A DNA stretch of 64,000 nt from an uncultured Actinomycetota bacterium (GCA_963743915.1 CAVURN010000001.1:64001-128000); one strand, 5' to 3'. Positions 1 to 64,000 are shown, counted from the first letter of the stretch. Translations and numbers: made by a program. The notes: a model not told the origin generated them from the sequence alone.

Positions 1-580
1 CCTGGCCGTGCGTCGCTGGTACGGCTGGTCGAGCGGTCGCCTGCTGGTGCTGGACATCGGAGGTGGCTCGCTGGAGGTCGCGGTCGGCGACACCGAGGAG
101 CCCGATGCCGCCTTCTCGCTGCCGCTCGGCGCCGGACGCCTCACGCGAGAGTTCCTGACGGAGGACCCACCCTCATCGGCAGAGGTGAAGCAGCTGCGCA
201 AGCACGTGCGCACGCTGATCGCCGACCAGCAGGACGTGATCGCGTCGGTTGCCGATGCGGGGCACGTGGTGGGCACGTCGAAGACCTTCCGACAGCTGGC
301 TCGGCTGACCGGAGCGGCCCCCAGCTCGGCGGGACCCTACGTCCAACGTCTGCTCGACCGGGACGCTCTGTCGGACTGGGTGCCGCGCCTGGCGCGGATG
401 CCCGCCCGCCACCGCGCCCAGCTCCCGGGGATATCGATCACGCGCGCACCCCAGCTGCTGGCCGGTGCCGTGGTCGCGGAGTCCGTCATGGCGGCGGTGG
501 ATGCGGTGTCCCTCCAGATCTGCCCCTGGGCCCTGCGCGAGGGAGTGATCCTGCGCCGGCTGGACTGGATGGGCCAATGA
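1..580 (+). CDS. ppx: Ppx/GppA exopolyphosphatase family protein (5'-truncated by the window edge)
   Basis: LDIGGGSLE and [10 protein letters not shown] motifs, C-terminal ALREG; the frame is open from the window start. Confidence 0.9.
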
Positions 581-1395
581 ACGGCGTGCGCGTGCCCACG
601 TCCAAGGTGGTGCTGTCGACGGCGTCGGTCTACCCGGAGTCCACGACGGCGGCGTTCGAGATCGCCGCCAAGCTCGGTTTCGACGGGCTCGAGGTGATGG
701 TGTCGACGGACGCGGTCAGCCAGGACGTGTCAACGCTGCAGCGTCTCTCGGACTACCACCAGGTGCCTGTGGTCGCGATCCACTCGCCCTGCCTGCTGAT
801 CACCCAGCGGGTGTGGGGCAGTGAGCCCTGGGGCAAGCTGCGCAGCGCCCGACGAGCCGCAGAGACGCTCGGGGCGGACATCGTGGTCGTGCACCCACCA
901 TTTCGGTGGCAACGTGAGTACGCGAAGGGCTTCGTGGCCGGCGTGGGCGCCATGAGCGAGGAGACCGACGTCCGGTTCGCGGTCGAGAACATGTTTCCGT
1001 GGCGGGCCCGCAACCGTCAGGTCCAGGCGTACCTGCCGGATCACGACCCCACCGACGAGGACTACAGCGCAGTCACCTTGGACCTCTCGCACACGGCGGT
1101 GTCCGGTGACGATGCCATGGCCATGGCTCGGCTGCTCGGTGGACGCCTCGCGCACGTGCACCTCGGTGACGGGACAGGAGCGGCCCGCGACGAGCACCTG
1201 ATCCCCGGACGCGGGACCCAGCCGTGCGCCGAGCTGTTGGAGCATCTCGCGGCGACGCGCTACACCGGGCACATCGTGCTCGAGGTGAACACCCGCAGAG
1301 CCGCCAACCGGGTGGAGCGGGAAACCGACTTGGCGGAGGCGCTCGCCTTCACCCGACTCAACCTGGCAGTCGCCGAGGTCGCTGATGACCGGTAG
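577..1395 (+). CDS. Sugar phosphate isomerase/epimerase (xylose isomerase-like TIM barrel)
   Basis: AVENM, LDLSH, HVHLGD and VLEV metal ligands; ATGA overlap with ppx; usual actinobacterial neighbour of ppx. Confidence 0.85.
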
Positions 1396-1975
1396 AAGTC
1401 CGGGCCGCCGTCCCGGCTCGCAGGACACCAGGGGCCAGATCGTCTCAGCGGCCAGGGCGCAGTTCGGAGCCCGTGGCTACGACGCGACGAGCATGCGGGC
1501 GATCGCCGCGGAGGCGGACGTGGACCCCGCCCTGGTGCACCACTACTTCGGCGGCAAGGAGCAACTCTTCGCTGCGTGCATGCAACTTCCCCTGGACCCC
1601 AGCGTGGAGCTGCCGGACCTCCTCGCGGGTGACCGGGCTGAGATCGGAGCGCGGTTGGTTCGCCTTCAGCTGAGGCTCTGGTCGGAGGAGGGCGGTCGCG
1701 ACAGCATGATGGCGCTGGTGCGCTCCGCGGCGAGCAACGAGCAGGCCGCCGCCATGATGCGGGAGTTCGTCACGAGCGTCCTGCTCGCTCGGCTCAGTCC
1801 CGCCGTGGGCACGGGTGAGGACGCCCCCCTGCGCGCGGCGGGCGCAGCCTCGCAGCTCATCGGGATGGCCTTCGCCCGCTACGTCGTCAAGGTGCCGGCG
1901 CTGGCCGAGGCGTCCGAAGACGAGCTGGTGCGAACCGTCGGTCCTGCGGTGCAGTCCTACTTCATCCCTGCTTGA
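1385..1975 (+). CDS. TetR family transcriptional regulator
   Basis: N-terminal [35 protein letters not shown]. Confidence 0.9.
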
Positions 1976-2016
1976 CGTTCTCTCGTGTGGGCAGTAATTT
2001 CATCGTGTGGTGAATT
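1972..2016 (+). promoter_or_regulatory. Putative sigmaA promoter (TTGACG-N17-TAATTT) overlapped by an imperfect palindrome, a candidate TetR operator; probably a leaderless transcript
   Basis: TTGACG 1972-1977, TAATTT 1995-2000, ATTTCATC..GGTGAATT inverted repeat; the GTG start at 2007 lies about 7 nt after the -10. Confidence 0.5.
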
Positions 2017-2723
2017 CAACGGCGGTCGAGTGCCGCGAGCTGCGTGTGGTCAGGGGCGGCCGTGAGGTGCTGCCGGGAATCACGCTCACGCTCAGGTCGG
2101 GCCGCATCACGGGCATGCTCGGCCCCAGCGGTTCCGGCAAGACCACCTTGATGCGCGCGATCGTGGGCGTCCAGCAGGTCGCTGGTGGTGTCGTGACCGT
2201 GCTCGGGGAGCCCGCGGGCAGCGTCGGCCTCCGTCGACGCGTCGCGTACGTCACGCAGGACGTGTCGGTGTACTCCGACCTCACCGTGCGCCAGAACGTG
2301 CGCTACTTCGCGCGCATCCTGGGGGCGCCCGACACGGACATCGACCGCGTCATCGACCACGTCGGGCTGGCCGAGCACGCCGGTGACCGGGTCGGGAACC
2401 TGTCGGGGGGTGAGCGATCGCGAGCGTCACTGGCGGTGGCACTGCTGGGTCGGCCGCAGCTGCTCGTCCTGGACGAGCCGACGGTGGGGCTCGACCCGGT
2501 CCTGCGCCGTGAGCTCTGGGACCTGTTCGCCGGCCTGGCCGCGACCGGCATCACGCTGCTCGTCTCGAGCCATGTGATGGACGAGGCGTCGCGCTGTGAC
2601 GACCTGATGCTGCTGCGCGACGGCCGACTGCTGGCCCATGACACGGTGGCAACAATCCTCGAACGTACGCACACCTCCGACGTCGAGTCGGCGTTCCTCG
2701 CGTTGGTCGAGCAGGCGCCATGA
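2007..2723 (+). CDS. ABC-2 type exporter ATP-binding protein
   Basis: Walker A GPSGSGKT, LSGGE signature, LLVLDEPT Walker B. Confidence 0.92.
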   Translation: MVNSTAVECRELRVVRGGREVLPGITLTLRSGRITGMLGPSGSGKTTLMRAIVGVQQVAGGVVTVLGEPAGSVGLRRRVAYVTQDVSVYSDLTVRQNVRYFARILGAPDTDIDRVIDHVGLAEHAGDRVGNLSGGERSRASLAVALLGRPQLLVLDEPTVGLDPVLRRELWDLFAGLAATGITLLVSSHVMDEASRCDDLMLLRDGRLLAHDTVATILERTHTSDVESAFLALVEQAP

Positions 2724-3451
2724 CGACCACGCGGACTGTGGCGACGGCGCAACGTGTCGTGAACCAGCTGAGGCACGACCACCGCACGGTGGCGCTGATC
2801 CTCGTAGTCCCCTGCGTGCTCATGTCGTTGCTTGCGTGGATGTTGTCGGCCAGCGACTTCGACAGGTACGGCGCACCGCTGTTGGGCATCTTCCCGCTGG
2901 TCGTCATGTTCCTCACGACCTCGGTGACCACGCTTCGCGAGCGGGAGTCCGGCACGTTGGAGCGGCTGCTCTCCATGCCGATCGGCAAGGCGGACTTCGT
3001 GCTGGGCTATGCGCTCGCGTTCGGCGGACTCGCCGTCCTGCAGGCGCTCGTGGTCGCCGGGTTGTCCATGGGGGTGTTGGGACTCGACGTCCTGGCACCG
3101 GCCTGGACCCTGATCCTGGTCGCTGTCGTGAACGCCCTCCTCGGAACGGCGATGGGGCTGTTCGTCAGCGCCTTCGCGAACACCGAGTTCCAGGCGGTGC
3201 AGTTCATGCCCGCCCTGATCCTTCCCCAGCTGCTGCTCTGCGGGATCGTCGTCCCGCGCGACGAGCTGCCGACGCCGCTGCGCCTGCTCTCGGACGTGAT
3301 GCCGATGTCCTACGCCGTCGACGCCACCCGCGAGGTGATGACGCACACGTCCCCCACGGCCACCTTCTGGTGGAGCGTCGCCGTGGTGGCCGGGTTCATG
3401 GCCGTGGGTCTGGGCCTGGGCGCGGCTACGCTGCGTCGCCGGACACCCTGA
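2720..3451 (+). CDS. ABC-2 type exporter permease
   Basis: About 6 hydrophobic segments, RERESGTLERLL motif; ATGA coupling to the ATPase. Confidence 0.9.
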   Translation: MTTTRTVATAQRVVNQLRHDHRTVALILVVPCVLMSLLAWMLSASDFDRYGAPLLGIFPLVVMFLTTSVTTLRERESGTLERLLSMPIGKADFVLGYALAFGGLAVLQALVVAGLSMGVLGLDVLAPAWTLILVAVVNALLGTAMGLFVSAFANTEFQAVQFMPALILPQLLLCGIVVPRDELPTPLRLLSDVMPMSYAVDATREVMTHTSPTATFWWSVAVVAGFMAVGLGLGAATLRRRTP

Positions 3452-3466
3452 TCGCGTAGTCGAACC

Positions 3467-3514
3467 TCAGCCGAACGGGTGGTTCCCCCCTCAACCGATC
3501 ATCCGAACGGCTGA
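3467..3514. promoter_or_regulatory. Two 16-bp palindromes TCAnCCG-N2-CGGnTG(A/G), resembling the BldM group-I box
   Basis: TCAGCCGAACGGGTGG 3467-3482 and TCATCCGAACGGCTGA 3499-3514, 32 bp apart, upstream of the tadE-like gene. Confidence 0.5.
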
Positions 3515-3565
3515 TGGCGCACGACACTCATGGGGCTCGGGGACGGCTCAACCTGTGGGAGCGTC

Positions 3566-4114
3566 ATGCGTCGTCGAGCAGGCCGGTTCCGCGGCGATGA
3601 AGGTGCGTCGGCCGTCGAGTTCGGACTGCTGCTACCGCTCTTCGTGATGCTGGCCCTGGGCACGATCAGCGCGGGCTTCGCGTTCCACACCTGGCTCAGT
3701 GTCACGCACGGGGCCCAGGAGTCCTCGCGCTTTGCCGCCACGCTCAGCATCGGCGCCGGAGGCGGGAGCACCTCGTCCTGGCTCACGCAGGTATCCCAGC
3801 GTGCATTGTCGGCCGCGAACCTGTTGGTGAGCGCAACCGAGGCACAGCCCGGGACGACGGCCTGTGTGGCGGTGGTGTCACCGACGAACATCCCACCGCT
3901 CAACGCCCACATGACGGTCACCACGGACGGCGCCGGGACGATCCTTCGGTCGGCTGTGCTGAGCGGCCCGTGTCCGAATCTCCCCACGATGACCGGCGAC
4001 TACGTGCAGACCCAGGTGGCCAAGCCGGTCACCTTCAACTACGTCTTCGGTGGAGCTGAGATCGATGTCGCCGGCAAGAGTGTGAGCCGTTTTGAGGCCG
4101 TCTCGCTGTCATGA
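3566..4114 (+). CDS. tadE: TadE-like (Flp/Tad) minor pilin
   Basis: Class III signal RGDEG/ASAVEFGLLLP with Glu+5, then a hydrophobic helix; ATG 3566 preceded by GGGAG. Confidence 0.82.
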   Translation: MRRRAGRFRGDEGASAVEFGLLLPLFVMLALGTISAGFAFHTWLSVTHGAQESSRFAATLSIGAGGGSTSSWLTQVSQRALSAANLLVSATEAQPGTTACVAVVSPTNIPPLNAHMTVTTDGAGTILRSAVLSGPCPNLPTMTGDYVQTQVAKPVTFNYVFGGAEIDVAGKSVSRFEAVSLS

Positions 4115-6006
4115 GAGGCCTACGACTGCGTGATGACAGTGGTGCCTACGCCATCCTGTACGGCCTCATGGTTGTCGGCATCGTGCTGCTGGCCGCAACG
4201 GTCGTCGATCTGTCATCCATGCGCGAAGACCGTCGGGCCGAACGCCTGGCAGCCGACGCCGCGGCGACGGCTGGTGCGGTCAAGCTCAACGCCCTGGCCG
4301 GTGTGGCCGACGCGCAAGCAGCCTGTCAGGAGGCATGGCGCTTCCTGAAAGTGAACCTGCCGGGCGCAGCGGAGGCGACGCCGAGCTGCCCGGCCGGGAC
4401 CTTCCCCGCACGCTTCTCCACCTGCCCGACCACGCCCGGATCAGCGACCGCCGCGGCCGGTCCCTGGCAGGTCACCATCAGCTGGCCGGTGCCGGACGAC
4501 CACCCGCTCATGACCGACCCGGACATTTCCGGGCGCGACGGCTACCAACAGCCGATCGACCCCGAGATCGACGGCGCCGATCCCTGCGGACGTCTCGGGG
4601 TCACCGTCGCCCGTGCTCGAGATTTCCTGTTCGCGGGGGTGGGCGGGTTCGCCGGCGCCACCACCACCAACTCCAGCGTCGCCCGTGCCGAGCTCAAGGG
4701 TCAGGTTGCCCTCGAGTTCCCACTCGTGGTGCTCGACCAGCACGGCTGCCAGGTGCTTCTGGCGAGCGGGTCGATGTCTCAGGACGCCACCATCCGGGTC
4801 CTGAACAACGGCATCACTCCCGGACGGATGGCGATGGACACAGCAGCTGACGACCCAGCCAACAGCTCGCCGGGCTGCGGCAACTCCAACCAGTACGCCG
4901 CCATGATCAACGGAGGCGGGAAGATCGTGGCCCTCAACGGGTCCAGCGGCTCACCGGGGGTGTTCCTCTCCCATGCCGCTGACCTGGCGAAGGCCGCAAG
5001 CACCTCTGACATGTGTGCCATGGGAACGGACCCGGGGTCTGTCACACGCGGCATCTGTCCCAGACCCCAGAGCTTCATGATGATCACGCGCAAGTTCTGG
5101 GACTGGCAGTACCACTGCACGACCACGACGACCGAGCCGTTGTCCGCGCCCTGCCCGTACACGGCAACGGTCCCTGACCACGTCACCAGCATCAGAAACA
5201 GCTATCGGGAGGGCGTCTTCGACGCCGCGGCTGCATCCTCCGCGGGGTGGTCGGTCATCTCGGGATCGGAGTGCAACAGCACGACGCCCTACCGTTACTT
5301 CCCTGGCAGTGTCTACGTCGACTGCACCACCTTCAACGTGAACCGGACCACCGTCTTCGGCGGTGGCGGAACCTCGACCGTGGTGTTCAAGGGCGAGGTC
5401 GACATCTCGGGGAACGGCCCCGGGCCGCACTGCCTGGTCTTCAACCAGCCCGTCGGTCCGACGGCGACGCTCGATGCCTCGGGCACCTACCCGTTCTGCA
5501 ACCCCACCAGCTCGACGGTCAACCCGGCGCCGTCCGGACCGATGCTCGTGTACCTGCAGGACGGCAGCCTGGTGCGGCAGAACGCCGACTTCATCTCTGC
5601 GGAGACGACCATCTATCAGGAGGCCGATCCCGCTTTCGGGGCGTCATGGACGCACCAGATCGACCTCGGGGCCGGGACGAGCAGCAACCTGCTCATGACC
5701 GCTCCGACCACGGTGGGTTACAGGTTCCAGAACCTCACGATCTGGTCGGAGAACAGGGCGGGTGTGGACAACCCCGTGTCGCAGGCGAACCAGCTCGGAT
5801 CGCAGAACAAGCTGGCCCTTGAAGGAACCCTCTTCCTCCCCAACGGGCAGACCAACTTCGGCGGCAACCCGACCTACCTCGGCCAGGCCAAGGCGCAGTT
5901 CGTGGCGTGGCGGCTGAGCGTCGCGGGCGGTGGCACGCTCGAGCTCGTGCCGGACCCCAGCCGGACGCTCCCGATCCCCGTGGGCGGAGTTCGACTGATC
6001 CGCTGA
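4111..6006 (+). CDS. Large TadG-like pilus-associated protein (631 aa, 14 Cys)
   Basis: RDDSG/AYAIL prepilin-like N-terminus, AADAAATAGA Tad motif, Gly/Thr/Asn-rich body, VRLIR C-terminus; ATGA coupling to tadE. Confidence 0.78.
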   Translation: MRGLRLRDDSGAYAILYGLMVVGIVLLAATVVDLSSMREDRRAERLAADAAATAGAVKLNALAGVADAQAACQEAWRFLKVNLPGAAEATPSCPAGTFPARFSTCPTTPGSATAAAGPWQVTISWPVPDDHPLMTDPDISGRDGYQQPIDPEIDGADPCGRLGVTVARARDFLFAGVGGFAGATTTNSSVARAELKGQVALEFPLVVLDQHGCQVLLASGSMSQDATIRVLNNGITPGRMAMDTAADDPANSSPGCGNSNQYAAMINGGGKIVALNGSSGSPGVFLSHAADLAKAASTSDMCAMGTDPGSVTRGICPRPQSFMMITRKFWDWQYHCTTTTTEPLSAPCPYTATVPDHVTSIRNSYREGVFDAAAASSAGWSVISGSECNSTTPYRYFPGSVYVDCTTFNVNRTTVFGGGGTSTVVFKGEVDISGNGPGPHCLVFNQPVGPTATLDASGTYPFCNPTSSTVNPAPSGPMLVYLQDGSLVRQNADFISAETTIYQEADPAFGASWTHQIDLGAGTSSNLLMTAPTTVGYRFQNLTIWSENRAGVDNPVSQANQLGSQNKLALEGTLFLPNGQTNFGGNPTYLGQAKAQFVAWRLSVAGGGTLELVPDPSRTLPIPVGGVRLIR

Positions 6007-6024
6007 GACGCCTACGCTGGGCGC

Positions 6025-6954
6025 GTGATCGTTCGTGGAACCATGCTCGCCCTGGCGGCGAGCCAGTCGGTGAAGCGCCTCGTGACCTCGGCACCGGGGG
6101 TGAGCGGTGTCGTCACCCGGTTCGCAGCCGGCGAGGGCGTCGAGGACGCCGTGCGTGCCACTCAGGAGCTCGCCGACGCCGGCTTCCGCGTCACGCTCGA
6201 CTACCTCGGCGAGGACACCCTCGACCGAGAGGCGGCCACCGGCACGACAGAGGCCTACGTCGAGGTCCTGGGACGGCTGGCGGACGCGGGGTTGACCGAG
6301 GGCGCTGAGGTCTCGGTGAAGCTCTCCGCGGTGGGTCAGGCTCTGTCCGGAGACGGACCGGCGGTCTCGACCGACAACGCGCGCCTCATCTGCGAGGCCG
6401 CTGCGAAGGCGGGAACGACGGTCACGCTCGACATGGAGGACCACACCACCACCGACCTGACGCTGCAGACGCTGGGCGAGCTGCGACGAGACTTCCCTGA
6501 CACCGGGGCGGTGCTGCAGGCCTACCTGTACCGGACGGAGGCTGATTGCCGAGACCTCGCGTCCGCCGGCTCACGCATCCGCCTGTGCAAGGGGGCGTAC
6601 GCCGAGCCGGAGAGCGTGGCGTGGCAGGACCGGCACGACGTCGACCTCTCGTACGTGCGTTGCGCGAAGGTCCTGCTCGCCGGCGACGGATACCCGATGT
6701 TCGCCACTCACGACAGCCGGCTCATCTCGATCGTCGAGGCTCTGACCCGCCGGTACGGTCGGGAGCGCGACTCCTACGAGTTCCAGATGCTCTACGGCGT
6801 GCGACGAGACGAGCAGCAGCGACTGATGGTCGCCGGCGAGACGGTCCGCATCTACGTGCCGTACGGCACCGAGTGGTACGGGTATCTCGTGCGACGCATG
6901 GCCGAGCGGCCCGCCAACCTCAGCCTCGGAATCCGTGCCATCCTGGACCGATAG
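6025..6954 (+). CDS. Monofunctional proline dehydrogenase
   Basis: SVKLS, LDMED, RLCKGAY, ATHD, EFQMLYG and YVPYG..WYGY.VRRMAERPAN motifs. Confidence 0.93.
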   Translation: MIVRGTMLALAASQSVKRLVTSAPGVSGVVTRFAAGEGVEDAVRATQELADAGFRVTLDYLGEDTLDREAATGTTEAYVEVLGRLADAGLTEGAEVSVKLSAVGQALSGDGPAVSTDNARLICEAAAKAGTTVTLDMEDHTTTDLTLQTLGELRRDFPDTGAVLQAYLYRTEADCRDLASAGSRIRLCKGAYAEPESVAWQDRHDVDLSYVRCAKVLLAGDGYPMFATHDSRLISIVEALTRRYGRERDSYEFQMLYGVRRDEQQRLMVAGETVRIYVPYGTEWYGYLVRRMAERPANLSLGIRAILDR

Positions 6955-7038
6955 TCTTCGGCACGCCTTTGGGGTGAGTCGTCCGTGTCCTGACCCGGAG
7001 GAACTTCCCCGAAGAAGTGCCGTCAGAAGGAGTGGGCG

Positions 7039-7848
7039 ATGAGCGACCGCGTGGCCATCCTCGGCACCGGAAAGATGGGCGAGGCCCTGCTGTCCGGCAT
7101 GGTGCGGGCCGGACGCCCGGCGTCCGGGCTCGTCGTCACGACGCACGACCCCGCGCGCGAGCAGAAGCTGCGTGACCGGTACGGCGTCGAGGTGACCGAC
7201 AACGTGTCAGCGGTGAAGTCCGCCGACACGGTGCTCATCGCGGTCAAGCCGCAGGACATGGGGGAGCTGCTCGACGAGATCGCGGCCTCGGTGTCAGCGG
7301 ACCAGCTGATCGTGTCGGTGGCTGCCGGCATCACGACCGCGTTCATCGAGCGGCGGATCCCGGTGGACGCCCCCGTGGTGCGCGTCATGTCGAACACCCC
7401 CGTGCTGGTCGACGAGGCCATGAGCGCCCTCTCCGCCGGTTCCCACGCCACCGAGGATCACCTGCGGCGCACCGAGGAGCTGCTGCAGCCCGTGGGGCGC
7501 ACGCTGCGGGTGCCGGAGAACCAGCAGGACGCCGTCACCGCCCTGTCCGGCAGCGGGCCGGCGTACTTCTTCTACCTGGTCGAGGCGATGACCGACGCGG
7601 GGATCCTGCTCGGGCTGCCGCGCTCGGTGGCGCACGACCTCATCGTGCAGACCGCGATCGGAGCGGCGGTGATGCTGCGCGACTCCGGTCAGCCGCCGCA
7701 GTCGCTGCGCGAGGCGGTCATGTCACCGGCCGGCACCACGATCGCGGCGATCCGGGAGATGGAGGACCACAAGGTGCGCGCGGCCTTTCTTGCGGCCCTC
7801 GAGGCAGCGCGCGACCGGAGCCGGGAGCTGGCGTCCGGTCACGAGTGA
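7039..7848 (+). CDS. proC: Pyrroline-5-carboxylate reductase
   Basis: GTGKMG Rossmann motif, AVKPQ, RVMSNTP, LSGSGPAY, MSPAGTT; AAGGAG RBS. Confidence 0.95.
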   Translation: MSDRVAILGTGKMGEALLSGMVRAGRPASGLVVTTHDPAREQKLRDRYGVEVTDNVSAVKSADTVLIAVKPQDMGELLDEIAASVSADQLIVSVAAGITTAFIERRIPVDAPVVRVMSNTPVLVDEAMSALSAGSHATEDHLRRTEELLQPVGRTLRVPENQQDAVTALSGSGPAYFFYLVEAMTDAGILLGLPRSVAHDLIVQTAIGAAVMLRDSGQPPQSLREAVMSPAGTTIAAIREMEDHKVRAAFLAALEAARDRSRELASGHE

Positions 7849-7851
7849 GCC

Positions 7852-8538
7852 TCAGCCTCGTCCGGCGATCTCCTGCGCGAAGCGGTCGACGTCCTCGATG
7901 CGCCCGGCTGCGGCGATCACCGAGCCGGGGACGATGACCGTGTCACGGTCGGCGTAGGTGAACGCCGCCCCGGGGGCGCGGACGCCGACGACGGTGACCC
8001 CGTAGCGAGCGCGCAGCCCCAGCTCGCCGAGCGCTCCGTCACCCAGAGACTCGGTCACCTCGAGCTTGGCGAGCGCGAAGCCGTCGTCGAACTGGATGTA
8101 GTCGAGCATCGCCCCGGACACCAGATGGGCCACCCGTTCACCCATGTCGGCCTCGGGGTAGACCACGTGATGCGCACCGATCCGCTCCAGGATCCTCCCG
8201 TGGTCACGGGAGATCGCCTTGGCCCAGATCTCCGGCACGCCGAGGTCGGCCAGCAGGCTGGTGGTGAGCACGCTGGACTCGATGTCGGTGCCGATGGCGA
8301 CGACGGCCTGCTCGAACTCGGCAGCACCGATCTGCCGCATCGCTTCCTCGTCGGTGGTGTCGAGCTGGATCGCGTGGGTGAGCCGCTCGGCGTAGTGCTG
8401 GACCCGCTCGGCGGAGGCGTCGACCCCGAGCACCTCGCGACCGCGTCCGACCATGGTGAGGGCCACCGCCGAGCCGAAGCGCCCGAGCCCGACGACGAGG
8501 ACCGGCGACGTGAGACGTCGATCAGCCAAGGAGAACAC
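7852..8538 (-). CDS. trkA: Trk/Ktr potassium uptake NAD-binding (RCK) subunit
   Basis: GLGRFG, VVAIG, VYPEADMG, RCK-C domain. Confidence 0.9.
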   Translation of the reverse strand: MFSLADRRLTSPVLVVGLGRFGSAVALTMVGRGREVLGVDASAERVQHYAERLTHAIQLDTTDEEAMRQIGAAEFEQAVVAIGTDIESSVLTTSLLADLGVPEIWAKAISRDHGRILERIGAHHVVYPEADMGERVAHLVSGAMLDYIQFDDGFALAKLEVTESLGDGALGELGLRARYGVTVVGVRAPGAAFTYADRDTVIVPGSVIAAAGRIEDVDRFAQEIAGRG

Positions 8539-9880
8539 GTCCTTCCGGGTACCGGTACCTGGCGTTACTCTGCCGCAGCGCCAGGGCCGTGGCGAGCGTG
8601 ACGGGCCCGACCCGGCCGATGAACATCAAGAGGCCGAGCAGCACCTGTGCGGGCGCGTTCAGGTCTCCTGTCACCCCCGTGCTGAGGCCGCAGGTGGACA
8701 CGGCCGACACCACCTCGAACAGCGCCTGGTCGGTGGTGACATCGCTCAGGGCCAGCAGCCCCAGGGTGCCGGCCACGGAGAGGGCGGCGAAGACCACGAT
8801 CACGATCAAGGCCTGCTGCACCAGCTGCGGGCCGAGCCGGCGACCGCCCACCATGGTGTCGCGATCACCTCTGGCCTGTGCGCGGAGCACGAGCAGCAGC
8901 ACGGCCAGGGTGGTGACCCGGATGCCACCGGCAGTGCTGACCGATCCGCCGCCGATGAACATCAGGATGTCGGTGATCAGCCACGACTCCGGTCGCATGT
9001 CGGCGTAGTTGACGGAGTTGAAACCGGAGGAACGGGGGTTGACGCCTGCGAACCAGGCGTTGAGCAGCCCCTCGCCGGTCGACATCGACCCGAACGTCTT
9101 CGGGTTGGTCCACTCCGAGAGGCCGATGGCAGCCGTTCCGCCGACCAGCAGGAGGCCCGTCATCCAGAGCGTCACGCGGGTGTGCAAGGTCAGTCGTCCA
9201 CGCATCCGGCGGGTGAGCTCATAGAGAACGGGCACACCGATGCCGCCGAGGATCACCGCCAGTGAGATGGGGCCCAGGACGAAGGGGTCATCGGCGAACC
9301 CGACGACGCTGTCACTGAACAAGGCGAAGCCGGCGTTGTTGAAGGCGGTCACGGCGTGGAAGACACCCAGCCAGATCGCCTCGCCCAGCGAGTAGTCGTA
9401 GCCGAGCCACCACCGGATCGTCAGGACGACCGCGATGATCGCCTCCACGCTGAGCGTGAGCACGGCAACCCCTCGGACGATGCGCCCCACCTCGCCGAGC
9501 GCCACGTTGCCGGTCTCGGTCGAGGTGTACAGGCGGGCGCGCAGCCCGAGCCGCCGGAAGACGACGATGGCGACGATCGCGGTGCCCGTGGAGATGCCCA
9601 GACCGCCGAGCTGCACGAGGCCGAGGATCACCGCCTCGCCGAAGGTGGACCAGTACTCGGCAGTGTCCACCGAGCTGAGACCGGTCACGGTGACCGCCGA
9701 GGCCGAGGTGAAGAACGCGGTGGTCAGGTGACTCCCGCCGGGACCGCTCTTCGCGATCGGCAGCAGCAGGAGGATGGTGCCGACGACCACGAGCCCGAGG
9801 AAGGCCGTCGCCACGTAGGTGGCGGGACGGACGAGGCGGGTGATCTGGACCCGACCCGGCCTGCCTTCGCTCCCCGCCAC
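8522..9880 (-). CDS. trkH: TrkH/KtrB potassium uptake membrane protein
   Basis: SAVTVTGL, AFNNAGF, PRSSGF, SAVSTCGLSTG and MFIGRVGP pore motifs; GTG 9880 with GGGAGG RBS (the ORF-track start at 10195 is too long). Confidence 0.9.
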   Translation of the reverse strand: MAGSEGRPGRVQITRLVRPATYVATAFLGLVVVGTILLLLPIAKSGPGGSHLTTAFFTSASAVTVTGLSSVDTAEYWSTFGEAVILGLVQLGGLGISTGTAIVAIVVFRRLGLRARLYTSTETGNVALGEVGRIVRGVAVLTLSVEAIIAVVLTIRWWLGYDYSLGEAIWLGVFHAVTAFNNAGFALFSDSVVGFADDPFVLGPISLAVILGGIGVPVLYELTRRMRGRLTLHTRVTLWMTGLLLVGGTAAIGLSEWTNPKTFGSMSTGEGLLNAWFAGVNPRSSGFNSVNYADMRPESWLITDILMFIGGGSVSTAGGIRVTTLAVLLLVLRAQARGDRDTMVGGRRLGPQLVQQALIVIVVFAALSVAGTLGLLALSDVTTDQALFEVVSAVSTCGLSTGVTGDLNAPAQVLLGLLMFIGRVGPVTLATALALRQSNARYRYPEGRVLLG

Positions 9881-9962
9881 GCGGCCTCCCGACCTCACGA
9901 TGCAGCCCCGGCGTGCGAGACCTGAGGGCAAACCTACGATGAAGGCGTGACCCAGCACCGGC

Positions 9963-11300
9963 GTGTCCGCGTGGCCACTCGTCGTGTTGTTCGGCGTCGT
10001 GGCCGGGTCGGCGCTCACCGCGTGCTCGGGCGACGAGGCCCCCGTCATCGAGACCGGAGAGGTCGGAAGGGAGACCGTCGTCGAGCGGGTCGAGGCTCCG
10101 GCGTCGGTCGTGGCCAACGCCTCCGCGGTCGTCACCTCTCCGGCAGACGGTTCCGTGGCTCGGGTCGTGGTGCGCGACGGAGCGACCGTCCGCAAGGGCG
10201 AGGTGTTGTTCGTGGTCGACTCTCCCGAGACACAGCAGCGGCTGGCTCAGGCCGAGGCTGCAGCCGCAGGGGCACCCGCGCCGGTCGACCTGCCGACGGC
10301 CCAAGCCGACAGCTCAGCGACGCAGGCCGCGTCCGACGCCTTCGATCAGGCACGGGACGCCGCCCGGCAGATCCAGGACAAGGATCTCCGACAGCAGGCG
10401 TTGCAGCAGATCGCCCAGGCCGAGGCACAGCTGACAGCGGCGCAGGCGCAGGCGCAGGCCACGGTCGACCAGATCAACTCCAGCATCGCGGCACTGGAGC
10501 GGACGCTCGCCTCGTTCACCGAGGTACAGCAGGCGCAGGTTGCTGCGTCCGTCACGTCCGCCCGTCGCGCGGTCGAGGCCCTGACAGTGCGGGCCCCGAT
10601 CGCCGGACGTGTGGTCTTCGGAGCATCGGCCGGGACGGGCGGCGGCGGTGACCTGTCGGGTCTGGTCGACCAGCTCCCCTCCTCGTTGGCGGGGCAGGCC
10701 GAGTCCCTGCTCGGCGGCGGTGACGCCGGGGACGGATCCGGCAGCAGCACGGGCATCGTCAGTGCGGGCAGCCCGGTGTCCCAGGGTGACCCGGTGCTCA
10801 CCATCACCGACACCTCCGAGCTCACCCTGCGAGCAGAGGTCGACGAGACCGACGTGCTCCTGGTGCGCAGGGGGGTCAAGGCGGACGTCGAGCTGGACGC
10901 GGTACCGGGCGGTACCTACCGCGGCGTGGTGCGCAACGTCGACCTGGCGCCCACCACGTCCGCCCGCGGCGGGGTCAGCTACGTGGTGCGGCTGGCCCTG
11001 GGCGGAGGAACGCTCGTCGACGGGTCGCCCGCGCCCCGTCCGCGTCCGGGGATGTCGGCGGTGGCGTCGCTGCGGGTGTTGACGGCGGAGAACACCGTGG
11101 CGGTCCCGGTCGCCTCGGTCTTCCGGGACGGCGAGCAGGACGCGGTCTGGGTGGTGTCCGACGGGGTCGCTGACGAGCGCATCGTCGTGCTCGGCGCCCA
11201 GGGCGAGGAGTACCTGCAGGTGGTGGACGGACTGTCGGTCGGCGAGACCGTGGTCACCCGCGGCGCCGACCAGGTGGTTGCCGGCGAAGAGCTGCCGTGA
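9963..11300 (+). CDS. Membrane-fusion (MacA-like) adaptor lipoprotein
   Basis: LTAC lipobox, lipoyl half-motifs (SPADGSV, RAPIAGRV), Gln/Ala coiled coil, VDETD, PGMS. Confidence 0.85.
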   Translation: MSAWPLVVLFGVVAGSALTACSGDEAPVIETGEVGRETVVERVEAPASVVANASAVVTSPADGSVARVVVRDGATVRKGEVLFVVDSPETQQRLAQAEAAAAGAPAPVDLPTAQADSSATQAASDAFDQARDAARQIQDKDLRQQALQQIAQAEAQLTAAQAQAQATVDQINSSIAALERTLASFTEVQQAQVAASVTSARRAVEALTVRAPIAGRVVFGASAGTGGGGDLSGLVDQLPSSLAGQAESLLGGGDAGDGSGSSTGIVSAGSPVSQGDPVLTITDTSELTLRAEVDETDVLLVRRGVKADVELDAVPGGTYRGVVRNVDLAPTTSARGGVSYVVRLALGGGTLVDGSPAPRPRPGMSAVASLRVLTAENTVAVPVASVFRDGEQDAVWVVSDGVADERIVVLGAQGEEYLQVVDGLSVGETVVTRGADQVVAGEELP

Positions 11301-11998
11301 CGACGCCGGCGCTCGAGGCGGTCGACGTCACGCGCACGTACCAGCTCGGCGGCACCGAGGTGCACGCGCTGCGCGGGGTGTCGCTTCGGATCGCGCCGGG
11401 GGAGTACGCAGCGATCGTCGGACCGTCCGGGTCGGGCAAGTCGACGCTCATGCACCTGCTCGGCCTGCTGGACCGCCCCTCGAGCGGCGTCATCACCGTC
11501 GGGGGGAGTGACGCAACAGCCCTCTCGGACACCGAGCTGGCGGTGCTGCGCAACCAGACGATCGGCTTCGTGTTCCAGTCGTTCCAGCTGCTCTCACGCA
11601 CCTCGGCGCTCGACAACGTGGCCCTGCCGCTGCTCTACCGCGGAGTTCCGAAGGGAGAACGCCGACGCCGAGCGGCCGATGCGCTCGAGGCGGTGGGCCT
11701 CGGTGCGCGAACCGGTCACCGGCCCACCGAGCTCTCCGGTGGCGAGCAGCAGCGCGTCGCCATCGCCCGCGCCCTGGTGGGCGAGCCGGAGCTGCTGCTC
11801 GCCGACGAACCCACGGGCAACCTCGACACCCGCACCGGTGGTGAGGTGATGGAGACCCTGGAGCGTCTCAACCAGGAGCGGGAGGTGGCGGTCGTCCTCG
11901 TCACCCACGACCGCGAGATCGCCGAGCGCTCGCACCGGCAGATCTACATGCGCGACGGCCTGATCGAACGGGACGTGGCGCGTCCGGTGGCGACGTGA
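11297..11998 (+). CDS. MacB/LolD-type ABC ATP-binding protein
   Basis: [42 protein letters not shown]. Confidence 0.93.
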
Positions 11999-13179
11999 GG
12001 CTCGCTGAGGCCCTCCGCGTCGCCCTCGACGCACTGCGCGCGAACCGGCTGCGCAGCCTGCTGACGATGCTCGGCGTCATCATCGGCGTCGCCGCCGTGG
12101 TGATCCTGGTGGCCATCGGCAGCGGCGCCAAGCAGGAGGTCGAGTCGCAGGTCGAGGGCCTGGGGTCGAACATCATCTTCGTCTTCCCGGGCAGCGTGGA
12201 GTTCGGCTCGGCGCCGTCGATCAGCCGGCTGCAGCTCGAGGACGTCGAGTACGTCGGACGGGTGGTGGGCAACCCGGAGGCCGTCGCGACGACGGTGTCC
12301 AGCGGTGAGGTCGTGTCGGTGGGCTCGAACGAGATCTTCAGCACGATCGCCGGGACGAACGAGAACGTGCCCAACGTGTTCGCCAGACCGGTGGAGCGTG
12401 GCGAGTACCTGACGGCGACCGATGTCGACACCCGCCGCAGGGTGGCGGTGCTGGGTAGCGGTGCGGCGGACGACCTGTTCGGGGACGTCGAACCGCTCGG
12501 GCGTCAGATCAGCATCGCCGGTGTGCGCTTCCGGGTGATCGGTGTGTTCGCCGAGGTCGGCAGCGCCTTCGGGGTCAGCCGTGACGGCGAGATCCACATC
12601 CCGGTGACGACCGCCCAGCAGCTCTTCGGCGTCGACCGGATCGACGCACTGGCGGTCAAGGCCCCGACCATCGACGACGTGGAACCACTGCGTGCGGAGG
12701 TGCTGGACGCATTGCGGGAGAAGTATCCCGACGAGGAGTTCTCGGCCGTCACGCAGAGCCAGATCCTGGGGACGCTCGGCGAGATCCTCGGGCTGCTCAC
12801 CCTGGTGCTGGCCGCGATCGCCGCCATCTCGCTGCTCGTCGGCGGCGTGGGGGTCAGCAACATCATGCTGGTGTCGGTACGGGAGCGGACCCGCGAGATC
12901 GGGCTCCGCAAGGCGCTCGGAGCCCGACGGCGCGACATCACCCTGCAGTTCCTCATCGAGGCGGTCCTGCTCACCACCGTGGGTGGGGTGATCGGGATGG
13001 GGCTCGGCATCGGCGTCTCGCTGCTCGCCGACGCGGTGTCACCGCTCCCGGCGGTGATCGCCTGGTGGTCACCGGTGCTGGCGTTCAGCGTGTCGGTGGC
13101 CGTCGGCGTCTTCTTCGGCGTCTTCCCCGCGCGACGGGCGGGCCGGCTCGAGCCCGTGGTCGCGCTCCGGACCGAGTGA
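11995..13179 (+). CDS. MacB/FtsX-type ABC permease
   Basis: RSLLTMLGVIIGVAAV, NIMLVSVRERTREIGLRKALGA, P.RRAG.LEPV.ALR.E. Confidence 0.93.
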   Translation: MRLAEALRVALDALRANRLRSLLTMLGVIIGVAAVVILVAIGSGAKQEVESQVEGLGSNIIFVFPGSVEFGSAPSISRLQLEDVEYVGRVVGNPEAVATTVSSGEVVSVGSNEIFSTIAGTNENVPNVFARPVERGEYLTATDVDTRRRVAVLGSGAADDLFGDVEPLGRQISIAGVRFRVIGVFAEVGSAFGVSRDGEIHIPVTTAQQLFGVDRIDALAVKAPTIDDVEPLRAEVLDALREKYPDEEFSAVTQSQILGTLGEILGLLTLVLAAIAAISLLVGGVGVSNIMLVSVRERTREIGLRKALGARRRDITLQFLIEAVLLTTVGGVIGMGLGIGVSLLADAVSPLPAVIAWWSPVLAFSVSVAVGVFFGVFPARRAGRLEPVVALRTE

Positions 13180-14394
13180 TGGGGGCCGGTAGCGTGCCCG
13201 TTGTGAACGCGCCCGCCCGTGTGTACTGGCACGACGCCATGACGCGCTACGACTTCGGCCCCACCCATCCGATGAATCCGGTGCGCCTCGACCTCACGAT
13301 GCGCCTGGCCGACGCTCTCGGCGTCCTCGAGCACGTCGACGTCACGACGCCCTCAGCCCGCGTCCGAGGGCGAGCTGGGACTGGTCCACACCCCCGACTT
13401 CGTGCACGCGGTCCGCGCCTGCAGCTCGCCGGGGTCGGCGGACGCCCTCGCGGACGGGCAGCGTCACGGACTGGGCACGCCCGACGTGCCGACCTTCTCG
13501 GAGATGCACGACGTCACGGCGCTGATCGTCGGCGCGACGCTGGCGGCGGCGCGTGACGTGTGGGCGGGAGTGACCCCGCACGGCTTCAGCCCCGCTGGCG
13601 GGCTGCACCACGCGATGCCCGACGCGGCCGCCGGGTTCTGCGTCTACAACGACGTCGCCGTCGCCATCGCGGACCTGCTCGACCGCGGCGTCGAGCGCAT
13701 CGCCTACGTCGACATCGACGTGCACCACGGGGACGGCGTCGAGCGTGCGTTCTGGGACGACTCCCGGGTCCTGACCATCTCGGTGCACGAGGGGCCACGC
13801 ACCCTGTACCCGGGCACCGGTGTGGCCACGGACATCGGCGGCCCGACGGCCGAGGGCTGTGCCGTCAACGTCGCCCTGCCGCCGCACACCGAGGACGACG
13901 CGTGGCTGCGCGCCATCCACTCCGTGGTGCCACACCTGCTCGACGCGTTCTCGCCGCAGGTGCTGGTCACGCAGCACGGCTGCGACACGCACTTCCTCGA
14001 CCCGCTGGCCCACCTGGCGCTGAGCATCGACGGCCAGCGGATGGCGGCCGAGGCCCTGCACGGCTGGGCCCATGAGTTCGCCGACGGGCGCTGGATCGCC
14101 ACCGGCGGCGGCGGCTACGCGATCGTCGACGTCGTCCCGCGCACCTGGTCGCTGCTCATGGCGGAGATGGGCGGTGTGCCGATCCCGCCGGACACCCCCG
14201 TGCCCGAGGCGTGGCGGACGTACGTGGGCGAGCGCCTCGGCCGGACCGCCCCGCTGCACATGACCGACGGCGCCCTGCCGACGATGACCGACTGGACCAA
14301 CGGCTACGACCCCGCTGACCCGCTCGACCAGGCGATCCTCGGGACGCGGCGGGCCGTCTTCCCGCACCACGGGCTCGATCCCCTCCGCGACTGA
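13179..14394 (+). CDS. acuC: Acetoin utilization protein AcuC (HDAC-family deacetylase); one frameshift near 13355
   Basis: YDFGPTHPMNPVRL in the first frame; GGLHHA, GFCVYND, DIDVHHGDG and GGGGY in the second frame. Confidence 0.88.
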
Positions 14395-14570
14395 CACCGT
14401 GCCCAGGACCGGGCCAAGGGGCCGATCGGGTGACCCCCTGACGGGTGAAGCCCTGTCACGGCAGTTCCCAGCCGTCACATCCGTCACTACGCTGGCCGAA
14501 CGCGTGGGGGGACTCCACGGCTGCCGGAGGGGAAGCCGGTGCCCGCCCGTGCCGTAGGGATCGGTGAACC

Positions 14571-14783
14571 ATGCAGGAGAACGAACCGGAGCAGCCGCCG
14601 CTGACGGCGTCGGCCTTCCTCACCGTGGCCGAGGTGGCCACCCTGATGCGCGTCTCGAAGATGACGGTGTACCGCCTGGTGCACTCCGGCGAGCTGCCGG
14701 CGGTGCGGGTCGGCCGGTCGTTCCGGGTTCCCGAAGAGGCGGTGCGCCGGTACCTGCGTGACTCCTTCGTCGAGGCCGGCTGA
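14571..14783 (+). CDS. Small excisionase-like HTH DNA-binding protein (BdtA/Rv0500A-like)
   Basis: FLTVAEVATLMRVSKMTVYRLVHSGELPAVRVGRSFRV; conserved position before bS22. Confidence 0.9.
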   Translation: MQENEPEQPPLTASAFLTVAEVATLMRVSKMTVYRLVHSGELPAVRVGRSFRVPEEAVRRYLRDSFVEAG

Positions 14784-14886
14784 GCCGCTGGCCGGATTCG
14801 GCCCACCCCCAGGGCTGCCGGTAGGCTGGGCCGCCGGTGGCAGGCTCCGCCGCTGCCCGAACACTCCTGGAGAAAAAGAGCTAACT

Positions 14887-14985
14887 GTGGGTTCTGTCGT
14901 CAAGAAGCGCCGCAAGCGGATGGCCAAGAAGAAGCACCGCAAGCTGCTGCGCAAGACGCGCGTCCAGCGTCGTAACAAGAAGTAG
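14887..14985 (+). CDS. 30S ribosomal protein bS22 (AURKAIP1/COX24 domain)
   Basis: MGSVVKKRRKRMAKKKHRKLLRKTRVQRRNKK from GTG 14887. Confidence 0.93.
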   Translation: MGSVVKKRRKRMAKKKHRKLLRKTRVQRRNKK

Positions 14986-15007
14986 CCGCCCCGCATCGGA
15001 GGTCGTC

Positions 15008-16033
15008 ATGCCGCGCGTGGTGCTGGTCACCGGCGTCTCGCGGTACCTCGGCGGCCGGCTGGCGCGACTCCTGGGACAGCACCCTGAGGTCGAGCGGGTC
15101 GTCGGTGTCGACGTGATTCCGCCGCCCGACGACATCGGTGCCGCCGAGTTCGTCCGGGCGGACATTCGCAACCCGGTCATCGCCAAGGTGATCCGCGCGG
15201 CACAGGTCGACACCGTCGTGCACATGAACGTGATCGCCACCCCCGTCGGTGCAGGTGGCCGGTCGGCCATGAAAGAGATCAACGTCATCGGCACGATGCA
15301 GCTGCTCGCGGCGTGCCAGCGTGCCGCGTCGGTGAAGCGGCTGGTGGTGAAGTCCTCGTCCACCGTGTACGGGGTGTCGCCGAAGGACCCGGCCCTCTTC
15401 ACCGAGGACATGGAGGCGGTGCGGCTGCCTCGCGCGGGGTTCGCGAAGGACTCGGTGGAGGTCGAGGCCTACGTCCGGGGGTTCGCGCGGCGACGACCGG
15501 ACGTCGACGTGACCCTGCTCCGGTTCGCCAACATCATGGGGCCGGGCATCGACACCCCGCTCACGCGGTACTTCTCCTTGCCGGTCGTGCCCACCGTGCT
15601 CGGTTTCGACGCACGGGTGCAGCTGACCCACGAGGACGACGCCTTGGCGGCCCTCGAGCGCGGCACCTTCGCCGATCTCCCGGGCACCTACAACGTGGCC
15701 GGCGACGGCGTGATCATGCTCTCGCAGGCGATCGCACGAGCCGGACGCGTCAACCTGCCGCTGCCGCGGCCGTTCGCCTCGGTCACCCGTGACATGCTGC
15801 GGCGCTTCGGCTACATCGACTTCACGTCCGAGCAGATCGAGTTCCTGAAGTACGGGCGCGTCATCGACTCCTCGCGGGCGCGGGAGCGGCTCGGCTTCTC
15901 GCCCACGTACAACACCCGCCAGACGTTCGACGCGTTCCTCCGGGCGCACCCGCTGGGACGCGTGCTCCCCTGGGACGTCAGCACCGAGCCCGACGAGGCC
16001 ACGGTCACGACGATCGGGGGGCAGGCGCGATGA
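15008..16033 (+). CDS. NAD-dependent epimerase/dehydratase (Rv0501-like)
   Basis: VLVTGVSRYLG, NVIGT, SSSTVYG; GGAGG RBS; synteny. Confidence 0.88.
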   Translation: MPRVVLVTGVSRYLGGRLARLLGQHPEVERVVGVDVIPPPDDIGAAEFVRADIRNPVIAKVIRAAQVDTVVHMNVIATPVGAGGRSAMKEINVIGTMQLLAACQRAASVKRLVVKSSSTVYGVSPKDPALFTEDMEAVRLPRAGFAKDSVEVEAYVRGFARRRPDVDVTLLRFANIMGPGIDTPLTRYFSLPVVPTVLGFDARVQLTHEDDALAALERGTFADLPGTYNVAGDGVIMLSQAIARAGRVNLPLPRPFASVTRDMLRRFGYIDFTSEQIEFLKYGRVIDSSRARERLGFSPTYNTRQTFDAFLRAHPLGRVLPWDVSTEPDEATVTTIGGQAR

Positions 16034-16939
16034 GCGACGCCCAGGTGATTCCGCTCAACCCCGAGGGCGAAGGGCCGCAGGAGCCACGGTCTGCCGTCGT
16101 TCCCCGGAGAGCGCCAGCTCGCTGGTGCCCTGCGGTTCCTGCGCACGCGCGTGGAGGGCAGGTACGAGGTCGACGAGTTCGGCTTCGACCGCCAGCTGAC
16201 CCACGACGTCCTGGTGCCGAGCCTCCGGCCGCTGTACGAGAAGTGGTTCCGGGTGGAGGTCCACGGCATCGAGAACGTCCCCGCCACCGGCGGTGCCCTC
16301 ATCGTGGCCAACCACTCCGGGACGGTCGCCCTCGACTCGCTCATGACCCAGGTGGCGCTGTACGACCACCATCCTCAGCACCGCGAGCTGCGCATGCTCG
16401 GCGCCGACCTCGTCTTCGCGCTGCCGGTGATCGGCATGTTGGCGCGCCGCGCCGGACACACGCTCGCCTGCAACGAGGACGCCGAACGCCTCCTGTCGTC
16501 CGGCGAGCTGGTCGGCGTCTGGCCCGAGGGCTTCAAGGGGATCGGCAAGCCGTACTCCGAGCGCTACCGCCTGCAACGGTTCGGTCGCGGTGGCTTCGTG
16601 TCGGCTGCGCTGCGCGCGCGCGTGCCGATCGTGCCCGTCTCGATCGTCGGCGCCGAGGAGATCTACCCGATCCTCGCCGACGCCAAGCTGCTCGCGCGTG
16701 TGCTCGGACTGCCCTACTTCCCGATCACGCCGACCTTCCCGTGGCTGGGACCGCTCGGGGCGATCCCGCTGCCGAGCAAGTGGCACATCGAGTTCGGCGA
16801 GCCGATCGCCACCGACGTGTTCACCGAGGGTGCGGCCGACGACCCGATGCTGATGTTCAACCTGACCGACCAGGTCCGCGAGACGATCCAGCACACGCTC
16901 TACAAGCTGCTGATGCAGCGCAAGAGCGTCTTCTTCTGA
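16030..16939 (+). CDS. Lysophospholipid acyltransferase family (Rv0502-like); one frameshift near 16075
   Basis: MSDAQVIPL start, then YEVDEFGFD, VANHSG and WPEGFKG in the shifted frame. Confidence 0.85.
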
Positions 16940-16952
16940 CCGACGGTCCGGC

Positions 16953-17831
16953 TCAGGTCCGGTGGTGCCGGCGGCTGGACAGGACGCCGGCCGCCACGCC
17001 CGCGGCCGCACCGACGACCAACGCTGAGGGCACGCCGATCTTCGCGGCCTTGCGTCCCGTCCGGTAGTCGTGCACGTGCCACCCCATGGCTTTGGCGTGC
17101 CGGCGCAGCTTGGCATCGGGGTTGATCGCGGTGGGCTGCCCGACCAACGACAGCATCGGGATGTCGTTGGACGAGTCGGAGTAGGCCGCGCACTGGCGAA
17201 GGTCGAGCCCTTCCCGCTCGGCGAGCGCCCGGACCGCCTCCGCCTTCGCCGGCCCGTGCAGTGGAGCGCCGGCGAGGCGTCCGGTGTAGACCCCACCCTC
17301 GATCTCGGACACGGTGCCCAGAGCGCCGGTCAGCTCGAGCTTCGCGGCGATGAGCGACGCCAGCTCAACCGGCGCGGCGGAGACGAGCCACACGCGCTGA
17401 CCCTGTCGCAGGTGCTCGCGGGCCAGGGCGATGGTCTGGTCGTAGAGCTTCTCCTGGATCCGCTCGTCGAAGATCTCGTCCCCCAGGGAGACGACCTCGT
17501 CGACGGTGTGCCCAGCCACGAAGGAGAGGGCGGCGTCGATGGCCGAGGCCATGTCCTCGGTGTCCTCCTTGCCGGCGACGCGGTACTTGGCCTGCTTCCA
17601 GGCGAAGGCCGAGACGTCACTCAGGGTGAAGAACTTGCGCTTGGCGAGTCCACGCGCGAGGTGGAACAACGAGGCACCGCGGACGACCGTGTTGTCGATG
17701 TCGAAGAACGCGGCCGCGTGCCGGTCGAGATGGATCTCCTGGGTGGTCTCGGCGCGCTCCGCAGCTGCCTCACCCGCCACCACTGCCGGCGGTCGCCCGT
17801 CACGCCACGGCAGTCGTCTCTCCGAGCTCAC
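16953..17831 (-). CDS. HAD-IB family hydrolase (SerB-like)
   Basis: AAFFDIDNT, K in HGPAKA, AYSDSSND. Confidence 0.9.
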   Translation of the reverse strand: MSSERRLPWRDGRPPAVVAGEAAAERAETTQEIHLDRHAAAFFDIDNTVVRGASLFHLARGLAKRKFFTLSDVSAFAWKQAKYRVAGKEDTEDMASAIDAALSFVAGHTVDEVVSLGDEIFDERIQEKLYDQTIALAREHLRQGQRVWLVSAAPVELASLIAAKLELTGALGTVSEIEGGVYTGRLAGAPLHGPAKAEAVRALAEREGLDLRQCAAYSDSSNDIPMLSLVGQPTAINPDAKLRRHAKAMGWHVHDYRTGRKAAKIGVPSALVVGAAAGVAAGVLSSRRHHRT

Positions 17832-17893
17832 CGCACCACCCTAGGCCTGCCGGGTGGGCTCTCTGCCGACCTCGCAGTCCGGCCCATGCCGCT

Positions 17894-19427
17894 GTGCCAG
17901 ACTCCGACGGTGTGAGCACCGCACGGCCCGCGCATCTGGGCGAGTACCTCTCCCGGGCCGCTCGACGGCGCCCGGACCACCCTGCGCTGGTGGTCGGGGC
18001 CCTGAGACTGACCTGGGCCGACGTCGACCAGGCTGCTGACGCCTGCGCCGCGGGCTTGCGAGCGAGGGGCATCCGCCACGGGGACCGCGTCGGACTGTTC
18101 CTCGGGAACCGACCAGAGCTGGTGACGGCGTACTTCGGCATCCTGCGCGCCGGCGCGGTGGTCGTGCCGCTCAACGCGGGCCTCACCGCGCCGGAGATCC
18201 GCCAGCTCGTCGAGATCGCCGGCGTCAGCCTGCTGGTGGTCGACCGCGGAACCGCCGACGTCGCGGCCGCGGCCACGCCAGACGTCCCGTGCGTGGTCGT
18301 CGGGGCAGGGCAGGGCGCTGCCGGCTACGAGGCGCTGCTCTCGGCCGGTGAGGGGGAGTCGGTGCCGGAAGCACCAGGGGATGAGGCGCTGGCGCTGCTG
18401 ATCTTCACCTCGGGCACCTCGGGCGTCCCCAAGGGAGCGATGCTGAGCCATCGTGCCCTGGTGGCGAGCGTCGAGCAGGTGGCGTACACCGCGGTGCCCG
18501 TCGTCACACCCGGACGACGTCGTGCTGATGAACCTGCCGTTGTCGCACGTCTACTCGCTCGCCGGCACGCTCGGTGCCTTGGTGCGGGTGGCGGCGACTG
18601 CTGTGCTCGTCGAAGGCGTCGACCTTGCACGGACCCTGCGGATGGTTCCCGAGTGCGGGATCACGAACGTGCCGGGCGTCCCCGGCATGTGGGCGGCGTG
18701 GGCGGCCGACCCAGCGGCAGCCGACGCCCTCGCGGGCGTGCGGATCGGGTTCAGCGGGTCAGCTCCGCTGCCGGTGGAGGTGCAGGAGGCCGTGCACCAG
18801 GTGACGGGCTGGTACCTCCACGAGGGGTACGGGCTCACCGAGGCGTGTCCGGGGGTCAGCTCGACGGTCGTCTCGGGCGTGGCCAGACCCGGATCGGTCG
18901 GACGTCCACTGCCCGGCGTCGATGTCCGCCTGGTCGACGAGGAGGGCGAGGACGTCGACCCTTCCGACGGGGATCCCGGCGAGATCTTGATCCGCGGCCG
19001 GAACCTCTTCAGCGGCTACTGGCCGGACGGCTCCGGCGGGCCGGACGCCGAGGGGTGGTTCGCAACGGGGGACGTCGCCTACCTCGACGACGACGGCAAC
19101 TTGCACATCGTCGACCGGCGCAATGACGTCGTCATCGTGAGCGGATTCAACGTCTATCCGCATGAGGTCGAGGCGGTCCTCATGCAGCACCCCGACGTGG
19201 CCGAGGCTGCCGCCGTCGGTGTTCCGGACGACCACACCGGCGAAGCGGTCAAGGCCTACGTCGTGCTCCGGGATGAGAAGACGTCAGTGACCGATCTGCA
19301 GGAGCACTGCACCGGCCGGCTCGCGCGGTTCAAGCGACCACGAGAGATCGTGGTGGTCGACGCACTTCCGCACACCGTCATGGGCAAGGTCGTCAGAGGT
19401 CAGCTCGATCACGGTGTCGAGGGATGA
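17894..19427 (+). CDS. Acyl-CoA synthetase / AMP-binding enzyme; one frameshift near 18510
   Basis: FTSGTSGVPKG in the first frame; EGYGLTE, TGD, DRRND..IVSGFNVYP.EVE and GK in the second frame. Confidence 0.87.
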
Positions 19428-19666
19428 CCACCCCCCGCATCACCCTGCTGAGCAAGCCGGGCTGCCACCTCTGCGACGACGCCCGTGCCGTCGTCGAGCG
19501 CGTGGCGTCCGACCTGGGTGTGGACTGGGAGGAGGTCGACATCACCAGCGATCCGGATCTGCAGGCCAAGTGGTGGGAGCAGATCCCCGTGACGCTGGTC
19601 GACGGCGTCCAGCACGACTACTGGCGGGTCGACGAGCAGCGGCTCCGTTCGGCGCTCGCTCGCTGA
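19424..19666 (+). CDS. Glutaredoxin-like protein (DUF836 type)
   Basis: KPGCHLCD CxxC motif, EQIPV. Confidence 0.88.
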   Translation: MTTPRITLLSKPGCHLCDDARAVVERVASDLGVDWEEVDITSDPDLQAKWWEQIPVTLVDGVQHDYWRVDEQRLRSALAR

Positions 19667-19708
19667 GGCGGGTACGGGGCTCGCAAAGGCACCTGGGACA
19701 GTGGCGGG

Positions 19709-20344
19709 GTGATCGAGATCCCTGACACCCCGGCGGGGCGACGCCGGCACTGGGACGCCAAGTACGCGTCGACCGCTGCCACCGAGGTGAGCTGGTTCCA
19801 GGCCTCTCCGGTGCAGTCCCGCAGGCTGCTGGCCGACTGCGGCGTCGGCCCGCAGCACAGCGTCGTCGATGTCGGGGGTGGTGTCAGCTCGCTGGCTGCG
19901 CAGCTGGTCGAGGACGGCTGGACCGATGTCACAGTGCTGGACGTGTCATCCGAAGCACTGGCAGCGGCGCAGGCTCGGTGCCCCGAGCCGCAGCGGATCC
20001 ACTGGCTCGACGCGGACCTGCTGCAGTGGACGCCGGACCGCGCGTACGACGTCTGGCACGACCGGGCGGTGTTCCACTTCCTGGTCGACGACGCCGACGT
20101 GGTCACCTACCGCCGAACGCTTAGGGAAGCGCTCGCCCCCGGAGGGGTCGCGATCGTGGCCACCTTCGCCGCCGACGGCCCCACCCACTGCTCCGGGCTG
20201 CCCGTCCACCGGTACGACGCCGACGAGCTGGTCGAGGCTCTGGGTCCGGGGCTCACGGTGGTCGAGACGGCCCGCGAGGAGCACCACACACCTTCGGGGT
20301 CGGTCCAGCCCTTCACCTGGGTCGCCCTCCGGCTCGACGGGTGA
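19709..20344 (+). CDS. Class I SAM-dependent methyltransferase
   Basis: VDVGGG motif I, VSWFQ, WHDRAVFHFL, GPTHCSGL. Confidence 0.88.
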   Translation: MIEIPDTPAGRRRHWDAKYASTAATEVSWFQASPVQSRRLLADCGVGPQHSVVDVGGGVSSLAAQLVEDGWTDVTVLDVSSEALAAAQARCPEPQRIHWLDADLLQWTPDRAYDVWHDRAVFHFLVDDADVVTYRRTLREALAPGGVAIVATFAADGPTHCSGLPVHRYDADELVEALGPGLTVVETAREEHHTPSGSVQPFTWVALRLDG

Positions 20345-20413
20345 GGCTCAAGACTGGAAACTTCTGCCGTCGTCGTCGGCCTTTGTTTCCACTCTCGGCG
20401 TGAATGCTGGGCA

Positions 20414-21001
20414 TCAGGGGTCAAGGCGTCTGTCGAGACGCTGGGACAGCTGTGCGAGAGCCCGCTCGGCGGACACCGCGACGGCTGTTTCGGGGTCGAC
20501 GAGAGCCGTCCGCACGGCGGCGACGTGTTCGCCCTCGCCAACCACCCCCAGCGCTGCCACGGCTGCGGAGCGGACACGTGCGATCGGGTCCGCACACAGC
20601 GTGGCCAGGGCGTCCGCCAGCTGACCGATCTCGTGACGGCGAGCGACCTTGGCCGCCATCTCGCGCACCCGCCATGCGGGATCGTCCAGGGCCACACCCA
20701 CGGCGTCCGTCGCCGTCGGAGACCACGAGTGCAGCACGGCCCGAGCGGCCCAGACCCGGGTCCAGTGGACATGCACCGGGTCGGTCAGCTGGTGCCTGGT
20801 CATCAGCTCGGCCGCGTGATGACCGCCGAGCCACAGGATCGAGGGCAGGTCGGGGTCGTCGGGGGCACAGCCAGCGGTCATCAGGTCGGACGCCCAGCGC
20901 GCCACTGCCTCGGCGCCGATCCGGTCGGTGAGGAGTCGCACCCGCGCCGCGGGGGCGAGCGCGATCTCGGCCTCCGTTGGAACTCGATCCGGAGGTGCCA
21001 T
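20414..21001 (-). CDS. HEAT repeat-containing protein
   Basis: LDDPAWRVREMA, DPIARVRSAAVAALG and DPETAVAVSA repeats; start taken at ATG 21001. Confidence 0.8.
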   Translation of the reverse strand: MAPPDRVPTEAEIALAPAARVRLLTDRIGAEAVARWASDLMTAGCAPDDPDLPSILWLGGHHAAELMTRHQLTDPVHVHWTRVWAARAVLHSWSPTATDAVGVALDDPAWRVREMAAKVARRHEIGQLADALATLCADPIARVRSAAVAALGVVGEGEHVAAVRTALVDPETAVAVSAERALAQLSQRLDRRLDP

Positions 21002-21050
21002 GCGGCCATCCTGGACTGTCTCAGATGGTGAGACCAGGTTCCGCGCGACT

Positions 21051-21068
21051 TTGTGCGCTCCTTCACAA
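21051..21068. promoter_or_regulatory. Rex operator (ROP)
   Basis: TTGTGCGCTCCTTCACAA matches TTGTG-N8-CACAA, upstream of rex-hemACD. Confidence 0.85.
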
Positions 21069-21181
21069 GCGCCTAACCTGAGGCGAGCCCGTTCCCCAGC
21101 ACTGGCCCGGCTCGCGCCCAGCGCGACCCCCGGCCCCAGGACCGGGGCCGGGCATGTTCCGTAGCCAGCAGAGGACCCGCC

Positions 21182-21874
21182 GTGACCGACCGCGCCGCCC
21201 AGGGCCGCGACGTCGGCGCGCGCCGGAGCGGGGTGCCGGAGGCCACCGTGGGCCGGCTGCCGCTCTACCACCGGGTCCTCGTCGACCTCTCGGACGCCGG
21301 GGTCTCGACGGTCTCCTCCGACGGCCTGGCCACCGCCGCCGGCGTCAGCCCGGCCAAGCTGCGCAAGGACCTCTCCTTCCTCGGTTCGTACGGCACCCGT
21401 GGCGTGGGCTACGACGTCTCGGTGCTCATCGACCAGATCGGGGCCGAGCTCGGCATCACCTCGGAGTGGCCGGTCGTGATCATCGGCGTCGGCCACCTGG
21501 GCCACGCCCTGGCCAACTACGGCGGCTTCGCGTCGCGGGGATTCCGTCTGGTGGCACTGCTCGACGACGACCCTGCGGTGCTCGGCACCGAGGTGGCCGG
21601 CATCGTGGTCCGGCCCTCGCACGACCTCGGCCTCGTGGCGCGCGCCGAGGGCGCCCTCATCGGCGTCATCGCCACGCCACCGGCGGCGGCACAGCAGGTG
21701 GCCGACGCCCTGGTCTCCTGCGGGGTGCGGAGCATCTTGAACTTCGCGCCGGTCGTGCTCACGGTGCCCACCGACGTCGACGTGCGCAGGGTCGACCTCG
21801 CCAGTGAGCTGCAGATCCTCGCCTTCCACCAGCAGCGGCGCAGCGTCGACGCGATCGAGCAGGTGGCGCGATGA
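21182..21874 (+). CDS. rex: Redox-sensing transcriptional repressor Rex
   Basis: RLPLY, LRKDLSFLGSYGTRGVGYDV, GVGHLG, ILNFAP. Confidence 0.96.
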   Translation: MTDRAAQGRDVGARRSGVPEATVGRLPLYHRVLVDLSDAGVSTVSSDGLATAAGVSPAKLRKDLSFLGSYGTRGVGYDVSVLIDQIGAELGITSEWPVVIIGVGHLGHALANYGGFASRGFRLVALLDDDPAVLGTEVAGIVVRPSHDLGLVARAEGALIGVIATPPAAAQQVADALVSCGVRSILNFAPVVLTVPTDVDVRRVDLASELQILAFHQQRRSVDAIEQVAR

Positions 21875-23175
21875 GCCTGATCGCCCTCGGGGTGTCCCAC
21901 CACACCGCGCCCGTCCCGATGCTGGAGCGTCTCACGCTGCCGGCCGACGCCCAGGGCAAGCTGCTGCACGAGCTGCGCGAGAACCCCTCCGTCGGTGAGG
22001 CGATGGTCGTCGCCACCTGCAACCGCGTCGAGGTGTACGTCGACGCGGACAAGTTCCACCCCGCGGTGGACGCAGCGACCGAGGGGCTCTCGCGTGCCAC
22101 CGGCGTCCCGTCGGACGAGCTGGTGCCGCACCTGTACGTGCACTACGAGGACCGGGCGGTCCAGCACCTGTTCTCCGTGGCCAGTGGTCTCGACTCGATG
22201 GTCGTCGGTGAGGCACAGATCCTCGGGCAGGTGCGCCAGTCGTTGCGCGCAGCCCAGGACGAGGGCGCGCTCGGTCGCCAGCTCAACGACCTGGTCCAGA
22301 CCGCGCTACGGGTGGGCAAGCGCGCACACGCCGAGACCGGCATCGACCAGGCAGGAGCGTCGCTCGTGAGCGTCGGTCTCGACCTTGCGGACCGGTCGCT
22401 CGAGGGCCTGGCCGGACGCACCGCTCTCGTGGTGGGCGCGGGCTCCATGGCGGCGCTGGCAGCAGCCACTGCCTCGCGCGCCGGTATGCGGGTGGTCGTC
22501 GTCAACCGCACCCCAGAACGCGCCGCCCAGCTGGCGTCGAAGGTCGACGGTGTCGCGGTGTCCCTCGAACAGCTGGCGGACGCCGTCGTCGACGCCGATC
22601 TCGTCGTGTCCTGCACGGGAGCTCTCGGGCACGTCGTCCCCGCTGACGTCGTCGCCGAGGCTCGCGCCCGCGCCGGTCACTCACCCGTCGTGCTGCTCGA
22701 CCTCGCGATGCCACGCGACATCGATCCCGAGGTGCTGGGCGTCCACGGCGTCACGCTCATCGACCTGGAAGACCTCGGCGCGCTGCTGAGCGACGGTCAG
22801 TACGAGCAGGACGTCGAGGGCGTACGACGCATCGTGGGTGCCGAGGTGCAGAACTACCTGGCGCAGCGCGTGTCCGAGCGGGTGGCCCCGACGGTGGTCG
22901 CCCTGCGGGCCATGGCGTCGGACATCGTGGCGGCCGAGCTGGAGTGGTTCGCAGCACGGCGTCCGGATCTGGCCCCCGCTGACCGCGCGGACGTCGAGCA
23001 GCTGGTTCGGCGAGTGGTCGACAAGCTCATGCACGCACCGACGGTGCGGGTGAAAGAGCTCGCGTCCGAACCAGACGGCGAGGCCTACGCCGAGGCCCTG
23101 CATCGCCTCTTCGACCTCGACCTTCGCACCGTCGAGGCCCTCCGCACGCCGGAGACCAAGGAGGGCGGCCGATGA
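21871..23175 (+). CDS. hemA: Glutamyl-tRNA reductase
   Basis: TCNRVE, GLDSMVVGEAQILGQV, GAGSM, DLAMPRD. Confidence 0.96.
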   Translation: MSLIALGVSHHTAPVPMLERLTLPADAQGKLLHELRENPSVGEAMVVATCNRVEVYVDADKFHPAVDAATEGLSRATGVPSDELVPHLYVHYEDRAVQHLFSVASGLDSMVVGEAQILGQVRQSLRAAQDEGALGRQLNDLVQTALRVGKRAHAETGIDQAGASLVSVGLDLADRSLEGLAGRTALVVGAGSMAALAAATASRAGMRVVVVNRTPERAAQLASKVDGVAVSLEQLADAVVDADLVVSCTGALGHVVPADVVAEARARAGHSPVVLLDLAMPRDIDPEVLGVHGVTLIDLEDLGALLSDGQYEQDVEGVRRIVGAEVQNYLAQRVSERVAPTVVALRAMASDIVAAELEWFAARRPDLAPADRADVEQLVRRVVDKLMHAPTVRVKELASEPDGEAYAEALHRLFDLDLRTVEALRTPETKEGGR

Positions 23176-24104
23176 ACGCCCTCCGTCTCGGAACCCGCAA
23201 GAGTGCGCTGGCGCTCGCGCAGTCGACCCTCGTCGCGGACGCCATCCGCTCCGCCACCGGCCGTGAGGTCGAGCTCGTGCACGTGACGACGCAGGGGGAC
23301 GTGTCGCGTGACTCCCTCGCCTCGATCGGCGGCACAGGAGTCTTCGTCAGCGCACTGCGCGACGCACTGCTGATGGGCGAGATCGACGTCGCCGTGCACT
23401 CGCTGAAGGATCTGCCCACCGCCGACCTCCCCGAGCTCGAGCTGATCGCGGTGCCTGAGCGGGCCGACGCGCGGGACGCCCTCGTCGCACGTGAGGGCCA
23501 CACGCTCACCTCCCTGCCTTCGGGGGCGACGGTGGGCACCGGGTCACCCCGTCGCGCTGCCCAGATCAAGGCGTTGCGCCACGACCTCGACGTCGTCGAC
23601 ATCCGCGGCAACGTCGACACCCGGATCGGCCTGGTCGAGTCCGGCGCCGTCGATGCGGTCGTCCTGGCGAAGGCGGGTCTGGAGCGCCTGGGACGGCTGG
23701 ACGCCGTGACCGAGACGATCGATCCCTCGGTCATGCTCCCTGCCCCTGGTCAGGGAGCCCTTGCGGTCGAGGTCGTGCGTGACCTCGCCGGTGACGACCG
23801 GCACGCAGTGCTGCGTGAGCTCGATGACGCCGCCACGCGTGCGGCCGTCACCGCCGAGCGGGCCGTGCTCGCCGCCCTCGAGGCCGGCTGCTCGGCTCCG
23901 GTCGGCGCCCTGGGAACCGTTTCCGAGCTGGGGTTCAGCGAGCCCGAGCTCACCCTGGAGGCGCTCGCCGCCTCGCCGGACGGCTCGTCCGTCGCACGTC
24001 TGTCCATCACCGCGCCTCTGCTCGAGGCCGACGCGGCGGGCCGCCAGCTCGCCGCCCGGTTGCTCGACAGCGGCGTACCCGCCACATCGAGGGAACATCT
24101 GTGA
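23172..24104 (+). CDS. hemC: Hydroxymethylbilane synthase
   Basis: GTRKSALALAQ, VHSLKDLP, RGNVDTR, PAPGQGAL, GCSAP. Confidence 0.96.
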   Translation: MNALRLGTRKSALALAQSTLVADAIRSATGREVELVHVTTQGDVSRDSLASIGGTGVFVSALRDALLMGEIDVAVHSLKDLPTADLPELELIAVPERADARDALVAREGHTLTSLPSGATVGTGSPRRAAQIKALRHDLDVVDIRGNVDTRIGLVESGAVDAVVLAKAGLERLGRLDAVTETIDPSVMLPAPGQGALAVEVVRDLAGDDRHAVLRELDDAATRAAVTAERAVLAALEAGCSAPVGALGTVSELGFSEPELTLEALAASPDGSSVARLSITAPLLEADAAGRQLAARLLDSGVPATSREHL

Positions 24105-25715
24105 GTACACGCACGACCAAGAAGAAGCCTGTCGGCAGCGTCGCGTTCGTCGGTGCCGGACCGGGCGACCCCGAGCTGCTCACCCTGCGGGCGGTCGACG
24201 TGCTGCGTCGAGCCGACGTGGTGGTGATCGACCAGGGCGCCTCGCGCGCTGCTGCCGACGCCTACGCGCCGGCCGACGTCGAGGTCGTCGACGCGTCCTG
24301 CGGGCAGGACGGGCAGCCGCTGACGCACGCCGCGCGCGCCAAGCTCGTGACCATGGCGGCCAAGAAGGGCGGCACCGTCGTCCGGCTGATGGACGGTGAC
24401 CCGGCGCTCTTCCACGGCTTCGCCGAAGAGGCGCTGGCGTGCGACAGGAACGGGATCCCGTTCGAGGTCGTGCCCGGCGCGTCAGCGGTCACGGCCGTCC
24501 CGACGTTTGCGGGTGTCCCACTGACCACGGCCAAGACCCGCGCCGTGCACGTGGTCAGCGCCGCAGAGGCCAAGCCCGACTGGTCGGCGAGTGTCGACGC
24601 GCACACCACCGTCGTCGTGCTCGGCGGTGCCGCGCGGATCGGCTGAGGCCGCCTCCGGTCTGATCGCCGCCGGGCGTGATGGCGACACCGAGATCGCGGT
24701 GACGGCGCACGGTTCGGTGACCGAGCAGCGGACGGTCGTGTCCTCCCTGGCGACCGTGGCGAAGGAGCTCAAGGCCGCCAGGCTCGAAGAGCCGATGCTC
24801 GCCGTCGTCGGCGAGGGCGTCGCCCTGCGCGAGCGTCTCTCGTGGTTCGAGTCCAAGCCGCTCTTCGGCTGGCGGGTCCTGGTGCCGCGCACCAAGGAGC
24901 AGGCAGCGTCGCTGTCGGAGCAGCTGCGTCGGTACGGCGCGGTGCCCGTCGAGGTTCCGACCATTTCGGTGGAGCCGCCGCGCACCCCGCAGCAGATGGA
25001 CCGCGCCCTTCACGGACTGGTCTCGGGCCGCTACCAGTGGATCGCCTTCACCTCGGTCAACGCCGTGCGCGCGATCCGCGAGAAGTTCGAGGAGTACGGC
25101 CTCGACGCCCGGGCCTTCGCGGGCATCAAGGTCGCGGCCGTGGGCGAGCAGACCGCTGCGTCGCTGGTGGCCTTCGGCGTCAAGCCCGACCTCGTCCCGA
25201 GCGGTGAGCAGTCCGCTGCCGGGCTGCTGGAGGACTGGCCGGCCTACGACGACGTGTTCGACCCCATCAACCGGGTGTTCCTGCCCCGTGCCGACATCGC
25301 CACCGAGACCCTCGTGGCCGGGCTCATCGAGCTCGGCTGGGAGGTCGAGGACGTCACGGCGTACCGCACGGTGCGAGCTGCGCCCCCCGCGGCAGAGATC
25401 CGCGAGGCGATCAAGACCGGTGGGTTCGACGCCGTCCTCTTCACCTCGTCGAGCACGGTGCGGAACCTGATCGGTATCGCGGGCAAGCCGCACGCCAGCA
25501 CGGTCGTCGCCTGCATCGGCCCGCAGACGGCCAAGACGGCCGAGGAGCACGGCCTGCGGGTCGACGTCCTGGCCGAGAAGCCGTCGGTGGTGGTGCTGGC
25601 CGAGGGTCTCGCCGAGTTCGGTGGGTCCATGCGGCACGCGGCGCTGGAGCACGGCGAGTCCGTGTGGCGTCCGAGCCTGCGCCGTGCGTCCGCGCGCCGC
25701 AAGGCTTCCAAGTAG
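24101..25715 (+). CDS. hemD: Bifunctional uroporphyrinogen-III C-methyltransferase/synthase; one frameshift near 24641
   Basis: VGAGPGDPELLT and GDP in the first frame; WFESKPLFGWRVLVPRT, FTSVNAV and FTSSSTV in the second frame. Confidence 0.9.
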
Positions 25716-25726
25716 CGAGGTCAGAC

Positions 25727-26709
25727 ATGGCGTTCCCCACCGACCGACCGCGGCGACTGCGCCGTACGGCAGCGCTGCGGCGGTTGGTGGAGGAGACGCG
25801 GTTGCACCCGGCCGACCTCGTGCTGCCGCTCTTCGTGAAGGAAGGCATCGCGGATCCCCAGCCGGTGGCGTCCATGCCGGGGGTGGTGCAGCACACGCTC
25901 GAGTCGCTGCGGAAGGCGGCCACCACCGCGCTCGAGGCGGGGGTCGGAGGGTTGATCCTCTTCGGCATCCCTGATGCCAAGGACGCGCTGGGGTCTCAGG
26001 CGGACGCCGACGACGGCATCGTGCAGCAGGCGCTGCGGGCACTGCGCGCGGACCTCGGTGCCGACGCCGTGCTCATGGCCGACCTCTGCCTGTGCGAGTA
26101 CACCGACCACGGCCACTGCGGCCCGCTCACCGCTGATCGTTCGACCGTCGACAACGACGTCACGCTCGTGCGGTACGCGTCTGTCGCTGTGGCGCAGGTC
26201 GAGGCCGGGGCCGACATCGTCGCGCCCAGCGGGATGATGGACGGTCAGGTCGCCGTCATCCGGGACGCCATCGACGACGGCCGGGTATGCGGACCGGGCG
26301 ATCCTTGCCTACGCCGCCAAGTACGCCTCTGCCTTCTACGGCCCGTTCCGGGACGCAGCCGAGAGCACGCCCGTCTTTCGGCGACCGGCGTGCCTACCAG
26401 ATGGACCCGGCCAACGCCGATGAGGCGCTGCGCGAGGTCTTCGCCGACCTCGAGCAGGGCGCGGACGCCGTCATGGTGAAGCCGGCGGGGCCCTACCTGG
26501 ACATCGTGGAGCGGGTCAGCTCTGCGGTCGACGTCCCGGTCGCGGCGTACCAGGTGAGCGGTGAGTACGCGATGGTCGAGGCCGCGGCGGCCAACGGGTG
26601 GATCGAGCGGGAGCGCGCCATCGTCGAGTCGGTGACCGCCATCAGGCGGGCCGGCGCGCAGACGGTGCTGACCTACTGGGCCACCGAGCTCGCGAACTCC
26701 CTCCGCTGA
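25727..26709 (+). CDS. hemB: Porphobilinogen synthase; two frameshifts (near 26280 and 26370)
   Basis: [20 protein letters not shown] and PSGMMDG, then [16 protein letters not shown], then [14 protein letters not shown] and YQVSGEY across three frames. Confidence 0.92.
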
Positions 26710-26787
26710 CCCCAGGCCCGCCGAGGTTCCCCCTGGGGGTGCTCCAGGCGTGCCGAGTGTCCCTGGGTCGACGTGAAGCCGGCGTCC

Positions 26788-26801
26788 GGGACCAAGGTCC
26801 A
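26788..26801. promoter_or_regulatory. DosR/DevR-like box
   Basis: GGGAC-CAAG-GTCCA, one mismatch from GGGAC-N4-GTCCC, about 50 bp before the ABC gene. Confidence 0.3.
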
Positions 26802-26849
26802 CACCGTGGATGCCTGGCGCGCCGTACCGTGGGACAGGGAGGTGCTGCC

Positions 26850-27729
26850 ATGGCTGAACCTGCGATCCGCACCGAGGGGCTGACCAAGCACTTCGGCGAC
26901 GTCGTCGCCCTCGAAGGTCTCTACACTCGAGGTGCAGCAGGGAGAGATCTTCGGCTTCCTCGGTCCCAACGGGGCCGGCAAGAGCACGACCATCCGGCTG
27001 CTGCTGAACCTGATCCGGCCCACCGCCGGAACGGCCTGGATCATGGGCATCCCGGTGGGCGACGTCGCGCAGGCGCACCGGCACGTCACCTACGTCCCTG
27101 GAGACGTGGCCCTGTGGCCGCAGCTCACCGGGGTCGAGACCTTGGAGCTGCTGGGCAACATCTCCGGGCAGGTCGACGCCCCCTTCCGGGACGAGGTGAT
27201 CGAGCGGCTGCAGCTCGACCCGAGCAAGCGGGTCCGCTCCTACTCCAAGGGCAACCGGCAGAAGATCGCGCTGGTGGCCGCGTTCATGACGCGGCCGGAC
27301 GTCCTGCTGCTGGACGAGCCCACGGCGGGACTCGACCCGCTCATGGAGGAGCAGTTCCAGCACCTGGCCCGTGAGGCGTCCGCCCGAGGACAGACGATCT
27401 TCCTGTCCTCCCACATCCTCGATGAGGTCGAGGACCTCTGCCACCGGGTCGGCATCCTCCGCGAGGGTCACCTGATCGAGGTAGCCACCCTGGACCAGCT
27501 GCAGGAGCTGGACACGACCATCTACGACATCGATCTCGAGCCGGGTTCCGTCCTGCCGAACCTGGAGGGCATCGACGGGGTGCTCTCGGCCGAGCCGCAC
27601 GGGGACGGCGTCCGCGTGACGGTGAAGGGATCCCCGTCCGCGCTGCTCCAGGTGCTCGCGCCGGTGTCCGTTCGTCAGCTGCGCACGCACACACCGTCTC
27701 TGGAGGAGATCTTCCTCAGCTACTACTGA
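26850..27729 (+). CDS. ABC exporter ATP-binding protein; one frameshift near 26920
   Basis: GGAGG RBS, MAEPAIRTEGLTKHFG, then GPNGAGKS, YSKGNRQK, LLDEPT. Confidence 0.88.
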
Positions 27730-27741
27730 CAGGAGGCAAGG

Positions 27742-29322
27742 GTGTCCGCGGTACTCCGGCTGTACACCCGGCTGACTCGCCGGGGAGTGCTGCTGCTCGC
27801 CCTGGGCATCGCTGCTTACGTGCTCGTCGAGGCCATCTCGTACGTGCAGACGTATCCGGACGAGGCTTCGCGCCTTCGACTGGCTGAGTTCGGGGATCAA
27901 CCGGCCGTGCGGATGCTGCAGGGCATTCCGCACGCCGTCGAGACCGTGGGTGGGTTCGTGGTCTGGGACGGTGGCTGGTTCATGCAGTCGATCATCGGGG
28001 TGTGGGCGGTCCTCATCACCTCCCGGTTGCTGCGTGGTGAGGAGGACAGTGGCCGGGCCGAGCTGGTCGGCGCCGGCCCGGTTCCTGCGTCGCAGGTGAC
28101 GAACGCGGCCCTGCTCATCGTGCTGGGGGGATGCGTGATCACCGGGCTCGCCGTCTTCGCCGCGATCCTGGTTCCCAGCGAGGACGTCCTCGGTGCCGTG
28201 CTCTTCTCGTTGGGTATGGCCGGCTTCGGCGTGGTGATGGCTGCTGCCACCGCGGTGGCCTCCCAGCTGGTGGCGGTCCGACGTCACGCGGCCGGTCTCG
28301 GCGCTGCGTTCCTGGGTGTCGCGTTCGTGCTGCGGATGATCGCGAACAGTGCTGATGATCGCCTCTGGGTGGGGTGGCTCTCGGCCTATGGGTGGATGGA
28401 TCGACTGCGCCCCTTCGGAGACGACAACATCTGGGTCCTGGGCGTCTACGCCGCAGTCAGTGCCGCCCTGATCGCGCTGGCCCTGTCCCTGCGGGCGCGC
28501 CGAGACCTGGGTGCGGCATTGCTCGCCCGCGACCGCGATGTGCGATCCCGACTGCTGCTGCTGCAGTCACCGATCCGCTTCGCGTGGCGCCTCACGTGGG
28601 GCGTCCTGCTGGCCTGGACGCTGGGCACGGCCGTGTACTCGTTCTTCATGGGCAGCCTGATGAAGGCGATGGGTGAGGTGCTCGCGGACGACCCGGCGTA
28701 CGAGATGTACCTGGAGCTGCTCGGGCTGACCAAGCAGGACGTCACGATCGGCATGGTCGCCTTCATGGCGGTGATCGTGGGCCTGGTCATCAGCCTCTAC
28801 GCGGCCTGGCGGATCGGAGCCGTGCGGGCCGAGGAGGACGCCGAACGCGCCGAGCACCTGCTCACGCGACCGCTCACGCGCGGTCGCTGGCTCGGTGGGC
28901 ATCTGCTGTTGGGCGTGGTCTCGGTGGTGGTGCTCATCGTGGCCAACGGCCTGGCCACCTGGCTCGGGGCGGCGATCACCGATGCCGGCGTCAGTGTCAC
29001 CGATGCGGTCGCCGCCACCGCGAACTCGCTGCCCGTGGTGCTGCTCTTCGGCGGCGTCGCTGTCGCGATGTTCGGGCTGGCTCCTCGGCTCACGATCGCC
29101 GTCCCCGTCGGCGGTGTCGTCGTGTCCTACATCCTGTCGTTCATCGGTCCGGCGCTGGACTTCCCCGGGTGGCTCACCGGACTCTCACCCTTCTACCACC
29201 TGGCGCTGGTGCCGGTTCAGGACTATGCGCTCACGCAGGGACTGGTGATGACCGGGCTGGCCCTGACCGCCACCGGGATCGGCTGGTACGCCTTCGGACG
29301 GCGCGACCTGGTGGGCGCTTGA
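27742..29322 (+). CDS. Large ABC-2 type permease (about 12 TM, polyketide/ionophore exporter-like)
   Basis: Duplicated RGEEDSGRAEL / RAEEDAERAEHLL motifs, RRDL ends; AGGAGG RBS. Confidence 0.85.
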   Translation: MSAVLRLYTRLTRRGVLLLALGIAAYVLVEAISYVQTYPDEASRLRLAEFGDQPAVRMLQGIPHAVETVGGFVVWDGGWFMQSIIGVWAVLITSRLLRGEEDSGRAELVGAGPVPASQVTNAALLIVLGGCVITGLAVFAAILVPSEDVLGAVLFSLGMAGFGVVMAAATAVASQLVAVRRHAAGLGAAFLGVAFVLRMIANSADDRLWVGWLSAYGWMDRLRPFGDDNIWVLGVYAAVSAALIALALSLRARRDLGAALLARDRDVRSRLLLLQSPIRFAWRLTWGVLLAWTLGTAVYSFFMGSLMKAMGEVLADDPAYEMYLELLGLTKQDVTIGMVAFMAVIVGLVISLYAAWRIGAVRAEEDAERAEHLLTRPLTRGRWLGGHLLLGVVSVVVLIVANGLATWLGAAITDAGVSVTDAVAATANSLPVVLLFGGVAVAMFGLAPRLTIAVPVGGVVVSYILSFIGPALDFPGWLTGLSPFYHLALVPVQDYALTQGLVMTGLALTATGIGWYAFGRRDLVGA

Positions 29323-29347
29323 CTCTCGGGCTACCCGAGACCCTCTA

Positions 29348-30206
29348 ATGGCTGTCGTGCAGAGCCCAGAGCAGCAGCCGAACGACTCGGACCTGCTGAG
29401 CATCGGTCATTTCGCCCGCCTCTCCGGCCTGTCGGTAGGGGCGCTCCGCCACTACGACGACGTGGGACTGCTGGCGCCGGCTGAGGTGGACGCCGCGACG
29501 TCCTACCGCCGCTACCGGCGCGGGCAGCTGGAGTCGGCGCGCCTTGCCGCAGTCCTGCGTGAGCTCGAGATGCCGTTGGAGGAGGTCCGGGAAGTCCTGG
29601 CCTGTGACGACCCGAGCGTGCGCAGAGAGCTGCTCATCCGACACCGAACAAGGCTCGAGGCGCGGACAGCTCGCCTCGGACGGATCCTGCACCGCCTGGT
29701 CCACCTCATCGACCCCGGTCACGTCCCGCAGGAGGAAGCCATGTCCGCACCGAGCGACGAGCTCGACCCGCAGTCCCAGAGGGCTCTGGCTGCTGCCCTG
29801 TTCAACCGGGTCTGGGAGCTGTTGGAGAAGTCTGACCGCACTCGGTCGGAGGACGACGAGATGGTCAATGCAGCGCATGCGAGCCGGTACCTGTGGGGTG
29901 GGGTCGGTGACCAGAAGAACTTCGCGATCGGCGACTGGCAGGTCAGCCGGGTCTACTCGGTGTCTCGGTCGAGGCGAACCTGCGATCCACCACGCCCGGC
30001 GATGTCTGGATCATGCCGGTGAGGTCGAGGGAGAGCCGTGGCTGCTGGCATCGGCCTATGAGGCGCTGGCCAGGGCGTACGCAGTGGCCGGCGATCGTGC
30101 GGCGGCCGGCGAATGGAAGATCAAGGCCGAGCAGCGGTTGGAGCAGGTCACCGATGCCGACGACCGTGAGGTCGTCGCCCGGGACATCGGCACCCTGCCG
30201 GTCTAG
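29348..30206 (+). CDS. MerR family regulator with a C-terminal all-helical domain; one frameshift near 29963
   Basis: LSIGHFARLSGLSVGALRHYDDVGLL..YRRY HTH; the C-terminal domain continues in the shifted frame to 30206. Confidence 0.85.
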
Positions 30207-30263
30207 CGTCGGGCCTGACGCCCGATTCGGCGTGGCCGCCGAGCCCTGCGAGAATCTGACCTC

Positions 30264-31577
30264 GTGACCTACCCGTTCGACGCCCCCGCCTCCGCCGGCC
30301 TCTTCGACCGCGCGCACGTCGTCACCCCCGGTGGCGTCAACTCCCCGGTCCGCGCCTTCCGCGCCGTGGGGGGAACGCCCCGCTTCATGGTGCGCGGTGA
30401 GGGCCCCTACCTCTGGGACGCCGACGACCGCCGTTACGTCGACCTCGTGTGCTCCTGGGGGCCGATGATCCTCGGGCACGCACACCCTGCTGTCCTCGAC
30501 GCCGTGCAGCGCGCCACGTCCCTCGGGTTCTCGTTCGGCACCCCCGGAGTGGCGGAAGTCGAGCTCGCCGAGGAGATCGTCGCGCGCACCCCCGTCGAGC
30601 AGGTGCGGCTGGTCTCCAGTGGCACCGAGGCCACGATGTCCGCCCTCCGACTGGCCCGCGGGTTCACCGGTCGCGCGAAGGTCGTGAAGTTCGCCGGGTG
30701 CTACCACGGCCACGTCGACTCGCTGCTGGTCGCGGCCGGTTCCGGTGTCGCCACCTTCGGTCTGCCCGACACACCGGGCGTCACCCCCGGGACGGCATCA
30801 GACACCATCGTCCTCCCCTACAACGACGTGGCCGCCGTCGAGAAGGTGTTCGCCGAGGCCGGCGACGAGATCGCGTGCGTCATCACCGAAGCTGCCGCGG
30901 CGAACATGGGTGTGGTGCCGCCGCTCCCCGGGTTCAACGCGCGCCTGGCTGATCTCTGCAACCAGCACGGTGCGCTCTTCATCAGCGACGAGGTCATGAC
31001 CGGTTTCCGGGTCAGCCGTTCGGGCTGGTACGGACTCGAGGGCGTTGAGCCCGACCTGGTCACCTTCGGCAAGGTGATGGGTGGTGGGTTGCCGGCAGCG
31101 GCGTTCGGTGGTCGTGCCGACGTGATGTCCCACCTCGCCCCGGAGGGTGCCGTCTACCAGGCGGGCACCCTCGCCGGAAACCCGATCGCCACCGCGGCCG
31201 GCATCGCCACGCTCCGAGCGCTGGACGCCGAGGTCTATGCCACGGTCGACCGGCGCGCGGAGCAGGTCGGCCAGGCGGTGTCCGACGCCCTGGGGACAGC
31301 GGGGGTGACACACCGCCTGCAGCGGGCAGGTTCACTGTTCAGCGTCTTCTTCACCGATGCCCAGGTCGTCGACTACGACGGTGCACGGACCCAAGAGGCG
31401 TACCGCTACCGCGCCTTCTTCCACGCGATGCTCGAGCGCGGCGTCTACCTGCCACCCTCGGCGTTCGAGGCGTGGTTCCTCAGCGCAGCGCATGACGACG
31501 AGGCGATCGCCGTGGTCCTCGACGCGTTGCCCGCTGCTGCCGAGGCAGCGGCGGCCGCTTCACCGGAGCAGCCATGA
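30264..31577 (+). CDS. hemL: Glutamate-1-semialdehyde 2,1-aminomutase
   Basis: [40 protein letters not shown]. Confidence 0.96.
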
Positions 31578-32221
31578 GCGAGCTCACGGTGGTCCACCTG
31601 CTGCGTCACGGCGAGGTGCACAACCCAGAAGCGGTGCTCTACGGCCGCCTCCCCGGCTACCAGCTCTCCGAGCTGGGTCGCAAGATGGCGGCGCGGATCG
31701 CTGAGCACCTCGTCGACGCCGACGTCGCCCACGTCGGCGCGTCTCCTCTGGAGAGAGCCCAGGAGACGGCACAGCCGATCGCCGACGCCCATGGCCTGCC
31801 GATCAAGGTCGACGGACGGTTGATCGAGGCCGACAACGTCTTCGAAGGGCTGACTTTCGGTGTCGGCGACGGTGCGCTCTCGCGGCCCCGCCACTGGAAG
31901 CATCTGCGCAACCCGTTCCGGCCCTCATGGGGTGAGCCCTACCGTGCGCAGGCGCTGCGGATGCTCGGTGCCATGGCGACGGCGCGAGACGCCGCGCGCG
32001 GTCATGAGGCAGTCCTGGTCAGCCACCAGCTGCCCATCTGGATCACTCGCACACACGTCGAGGGGCGTCGCCTCTGGCACGACCCACGCAAGCGCGAGTG
32101 CTCTTTGGCCAGTCTCACCTCGTTCACGTATCGAGGAGACGACATCGTCGCTGTCACCTACAGTGAGCCCGCCCGCGACCTGCTGCCGGCGTCGGTCAAC
32201 AAGCAGAAGTCCGGGGCCTGA
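31574..32221 (+). CDS. Histidine phosphatase family protein (Rv0525-like)
   Basis: [23 protein letters not shown]. Confidence 0.9.
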
Positions 32222-32226
32222 CGCAC

Positions 32227-32802
32227 ATGCCGGTGACGCGCGGGGCCGGGATCGCCCTGGGGCTCCTCCTGTTCCTGACCGGATGCACCGACGCATCGTC
32301 CGGTGTCGAGTCTGAGGGCGGGCAGGGGTTCGTGTCCGGTGACGGCTCCGCTCAGGTGATCGCTCCGGCAGACCGGACGGTCGCACCGGAGGTGTCCGGC
32401 ACCACCCTCGACGGCGAACCGCTCGCTCTCTCCGACTTCGCCGGTGACGTCGTGGTCGTCAACGTGTGGGGATCGTGGTGTGCTCCGTGCCGTGCCGAGG
32501 CTGAGGCGCTCCAGCAGGTGTACCTGGACCAGAAGCAGGACGGCGTGCGCTTCGTCGGACTCAACACCCGCGACCAGCAGGCGGCCGCGCTCGCCTTCGA
32601 GCAGCGGTTCGGCATCACGTATCCGAGCCTGGTCGACGAGAGTGGTCAGCTGCAGCTCGCGTTCCGCGACTCGCTGCCGCCGAACGCGATCCCGTCCACC
32701 CTCGTCATCGACCGCGACGGTGGCATCGCTGCCCGCGTGGTCGGGCCTACCACCTACTCCCAGCTCTCCGAGCTGGTCGGCGACGTCGCCGCGGAGTCCT
32801 GA
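32227..32802 (+). CDS. TlpA/ResA-like thiol-disulfide lipoprotein
   Basis: LTGC lipobox, WGSWCAPCRAE, IPST. Confidence 0.9.
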   Translation: MPVTRGAGIALGLLLFLTGCTDASSGVESEGGQGFVSGDGSAQVIAPADRTVAPEVSGTTLDGEPLALSDFAGDVVVVNVWGSWCAPCRAEAEALQQVYLDQKQDGVRFVGLNTRDQQAAALAFEQRFGITYPSLVDESGQLQLAFRDSLPPNAIPSTLVIDRDGGIAARVVGPTTYSQLSELVGDVAAES

Positions 32803-33561
32803 GTGCTTGCGACGCTGCTCGTCGACCCGGCCGAGACCGTCACCAGCGGGTCTTTCCTGCTGGCGGCAGCCATCGCCTTCGCCGCGGGTGTGGTCTCGTT
32901 CGCCTCGCCCTGCGTCCTGCCACTGGTACCTGCCTACCTGTCCTACGTCACCGGGCTGATCGGCATCGACCTTGGTGACGCCAAGCGCGGACGTCTGCTC
33001 CTCGGCACCGCTCTCTTCGTCGCAGGGTTCACCGTCGTGTTCGTCTCGTACGGCGCGCTGTTCGGAGGTCTCGGTGGTCTGCTGCTCGACCACTTCGACG
33101 CCATCACCCGCGTACTGGGTGTCTTCACGATCATCTTCGGTCTCGCGTTCATGGGCCTGGTCCCCTGGCTCAACCGCGACTGGCACCCTGCTCGTCGCGC
33201 CTCGATGGGGCTCGTCGGAGCCCCCTTGCTCGGCGTCCTCTTCGGTCTCGGCTGGACGCCGTGCATCGGACCCACCCTTGCGGCTGTGCAGACGCTCGCG
33301 ATCGACTCAGCCAGTGCCGGACGTGGTGCCGCGCTGTCCGCCGTCTACTGCATCGGACTGGGCCTGCCGTTCCTGCTGGTGGCGCTGGCGTTCCGCAAGG
33401 CGTTCGGCGCCATGGCGTGGATGAAGCGGCACTACGTTCTCCTCATGAGGATCGGCGGCGGCATGCTCGTGGTCCTGGGAGTCCTCATGGTCACCGGGCT
33501 CTGGCAGGAGCTGTCGATCCAGATGCGGGTGTGGACCACGAGCTTCGGGGTGCCCTTCTAG
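32803..33561 (+). CDS. ccdA: Cytochrome c biogenesis protein CcdA
   Basis: [12 protein letters not shown] and [10 protein letters not shown]. Confidence 0.92.
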
Positions 33562-35138
33562 TGCCGGCCGACGTCATCGATCCGCTCACCGAGCAGCCGG
33601 ACCCCGTCCGCCAGCCGTCGCTGGGGTTCGTCGGGGGACTTCGGTGGATGTGGCGCCAGCTGACGTCCATGCGTACCGCGCTCATCCTGCTCTTCCTGCT
33701 GGCCCTCGCTGCCGTTCCCGGGTCGGTGTTCCCACAGCGAGGCGTCGCACCGCTGCGGGTGCAGGAGTACCTGCAGGACAACCCCACCCTCGGGGAGTGG
33801 CTGGACCGGTTCCGTCTCTTCGACGTGTACGCCGCGCCATGGTTCGCGGCCATCTACCTGCTCCTGATGGTGTCGCTCGCAGGCTGCATCCTGCCGCGTT
33901 GCCTGCAGTACGCGCGCAACCTGCGCGCTGTGCCCCCTGCAGCACCCCGCAACCTCGCACGCATGCCCGAGCACCGGGTCTTCACAGTCGACACCGAGCC
34001 TGCCGAGGTTCTGTCCGACGCCTCGTCACTGCTGCGCCGCAGCCGGTTCCGACTGCGTCCGTACGAGGAAGGCTCGGATGCCGTCGCGGCCGAGAAGGGG
34101 TACCTGCACGAGGTCGGGAACCTGGTCTTCCACCTCGCCCTGCTCGTGCTGCTCGTCGGCGTCGCCTGGGGGGCATGGTTCGGCTACCGCGGCACGGTCG
34201 TCGTCATCGAGGGCGAGGGATTCGCGAACACGCTCACCCAGTACGACGACTTCCAGCCAGGCCGCGGCTTCTCCACCGGGCTCCTGGCGCCGTTCTCCTT
34301 CACGCTGGACGACTTCGAGGCGCGATTCCTCGAGTCCGGCCCGAACCGTGGACAGCCCGACCAGTACCTCGCCGATGTGACGTTCCGGGAGACTCCGGAA
34401 GCCCCGCCGCAGACGCAGCGGGTCTCGGTCAACCATCCGCTCGACGCCGAGGGGGCGAAGGTCTTCCTGCTCGGCCACGGCTACGCGCCGCGGTTCACCG
34501 TGCGGGACGGTGACGGTGATGTGGTGTTCTCCGGGCCGGTGGCGGCGCTGCCCCAGGACCCCTCGTTCACGTCGACGACCGTGGTGAAGGTGCCGGACGC
34601 GCAACCCCAGCAGCTCGGTTTCAACGTCACCGTGACGCCGACCGCTCCCGAGCGCATCGACCCGACCACCGGCCCGCGGTCCACCTTCCCCGAGGCGAAC
34701 GATCCTCGGGTCTACCTCGGCGCCTGGTCCGGGGACCTGGGGCTGGACTCGGGCATTCCCCAGAACGTCTACCAGCTGGACACCACCGACATGGAGCAGC
34801 TGGGACGCAAGGATCTCGGCGTCGGCGAGACCTGGGAGTTGCCGGACGGGCTCGGGTCCATCACCTTCGACGGCCTGGCGGAGTTCGCCAACGTGCAGGT
34901 GGCCTCCGATCCCGGACGCGGCCTTGCCCTGCTGGCTGCGGTGGCAGCCATGATCGGGATCTCACTCTCCCTGCTGGTCCGGCGCCGACGGGTGTGGGTG
35001 CGCGCCACGACCGACGACCGGGGACGTACCCTCGTCGAGGTGGCGGGCCTGGCCCCGACGGAGTGGGCTGCGCTGGCCGGTGAGGTGGACGCCGTGGCAG
35101 CGGCCCTGGACGACGACGCAGCGAGGGAGCAGGCGTGA
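33561..35138 (+). CDS. resB: Cytochrome c biogenesis protein ResB
   Basis: WRQLTSMRTALILL, GNLVFH, VNHPL, RRRRVWVR; GTG start overlapping the ccdA stop. Confidence 0.9.
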   Translation: MPADVIDPLTEQPDPVRQPSLGFVGGLRWMWRQLTSMRTALILLFLLALAAVPGSVFPQRGVAPLRVQEYLQDNPTLGEWLDRFRLFDVYAAPWFAAIYLLLMVSLAGCILPRCLQYARNLRAVPPAAPRNLARMPEHRVFTVDTEPAEVLSDASSLLRRSRFRLRPYEEGSDAVAAEKGYLHEVGNLVFHLALLVLLVGVAWGAWFGYRGTVVVIEGEGFANTLTQYDDFQPGRGFSTGLLAPFSFTLDDFEARFLESGPNRGQPDQYLADVTFRETPEAPPQTQRVSVNHPLDAEGAKVFLLGHGYAPRFTVRDGDGDVVFSGPVAALPQDPSFTSTTVVKVPDAQPQQLGFNVTVTPTAPERIDPTTGPRSTFPEANDPRVYLGAWSGDLGLDSGIPQNVYQLDTTDMEQLGRKDLGVGETWELPDGLGSITFDGLAEFANVQVASDPGRGLALLAAVAAMIGISLSLLVRRRRVWVRATTDDRGRTLVEVAGLAPTEWAALAGEVDAVAAALDDDAAREQA

Positions 35139-36118
35139 GCAGCGAGACCTGGGCACATCTCAGCAACGCGCTGGTCTACAGCACGATCGTCGTGCTCTTC
35201 CTGGCCGTGGTCGCCTTCGCCCTCGACCTGGCGTTCGGGTCCGGACGCCGTCGAGCGCTGCAGGCGCAGCAGCGTCGGGTGGCGCTGCAACGACAGGCCG
35301 CCAGTGGGGGAGTGGCCACCGTGACGGCGCCCCCGAGCCAGGGGCAGGTCGACGAGCGTTACGCGCGGGTGGGTGTGTCGCTCACCACGCTGGCCGCTCT
35401 CCTGGCGGTCGCGGCGGTGCTCACACGGGGGCTCGCCGCCCAGCGGCCGCCCTGGGGCAACATGTACGAGTTCACCGTCACCGGCGTGGCGGTCCTGCTG
35501 GTCATCTGGGTGGGCATGCTGCGCCGTCGCCCGGAGTGGCGTGACCTCGGCATCCTCGTCACCCTCTTCACGCTGCTGCTGCTCGGCGTCGCAGTGCTCG
35601 TGCTCTACACCGAGTCGGCCGAGCTGGTGCCTGCACTCAAGTCGTACTGGCTGTGGATCCACGTGTCGGCGGCCATCATCAGCAGCGCCGTCTTCACGGT
35701 GGGTTCGCTCGCCTCCGTGGCCTACCTCGTGGTGGAGCGCTACGAGCGCCGCGCGGCGTCCGGCAGCACCGGCGGCCTGCTCGACTCACTGGGCGCGCGG
35801 CTGCCTGAGTCGGCGCGGCTGGACCGGGTGGCCTACCAGACGATCGCCTTCGCCTTCCCGCTCTGGTTCTTCGCGGTGGTCGCCGGTGCCATCTGGGCCG
35901 AGGACGCGTGGGGTCGCTACTGGGGCTGGGACCCGAAGGAGACCTGGTCCTTCGTCACGTTGGTGATCTACGCGGCCTACCTGCACGCACGCGCGACGGC
36001 CGGCTGGCGTGGGCGTCCGGCGGCGATCATCGCGATCGTCGGCCTCGCCGCATTCCTCTTCAGCTACTTCGGGGTGAACATCTTCTTCGTGGGCCTGCAC
36101 TCGTACGGCGGCGTCTAG
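35135..36118 (+). CDS. ccsB: Cytochrome c synthase ResC/CcsA-type (WWD domain)
   Basis: PWGNMYEF, WLWIHV, GAIWAEDAWGRYWGWDPKETW, GLHSY. Confidence 0.94.
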   Translation: MSSETWAHLSNALVYSTIVVLFLAVVAFALDLAFGSGRRRALQAQQRRVALQRQAASGGVATVTAPPSQGQVDERYARVGVSLTTLAALLAVAAVLTRGLAAQRPPWGNMYEFTVTGVAVLLVIWVGMLRRRPEWRDLGILVTLFTLLLLGVAVLVLYTESAELVPALKSYWLWIHVSAAIISSAVFTVGSLASVAYLVVERYERRAASGSTGGLLDSLGARLPESARLDRVAYQTIAFAFPLWFFAVVAGAIWAEDAWGRYWGWDPKETWSFVTLVIYAAYLHARATAGWRGRPAAIIAIVGLAAFLFSYFGVNIFFVGLHSYGGV

Positions 36119-36136
36119 TTCCGCCGGGTGTGGGTC

Positions 36137-36296
36137 GGGAGGGTCTTCCGAAACAGACGAAATCCTTCATCGAAGGATTGCGTGCGGTTCTCGGAACTCA
36201 GCGGCGGCAGAACCGCAAGGGATCCTCCCTTGGAGCACTGTCTGCGGCCCAGCAGCGGCCGAGCCATGAACCTCCGGGAACGCTCCAGCGACAGTG
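36137..36296. other. Multi-stem structured intergenic element (REP-like or ncRNA)
   Basis: GGGAGG/CCTCCC encloses GTCT/AGAC, AATCCTTC/GAAGGATT and TGCGGTTCT/AGAACCGCA stems; followed by CACTGTC/GACAGTG. Confidence 0.4.
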
Positions 36297-36320
36297 GCGT
36301 GCGGCTCCCCTGCTTGTGCG

Positions 36321-36566
36321 TCAGGACGCCGGAGGCTCCTGCTCTCGTTCCGGTTCGTCGCGTTCCCGCCGCTCTCGCTGCTGCTGCTCCCACAGCTGGG
36401 CGTCGAGGTCGCGCAAGAAGGTCGGGTCGTCGTCCGGGGCGATGGGCTTGCGGGGCCGGACGCCACCACCGCCGCCTCCACCGCCGCCACCGCGACGCTG
36501 CACCAGGCGGATGACCAGGTAGATGAGGACGGCGAGCACGAGAAGCACAGGGAGGAACCGAAGCAA
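36321..36566 (-). CDS. Small membrane protein (Rv0531-like, APDDDPxFL motif)
   Basis: GGAGG RBS and TTG start, one TM helix, Gly10 linker, PIAPDDDPTFLRDL. Confidence 0.75.
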   Translation of the reverse strand: MLRFLPVLLVLAVLIYLVIRLVQRRGGGGGGGGGGVRPRKPIAPDDDPTFLRDLDAQLWEQQQRERRERDEPEREQEPPAS

Positions 36567-36716
36567 GGCGTCACCTCCGTCTGCCGCGGGGGAGCCGAAC
36601 TGCGTCCCCGGTTTCTAGGCTAACCACCCGGCGCGGGTGCGGCAGCCCGGGTGTCCGCCCCGGAGATGCTGGCACCAGGCGGGCACGGAGTCCGCGCGAC
36701 GCCGCCGGACAGCGCA

Positions 36717-36759
36717 GCACCCCCGGACACCGTGCGGAAGGCGACGGTGGCGGGGGTGC
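36717..36759 (-). terminator. GC-rich hairpin, probable terminator of the sORF/sRNA transcript
   Basis: GCACCCCCG..CACCGT / ACGGTG..CGGGGGTGC. Confidence 0.5.
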
Positions 36760-36765
36760 CGGGGT

Positions 36766-36827
36766 TCTCAGGGAGGGGACCCCGAGAGGGCTCTCCGACG
36801 GCTGGATGAGGGGACGCCGCCGGAGAG
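36766..36827 (-). ncRNA. Candidate 3'-UTR sRNA with two hairpins whose loops both carry UCCCCU
   Basis: 12-bp stem with loop GUCCCCUCAUCCA and 8-bp stem with loop UCCCCU; each stem has a G.U pair only on the minus strand. Confidence 0.5.
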
Positions 36828-36843
36828 AAGCCGTAGGGTCAGG

Positions 36844-36978
36844 TCAGTGCGAGCGCCCCTTCAGGACCGAGCGAACGCGCTTGAGGGTGGCGGGGTTCGC
36901 GTGGCGAACCCGCAGCCGTTCCGCTTCAAGCTCGAGCACGCGGACGTGGGCGCGAGCAACCTCGAGCGAGGGAACCAT
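36844..36978 (-). CDS. Unannotated 44-aa small basic helical protein
   Basis: MVPSLEVARAHVRVLELEAERLRVRHANPATLKRVRSVLKGRSH; GGAG RBS; upstream TTGGAC-N18-TAGTAT promoter. Confidence 0.6.
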   Translation of the reverse strand: MVPSLEVARAHVRVLELEAERLRVRHANPATLKRVRSVLKGRSH

Positions 36979-37038
36979 GATTCTCAACTCCAGTGTCTTT
37001 CTCTTCGATTCGTGGCCTGGTTGGCCCCGATGGCTTCA

Positions 37039-37068
37039 ATACTAAGGCATGAATCGGACTTGGTCCAA
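37039..37068 (-). promoter_or_regulatory. Putative promoter of the small ORF
   Basis: Minus-strand TTGGAC (37068-37063), 18-nt spacer, TAGTAT (37044-37039); a GGAC-TTG-GTCC palindrome overlaps the -35. Confidence 0.4.
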
Positions 37069-37088
37069 TGATTACGAGCCTCTAGGGG

Positions 37089-37646
37089 ATGAACACCTTG
37101 CAAACGGAGAATGTTCCCGGGTCCGCCCGGGACGCCACCACGACCGGTGGGCTGCCGGTGATCGGGCGCGGCTCCCGTCGCCGGGACGTCCTGGACGCTG
37201 TCGACCGCACGATCATCACCGCGCTCCGGGCCAACGCACGGATCCCCTACGCCGACCTGGCCCGGCTGGTGGGCCTGTCCGGCCCGAGCGTGGCCGACCG
37301 GGTCAAGCGGCTCGAGCAGACCGGGGTGATCACCGGGTACCACGCCGCGGTCGCCCCCGCGGCCCTCGGTCTCGGGGCCGTGGCCATCGTGGGCATCGAG
37401 CAGTCCGACGACGGGGACCAGGATGAGATCGCCGAGTGCCTGAGCGAGCTGAGCGAGGTCGAGGACTGCTGGTTCGTGGCCGGTGACGAGTCGTTCATCC
37501 TCAAGGTACGGGTCAGTGACATCGACGCGCTGGAGAAGTCTCTGGGGCGGCTCCGCAAGATCCCGGGTGTGTCGCGGACGCACACCACCGTGGTGCTCTC
37601 GACCCGGTTCGAAGGTCGTGCGGCCCTGCCCCCCGAGGGCGAATGA
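37089..37646 (+). CDS. Lrp/AsnC family transcriptional regulator (start uncertain)
   Basis: LDAVDRTII..NARIPYADLARLVGLSGPSVADRVKRLEQTGVITGY HTH plus RAM domain. Confidence 0.9.
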   Translation: MNTLQTENVPGSARDATTTGGLPVIGRGSRRRDVLDAVDRTIITALRANARIPYADLARLVGLSGPSVADRVKRLEQTGVITGYHAAVAPAALGLGAVAIVGIEQSDDGDQDEIAECLSELSEVEDCWFVAGDESFILKVRVSDIDALEKSLGRLRKIPGVSRTHTTVVLSTRFEGRAALPPEGE

Positions 37647-37999
37647 CGCTGCAGGACAATGACGGGGTGCCCGACAACCCTCCGCCCGTCCCCACCGTGG
37701 CCGGCCAGCCGTGGTGGATGCGTCACCCGACGCTCTCCTACTCGATCGCCCGGCTGGCACTGTTCCTCGTGCCCTTCCTGATCCTGGTGATCTTCCTCGA
37801 CCCGATGCTCGCGCTCGTCATCGCCTTCGTCCTCTCGGCGGTCGCCAGCATCTTCGTGCTGTCACGCATGCGCGACGCGATGTCGGTGTCGATCGCCTCG
37901 CGGGCCGAGCGTGCCCAGCAGAAGATGGCCGAACGGGCGGCGTCCGAGGACGCGTGGGACGACGCGCAACGCCGGGACGAGGACGCGTCAGACCACTGA
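37643..37999 (+). CDS. DUF4229-like membrane protein
   Basis: YSIARLALF, two TM helices, acidic ED tail; typical position next to menA. Confidence 0.7.
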   Translation: MTLQDNDGVPDNPPPVPTVAGQPWWMRHPTLSYSIARLALFLVPFLILVIFLDPMLALVIAFVLSAVASIFVLSRMRDAMSVSIASRAERAQQKMAERAASEDAWDDAQRRDEDASDH

Positions 38000-39229
38000 G
38001 GTGACTGCTGGCTCGGCGAGCGGCTCCTCGTCGAGGCGCCGGAGTGAGGGTGCGACGGAGGCGAGCAGGGCGATCACCGTCGTGGTCGCAGCCCCGACGA
38101 CGAGGGTCGTGGTCACGCCGAATCGTTCGGCCAGCAGACCGGCCAGCACCGCACCGATCGGGTAGGCCCCGTACGCGAGGGCGATCACGACCCCCATGGC
38201 GCGTCCCCGCATGCTCTCAGGGGTCCGGCGCTGGAGCGCCAGGTTGACGATCGGGTTCATGGGACCCAGCAGGGCACCGCTGATGACGGCCGCGATCGCC
38301 ATGACAGCGGTCTCCGGCCACACCGCGAACACGGCCAAACCGGCCGCCACACCCCACAGGCCGACCGCGAAGGTGCCACGCGGGTGCGCGTTGTGTCCCA
38401 CCGAGCCGTAGAGCAGGGCGCCGATGACGCCGCCCAGGCTGTACGCCATCACTACGGCGCCGAGACCCACCGGGTCGTCGTTGCCCTGGTACAGCACGGG
38501 AAGCACGATGCCGAGGACCGGGTAGGCCACAGCCACGATCCCGGTGGAGAGCAGCACCACCGAGCGCAGCGGGGCGTCGCCGAGGACCAGCCGGACGCCG
38601 TCCCATGTGCCGGACCAGAAGTAGGGCTGGTGCTCGTACTTCGGCCGCCCGGAGCCGGGCACGTGCACGAAGGCCAGAAGCACGGCGGACGCCACGAAGG
38701 CGACGGCCATGACCCAGAACGACGACTCCACCCCGACCGTGGCGATCATCCCGGCGCCGAGCGCGGGACCGACCAGGAAGGCCAATCCCCAGACCGCCTC
38801 GTGGATGCCGTTGACGCGCTCCAGCCGCATCCCGGTCGCCTGCGAGACACCCGTCAGCATCGACTCGCGCGCGGTCACGCCGGCCGGGTCGAAGATGGCG
38901 CCGAGGACCGCGAGCACGAGTACCCAGCCGAACGTGAGATCGGTCAGGAAGGCGACGACGGGGATCGCCGCGACGGACACCGCCGACAGCAGGTCGCTGA
39001 TCACCGACGTGCGTCGACGTCCGATGATGTCGACCACGGTTCCGGAGAACAGCGAGGCGAACAGGGTGGGGAGTCCTGAGACCAGTGCCACCAGTCCGGC
39101 AGCGTCGGCGCGGCCGGTGAGCTCGAGGACCAGCCAGGGCAGCGCGACCATGGCGACGCCGTTGGCGAGGCCGGCGAGCAGAGTGGAGCCTTCGAGGGCG
39201 ACAAAGGGCATGACGCGGGCGCGGGTCAT
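37988..39229 (-). CDS. MFS efflux transporter (DHA3/Tap-like)
   Basis: ALPWLVLELTG, GTVVDIIGRRR motif A, about 12 TM. Confidence 0.88.
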   Translation of the reverse strand: MTRARVMPFVALEGSTLLAGLANGVAMVALPWLVLELTGRADAAGLVALVSGLPTLFASLFSGTVVDIIGRRRTSVISDLLSAVSVAAIPVVAFLTDLTFGWVLVLAVLGAIFDPAGVTARESMLTGVSQATGMRLERVNGIHEAVWGLAFLVGPALGAGMIATVGVESSFWVMAVAFVASAVLLAFVHVPGSGRPKYEHQPYFWSGTWDGVRLVLGDAPLRSVVLLSTGIVAVAYPVLGIVLPVLYQGNDDPVGLGAVVMAYSLGGVIGALLYGSVGHNAHPRGTFAVGLWGVAAGLAVFAVWPETAVMAIAAVISGALLGPMNPIVNLALQRRTPESMRGRAMGVVIALAYGAYPIGAVLAGLLAERFGVTTTLVVGAATTTVIALLASVAPSLRRLDEEPLAEPAVTSVV

Positions 39230-39789
39230 GGCGTGTCCGGGCGCGCGGCGATGCCCTCGAAGAGGGTGGTCATGATCAGGCGGGGGGCGTCCTGGAGCCA
39301 GATGCGCCCCTCGTCAGCGGTGTCCCAGGCGGTGAGGATGGCGCCGGCGTAGGCGTCGACCACCCACTTGACGGGCAGGTCGGTGCGCAGCGTTCCGTCG
39401 GCTCGGCCCCGCTCGACGGCGCGGGCGATCGGCTCGAGCGCCTCGTACCAGCGGCGGATGAGGTCGCGCGCGTTGAACACGTCAGGCTCGGCGTGCAGGA
39501 AGGCCAGGCTCGGCCCCAGCGGCACGACGGTGTCGGTGACGCGCTGCAGCGCGTCGAGGACGGGGCCGTGGTCGGGCTCGGCGGCCGCGATGGCCTCCTC
39601 CACCCGGTCCAGGGCGTCCTCGACCAGCGCGCGGATGAGCCCCTCGCGGGTGGGGAAGTAGCGGTGCAGGGTGGTGCGCCCGACGCCGGCGGCAGCAGCC
39701 ACCTCGGCCAGCGACGCCGCACTGTCCTTGGTGAGGACGGTCGTGGCGGCGTCCAGCAGCTCACGGCGCGTGCGGTCCGGGCGTCCCAT
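39226..39789 (-). CDS. TetR family regulator
   Basis: SLAEVAAAAGVGRTTLHRYFPTREGL HTH; ATGA coupling to the MFS gene. Confidence 0.9.
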   Translation of the reverse strand: MGRPDRTRRELLDAATTVLTKDSAASLAEVAAAAGVGRTTLHRYFPTREGLIRALVEDALDRVEEAIAAAEPDHGPVLDALQRVTDTVVPLGPSLAFLHAEPDVFNARDLIRRWYEALEPIARAVERGRADGTLRTDLPVKWVVDAYAGAILTAWDTADEGRIWLQDAPRLIMTTLFEGIAARPDTP

Positions 39790-39829
39790 TGGGGCACTCC
39801 TGTTCTAATTGGAACAACAATGCTCCAAT
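39788..39829. promoter_or_regulatory. Tandem palindromic operators (ATTGGnnCA-N4-TGnTCyAAT) at the tetR start
   Basis: ATTGGGGCA-CTCC-TGTTCTAAT 39788-39809 and ATTGGAACA-ACAA-TGCTCCAAT 39808-39829. Confidence 0.6.
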
Positions 39830-39843
39830 CTACCTGATCGGGG

Positions 39844-39963
39844 GCCCTGTGACACCGCCGCCGTAGATCGGGACTCTGGGGCACCCCATCCGCCGGCGAA
39901 CAAGGGGTCCGGCGTCGATGGATCAGGCGATCCCTGCAATCAACGGGATCGGTGTCACAGGGC
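39844..39963. repeat. 120-bp element bounded by a perfect 14-bp inverted repeat (REPIN/MITE-like)
   Basis: GCCCTGTGACACCG 39844-39857 / CGGTGTCACAGGGC 39950-39963; internal CGATCCC/GGGATCG stem. Confidence 0.5.
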
Positions 39964-39968
39964 ACCCG

Positions 39969-40844
39969 TCAGGCGAGCGAGAGGCCGAGTCCCAGGGAGA
40001 GGCCGTAGAGCAGCTGGATGATGCCGGTGGCCTGCAGGACGGGGACCAGGGCGCCACCGGTGGCGCCGCCGACGACCGCCCCCAGGGGAGGCGCGGCAGG
40101 CACGAACGCGACCAGTGTGATGAGCGCCCACGGCGTCCAGCCGATCGCCGTCACGACGACGGCCACCAGCGCGGTGGTCATCAAGCCGACGTACACCCAG
40201 CGGGTCCCCCGGTCGCCGATCCGGACGGCCAGCGTCTGCTTGCCCGCGACAGCATCGGTGGGGATGTCGCGCAGGTTGTTGACGACCAGCAGCGCACAGG
40301 CCAGCGCACCCACGCCGGACGCCGTCACCAGTGCGAGCCATGACGCCTGCTCGGTCTGCACGTACGCCGTGCCGATGGTCGCCACGAGGCCGAAGAACAC
40401 GAAGACGCTGACCTCGCCCAGCCCCCGGTACCCGTACGGGGATGCCCCGCCGGTGTAGTACCAGGCCGCCAGCATGCAGGCTGCGCCCACGGCGAGAAGC
40501 CACCACTGCTCCGTCAGGACCACGATCACGAGCCCCGCGACTGCTCCCAGCAGGAAGGACGCGAACGCAGCGCGCCTCACCGCATCCGCTGACGCCGCGC
40601 CGGACGCCGTCAGCCGCATCGGCCCCACCCGATCCGCGTCCGTCCCCCTCACACCGTCGCTGTAGTCGTTGGCGTAGTTGACGCCCACCTGGAAGGCCAG
40701 GGCGACGACCAGGGCCAGCAGCGCCAGGACGGCGTCCGCGCCGCCCGCGTACGCCGCCACGCCGGTTCCGGCCGCGACCGGTGCCACCGCAGCAGGCAAG
40801 GTACGGGGACGGGCGCCGTGCCACCACTGTCCCGGTGTCGCCAT
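39969..40844 (-). CDS. menA: 1,4-dihydroxy-2-naphthoate polyprenyltransferase
   Basis: ARPRTLP, NYANDYSDG..GTD, NNLRDIPTD..GK.TLAV. Confidence 0.95.
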   Translation of the reverse strand: MATPGQWWHGARPRTLPAAVAPVAAGTGVAAYAGGADAVLALLALVVALAFQVGVNYANDYSDGVRGTDADRVGPMRLTASGAASADAVRRAAFASFLLGAVAGLVIVVLTEQWWLLAVGAACMLAAWYYTGGASPYGYRGLGEVSVFVFFGLVATIGTAYVQTEQASWLALVTASGVGALACALLVVNNLRDIPTDAVAGKQTLAVRIGDRGTRWVYVGLMTTALVAVVVTAIGWTPWALITLVAFVPAAPPLGAVVGGATGGALVPVLQATGIIQLLYGLSLGLGLSLA

Positions 40845-40875
40845 CACACGCCTTTCGCTCAGGACAGGGCGCGAG

Positions 40876-42042
40876 TCATCGTGCCAGGTCGGCGACGAGC
40901 CGGCGCAGCGACACCCGGTCCGGCTTGCCGGACGGCAGCTGCGGCAGCGCATCGAGCGTCACGACCTGGCGGGGCAGCCAGGCGGTGGGCAGGGCGTCTC
41001 GGACCGCTGCGCGAACGGCGTCCAGCGTCGGTGTAGCAGGCCCTGTCAGCACCGCGACGACACGCTCTCCCCACGCCTCGTCGGGTACTCCGACCACAAC
41101 GACGCCGACGCCGGTCGCGGACTCCAGTGCGCGCTCGACGGCCTCGGCCGGCACGTTGACGCCACCGCTGATCACGACGTTGTCGACCCGACCATCGATC
41201 TGCAGCGCACCGGCGGCGTCCCAGTGTCCGAGGTCCGACGTGGTCAGCATCCCGTCCACGACCCCGGACGCCGTGCCGTCGCGGTATCCGTCGAACAGCA
41301 TCGGACCGGCGATCCGCACCACCGCGTCGTCACCGACCGTCACCTCCACCCCCGGCAGCGGGACTCCGTCGTAGACGCAGCCACCGCACGTCTCGGTCAT
41401 GCCGTAGGTGCGCACCACGGTGACGCCGGCGTCCTGTGCCCGGTTCAGCAGTGCCGGGGACGCCGCGGCACCGCCGAGCAGCACGGCGTCGAGCTGCCAG
41501 AGCGCCTCGACGCCCTCTCCGTCGTCGAGGAGCCGTTGCAGCTGGGTCGGCACCAGCGCGGTGTAGTGGGGCTGCTCGGACGCCGCGACGTCCAGCTCGC
41601 GCACGGCTTCAGCGAAGGCAGCGACGGTGAACCCGGTAGACGTGTCCAGCACCCCGGGGGGGAGGTCGGACCGCAGCGATCGCACCAGCACCTGCAGGCC
41701 GGCGATGTGCGTCGTCGGCAGCGCAAGCAGCCAGCGTCCTGGCCCACCGAGCGCTGCGTGCGTGGCGTCGGCCGAGAACGTCAGCGCAGCTCCGCTCAAC
41801 GCGGCCACGCGTGGCGCTCCGGTGCTGCCGGAGGTGGGGACGAGCAACGCGGAATCACCGGTCGGCTCGTCGATCCGGGCAGCGGCGAGCACCTGGTCGC
41901 GCTGAAGGCCGTCCGCCTCGACGGGCAGCAGCGCCGGGCCGTCGCCGGTCAGCGCGGAGGTGAGCCGCGGGAGGAACGCCGCCACCTCCTCCGCCGACGA
42001 CGGAGCGGTCACCACGTCCAGTGGATGCCGAGCGCTGGTCAC
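40876..42042 (-). CDS. menE: O-succinylbenzoate-CoA ligase
   Basis: [36 protein letters not shown]; men cluster context. Confidence 0.9.
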
Positions 42043-42137
42043 CCGGGCATTCTTGCGCCTGTGCCGGTGTCGAGCCGCGCAGGCACCCGCCCCGCGCCGC
42101 CCGTACCCTGGGGGTCGATCCCGAAGGAGCATGTGCG

Positions 42138-43025
42138 ATGACCGACCAGGCTGGGCAGCTCGAGCACCCGGACGCCGCCACCACCATCAAGCCGGGCGCC
42201 GACTGGGTGCTGGCGGCCGACTACACCGACATCGAGTACCACGTCGCTGAGGGAATCGCGAAGATCACCATCAACCGTCCCGAGGTGAGGAACGCGTTCC
42301 GGCCCCAGACGCTGTTCGAGCTGTCCGACGCGTTCGACCGTGCGCGTGACGACGACACCGTCGGCGTCATCATCCTGACGGGCAAGGGCGACAAGGCGTT
42401 CTGCTCCGGTGGCGACCAGCGGATCCGCGGCGACGACGGGTACATCGGTGACGACGACGTCGCGCACAAGGGCATCGGACGCCTCAACGTGCTCGACCTG
42501 CAGGTGCAGATCCGGCGGACGCCGAAGCCGGTCGTCGCCATGATCGCCGGCTACGCCGTCGGGGGTGGGCACGTGCTGCACGTGGTGTGCGACCTTTCGA
42601 TCGCGGCCGAGAACGCGCGCTTCCAGCAGACCGGTCCGAAGGTCGGCTCGTTCGACGGCGGGTACGGCTCCGGCCTGCTGGCCCGGCACGTCGGTCAGAA
42701 ACGGGCGCGCGAGATCTGGTTCCTGTGCCGTCAGTACGACGCCGCCACTGCGCTCGACTGGGGGCTGGTCAACGCCGTCGTGCCGTTGGAGGAGCTCGAG
42801 GTCGAGACGGTGCAGTGGTGCCGCGAGATGCTGCAGCACTCGCCGCTCGCGCTCCGGATGCTGAAGGCGTCACTCAACGCTGCTGACGACGGTCTGGCCG
42901 GCATCCAGCAGCTCGCCGGTGACGCGACGCTGCTCTTCTACATGAGCGAAGAGGCACAAGAGGGACGCGACGCCTACGTGGCCAAGCGGAAGCCCGACTT
43001 CGGCAAGTTCCCCAAGCGGCCGTAG
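42138..43025 (+). CDS. menB: 1,4-dihydroxy-2-naphthoyl-CoA synthase
   Basis: [32 protein letters not shown]. Confidence 0.96.
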
Positions 43026-43030
43026 CGCCC

Positions 43031-44013
43031 GTGACCGCATTTCCGACCGCCGACGAGCTGCTGGACGGCGCCGTCGGTTTCTCGATCCCGCTCGTCACCA
43101 CCTTCCGTCGTACGCAGGTGCGAGAGGGACTCCTGCTCCGCGGACCCGCCGGCTGGGGTGAGTTCGCGCCGTTCCCGGAGTACGACGCCGGCGAGCCTCG
43201 GCGCGCTGGCTCTCGGCGGCGATCGAAGCGGCCTGGATCGGCTGGCCCGAGGCTGTGCGTGACATCGTGCGCGTGAACGCGATCGTTCCTGCGGTGGACG
43301 CCGAGACGGCCGGACGACTGAGCCGCGAGTCCGGCTGCACGGCGGTGAAGGTGAAGGTCGCCGAACCCGGTCAGTCACTCGAGGATGACGTCGCACGCGT
43401 GGCGTCCGTCCGCGAGGCGCTCGGTCGGGACGGTCGCATCCGCGTCGATGCCAACGGCGCCTGGACGACCGAGGAGGCTGTCGAGGCGCTGAATGCGATG
43501 GCGGCCTATGACCTCGAGTACGCAGAACAGCCGTGTGCGACGGTGGTCGAGTGCGCCGCGTTGCGACGTATCACCACCGTGCCGATCGCGATCGACGAGG
43601 CGGTGCGCACGGCTGACGACCCCCACCACGTGGTTGGTCTGCGTGAGGCCGCGGACCTGCTCGTGCTGAAAGTGCCCCCGCTCGGCGGCGTCCGGCCGGC
43701 ACTGGCGGTCGCTGACACCTACGGGCTGCCCTGCGTCGTCTCGTCGGCCCTCGACACGTCCGTTGGGCTGGCCGCCGGACTGGCGCTGGCGGGGTCCCTT
43801 CCTGAGCTTCCCTTCGCCTGTGGGCTCGGGTCCGGCCAGCTGCTCACCACCGACGTCGCCGCCGACCGGCTGTTACCTGTCGACGGTGCACTGCGGGTCC
43901 GCAGCGTCGCACCCACCCCGGACGCGCTGGACGCGGTGGCGATGAACCCCGCCGGGCTCGCCCACTGGCGGCGGCGCCTGCGCCAGGCACTGGACGCGCT
44001 CTCCGCGCACTAG
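43031..44013 (+). CDS. menC: O-succinylbenzoate synthase; one frameshift near 43197
   Basis: GWGEFAPF.EY, then KVKV, RVDANGAW, EQP, DE and SSALDTSVG in the shifted frame. Confidence 0.9.
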
Positions 44014-44019
44014 CAACGC

Positions 44020-44065
44020 CAGGGCGCCACGGTCACGCCGCAGGACGGGGCATCGTGGCGCTCTG
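44020..44065. repeat. REP-like hairpin between menC and menD
   Basis: CAGGGCGCCACG / CGTGGCGCTCTG. Confidence 0.35.
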
Positions 44066-44172
44066 CCGTCGATTTCCCTCGATCCGCCGATCGACCGACG
44101 CCTCTGCCAGGTCGATACAGTCAACGCGTCGTCATCGTGCGCCCGCCGATCCGACCCTCCGAGAGGCAGCCC

Positions 44173-45891
44173 ATGAACCCGTCCACGGCACTGGCCACGG
44201 TGCTGGTCGACGAGCTGCTGCGTTGTGGCATGCGCGAGGCGGTGCTCGCCCCGGGCTCACGGTCGGCCGCTGTCGCGCTCGCACTGCAGGAGGCGGAGGC
44301 AGAGGGACGCATCCGGCTGCATGTCCGGATCGACGAGCGCAGCGCCGGATATCTCGGGCTGGGACTGGCGAAAGCGTCCGGCACGCCGGTTCCGGTGGTC
44401 ACCACATCCGGCACCGCCGCGGCGAACCTGCACCCCGCCGTCCTGGAGGCCGACCAGTCGGGCGTCCCGCTGCTGCTGCTGACTGCGGACCGACCACCTG
44501 AGCTGCGCTCCACGGGCGCGAATCAGACGATCGACCAGGTGAAGCTCTTCGGGGACGCCGTGCGGCTCTTCGCCGAGGTCGGGACGCCCGAGCGCGTCAC
44601 TGGTCTCACGGCGTACTGGCGAGCCCTCACCGGACGCGCATGGGCAGCGGCCCGAGGCACCCTCACCCGCAACCCCGGACCTGTCCACCTGAACCTCGCG
44701 TTCCGTGAGCCCCTGCTGCCGGATGGCGACTACGACTGGCCGGAACCCCTCGGGGGACGGGCGCACAACGCACCGTGGGTCTCCGCAGAGGATCCGGTCG
44801 TCGTCGCACCCAACGTCCGGCTGCCCGCGCGGACGCTGGTGATCGTGGGCGACGCGGCGCCCGCGCTCGGACGTGCTGCCGCGGTGCTCGCCGAGGAGCA
44901 CGGATGGCCGATCATCAGCGAGCCCAGCGGGAACGCGCGTAGCGGCGCCCACGCCATCTCGACCGGTGCGTGGTTGCTCGAGGTGGACGCCTTCGTCAAC
45001 GCGGCGCGCCCTGACCAGGTGCTCGTGGTCGGACGCCCCACCCTGTCGCGGGCCGTCCTCCGCATCCTCCGTGACCCGCGCTCGACGGTGACGGTGGTCG
45101 CAGCGACGGCGAGCTGGGCCGACCCCACCCGCACGGCAGCGCAGGTGCTCCCTGCCCTGCCAGCAGCGGACGGCCATCACGAGCCGGATGCGGAGTGGCT
45201 GTCGCTGTGGCAGGACGCTGAACGCGCGGCCCGGACCGCGATCGACCGCGCGCTCGAGGACGACAGCGCCGCTGAGCTCGGCCTGGCCAGCGGGTTGTAT
45301 GCAGCGCTTCCTGCCGACGCGCTGCTCTTCCTCGGCTCGTCCATGCCGGTGCGTGACGTCTTCGCCGCCGCCGCACCCCGTGACGGCGTCACGGTGCTGG
45401 CCAACCGCGGCGCAGCCGGGATAGACGGCACGGTGTCGTCCGCGATCGGCGCCGCACTCGCGTGGCAGCGCGATGGTGGTGGTCGCGCCTTCGCGCTCAT
45501 GGGAGACCTGACCGCGCTCCACGACGCGAACGGTCTGGTGCTCGGGCCGGACGAGCAGGAACCCGACCTCACGATCGTGGTCGTCAACAACGACGGCGGC
45601 GCGATCTTCTCTCTGCTCGAGCAGGGCGCGGACGACTACGCCGACGCCTTCGAGAGGGTCTTCGGGACGCCGCACGGCGTCGATCTCGCCGCATGGTGCG
45701 GCGCCACCCAGACTCCGCACACCCGCACCGGATCAGTGGCAGCAGCGCTTGACGCCATCCTTGATCCGCGAGGGAGCGGCATTCGGGTGGTTGAGCTGCG
45801 TACTGATCGGGCTGCGGTCGCCCGCGTCCGACGCGACCTGCGCGAGAGCATCCGCGCCGCGGTTCCCCCCGCCCTCGACGACAACACGTGA
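44173..45891 (+). CDS. menD: SEPHCHC synthase
   Basis: MNPSTA, PGSRS, IDERSAG, TTSGTA, ANRGAAGIDG, GDLT.LHD, NNDGG. Confidence 0.95.
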   Translation: MNPSTALATVLVDELLRCGMREAVLAPGSRSAAVALALQEAEAEGRIRLHVRIDERSAGYLGLGLAKASGTPVPVVTTSGTAAANLHPAVLEADQSGVPLLLLTADRPPELRSTGANQTIDQVKLFGDAVRLFAEVGTPERVTGLTAYWRALTGRAWAAARGTLTRNPGPVHLNLAFREPLLPDGDYDWPEPLGGRAHNAPWVSAEDPVVVAPNVRLPARTLVIVGDAAPALGRAAAVLAEEHGWPIISEPSGNARSGAHAISTGAWLLEVDAFVNAARPDQVLVVGRPTLSRAVLRILRDPRSTVTVVAATASWADPTRTAAQVLPALPAADGHHEPDAEWLSLWQDAERAARTAIDRALEDDSAAELGLASGLYAALPADALLFLGSSMPVRDVFAAAAPRDGVTVLANRGAAGIDGTVSSAIGAALAWQRDGGGRAFALMGDLTALHDANGLVLGPDEQEPDLTIVVVNNDGGAIFSLLEQGADDYADAFERVFGTPHGVDLAAWCGATQTPHTRTGSVAAALDAILDPRGSGIRVVELRTDRAAVARVRRDLRESIRAAVPPALDDNT

Positions 45892-45944
45892 GCTGGACGC
45901 CACCAGGAGGGCGTTGAACCCACGCGTTGCGCGAGGGTGTCGGC

Positions 45945-46919
45945 TCAGCCGGCCTTGGCCTTGCGCGTCTCCTCGACGATCGCCGGCAGCACCTTGCTGA
46001 CGTCGCCGATGATCGCGTAGTCGGCGTACCCCATGATCGCGGCCTCGGGGTCGGTGTTGATCACGATCATCGTCTTGGAGTTGCGACAACCGGCGATGTG
46101 CTGAGTGGCGCCACTGATGCCGCACGCGATGTAGAGGTCCGGAGCCACCTTGGTACCCGTCTGCCCGACCTGCTCGGTGTGCGGGCGCCATCCGTTGCCG
46201 GTGACGACGCGCGAGCAGCCCACCGTGCCGCCCAACAGCTCGGCGAGCTCCTCGAGCGGTGCGAAGCCCTCGGCGCTGCCGACACCACGACCGCCTGACA
46301 CGACGACCTTGGCGTCGGCGAGCGAGACACCGGACGCCTCGGCGGACGCCGCAGCAGGCTTGGCGAGGACCAACAGGTCTGTGTCGGAGAGCTCGGGAGT
46401 GAACTCGGTCACGGTGCCCGCACCGGAGCCGCCCGGTTCGGCCGCCACGGTGTGCGGCACGAGTGTCACCAGCGCGGGGGACCCGTGCAGGTTGGCCTCC
46501 TCGATGAGACTGCCACCCCAGCGCGAACGCACCACCTGCGTCGGCGACCCAGGAGCCACCTTCACGCAGTCGGCAGCCACAGGAAGGTCGGTCAGCGCAC
46601 CGAGATGCGCCATGACCTCGTTGCCACGCGGAGTGCCGGCGGCCAGGACGAGGGTGGCGCCGGTGCGCTCGGCCACCTGTGCGGCGGCGCGGGCCGAAGC
46701 CACGGGTGCGTACTCGGTGAGGGCGTCATGCGCGGCGAGGTGCACCGTCGCCACCCCGTGCTCGCCCAGCGTTGCGCTGCCGTCGCGGCCGTCGGCACCG
46801 ACGACCAGGGCGTCGAGCGGCTCACCGGTGGACGCCGCGAGCTCGCGTCCGTAGGTGACGGCCTGCAGCGACAGCTCGTCGAGCTGGCCGTGGTCATGGT
46901 CGATGAGGACGAGCACCAT
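45945..46919 (-). CDS. etfA: Electron transfer flavoprotein alpha subunit
   Basis: VSGGRG, QVGQTG..VAPDLYIACGISGATQH, INTDPEA. Confidence 0.94.
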   Translation of the reverse strand: MVLVLIDHDHGQLDELSLQAVTYGRELAASTGEPLDALVVGADGRDGSATLGEHGVATVHLAAHDALTEYAPVASARAAAQVAERTGATLVLAAGTPRGNEVMAHLGALTDLPVAADCVKVAPGSPTQVVRSRWGGSLIEEANLHGSPALVTLVPHTVAAEPGGSGAGTVTEFTPELSDTDLLVLAKPAAASAEASGVSLADAKVVVSGGRGVGSAEGFAPLEELAELLGGTVGCSRVVTGNGWRPHTEQVGQTGTKVAPDLYIACGISGATQHIAGCRNSKTMIVINTDPEAAIMGYADYAIIGDVSKVLPAIVEETRKAKAG

Positions 46920-46920
46920 G

Positions 46921-47688
46921 TCAGATCACCCCGATCTGCTTGAAGATCTCGACCACGGCAGGGGCGGCCTCCGGGCCGTTGCCCAGCACCTGCGCGTGCT
47001 TGGCCTCGGTGACGGGCACCTCGAGCCGGGTCTTCTCCAGCTTCGGCTCCGGACGTTCGGGGTTCAGCCGCTCGATCGGCTTCTTCTTCGCACGGATACG
47101 TCCGGGCACGGACGGGTAGCGCGGGATGTTGAGCCCGTCGAGCACCGTGACGACGGCCGGCAGCGGTACGTCGTACTGCTCCACTCCGGACTTGACCGGT
47201 CGTTCGAAGGTGGCTGTGTAATCCGGGCCACCTCCGATCGCAATGCCCTTGACACCGGTCACCACAGGCTGTCCGAGCTTGTGCGCCACCCGGATGCCCA
47301 CCTGGTAGCCGGAAGCATCAGCCGACTCGTTACCCATGATGACGAGGTCGAAGTCGGTCTCGTCGGCATTGATCGCGTCAGCGATCGCGGACGCCGTCGC
47401 CTGCGGGTCCCACTCCTGGCCGTCAGTCTCGAGCAGAATGCCGCGATCGGCGCCGATCGCCATCTGCTCGCGGATCTGCTCCTCGGCCTCGGGTGGTCCG
47501 AGAGTCAGCACCGTGACGCTGCCCTCGCCGGCCTTTTCCACGATGCGCACCGCCTCCTCGACGGCCACCTCCTCGTGCGGGCTGATCGTGAATCCGAGCT
47601 TGGCCGACTCGATGTCGCGACCGTCCTCGGTGATCGTGAACTTGCCCCCGGACAGGGGGACGCGCTTGATGCAGACGAGAACATCCAT
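46921..47688 (-). CDS. etfB: Electron transfer flavoprotein beta subunit
   Basis: MDVLVCIKRVP, AVEEAV, GADRG, GNESAD, NIPRYP. Confidence 0.93.
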   Translation of the reverse strand: MDVLVCIKRVPLSGGKFTITEDGRDIESAKLGFTISPHEEVAVEEAVRIVEKAGEGSVTVLTLGPPEAEEQIREQMAIGADRGILLETDGQEWDPQATASAIADAINADETDFDLVIMGNESADASGYQVGIRVAHKLGQPVVTGVKGIAIGGGPDYTATFERPVKSGVEQYDVPLPAVVTVLDGLNIPRYPSVPGRIRAKKKPIERLNPERPEPKLEKTRLEVPVTEAKHAQVLGNGPEAAPAVVEIFKQIGVI

Positions 47689-50207
47689 CAGGAGAGAATC
47701 CGCTCGTTCTTGGGGTCGAACAGGGGAGTGGCTCCGGCCACCGCGACGGTCACCGGGTAGTGGTCGCCGAGGTACTCGACGACGAGCTTGGTGCCTTCCT
47801 TCGCGTACTCCGGCGGCAGGTAGCTCATCAGCACGTGTTTGCCGACCGACGGTGCTGAACCCGCGCTGGTGACGAACGATCGACGTCCGTGCGCGTCGGT
47901 GATCGGTTCCTTCTCCAACGTGAGGATGGGTTCCTTGCCCATCATGTAGCGCTTCTCGCCGGTGCTGCTGGTGTGGTCGTCGACCGTGAGCGAACACAGC
48001 GTCGCCACAGGATCTTCACTTCGGTGCTTGAGGTGCGACTCCTTGCCGATGAAGTCCGCCTCCTTGACCTTCGGCGGTGCCATTCCGGCCTCGACGACGT
48101 TGAACTCGGTCTCGAGTTCGGTGCCGAAGGCTCGGTAGCCCTTCTCCATGCGGCCGGTCGTGCCATACACGCCGATGCCCACCGGGATCAGGCCGTGCGA
48201 CTGGCCGGCCTCCCAAAGGGCGTCCCACAGCTGGGCGCCCTGCTCCATCGGCACGTACAGCTCCCAGCCAAGGTCGCCGACGTACGAGATGCGCGACGCG
48301 AGCACCTTGAGAGATCCGATTTCGATCGTCTTGCACGTTCCGAACTTGAAGCCCTCGTGCGAGACGTCGTCGCGGGTGATCGACTCGAGGATCCGACGCG
48401 CGTTGGGCCCCCAGATGCCGAGCGTCGTGAGCGACGAGGTGAGGTCGGTGATCTGCGCCGTGCCGTCCTCCGGCAGGTGGTCGCGGAACCACTTCAGGTC
48501 TGCCATGCCGTGCGCTCCGCCAGTGACGACGCGGAAGTGGTCGTGCCCGAGGCGCATGACGGTGAGGTCTGACTTGAACCCCCCGTTCGCCGACAGCACC
48601 GGGGTGTAGACCACACGGCCGACTGGGACGTCCATCTGTCGCATGCAGACCAGCTGCACGGTGTCGAGTGCACCGGGGCCCTGGATGTCGAACTCGACGA
48701 AGGCGGTCAGGTCGACCAGGCCGGCCGTCTCGCGCATCTGCAGGTGCTCGGCGTTGATGATCGGCGACCACCAGCGTGACTCCCACTCGGCGGTGCGTGG
48801 CATGACAGCGTCGCCGAACTTCTCGAGGAGCCCTGCGTTGGACTCGTACCAGAAGGGGCGCTCCCAACCGACGGTCTCGTAGAACTCCGCACCGAGCGCC
48901 TTCTGGCGCTCGTAGTACGGCGACAGACGGACGTTGCGGTTGGACGCCCACTGCTCGTTGGGGTGCACGATGCCGTAGGTCTTGTTGAAGCCCTCGGCAG
49001 TGCGCTCCTTGATGTGCTTACGGGTCTTCTGGTGGTCGTAGAAGCGGGCGATGTCGGACGCCTGAAGGTCGATCTCGGACTCGCCGAGCACCATCCACTC
49101 CGACACCGCCTTGCCGATACCTGGGCCCTCCTTGATCCACACGGCGGACACCGACCAGAGGTTCTTCACCTCGGGGGTCTCACCGAGCAGCGGCATGCCG
49201 TCCGGCGTCAACGACAGCAGTCCGTTGATGGCGTACTTCTGGCCGACCGTCTCGTCGCCCACGATCTCGGGCATGAGCTCGAGGGCCTGCTCGTACTGGA
49301 GCTCGAAGTCTTCAGCGGTGAAGGGGAACTCGGTGGGGGACAGCTGAGCTTCTTCGACCGACGGAAGCTCTTCAGGGTCGTGCAGGATCGCGCGGTGCGC
49401 GTACGATCCGATCTCGAGTCCGTTGCCGTGCTGGCGCTCGTACATGTTGGTGTCCATGTCGCGGACGATCGGGTGCTCGATGTCCCCCTTGGCGTCGGCA
49501 AAACGGGGGACCGGGCCGACGTCGATCATCTGGTGGACGGCGGGGGTCAGCGGGATGGACGCCCCTGCCATCTTGGCCAGACGCGGTCCCCAGAGACCGG
49601 TCGCGATGACGACGTACTCGGCCTCGATGGTTCCGTTGTCGGTCTCGACAGCCTTGATCTGGCCGTTCTCGACGACCATGCCGGTGACCTCGGTGTTGGC
49701 GAAGGTCTGCAGGGCGCCCATCTCCTGCGCCCTCTCGCGCATGATCGTGCCCGCCCGGAGCGAATCGACGACGCCGACGCCCGGTGTGTAGAAGCCGCCG
49801 AGGATGACGTCCGGGTCCATGTACGGCACGAGCTCGACGCACTCGGCGGGTGTGAGCATCTTGCAGCCGGGGATGCCGAATGACTTCGACGACTGCATGC
49901 GACGCTGCAGCTCCTGCATCCGCTCCTCGGTGCGGGCGACCTCGATCCCGCCGCACTCGGTGAAGACGCCCATCTCCTTGTACTGGTGCACGCTGTCGAA
50001 CGTCAGCAGCGCCATCTCTTTGCTGTGGTCCACCGGGAAGATGAAGTTGGACGCGTGGCCCGTCGAGCCACCGGGGTTGGGCAGCGGACCCTTGTCGATC
50101 TGCACCAGGTCGGTCCAGCCAAGACGGGCCAGGTGGTAGGCCATGGAGTTGCCGACGATGCCGGCTCCGATGATGACGGCCTTCGCCCGCGAGGGGAGGG
50201 TGCTCAT
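47688..50207 (-). CDS. GcvT-family FAD-dependent dimethylglycine/sarcosine dehydrogenase-like protein (839 aa)
   Basis: IIGAGIVG, GGSTGHA (covalent-FAD His), TPDG, GWERP, SYVGDLGWELY, RMEKGYR THF-binding domain. Confidence 0.9.
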   Translation of the reverse strand: MSTLPSRAKAVIIGAGIVGNSMAYHLARLGWTDLVQIDKGPLPNPGGSTGHASNFIFPVDHSKEMALLTFDSVHQYKEMGVFTECGGIEVARTEERMQELQRRMQSSKSFGIPGCKMLTPAECVELVPYMDPDVILGGFYTPGVGVVDSLRAGTIMRERAQEMGALQTFANTEVTGMVVENGQIKAVETDNGTIEAEYVVIATGLWGPRLAKMAGASIPLTPAVHQMIDVGPVPRFADAKGDIEHPIVRDMDTNMYERQHGNGLEIGSYAHRAILHDPEELPSVEEAQLSPTEFPFTAEDFELQYEQALELMPEIVGDETVGQKYAINGLLSLTPDGMPLLGETPEVKNLWSVSAVWIKEGPGIGKAVSEWMVLGESEIDLQASDIARFYDHQKTRKHIKERTAEGFNKTYGIVHPNEQWASNRNVRLSPYYERQKALGAEFYETVGWERPFWYESNAGLLEKFGDAVMPRTAEWESRWWSPIINAEHLQMRETAGLVDLTAFVEFDIQGPGALDTVQLVCMRQMDVPVGRVVYTPVLSANGGFKSDLTVMRLGHDHFRVVTGGAHGMADLKWFRDHLPEDGTAQITDLTSSLTTLGIWGPNARRILESITRDDVSHEGFKFGTCKTIEIGSLKVLASRISYVGDLGWELYVPMEQGAQLWDALWEAGQSHGLIPVGIGVYGTTGRMEKGYRAFGTELETEFNVVEAGMAPPKVKEADFIGKESHLKHRSEDPVATLCSLTVDDHTSSTGEKRYMMGKEPILTLEKEPITDAHGRRSFVTSAGSAPSVGKHVLMSYLPPEYAKEGTKLVVEYLGDHYPVTVAVAGATPLFDPKNERILS

Positions 50208-50238
50208 GTCGGCGTGCCTTTCGTTCGTGTGTGCTGGT

Positions 50239-50910
50239 TCAGAGCGACCGGCGGATCGAGCTTTCGAACCCGTCGATGTGGGCGTGCATGACCGAGGCGG
50301 CGCGCTCAGGGTCGCCGTCCCGGATGGCTTCGAGGATGTTGCGGTGCTCGAGTACGGCGTCCTCGAGGTTTGTCACTTTGTCGAGGGACAGGAACCAGAT
50401 GCGCAGGGCGTGCATGTAGTGCTCGTCGAGGACCGACTCGAGGAACGCGTTGTGCGCCGCGTGGTACACGAAGCGGTGGATCCGCTGGTCGATCTCGATG
50501 AGCCGTCGCCCGACCGGCTTGACGCTGACGGCGTCGAGCTCGCCAAGAAGGGCCACGAGCTCGACCCGCTCGCCCTCGGTGCGGCGCTCGGCGGCGAGGC
50601 GGGCAGCAAACGGCTCGAGGACCCCGCGTACCTCAGACAGTGCAGCGAGGTCACGGGCGTCCGCCGACGAGACGAACATGCCCCGACGCGGGTAGACCTC
50701 GACCAGCTTGGCCTGCGCGAGTGCGCGGAGCGCCTCGCGGATGGGGGTGCGGCCGAGGCCGAGCCGCTCCATCAGCTCGCGCTCGTCGAGCAGACTGCCC
50801 GGCGGCAGCTCGAGGGTGACGATCAGCTCGCGCAGCGCGAAGAACGCCTGCTCGGACTGGGAGCGGGCGTCCGCGGCGTCGGGCTGGAGGATCTCGACCG
50901 ATGAGGTCAC
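50239..50910 (-). CDS. GntR family (FCD) regulator
   Basis: LGLGRTPIREAL..PRRG wHTH; FCD EH..ILEAI. Confidence 0.9.
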   Translation of the reverse strand: MTSSVEILQPDAADARSQSEQAFFALRELIVTLELPPGSLLDERELMERLGLGRTPIREALRALAQAKLVEVYPRRGMFVSSADARDLAALSEVRGVLEPFAARLAAERRTEGERVELVALLGELDAVSVKPVGRRLIEIDQRIHRFVYHAAHNAFLESVLDEHYMHALRIWFLSLDKVTNLEDAVLEHRNILEAIRDGDPERAASVMHAHIDGFESSIRRSL

Positions 50911-51003
50911 GCGATAGATATATCAGTCACCACAGATGCTGTATACCCCCCGACGACCCTGGTTCCACCGGATGAAATGCCCGAGGAGGATCCTCGCTGA
51001 CAC

Positions 51004-51058
51004 GATCTTGAGGTTGGGGGCAGACACGTGCGGTGTGTCTGCCCCCAACCTCAAGATC
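51004..51058. repeat. Perfect 24-bp inverted repeat (REP-like or terminator)
   Basis: GATCTTGAGGTTGGGGGCAGACAC, 7-nt loop, GTGTCTGCCCCCAACCTCAAGATC. Confidence 0.75.
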
Positions 51059-51074
51059 AAGAGGGACTTTGGGC

Positions 51075-51950
51075 TTAGAACTCGGCAGCGGCGGCTTCGG
51101 AGGCCTGCTTCGCGCGGTGGATCTGGATCCAGCTCGCGCCCCACTCGTCGTGGCCGAGCATCAGGTCGGCGCCCTTGACGGCGGTGACGACCTGCGGACT
51201 GCGGGCGTCCATGATCGCGCTGGTCAGGCCGGCACGCATCGCCATGGGCAGGAACACCGCGTTGAGGGTGTGCCGGTCGGGCATGCCGAACGACACGTTG
51301 GACGCCCCGAGCGTCATGTTCACGCCGATCTGCTCCCGGATCATGCTGATCGCCTCCATCGTCCGATCGGCGTGCAGCGAGTCGGCACCGATCGGCATGG
51401 CGAGCGGGTCGATCACGATGTCCTCGAGCGGGATCCCGTACTTGGTGGTGGCGATCTCCACGAACTTCTTGGTGAGCTCCACGCGGCGTACGGGGTCGAT
51501 GGGGATCTCGGTCTCGTCGTTGGGCAGGGCGATGATCGCGGCGTTGTGCCGCTTGACCAGCGGCAGGATCAGCTCCATGCGGTCGTCCTCGACGGTCACC
51601 GAGTTGACCAGCGCCTTGCCCTCGTAGGCGCCGAGCCCCGCCTCGAGTGCTTCGACGACGGAGGAGTCGATGCAGAGGGGCAGGTCGGTCAGCGACTGCA
51701 CCAGCTTCACGGCCTTGGCCAGGAGCTCGGCCTCGTCGGTGAGTGGGACCCCCATGTTGACGTCGAGCACCATCGCGCCGCCGGCCACCTGGGTGGCGAC
51801 GTCGGTCTCGACAGCGGAGAGGTCTCCTTCACGCAGCTGCTCCTGGAACTTCTTGCGGCCCGTGGGATTGATGCGCTCGCCGATGATGCAGAACGGCTGG
51901 TCGTCGCCGATGATGACCTGCTTGCTCGCCGAGCTGAGGACGGTGTGCAT
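51075..51950 (-). CDS. Pterin-binding methyl-THF:corrinoid methyltransferase (AcsE/MetH-folate-domain like)
   Basis: IIGERINPTGRK, LDVNMG, CIDSS, NSV, IDPL, GASNVSFGMP; AGGAG RBS before ATG 51950. Confidence 0.9.
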   Translation of the reverse strand: MHTVLSSASKQVIIGDDQPFCIIGERINPTGRKKFQEQLREGDLSAVETDVATQVAGGAMVLDVNMGVPLTDEAELLAKAVKLVQSLTDLPLCIDSSVVEALEAGLGAYEGKALVNSVTVEDDRMELILPLVKRHNAAIIALPNDETEIPIDPVRRVELTKKFVEIATTKYGIPLEDIVIDPLAMPIGADSLHADRTMEAISMIREQIGVNMTLGASNVSFGMPDRHTLNAVFLPMAMRAGLTSAIMDARSPQVVTAVKGADLMLGHDEWGASWIQIHRAKQASEAAAAEF

Positions 51951-51996
51951 GGTGCTCCTGTTCGTGCTGTTGCTGAGGGTCTGGGTGGCGCCGCGC

Positions 51997-52449
51997 CTAC
52001 TGCGGGCCGTGGAAAGGGGTCGTGAGCGGTCCTTCGTACTCGACCATCGAGTTCCGTGGTTCATCGTCGGCGTCCGCGACAGCCTCGCCACGCCACCCGG
52101 CAGGGGTCTGGCGGTCACGTCCGGTGAGCAGGTTGGTCCAGGACGCGTCGCCCTGCAACTCGTTGTTGACGGGTGGCCGCAGCTCGTGGATGTGCTCGCG
52201 CCAGGCCTTGGGCAGCAGGGGCAGGGTGCGACTGCGGTCCTCCGCCTTCACCCACACGCACCGCATCTCGGGGACGACCTCGCAGTGGCCGTCCTCGCGG
52301 ACGCCTCCGCACGGCCCGTTGCGGAGCGTCTTCGGGCACGTCATGGGGCAGGTCATGCCGGTGGAGTGCAGCACGCACTGACCGCACATGCGGCAGTCCC
52401 ACACGGGACCTTTGATCGCGTGCTCGATGAGCGGAAGGAGCTTGGCCAC
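51997..52449 (-). CDS. MetV-like methylenetetrahydrofolate reductase C-terminal/small-subunit protein
   Basis: CRMCGQC, CPMTCPK.LRNGPCGG, CEV..MRCVW Cys pattern. Confidence 0.82.
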   Translation of the reverse strand: MAKLLPLIEHAIKGPVWDCRMCGQCVLHSTGMTCPMTCPKTLRNGPCGGVREDGHCEVVPEMRCVWVKAEDRSRTLPLLPKAWREHIHELRPPVNNELQGDASWTNLLTGRDRQTPAGWRGEAVADADDEPRNSMVEYEGPLTTPFHGPQ

Positions 52450-52454
52450 GGACG

Positions 52455-53120
52455 TCAGGCGTTGGCCAGGGAGCGGCGGTGGCCGAGGAGCTCTTTGGCG
52501 CGGCGGACCGCGGTGGAGGCGTCAGCGGCGTACCCGTCAGCGCCGACCGCGTCGGCGTACTCCTGGGTCACCGGAGCACCCCCGACCATCACGATCACCT
52601 GATCACGCAACCCCGCCTTCTCCAACGCGTTGATGTTCGCCTTGAACATCGGCATCGTCGTGGTCAAGAACGCACTGAACCCCACAATGTCCGGGCGGTG
52701 CTCGGTGATCGCCTCCACGAACTTCTCCGGCGCCACCTGCACCCCCAGGTCGATCACCTCGAACCCCGCCCCCTCCAACATGATGTTCACCAAGTTCTTC
52801 CCGATGTCATGCACATCCCCCTTCACCGTGCCCATCAAGAACTTGCCCACCGTCTCCGCACCCGTGGCCGCCAACAACGGACGCAACACGTCCAACGCCC
52901 CACTCATCGCCTTACCCGCGATCAACATCTCCGGCACGAAGAAATCACCACGCTCGAACCGCGCCCCCACCTCCTCCAAAGACGGGATCAACGCCTCGAA
53001 CAACAACGTCTCCGGATCCATCCCCAACCCCAGACCCGCATTCGTCAGCTCCAACACCGCCGGCGCATTCCCCACCAACGTCTCATCGAACAGACCCTTC
53101 AAGATCTCCTCAGGCGTCAT
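52455..53120 (-). CDS. Corrinoid (B12-binding) protein of a methyltransferase system
   Basis: Cap domain F.PEML, then GDVHDIGKNLV (DxHxxG), SAFLTTT, VGGAP. Confidence 0.94.
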   Translation of the reverse strand: MTPEEILKGLFDETLVGNAPAVLELTNAGLGLGMDPETLLFEALIPSLEEVGARFERGDFFVPEMLIAGKAMSGALDVLRPLLAATGAETVGKFLMGTVKGDVHDIGKNLVNIMLEGAGFEVIDLGVQVAPEKFVEAITEHRPDIVGFSAFLTTTMPMFKANINALEKAGLRDQVIVMVGGAPVTQEYADAVGADGYAADASTAVRRAKELLGHRRSLANA

Positions 53121-53893
53121 GCGACACCGACCTTCCGGTTGCGGGGGCGTTCGGTGGGATCCAGGCCGCGCGAGATGGCACGTGTCTCGGTGATGAGCAG
53201 GCGACCGACCCCCGCGATGCGGTTGCCGGTCAGACGAACGGACGGGCCGGTGACCGAGACGGCCGCCACGACGGCTCCGTCGCTGTCGGTGACCGGCGCG
53301 GCAATCGCCACGAGGCCGGGCTCGAGCTCGTTGTCGGCGACGGCGTAGCCGCGGCGACGGACTCCGTCCAGGTCGGCCTGCAGCCGCTCGTGGGTCGTGA
53401 GGGTGCGGTCGGTGCGTCGCTCGAGCCGGCCGCGCGGAACCGGGGTGGCGCCGTAGGCAAGGAACACTTTTCCGAGCGCCGAGCAGTGGAAGGGCACCTC
53501 GCGTCCGACCCAGTTGACGGCGCCGAGCAGGAACCGCGAGTCGACCTGAGCGATCTGCTCGACCGCGGTCGGGCCGGGAACGGCGAGGTTGACCGTTTCT
53601 CCGGTGAGCTCGCCCAGGCGGGCCAAGTGGGGCTGGGCCAGCCGCAGCAGGGCGTCGGCGCGTCCGGAACCTGCGTAGCGCGCGAGCACCGGTCCAGGGC
53701 GCACCGAGGCGTCGCTGCCCCGGCGGACCAGGCCGTGCCGCTCGAGGCTGGTCAGGATGCGCGACGCGGTGCTCTTGGGGAGCTCGGCGCTGGCAGCGAG
53801 CTCGGCGAAGGGCACCGGCCGATCTGCCTGGAGCACGGTGACGAGCAGGGTCGACGCACGGTCGACCGCCTGGGTGCCGGTGGGTGTCGCCAT
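53117..53893 (-). CDS. IclR family regulator
   Basis: QAVDRA, LPKSTASRIL HTH, GETVNL, HCSALGK, IAAPV, SVTGP. Confidence 0.92.
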   Translation of the reverse strand: MATPTGTQAVDRASTLLVTVLQADRPVPFAELAASAELPKSTASRILTSLERHGLVRRGSDASVRPGPVLARYAGSGRADALLRLAQPHLARLGELTGETVNLAVPGPTAVEQIAQVDSRFLLGAVNWVGREVPFHCSALGKVFLAYGATPVPRGRLERRTDRTLTTHERLQADLDGVRRRGYAVADNELEPGLVAIAAPVTDSDGAVVAAVSVTGPSVRLTGNRIAGVGRLLITETRAISRGLDPTERPRNRKVGVA

Positions 53894-53944
53894 GGTGGGT
53901 CCTTCGTCGGGGTGGTGCCGGGTCGATCAGGGACGGTCACACGG

Positions 53945-53995
53945 AAATGGAACATCGAGTTCTACGATATGGAACCCCCGTTCCACGGATGGATA
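53945..53995. promoter_or_regulatory. Candidate IclR operators in the divergent iclR/mttB promoter
   Basis: GTTCTACGATATGGAAC 53959-53975, GTTCCACGGATGGATA 53980-53995 and an extra ATGGAAC half-site. Confidence 0.5.
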
Positions 53996-54065
53996 GTAGG
54001 ATTCCGACGCCCGGCCGGTCAAGGGATCGCGCCGTACTCGCTTCCGTGCCCTGGGAGGGTGATCG

Positions 54066-55505
54066 ATGTTCGTCAACCGGATGCCGCGCTACGAGATCCT
54101 GTCCGAGGACTCGATGGCCACGCTTGACCGCGGGTGGCGGCGCATCGTCAGTGAGATCGGCGTCGAGTTCATGAAGCCCGAGGCGGTCGAGATGTTCCGG
54201 GCCGCGGGGCAGGAGGTCGACGGCGACAACGTCAAGTTCGACCCCGAGTGGATCCTTGCCCAGGTGGCCAAGGCGCCGCGCGAGTTCGACCTGCAGGCAC
54301 GTAACCACGCCAACGACGTGCACATCGGCGGCGACCACATGGTCTTCTCGAGCGTCTACGGCCCGCCCTTTGTCCGCGACGGCGACGTGCGTCGGGACGC
54401 GACGCTCGAGGACTACCGCAACTTCGCCAAGCTGGCTCAGAGCTTCTCGGCGATGGACAGCGTCGGTGGCGTGGTGGCCGAGCCCAACGACGCCCCGCTC
54501 GACAGCCGTCACCTCGACATGCTCTACGCGACCATGACGCTGACGGACAAGATCTACATGGGCAACGTGGTGAGTGGCGTCAACGCCCGGGACACCATCG
54601 CCATGAGCGAGATCGTCTTCGGCGGCCGCGAGGCGATCGAGCAGACTCCGACGTCCATCTCGCTGATCAACTGCAACTCGCCGCTCCGCTGGGACGACCG
54701 CATGCTCGACGCCCAGTTCGAGTACTCGGCCGCCAACCAGCCGGTGATCCTCACGCCGTTCCTGCTCATGGGAGCGATGTCGCCGGTCACCATCCCGGCT
54801 GCGCTCGTCCAGCAGATCGCCGAGGCCCTCACAGGTATCGCCCTCAGCCAGCTGATTCGACCAGGTGCGCCGGTGGTCTTCGGTTCGTTCCTTTCCAACA
54901 TCGACATGCAGTCCGGGTCCCCCCAGTTCGGCACGCCGGAGTCGGCGATCGGGCTGCTCTGCACCGGCCAGATCGCCCGGCACTTCGGGCTGCCGTTCCG
55001 TGGCGGCGGCGGGCTCAACTCCTCGCAGGTGCCCGACGCCCAGGCGGCGTGGGAGGCGCTCATGACGATGATGCCGACGTTCCTGTCGGGCACGAACTTC
55101 GTGATGCACACCGCCGGCTGGCTCGAGGGCGGGCTCGTGTCCTGCTTCGAGAAGTACGTGATGGACGTGCAGGTGCTCGAGCTGCTCCAGAAGGAGTTCA
55201 CGCCGCTCGAGATCACCGAGGAGGACCTCGCCTTCGACGCCCACCTCGAGGTGGGCCACGGCGGTCACTTCCTCGGCGCCATGCACACGATGGAGCGCTT
55301 CCGCACCTGCTTCTACCGGCCCTGGCTGTCGACGTCGGACAACTTCGAGCGGTGGTCGCGCAACGGGGCGAAGGACACCGCCGCACGTGCGACGGAGATC
55401 TACCACCAGAAGATCGAGGAGTACGAGCAGCCTCCGCTCGACGACGCCGTCCGCGAGGAGCTCGAGGACTACGTCATCCGCCGCCGCGCCGAGCTCGGCG
55501 ACTGA
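54066..55505 (+). CDS. mttB: Non-pyrrolysine trimethylamine methyltransferase (MttB superfamily), probable glycine betaine:corrinoid methyltransferase
   Basis: NCNSPLRWD, GAMSPVT, DMQSGSPQFGTPE, PDAQAAWE, HTAGWLEGG; no in-frame TAG. Confidence 0.9.
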   Translation: MFVNRMPRYEILSEDSMATLDRGWRRIVSEIGVEFMKPEAVEMFRAAGQEVDGDNVKFDPEWILAQVAKAPREFDLQARNHANDVHIGGDHMVFSSVYGPPFVRDGDVRRDATLEDYRNFAKLAQSFSAMDSVGGVVAEPNDAPLDSRHLDMLYATMTLTDKIYMGNVVSGVNARDTIAMSEIVFGGREAIEQTPTSISLINCNSPLRWDDRMLDAQFEYSAANQPVILTPFLLMGAMSPVTIPAALVQQIAEALTGIALSQLIRPGAPVVFGSFLSNIDMQSGSPQFGTPESAIGLLCTGQIARHFGLPFRGGGGLNSSQVPDAQAAWEALMTMMPTFLSGTNFVMHTAGWLEGGLVSCFEKYVMDVQVLELLQKEFTPLEITEEDLAFDAHLEVGHGGHFLGAMHTMERFRTCFYRPWLSTSDNFERWSRNGAKDTAARATEIYHQKIEEYEQPPLDDAVREELEDYVIRRRAELGD

Positions 55506-55529
55506 CTGAGCAGGTAACCGCCCAGCCCA

Positions 55530-55790
55530 CCGAGTGCGCGGCTGGTGGACGTCAAAGCCTGCCGAGTGCGCCCCTGGCTGCGTGCGGAGCAAGTCGAGTG
55601 CGCGCAGCGCACACGACGTCGCGGAGGAGCAGCCAGGGACGCACTCGGCTGCGGGGCACACGTGCCGCCGCCGACGTGGCCCGGTGCGGATGATGCTGCT
55701 GGAAGTGCCGCCATGGCGTCACTTCTCGCTACAACTCTGCGCGCACTCGACGCGCTCCACGCAGCCAGTGACGCACTCGGCTGCGGGGCA
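55530..55790. repeat. Cluster of nested CGAGTGCG/CGCACTCG REP-like repeats
   Basis: About 47-bp imperfect IR 55561-55607 / 55737-55781; 30-bp direct repeat 55629-55658 / 55761-55790. Confidence 0.7.
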
Positions 55791-55798
55791 GGCAGGAA

Positions 55799-55836
55799 GT
55801 GAGGGGCCCGGTGGCGGTTGCCACCGGGCCCCTCAC
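55799..55836 (-). terminator. Intrinsic terminator-like hairpin after the substrate-binding gene (possibly bidirectional)
   Basis: Perfect 17-bp stem GTGAGGGGCCCGGTGGC / GCCACCGGGCCCCTCAC with a 4-nt loop. Confidence 0.7.
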
Positions 55837-55858
55837 GTCTGCTGGATCGATCAGATGA

Positions 55859-56830
55859 CTAGGGCAGCCAGGCCTCGACCTTGTCGGGGTTGTCGTCGAT
55901 CCACATCTGGGCTGCCTCTTCTTGAGACATCCCGTCCTCGGCGATGTACTTCGCGACCAGGTTCTGGTCGTCGTTCGTCCACTCGAAGTTCTGGACGAGG
56001 TCGGCGGCCGGGCTGCCGGACTCCATGAACTCCTTGCTGGCGATCTTGTCGAGGATGTACTCGGGGTAGTCACACGCGACCGTCTTCGGGTCGGCGTCGC
56101 AGCCCTCTTCGTAGGGCGGCAGGCTGACCTTGACGAGCGGAACCTCGGAGAGGAACCACTGCGGCTCGTAGAAGTACCCGATCAGGTACTCCTGGTTCTC
56201 CTCGGCCTGTCGGAACGCAGTGATCAGCGCTGCCTCGCTGCCGGCGTACACCACCTTGAAGTCGAGGTCGAGGTTCTCGATCAGCGCCTCGTCGTTGGTG
56301 ACGAATGACGGGTCACCGGCGAGGAACTGGCCCTGACCACCGGACTCCGACGTGGCGAACTCGTCGGCGTAGTCGTTGAGGTTCTCCCAGTCGAGCACGT
56401 CGGGCTCGGCCTCGGCCAGCCACGGCGGCACGTACCAGCCGATGTAGCCGATGTTGCCGTTCGGGCCGACCACGACTGCGGTTCCCTGGTCCTCGATGTA
56501 CTTCTTCTTGAGGTCCTCGTGACCCCAGTTCTCGATGACGACATCGACCTCGCCGGTGCCGAAGCCCTGCCAGGCGATCTCCTCCTTGAGGTCCTTGTAC
56601 CGGTGTCGCAGCCGAGCTCCTGGCTCGGCCACCTCGCCGACGACGTAGGCCGACGCCTCGTAGCCGACCCAGGGGTTGATCGCCATGTTGAACTCGCCGC
56701 AGTCGGCGGTTCCACCGTCGCCGCCGGTGTCGGTGCTCTCGATGTCCCCGCCGCCACAGGCGGCCAGGACCAGGCTGACGGCAGCCGCCATGGCTGCCGC
56801 GCGTCCGGCCCGTCTCTTGGTTACTCGCAC
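55859..56830 (-). CDS. Glycine betaine/choline ABC transporter substrate-binding lipoprotein (ProX/OpuAC-like); compensating indels near 56600-56625
   Basis: AAGGAG RBS, LAAC lipobox, NPWVGY, ENW, GWYVP, YFYEPQW. Confidence 0.87.
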   Translation of the reverse strand: MRVTKRRAGRAAAMAAAVSLVLAACGGGDIESTDTGGDGGTADCGEFNMAINPWVGYEASAYVVGEVAEPGARLRHRYKDLKEEIAWQGFGTGEVDVVIENWGHEDLKKKYIEDQGTAVVVGPNGNIGYIGWYVPPWLAEAEPDVLDWENLNDYADEFATSESGGQGQFLAGDPSFVTNDEALIENLDLDFKVVYAGSEAALITAFRQAEENQEYLIGYFYEPQWFLSEVPLVKVSLPPYEEGCDADPKTVACDYPEYILDKIASKEFMESGSPAADLVQNFEWTNDDQNLVAKYIAEDGMSQEEAAQMWIDDNPDKVEAWLP

Positions 56831-56871
56831 TCTTTGCTCCTTCTGTCGGGCCGCGGTCCTGCGGCTTGGGG

Positions 56872-58888
56872 TCAAGCGGTCTCGGCCCGCCCGTAGCGGG
56901 CGGCGGTGTGGACGGTGATGCGGTCGAGCATGACGCCCAGCGCGGTGATCGCGATGCCTGCAGCGAGGCCCTTGCCGAACAGCTGGGCCTGGGAGAAGCC
57001 GGCGACCACCAGGTAGCCGAGTCCGCCTCCCCCGACCAGTCCACCGATGACGACCATCGAGAGCACGAAGAGCAGGCCCTGGTTGGCGGACAGCACCATC
57101 GAGCCGCGAGACATCGGCAGCTGGACCTTGCCGATCATCTGCCACCTGTTGGTGCCGGCCGACTCCGCCGCCTCGACGGTGGTCGGAGAGACACCGCGGA
57201 TGCCGTCGGCGGCGATCTTGATGGCGACCGGTGCGGCGTAGGCGACCGCGGCCACGATGGCGAGGAACCGGCCAGCGCCGAAGAGCGCCAGAGCGGGGAT
57301 GAGGTACACGAAGGCGGGCAGGGTCTGCAGCATGTCGAGCACGGGTCGGATGAGGGCATCCACCCGCCGGCTGCGCCCCATCCATACGCCGACCACGACG
57401 CCGATGGACATGGTCATGAGAGCGGCGAGCAGCGTCATGGCGAGCGTCACCATGGAGTCGTACCAGAGCCCGGTGCCGAGGATGATCGCCAGCATGACCA
57501 CTGTGGCCCCAGAGCCCGACGGCCGCCCAGCAGGAAGGCGATGGCCAGGATCGCGAGCCGCGGTGATGAACCAAGGTGACTCGGCCAGCAGGTCCTGAAG
57601 CGGGTTCAGCAGGAGTGTTGGTCACGAAGTCCTTGATCCACTGGGTGATGTCGCGGAACGTGTCGACGAACCACTCGGAGAAGTCGTTGACCCCATCGGC
57701 GAGGGAGTCGCCCCAGTTCCAGTCGTCCGGGAACTCGGCGCAGCTGCAGGCTACTGGCGGGACAGGAAGACGCCGACGATCGCGATGCCACGCCGCCGCC
57801 GATGAGCATGATGCGCCGGAGCTGGGCGTTCTCGCGCCGGCGAGCCGCGGCCTCGGCGCGTTCTCCGGCGGCCGTGGTCATCCGGTCGAGCATGATCGCC
57901 AGGAGCACGAGGCAGAGGCCGGCGACAAAGGCACGCACCGACGTTCAGGATCTGCAGCGCCTTGAGATCGGGCACCCCGAGACCGGGGCCGTTGATCAGC
58001 GCGGCGATGACCGCCATCGACAAGGCCGCCATCGTGGTCTGGTTGAGACCCACCAGGATCGTGCGACGCGCCATGGGCAGCTGCACCTTGCGCAGCTGCT
58101 GTGCTGTCGGTCGAGCCGAGCGAGGTCGGTGGCCTCGATGGTCGTCGGTGAGACGGTCCGCAGACCGTGGGCGGAGATCCGCACCAATGGCGGCAGCGCG
58201 TAGATCAGCGTGGTCACGACGGCAGCGGCGGGACCGATGCCGAAGAAGAGCGCCAGCGGAGCCAGGTAGGCGAACGACGGCATGGTCTGCATCACGTCGA
58301 GCACCGGCGTGAGCGCCGCAGTTGCCGCCTTGCTGCGACTCATCCAGATCCCGAGCGGGATCCCGATCAGGACGCAGACCGCCACGGAGACCCCGGTGAT
58401 GATGAGCGTGTCGACGGTGTCTTCCCAGTAGCCGAGCGTGCCGCAGATCACCAGCGCGCCGGCCACGAGCAGTGCGCTTCGGACGCCGGCGATGGCGAGT
58501 GCCACCCAGGTCGAGATGGCCACGAGCCCGAGCCAGCCGATCACCGGTACCGGGCGCCCGTAGGCGGGGTCGACGAAGAGCTTCTGGAAGAACTCGACGA
58601 CCCAGTTGAAGGTCTCGCTGATCCAGTCGAAGGGGAGGAAGAGCGGGCTGCCCTCGAACTTGGCCTGGTCGACCCAGTCACGGACGTCGTTGAGCCAGAG
58701 CTGGAAGGAGTTGAGCTCAGCGACCGGGACCTGGAGAGTCCATTTGCCCCTCGAGCAGGAAGTAGCCGACCACGATCCAAGCGACCACCACGCCGAGCAG
58801 CAGCCACCAACGGCTGATCGCCTGGCGCTCGTGCCGGCTGGTGCTCCAGCGGCGTCTGCGGGTGCTCGATCTCGGCGAGCTGCGATCG

Positions 58889-58892
<4 letters not shown>
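56872..58892 (-). CDS. Glycine betaine ABC permease with two tandem ProW-like domains; multiple frameshifts
   Basis: [14 protein letters not shown] and [14 protein letters not shown], two VQLPM / NQ motifs spread over several frames. Confidence 0.78.
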
Positions 58893-59960
<1,068 letters not shown>

Positions 59961-59964
<4 letters not shown>

Positions 59965-61665
59965 GACGCGACTCCCTCGTTGTTGCGTGGGTCACCCGGT
60001 GGGTAGAGCGGAGTGCCCTCGCGGTAGCGGTAGAACGGCGCCTCCGACGGCGGAAGTGGGGTGTTGCCGGCGATCAGGTCGGCAGCCTTCTCGGCGAGCA
60101 TCATCACCGGGGCGTAGATGTTGCCGTTCGTGACGTAGGGGAACGAGCTGGCGTCGACGACCCGCAGCCCGTCGACGTCGTAGACGCTCATGCTGGTCGG
60201 GTCAAGCACGGCATCGTCGCCGACGCCCATCTTGGCGGTGCAGGAGGGGTGCAGCGCTGTCTCCGCGTCGTCGCGCACCCACTCGAGGATCTCGTCCTCG
60301 GTCTCGACGCCCTTGCCGGGCGAGAGCTCGCCGGCGTTGAACGGGTCGAACGCGGGCTGCGTGAGGATGGTGCGAGCCACCTGCACCGCCTCGACCCACT
60401 CGCGCTTGTCCTGGTCGGTCGACAGGTAGTTGAACTGCATCGACGGGTGCTCCAGCGGGTCCGTCGAGCGGATCTTCACCCAGCCGCGGGCGTCGGAGTA
60501 CATCGGACCGATGTGCACCTGGTATCCGTGCCCCTTGGTTGGCGAGGTGCCGTCGTAGCGGATGGCGATGGGCAGGAAGTGGAACATCAGGTTGGGGTAG
60601 TCGACGTCGTCGTTGCTGCGGCAGAAGCCGCCGCCCTCGAAGTGGTTGGTGGCGCCGAGGCCCTTGCGTGCGAAGAGCCACTGGGCGCCGATGCCGGGAC
60701 GCTTCCACCAGGCGAGCCCGGGAGCGATCGAGACGGGCAGCTTGCTGGAGTACTGGATGTAGACCTCGAGGTGGTCCTGCAGGTTGGCCCCCACGCCCGG
60801 TAGGTCGGCGACCACGTCGATCCCCGAGCGACCGCAGGTGCTCGGCATCGCCGACGCCGGAGAGCTGCATCAGCTGCGGGGTGTTGATGGCACCGCCGCA
60901 GAGGATGACCTCGCCGGCCTGCACGGAGCGCTTCATCTTGCCGGCCCGCAGGTACTCGACGCCGACCGCGCGCTTGCCGTCGAAGACCACCTTGGTGGCG
61001 TGCGCGAGCGTCTCGACGTCGAGGTTCTTGCGGTTCATGACCGGGTGCAGGTACGCACGCGCCGCGCTGAGCCGGCGTCCCCGGTGGATGTTGCGGTCGA
61101 ACTTGGCGAAACCCTCCTGTCGGTACCCGTTGACGTCGTCGGTGAGCGGGTAGCCGGCCTGCTGCGCCGCCTCGAAGAACGCCCCGAAGAGCGGGTTGGT
61201 CGCCGGACCGCGCTCCAGGACGAGGGGGCCGCTGCCGCCACGCCAGTCGTCCGCCCCGGCCAGGCACGTCTCCATGCGCTTGAAGTAGGGGAGGCAGTGG
61301 GCGAAGTCCCAGGTCTCCATGCCCTTGTCGGCGCCCCAGCGCTCGTAGTCCATGGGGTTGCCGCGCTGGAAGATCATGCCGTTGATGCTGCTCGAGCCGC
61401 CGAGCACCTTGCCGCGCGCGTGGAAGATGCGGCGGTTGTTCATGTACGGCTCGGGGTCGGTCTCGTACCGCCAGTCGTAGAGCCGACTGCCGATGGGGAA
61501 CGGCAGGGCGGCCGGCATGTGGATGAACGGGTCGAAGATGAAGTCAGACCGCCCCGCCTCGAGCACGAGCACCGAGGTGGAGGGGTCGGCGCTGAGCCGG
61601 TTGGCGATCGCCGACCCGGCCGAGCCGCCGCCGACGATGACGTAGTCGTACCGGTCGCCGCTCAT
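59961..61665 (-). CDS. betA: Choline dehydrogenase (GMC oxidoreductase); one frameshift near 60825
   Basis: [22 protein letters not shown], then [26 protein letters not shown]. Confidence 0.9.
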
Positions 61666-61700
61666 CTGTCCTCCGTGGGGGTGAGGGTCGGTTCGGTCAC

Positions 61701-63170
61701 TCAGCCACCGAACCAGTGCTGGGCGGCCGGCGCGAGGTTGCGCCAGACGTGCTTGGTCTCGCGGTACTCGGCAAGCCCGTGCAGGCCGAGCTCACGCCCG
61801 AAGCCGGACTGCTTGTATCCGCCCCACTCCGCCTGCGGGACGTAGGGGTGGAAGTCGTTGATCCAGACGGTGCCGGCACGGAGGCCGGACGCTACGCGAT
61901 CGGCCTTCGCGTCGTCGGAGGTCCACACCGCCCCGGCCAGGCCGTAGTCGGTGTCGTTGGCGAGCCGCAGGGCCTCGGCCTCGTCGGTGAACGTCTCGAC
62001 GGTCATCACCGGGCCGAACGACTCCTCGCGGACCACCGTCATCTCCGGTGTGCAGCGGTCGAGGATCGTGGGGAGGTAGTAGAAGCCGTTGGCGAGCTCG
62101 GGGGCGTCCGGCCGCGTGCCGCCGCAGCGCAGCTCGGCACCCTCGTCCACCCCGGCGGCGACGTACGCCTCGACCTTCGCCCGGTGCGCCTCGGAGATGA
62201 GCGGGCCGGTCTCCGCCCGCTCATCGAACGGGCCGCCGACCCGGATGGTGGAGGCGCGACGCACGAGCTCGTCGACGAACTCGTCGTGGATCGACTCCTC
62301 GACCAGCAGGCGGGCGCCGGCCGAGCACACCTGACCGGAGTGGAGGAACACCGCCGTGAGCGCCATGTCGAGCGCCGCCTCGCGGTCGGCGTCGGCGAAG
62401 ACGATGTTCGGGTTCTTGCCGCCGAGCTCGAGCGCGACCTTCTTCACGGTGGGCGCGGCGGCCGCCATGAGGATCCGACCGGTCGACAAGCCCCCGGTGA
62501 ACGACACGAGATCGACGTCGTGGTGCGTCGACAGCAACGCGCCCACCGCCGGGCCAGTGCCCAGCACGAGGTTGCCCGCGCCGGCGGGCAGGCCGGCCTC
62601 CGCCAGCTCGCGCATCAGCAGGATCGCGGTGGACGGCGTCAGCTCGCTGGGCTTGAGGACGAACGTGTTGCCCGCGGCCAGGGCGGGCGCCACCTTCCAC
62701 GACGTCTGCAGGAGCGGGTAGTTCCACGGCGTGATCAACCCGCAGACGCCGACCGGCTCGTGCACCACGCGGCTGCGCACATCGGTGCGGCCGAGCTCGA
62801 TCTCGCGGTCGGAGTCCTCGGCGGCCAGCTTCGCGTAGTAGCGGAACACGGCGATGATGTCGTCCATGTCGTACTGGCTCTCGACCAGCCGCTTGCCGGT
62901 GTCGAGGGACTCCGCGCGGGCGAACTCGTCGCGGTGGCGCTCGAGGGCGTCGGCGACCCGGTCCAGCAGGGCGCCTCGCTCGGCCGGGCTGGTGCGCGGC
63001 CACGGCCCGTGGTCGAAGGCCGTCCGTGCTGCGGCGATCGCCGCCTCGGTGTCGTCGGCCGTCCCCTCGTCGACGGTGGCCACCAGGGAGCCGTCGGCCG
63101 GGCACCGGATCTCACGGGTGCCGCCCAGCTGGGCGCCGGTCCACGTGCCGTCGATGAAGAAGTCGGCCAC
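61701..63170 (-). CDS. betB: Betaine aldehyde dehydrogenase
   Basis: [44 protein letters not shown]; directly upstream of betA. Confidence 0.88.
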
Positions 63171-63256
63171 AGCACTCCCCTCGGTTGGGGGCCGGTCGGG
63201 GCGAGGGCGAGCGCGACGGCGCTGGCCGGGCGTCCTCCCCGGCTGATGTGGGCCCC

Positions 63257-63285
63257 ACAATGGTGAGCCCCTGGTGGGCCGTCAA
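63257..63285 (-). promoter_or_regulatory. Putative sigmaA promoter of the betB operon
   Basis: Minus-strand TTGACG-N17-CATTGT. Confidence 0.4.
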
Positions 63286-63367
63286 GGGTTTGTTGCGGGC
63301 CCGTGACATCCGCCCACCTCTGTTCCACCCAGCGGTTCGCCCCTGGTCACGGGCCTAGGCTGGCGCT

Positions 63368-63811
63368 ATGGCAGATGCACGAAGAGACCTGGCGGTGGAG
63401 CTGTACAACCAGACCTGGGCCCTGCTCGACCAGGAGTCGCGCACGGCGGCCGACGACCGGAGGATGCTGGCCACTGCCATGGGCAGCCGCGCCCTGTGGC
63501 AGGAGATCGGCGGCGCCGAGCAGCATGCGGTCGGCGACTGGCAGGTGGCCCACGTGGCGAGCGTGCTCGGACACGCCGACCTTGCCCTGGACTTCGCCAC
63601 GTCGGCCCACGCGACAGCGGCGGAGGCCGAGGTGCCGCTCTGGCTTGAGGCGTCGACCTGCGAGGGGATGGCCCGGGCCCACGCGGCGGCAGGGCACGCG
63701 GACGAGCGGGACGCCTGGATCGCGCGCGCACAGGAGCTCCTCGTGCGGGTCGACGATGCCGACGACCGGCAGCTGATCGAGGAGCAGCTCGCCAGCATCG
63801 ACCGCGCATGA
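63368..63811 (+). CDS. Hypothetical all-helical protein, paralogue of the MerR C-terminal domain at 29741-30206
   Basis: Shares LA..L(F/Y)N..W.LL, SR.LW..(V/I)G, GDWQV, W(L)..AS..E..ARA and DADDR. Confidence 0.8.
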   Translation: MADARRDLAVELYNQTWALLDQESRTAADDRRMLATAMGSRALWQEIGGAEQHAVGDWQVAHVASVLGHADLALDFATSAHATAAEAEVPLWLEASTCEGMARAHAAAGHADERDAWIARAQELLVRVDDADDRQLIEEQLASIDRA

Positions 63812-64000
63812 CGGTCCAGGCCACTCCCGGGGGCCGCGACGACCACCATGCGTTGACCGCGCACGAGGTGCTGCTCGTCCTCGAGACCGACCCTGCAAAG
63901 GGGCTGTCGCACGACGAGGCGCGCAGGCGCCTCGAGCAGTTCGGCCCGAACCGGTTGCCCGCTGCCACCGGTGGCACCTGGCTGCTGCGGGTGGCGCGGC
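63808..64000 (+). CDS. Cation-transporting P-type ATPase, N-terminus (3'-truncated by the window edge)
   Basis: GLSHDEARRRLEQFGPNRL type-II P-ATPase N-terminal motif; ATGA overlap with the preceding gene. Confidence 0.8.
   Translation, partial: MTVQATPGGRDDHHALTAHEVLLVLETDPAKGLSHDEARRRLEQFGPNRLPAATGGTWLLRVAR

Follow-up and report, generated by a model that had tools for sequence, protein, structure and literature searches.

6C RNA is built of two hairpins whose loops each contain about six or more cytosines. These C-rich loops are described as pairing with G-rich ribosome-binding sites in a chaperone-free manner, and unpaired C-rich stretches are reported to be common in the small RNAs (sRNAs) of high-GC Gram-positive bacteria (PMC6486639). 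The CcsR RNAs of Rhodobacter sphaeroides are described as originating from the 3'UTR of a gene for a small arginine-rich protein and as exposing anti-Shine-Dalgarno (anti-SD) loops; the protein encoded upstream of them, CcaF1, is reported to bind RNA (PMC8034643). In Staphylococcus aureus, a UCCCCUG motif in the icaR 3'UTR is described as pairing with the Shine-Dalgarno region of its own mRNA (PMC3868564). Among the publications listed on small-protein or 3'UTR C-rich RNA units in Actinobacteria, none describes, by title or abstract, the cassette considered here.

The cassette lies in a 64,000-nucleotide stretch of DNA from an uncultured Actinomycetota bacterium (the window). On the minus strand, a 44-codon ORF (36978-36844) is followed by two C-loop hairpins (36827-36791 and 36787-36766) and a strong third hairpin (36761-36715). 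Comparison with relatives indicates that this is an unannotated gene of uncultured soil and sediment actinobacteria, in which a new small protein and a new structured RNA motif are joined. A first description, made from the bases alone (the sequence-only reading), had listed promoter-like boxes, a GGAG ribosome-binding site, the ORF, the stems and a repeated loop sequence, all of which are present on the minus strand where it had placed them.

Taken by itself the window makes a weak case. The minus strand from 36690 to 36860 folds better than 200 of 200 shuffled sequences (z -3.47); the plus strand of the same interval also folds well (z -2.89), so the fold of a single sequence does not discriminate between strands. 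The 8-mer GTCCCCTC, located on the minus strand at 36815-36808 and 36780-36773, has three copies in the 64-kb window against a shuffle mean of 5.75 and is thus not in excess, and a scan of 36300-37400 for consensus promoters and terminators returned zero of each. The evidence therefore rests on relatives: across 37080-36715, all 13 same-genus genomes share 73-78% identity with the window, and this conservation ends at the foot of hairpin 3.

The ORF, P0001, extends from an ATG at 36978 to a TGA at 36846-36844 (36844..36978, minus strand) and is predicted to encode a basic two-helix protein with 8 Arg and 2 Lys in its 44 residues. AlphaFold2 places the helices at residues 3-27 and 29-42 (mean pLDDT 80.8); the model has no Foldseek match in the PDB, and the ESM Atlas gave matches all below 0.9, to unnamed clusters only. 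Across 36 ORFs of 44 codons, pairwise differences at codon positions 1:2:3 amount to 5128:2892:10220, and synonymous to non-synonymous codon differences are 7154:6835 in frame as against 2054:12207 and 673:12836 in the other frames; by this pattern of substitution the ORF is a real coding gene. A peptide profile detects it in every one of 20 genomes from the order. With a wider profile (A6) it is detected in 42 genomes of a 401-genome class sample, including 9 of 22 from a second family and several from others. At 11 farther loci inspected, from two families beside that of the window, the gene for an Lrp/AsnC-type regulator lies divergently next to the ORF in all 11, and a membrane protein gene or CcsA is kept in most; since the Lrp neighbour is retained, these are orthologues rather than chance matches. 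The small-protein gene that the sequence-only reading had proposed is thus borne out by third-position variation, by its occurrence throughout the order and by its conserved place next to Lrp/AsnC.

Protein databases hold few traces of this family. A HMMER profile search of 1.84 billion representative proteins returned 12 matches, ten of them 40-65 residues long, and a word-indexed protein search returned 17 proteins, all metagenomic and either unnamed or 'hypothetical'. P0001 matches no Pfam (E up to 1) or NCBIfam family, and six divergent relatives gave no Pfam match for the small protein at E up to 0.1. The core motif DLEFARAHGRVLELEADRL also appears in a multi-pass membrane ORF of 505 aa, near its C-terminal third, on two unrelated metagenome contigs (L078, 352-1869, and L079), probably by coincidence; the peptide motif in this ORF and in two proteins of ~700 aa was likewise judged coincidental and set aside.

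Downstream of the stop codon, an unpaired linker (36828..36843, minus strand, as for all parts of the 3'UTR) leads to hairpin 1; it holds a conserved motif, ACUACGAC in relatives, and a candidate RNase E-type site, GG/CUU. Hairpin 1 (36791..36827) starts 16 nt past the stop and has 12 pairs, with a G.U pair at 36820/36798 and a 13-nt loop, GUCCCCUCAUCCA, at 36815-36803. Hairpin 2 (36766..36787) has 8 pairs, a G.U pair at 36783/36770 and the loop UCCCCU at 36779-36774; its arms and loop are near-invariant in relatives, as CUCGGGG-CCCU-CCUCGAGA. Hairpin 3 (36715..36761) is a terminator-like two-tier stem with the apical loop CUUCC, and the tail after it reads UGCGCU in the window, which has no U-tract, and UGGCAAUUC in most relatives. 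The distance from stop codon to hairpin 1 ranges across relatives from 16 to ~130 nt; in three of those from the window's genus (L013, L014 and L015, from G003, G011 and G012) an extra 66-110 nt carries a hairpin of its own, GGTGAGC...GCTCACC.

The structure was assessed on 32 distinct 3'UTR sequences from genomes and metagenome contigs, using a hand-drawn structure of 39 pairs. It was supplied by hand because RNAalifold, applied to the MAFFT alignment, recovered hairpins 2 and 3 and missed hairpin 1 owing to indels in the stems. On the MAFFT alignment of the 32 sequences (A2), 87.8% of cells pair, as against 42-50% when the structure is slid, and 18 of 39 pairs have changed on both sides where shuffles gave a mean of 8.9 (0 of 500 as high). 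A model-fitted alignment (A5), which is biased towards the structure, raises these values to 91.2% of cells and 26 of 39 pairs. In hairpin 1, double changes affect 7 of 14 pairs on A2 and 11 of 14 on A5, and in the outer stem of hairpin 3 pairing reaches 99%, with double changes at 7 of 11 pairs. Hairpin 2 has 92.5-94.7% of its cells paired, a G.U at one pair in 28 of 33 rows, and a single pair changed on both sides on A2. In these alignments, then, hairpins 1 and 3 covary and hairpin 2 is near-invariant in both arms. By its pairing and double changes the three-hairpin 3'UTR is a selected structure; the two C-loop stems and third hairpin noticed in the window are thereby seen to be conserved and covarying in relatives, on A2 and A5 alike.

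The loop letters are conserved as well. Of 33 distinct rows, 30 contain the core CCCCUCA in the loop of hairpin 1, 29 have CCCU in that of hairpin 2, and 24 carry CUCC in the apical loop of hairpin 3. Loop letters that stay fixed next to covarying stems in hairpins 1 and 3 suggest that sequence, and not shape alone, is recognised. The sequence-only reading had also argued for the minus strand from positions that are G.U on that strand and A.C on the other; the alignment as a whole has 72 G.U cells against 22 A.C cells, a bias in favour of the minus strand, on which the ORF also lies.

Comparison with 6C RNA shows a likeness and a clear separation. The cassette shares with it the class of organisms and two hairpins with C-rich loops; the cassette loops are shorter, with runs of 4 C (5 in a few relatives) in CCCCUCA and CCCU, and its RNA is the 3'UTR of an ORF, unlike the 6C gene. 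At the gathering score, Rfam models found no 6C match or other relevant family in the window, and when all 4227 Rfam models were run on 36550-37150 at E up to 10, the only two matches were unrelated, on the plus strand and below their gathering scores. The genome has its canonical 6C RNA elsewhere (G000:C3:20178-20252, 52 bits against a cut-off of 47; locus L027, 1501-1575, minus strand), with two hairpins and six-C loops. A whole-genome scan with RF01066 at E up to 10 returned 4 places, the cassette not among them, and a covariance model of the cassette, R1, built from the A2 alignment, has no match on this 6C locus. In the order, 6C occurs at other loci in 16 of 20 genomes (9 above the cut-off). 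Identification of the cassette as a 6C RNA was rejected on these grounds: no match to the RF01066 model, too few loop cytosines and the presence of a separate 6C locus.

The layout resembles that described for CcaF1-CcsR1-4, in which a gene for a small arginine-rich protein is followed by hairpins with C-rich anti-SD-like loops and a terminator end (PMC8034643); it differs in phylum, and the cassette forms one two-hairpin unit as against four sRNAs. In hairpin 2, the sequence from the loop through the 3' arm is CCCCUCCCU in the window and CCCCUCCUC in the majority of relatives; it is similar to the CcsR sequence CCUCCUCCC and not identical to it, and the same is true of the hairpin 1 loop CCCCUCA. 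P0001 contains no DUF1127 (Pfam, E up to 1); with this and with no Rfam model match, membership of the cuckoo/CcsR group was rejected. Both 6C and cuckoo/CcsR had been named in advance as families to be checked; no Rfam family is matched, and novelty is not removed. By analogy and on present evidence, the cassette appears to work like 6C or CcsR and to be a member of neither.

The gene order around the cassette comprises genes for an MFS transporter, DUF4229 and Lrp/AsnC, pointing leftwards, the small ORF and an 81-aa membrane protein, pointing rightwards, and CcsA, pointing leftwards. Of 24 loci compared by tblastn, all have CcsA, and each of the other three genes (small ORF, Lrp, membrane protein) was detected in 23; one miss is a weak peptide, one a contig end and one an undetected gene. 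The Lrp/AsnC-type regulator (37089..37646, plus strand; Pfam AsnC_trans_reg 9.4e-18, HTH_AsnC-type 2.5e-16) is divergent from the small ORF in 23 of these 24 loci, the 24th contig ending earlier, as well as in the 11 more distant ones; the divergent arrangement proposed for the window is hence found at every locus examined in which the contig reaches the regulator. The regulator probably starts at TTG 37098 rather than at ATG 37089, since the position of the ATG reads GTT in most same-genus relatives and AACACCTTG with an AGGGG(G) box 8 nt upstream is conserved.

The gene downstream (36321..36566, minus strand) encodes an 81-aa single-pass membrane protein and has a -10-like box of its own, TAGCCT, at 36622-36617. 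The surrounding sequence GGTTAGCCT at 36617-36625, conserved as GGTTACCCT in relatives some 45-60 nt before the gene, looks like its own -10 box. The 81-aa protein contains a single membrane helix at the N terminus, ten consecutive Gly and the motif PIAPDDDPTFLRDL, which recurs as VIAPDDDPEFLSQL in the PLDc_N-type membrane protein encoded at the corresponding place in another family. That other-family counterpart (PLDc_N, 5.1e-10) lies ~70 nt after the small ORF, and the hairpin module is absent there. Because the second family holds the small ORF and membrane gene without hairpins, the module seems to have been inserted between two older neighbours, the membrane gene having gained a -10-like box (GGTTAsCCT) of its own. 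The occurrence of the small ORF in other families without the module also means that the module is not needed for the protein.

The RNA module is single-copy in the genome and is found only in the family of the window. With R1, 32 loci reach 70-136 bits; they belong to the genus of the window, to a second genus and to related metagenome contigs. Two other loci reach 53 and 42 bits, and another two only about 30 bits. In a class sample of 151 genomes, scanned with stricter filters, 4 genomes match, all from the window's genus; locus-level searches place the module also in the second genus and weakly in a third. Wherever found, it has the same genomic context.

Transcription of the cassette was sought in public data. 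The stretch is contained in 20 public runs, of which 6 are RNA libraries, and contigs of 4 RNA runs from 4 studies were aligned to 36100-37800. Each study provided one strandless contig at least 99% identical to the window: X15 (36710-37059, the whole 350-nt contig), X16 (36769-37059), X18 (36832-37069) and X20 (36768-37022). Their joint extent within 36100-37800 is only 36710-37069, and in that interval no contig of at least 99% identity falls on the Lrp gene or the membrane gene, so that the contig-free flanks act as a silent control against DNA carry-over. Short fragments at 36455-36494 and 37639-37752 (90-95% identity, with loose ends) were taken as sequence of other organisms. Where the sequence-only reading had called for RNA data, the cassette is now recovered as RNA contigs in four metatranscriptome studies. 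That nothing else in this 1.7-kb stretch was recovered as RNA contigs suggests a transcript much more abundant than those of the neighbours; the small-protein gene is probably highly expressed, although assembled contigs carry no level. One transcript of ~350 nt from the minus strand is very probable. Every contig includes ORF sequence and none of the four consists of the hairpins only, these being assembled contigs which carry no strand, depth or processing information.

The contig ends fall at structured positions or next to the candidate cleavage site. X15 ends at 36710, 5 nt past the stem of hairpin 3, and a 3' end at this hairpin fits a terminator. The contigs X16 and X20, which come from different studies, stop within the 3' arm of hairpin 2 (36769 and 36768), and X18 ends at 36832 in the linker, next to GG/CUU. 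Mycobacterial RNase E is described as preferring RN/CNU (PMC10641625); the linker GG/CUU fits this preference, which gives a weak hint of an RNase E-type site. The cassette would in this respect share a structured terminator end and a candidate RN/CNU linker site with 3'UTR-derived sRNAs that RNase E releases.

At the 5' side, a promoter-like element read by eye, P2 (37039..37068, minus strand), consists of TTGGAC at 37068-37063, an 18-nt spacer and TAGTAT at 37044-37039. In a regex count over 41 loci, TTGGAC is present in 30 and the 18-nt spacer in 32; three loci (L034, L035 and L073) were mis-picked in this count and 4 had no match. The -10 box varies as TA[GTC][TAG]AT, at inner positions only, with T1, A2 and T6 fixed, and the sequence of the spacer is free and unconserved in the locus alignment. 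CCTTAG[TA]AT also occurs in another family (L114 and L115). Judged across loci, the TTGGAC and TAGTAT boxes evolve like a sigma-70-type promoter, and beside this stands a covarying leader hairpin just downstream of the start that P2 predicts at about 37032 (hairpin 37011..37029, minus strand; 7 pairs, one mismatch in the window). In an ungapped alignment of 39 loci (A7), 74.7% of the leader hairpin cells pair as against 24-57% when slid, and 22 cells have changed on both sides compared with 7.6 in shuffles (0 of 500 as high), with double changes in 5 of 7 pairs. The ribosome-binding site GGAG (36988..36991, minus strand) lies 9 nt before the ATG at 36978, and GGAGTTGAGAATC-ATG is near-invariant in the alignments of relatives.

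P2 does not appear to be the sole start. The RNA contigs extend to 37059 in two studies and to 37069 in one, 15-25 nt upstream of the -10 box at 37044-37039, so three of the four reach past it. The promoter of the sequence-only reading accordingly holds as a pair of boxes present in the window and conserved across loci, but its role as the only start is contradicted by these contigs; the overhang may reflect either a second upstream start or a few longer transcripts which stretched the contigs. An upstream candidate on the minus strand, inside the 5' end of the Lrp gene, combines TTGCAA at 37103-37098 with GAGGCT at 37082-37077 (TnGGCT in relatives). It would suit the contig end at 37069; its -10 box is poor, lacking the usual A in most relatives.

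The 6C/CcsR layout, together with loop letters which are kept while the stems of hairpins 1 and 3 drift, favours a base-pairing role. It is tentatively proposed that the 3'UTR, as part of a small-protein mRNA, may act as a regulator that base-pairs with G-rich ribosome-binding sites in the manner of 6C and CcsR. A ~350-nt transcript would encode the basic helical protein of 44 residues and end in the lineage-specific three-hairpin 3'UTR, in which the loops of the first two hairpins and the apex of the third display the anti-SD-like motifs CCCCUCA, CCCU-CCUC and CUCC. These loops would pair with G-rich ribosome-binding regions of other mRNAs, acting either from the full-length mRNA or from a 3' fragment putatively cut in the linker before hairpin 1, and translation of the targets would be repressed or their stability altered, as with the C-rich loops of 6C and the CCUCCUCCC loops of CcsR. 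Hairpin 3 would stop transcription and protect the 3' end, and the divergent Lrp/AsnC regulator probably controls the cassette promoter.

A genome-wide count of GAGGGGA gave 410 sites, 53 of them before a possible start, where comparison motifs (not matched statistically) gave 17-88, and no regulon emerged. The G-run in the ribosome-binding site of the Lrp gene is present in the window's genus and absent in the genera of L053 and L058, which keep the C-loops; with no co-variation across genera, this site was rejected as the loop target. Further findings count against the base-pairing proposal: the near-invariant arms of hairpin 2 are not explained by loop pairing alone, the C runs of the loops are only 4-5 long, other families have the small ORF but lack the hairpins, and among the four RNA contigs there is no hairpin-only species.

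The near-invariance of hairpin 2 suits a different reading, considered unlikely, in which the hairpins form an RNA-protein platform: chiefly through hairpin 2, they would bind the 44-residue product of their own mRNA, in an autoregulation or maturation like that of CcaF1-CcsR, or else an RNase or a different RNA-binding protein. Hairpin 2 is conserved in its loop and in each arm of its stem, with one double-changed pair on the MAFFT alignment, and a protein of two predicted helices with ten basic residues in 44 has its precedent in CcaF1, the arginine-rich RNA-binding protein reported to be encoded upstream of the CcsR RNAs (PMC8034643). Since the protein occurs in other families without the module, its primary role would be independent of the hairpin RNA; nor does it resemble DUF1127 or any RNA-binding family.

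It is likewise doubtful that the hairpins form a purely cis-acting 3' end, which would terminate and shield a very abundant mRNA, the C-loops being a by-product of GC-rich composition or of terminator style. The contig end 5 nt past hairpin 3 and the two in the 3' arm of hairpin 2 agree with such a role, as does the conserved -10-like box of the downstream gene, and the hypothesis that C-rich stem-loops are alternative terminators is mentioned by Mai et al. (PMC6486639). Stabilisers need no fixed loop letters, yet of 33 rows these are kept in 30, 29 and 24; this reading would also leave unexplained why the linker is conserved and hairpin 2 invariant, and relatives in another family do without the module.

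It is conceivable, though quite improbable, that the cassette is a self-sufficient riboregulatory module with an origin separate from that of the alphaproteobacterial CcaF1-CcsR system. The arginine-rich protein would here bind its own 3'UTR and mature it into an sRNA with three anti-SD-like loops, and this sRNA would titrate G-rich ribosome-binding sites, possibly with that of Lrp/AsnC among them in a feedback loop, beside the canonical 6C RNA. A very unlikely possibility is that the 3'UTR loops pair in cis with the GGAG of the mRNA that carries them and so limit its translation. CUCC or CCUC is present in the loops and GGAGTTGAGAATC-ATG hardly varies, and the UCCCCUG of icaR offers a precedent, a UCCCC motif in a bacterial 3'UTR which is able to meet a Shine-Dalgarno sequence (PMC3868564). 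There the pairing is with the RNA's own 5'UTR, whereas 5'-3' complementarity in the cassette gave no sign in a crude test: duplex energies between 5' region and 3'UTR at 32 loci have a mean z of +0.15 against mononucleotide shuffles (full-length duplexes), and by eye no complementarity to the ribosome-binding site exceeds 4 bp. An attenuator, in which alternative pairing of G-runs and C-runs in hairpins 2 and 3 (CGGGG with CCCCG) would gate read-through into the membrane protein gene, is highly improbable, for although the likely ancestral order was small ORF, ~70 nt and membrane gene with no terminator, no RNA contig bridges hairpin 3 into that gene, the gap of 16 to ~130 nt between stop and hairpin 1 leaves translation coupling unconserved, and the gene has its own -10-like box.

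The locus adds a new small-protein family of 39-45 residues, skipped by annotation pipelines, which occurs in several actinomycete families beside Lrp/AsnC and cytochrome c biogenesis genes. Joined to it is a structured RNA motif absent from Rfam, whose loops fit the C-rich-loop target recognition known from 6C. If the 3'UTR acts in trans, as the base-pairing proposal supposes, the cell would have two C-loop riboregulators that evolved independently, and the cassette would be an actinobacterial counterpart of the CcaF1-CcsR arrangement. The cassette bears on how frequently small-protein genes and regulatory RNAs evolve as one unit.
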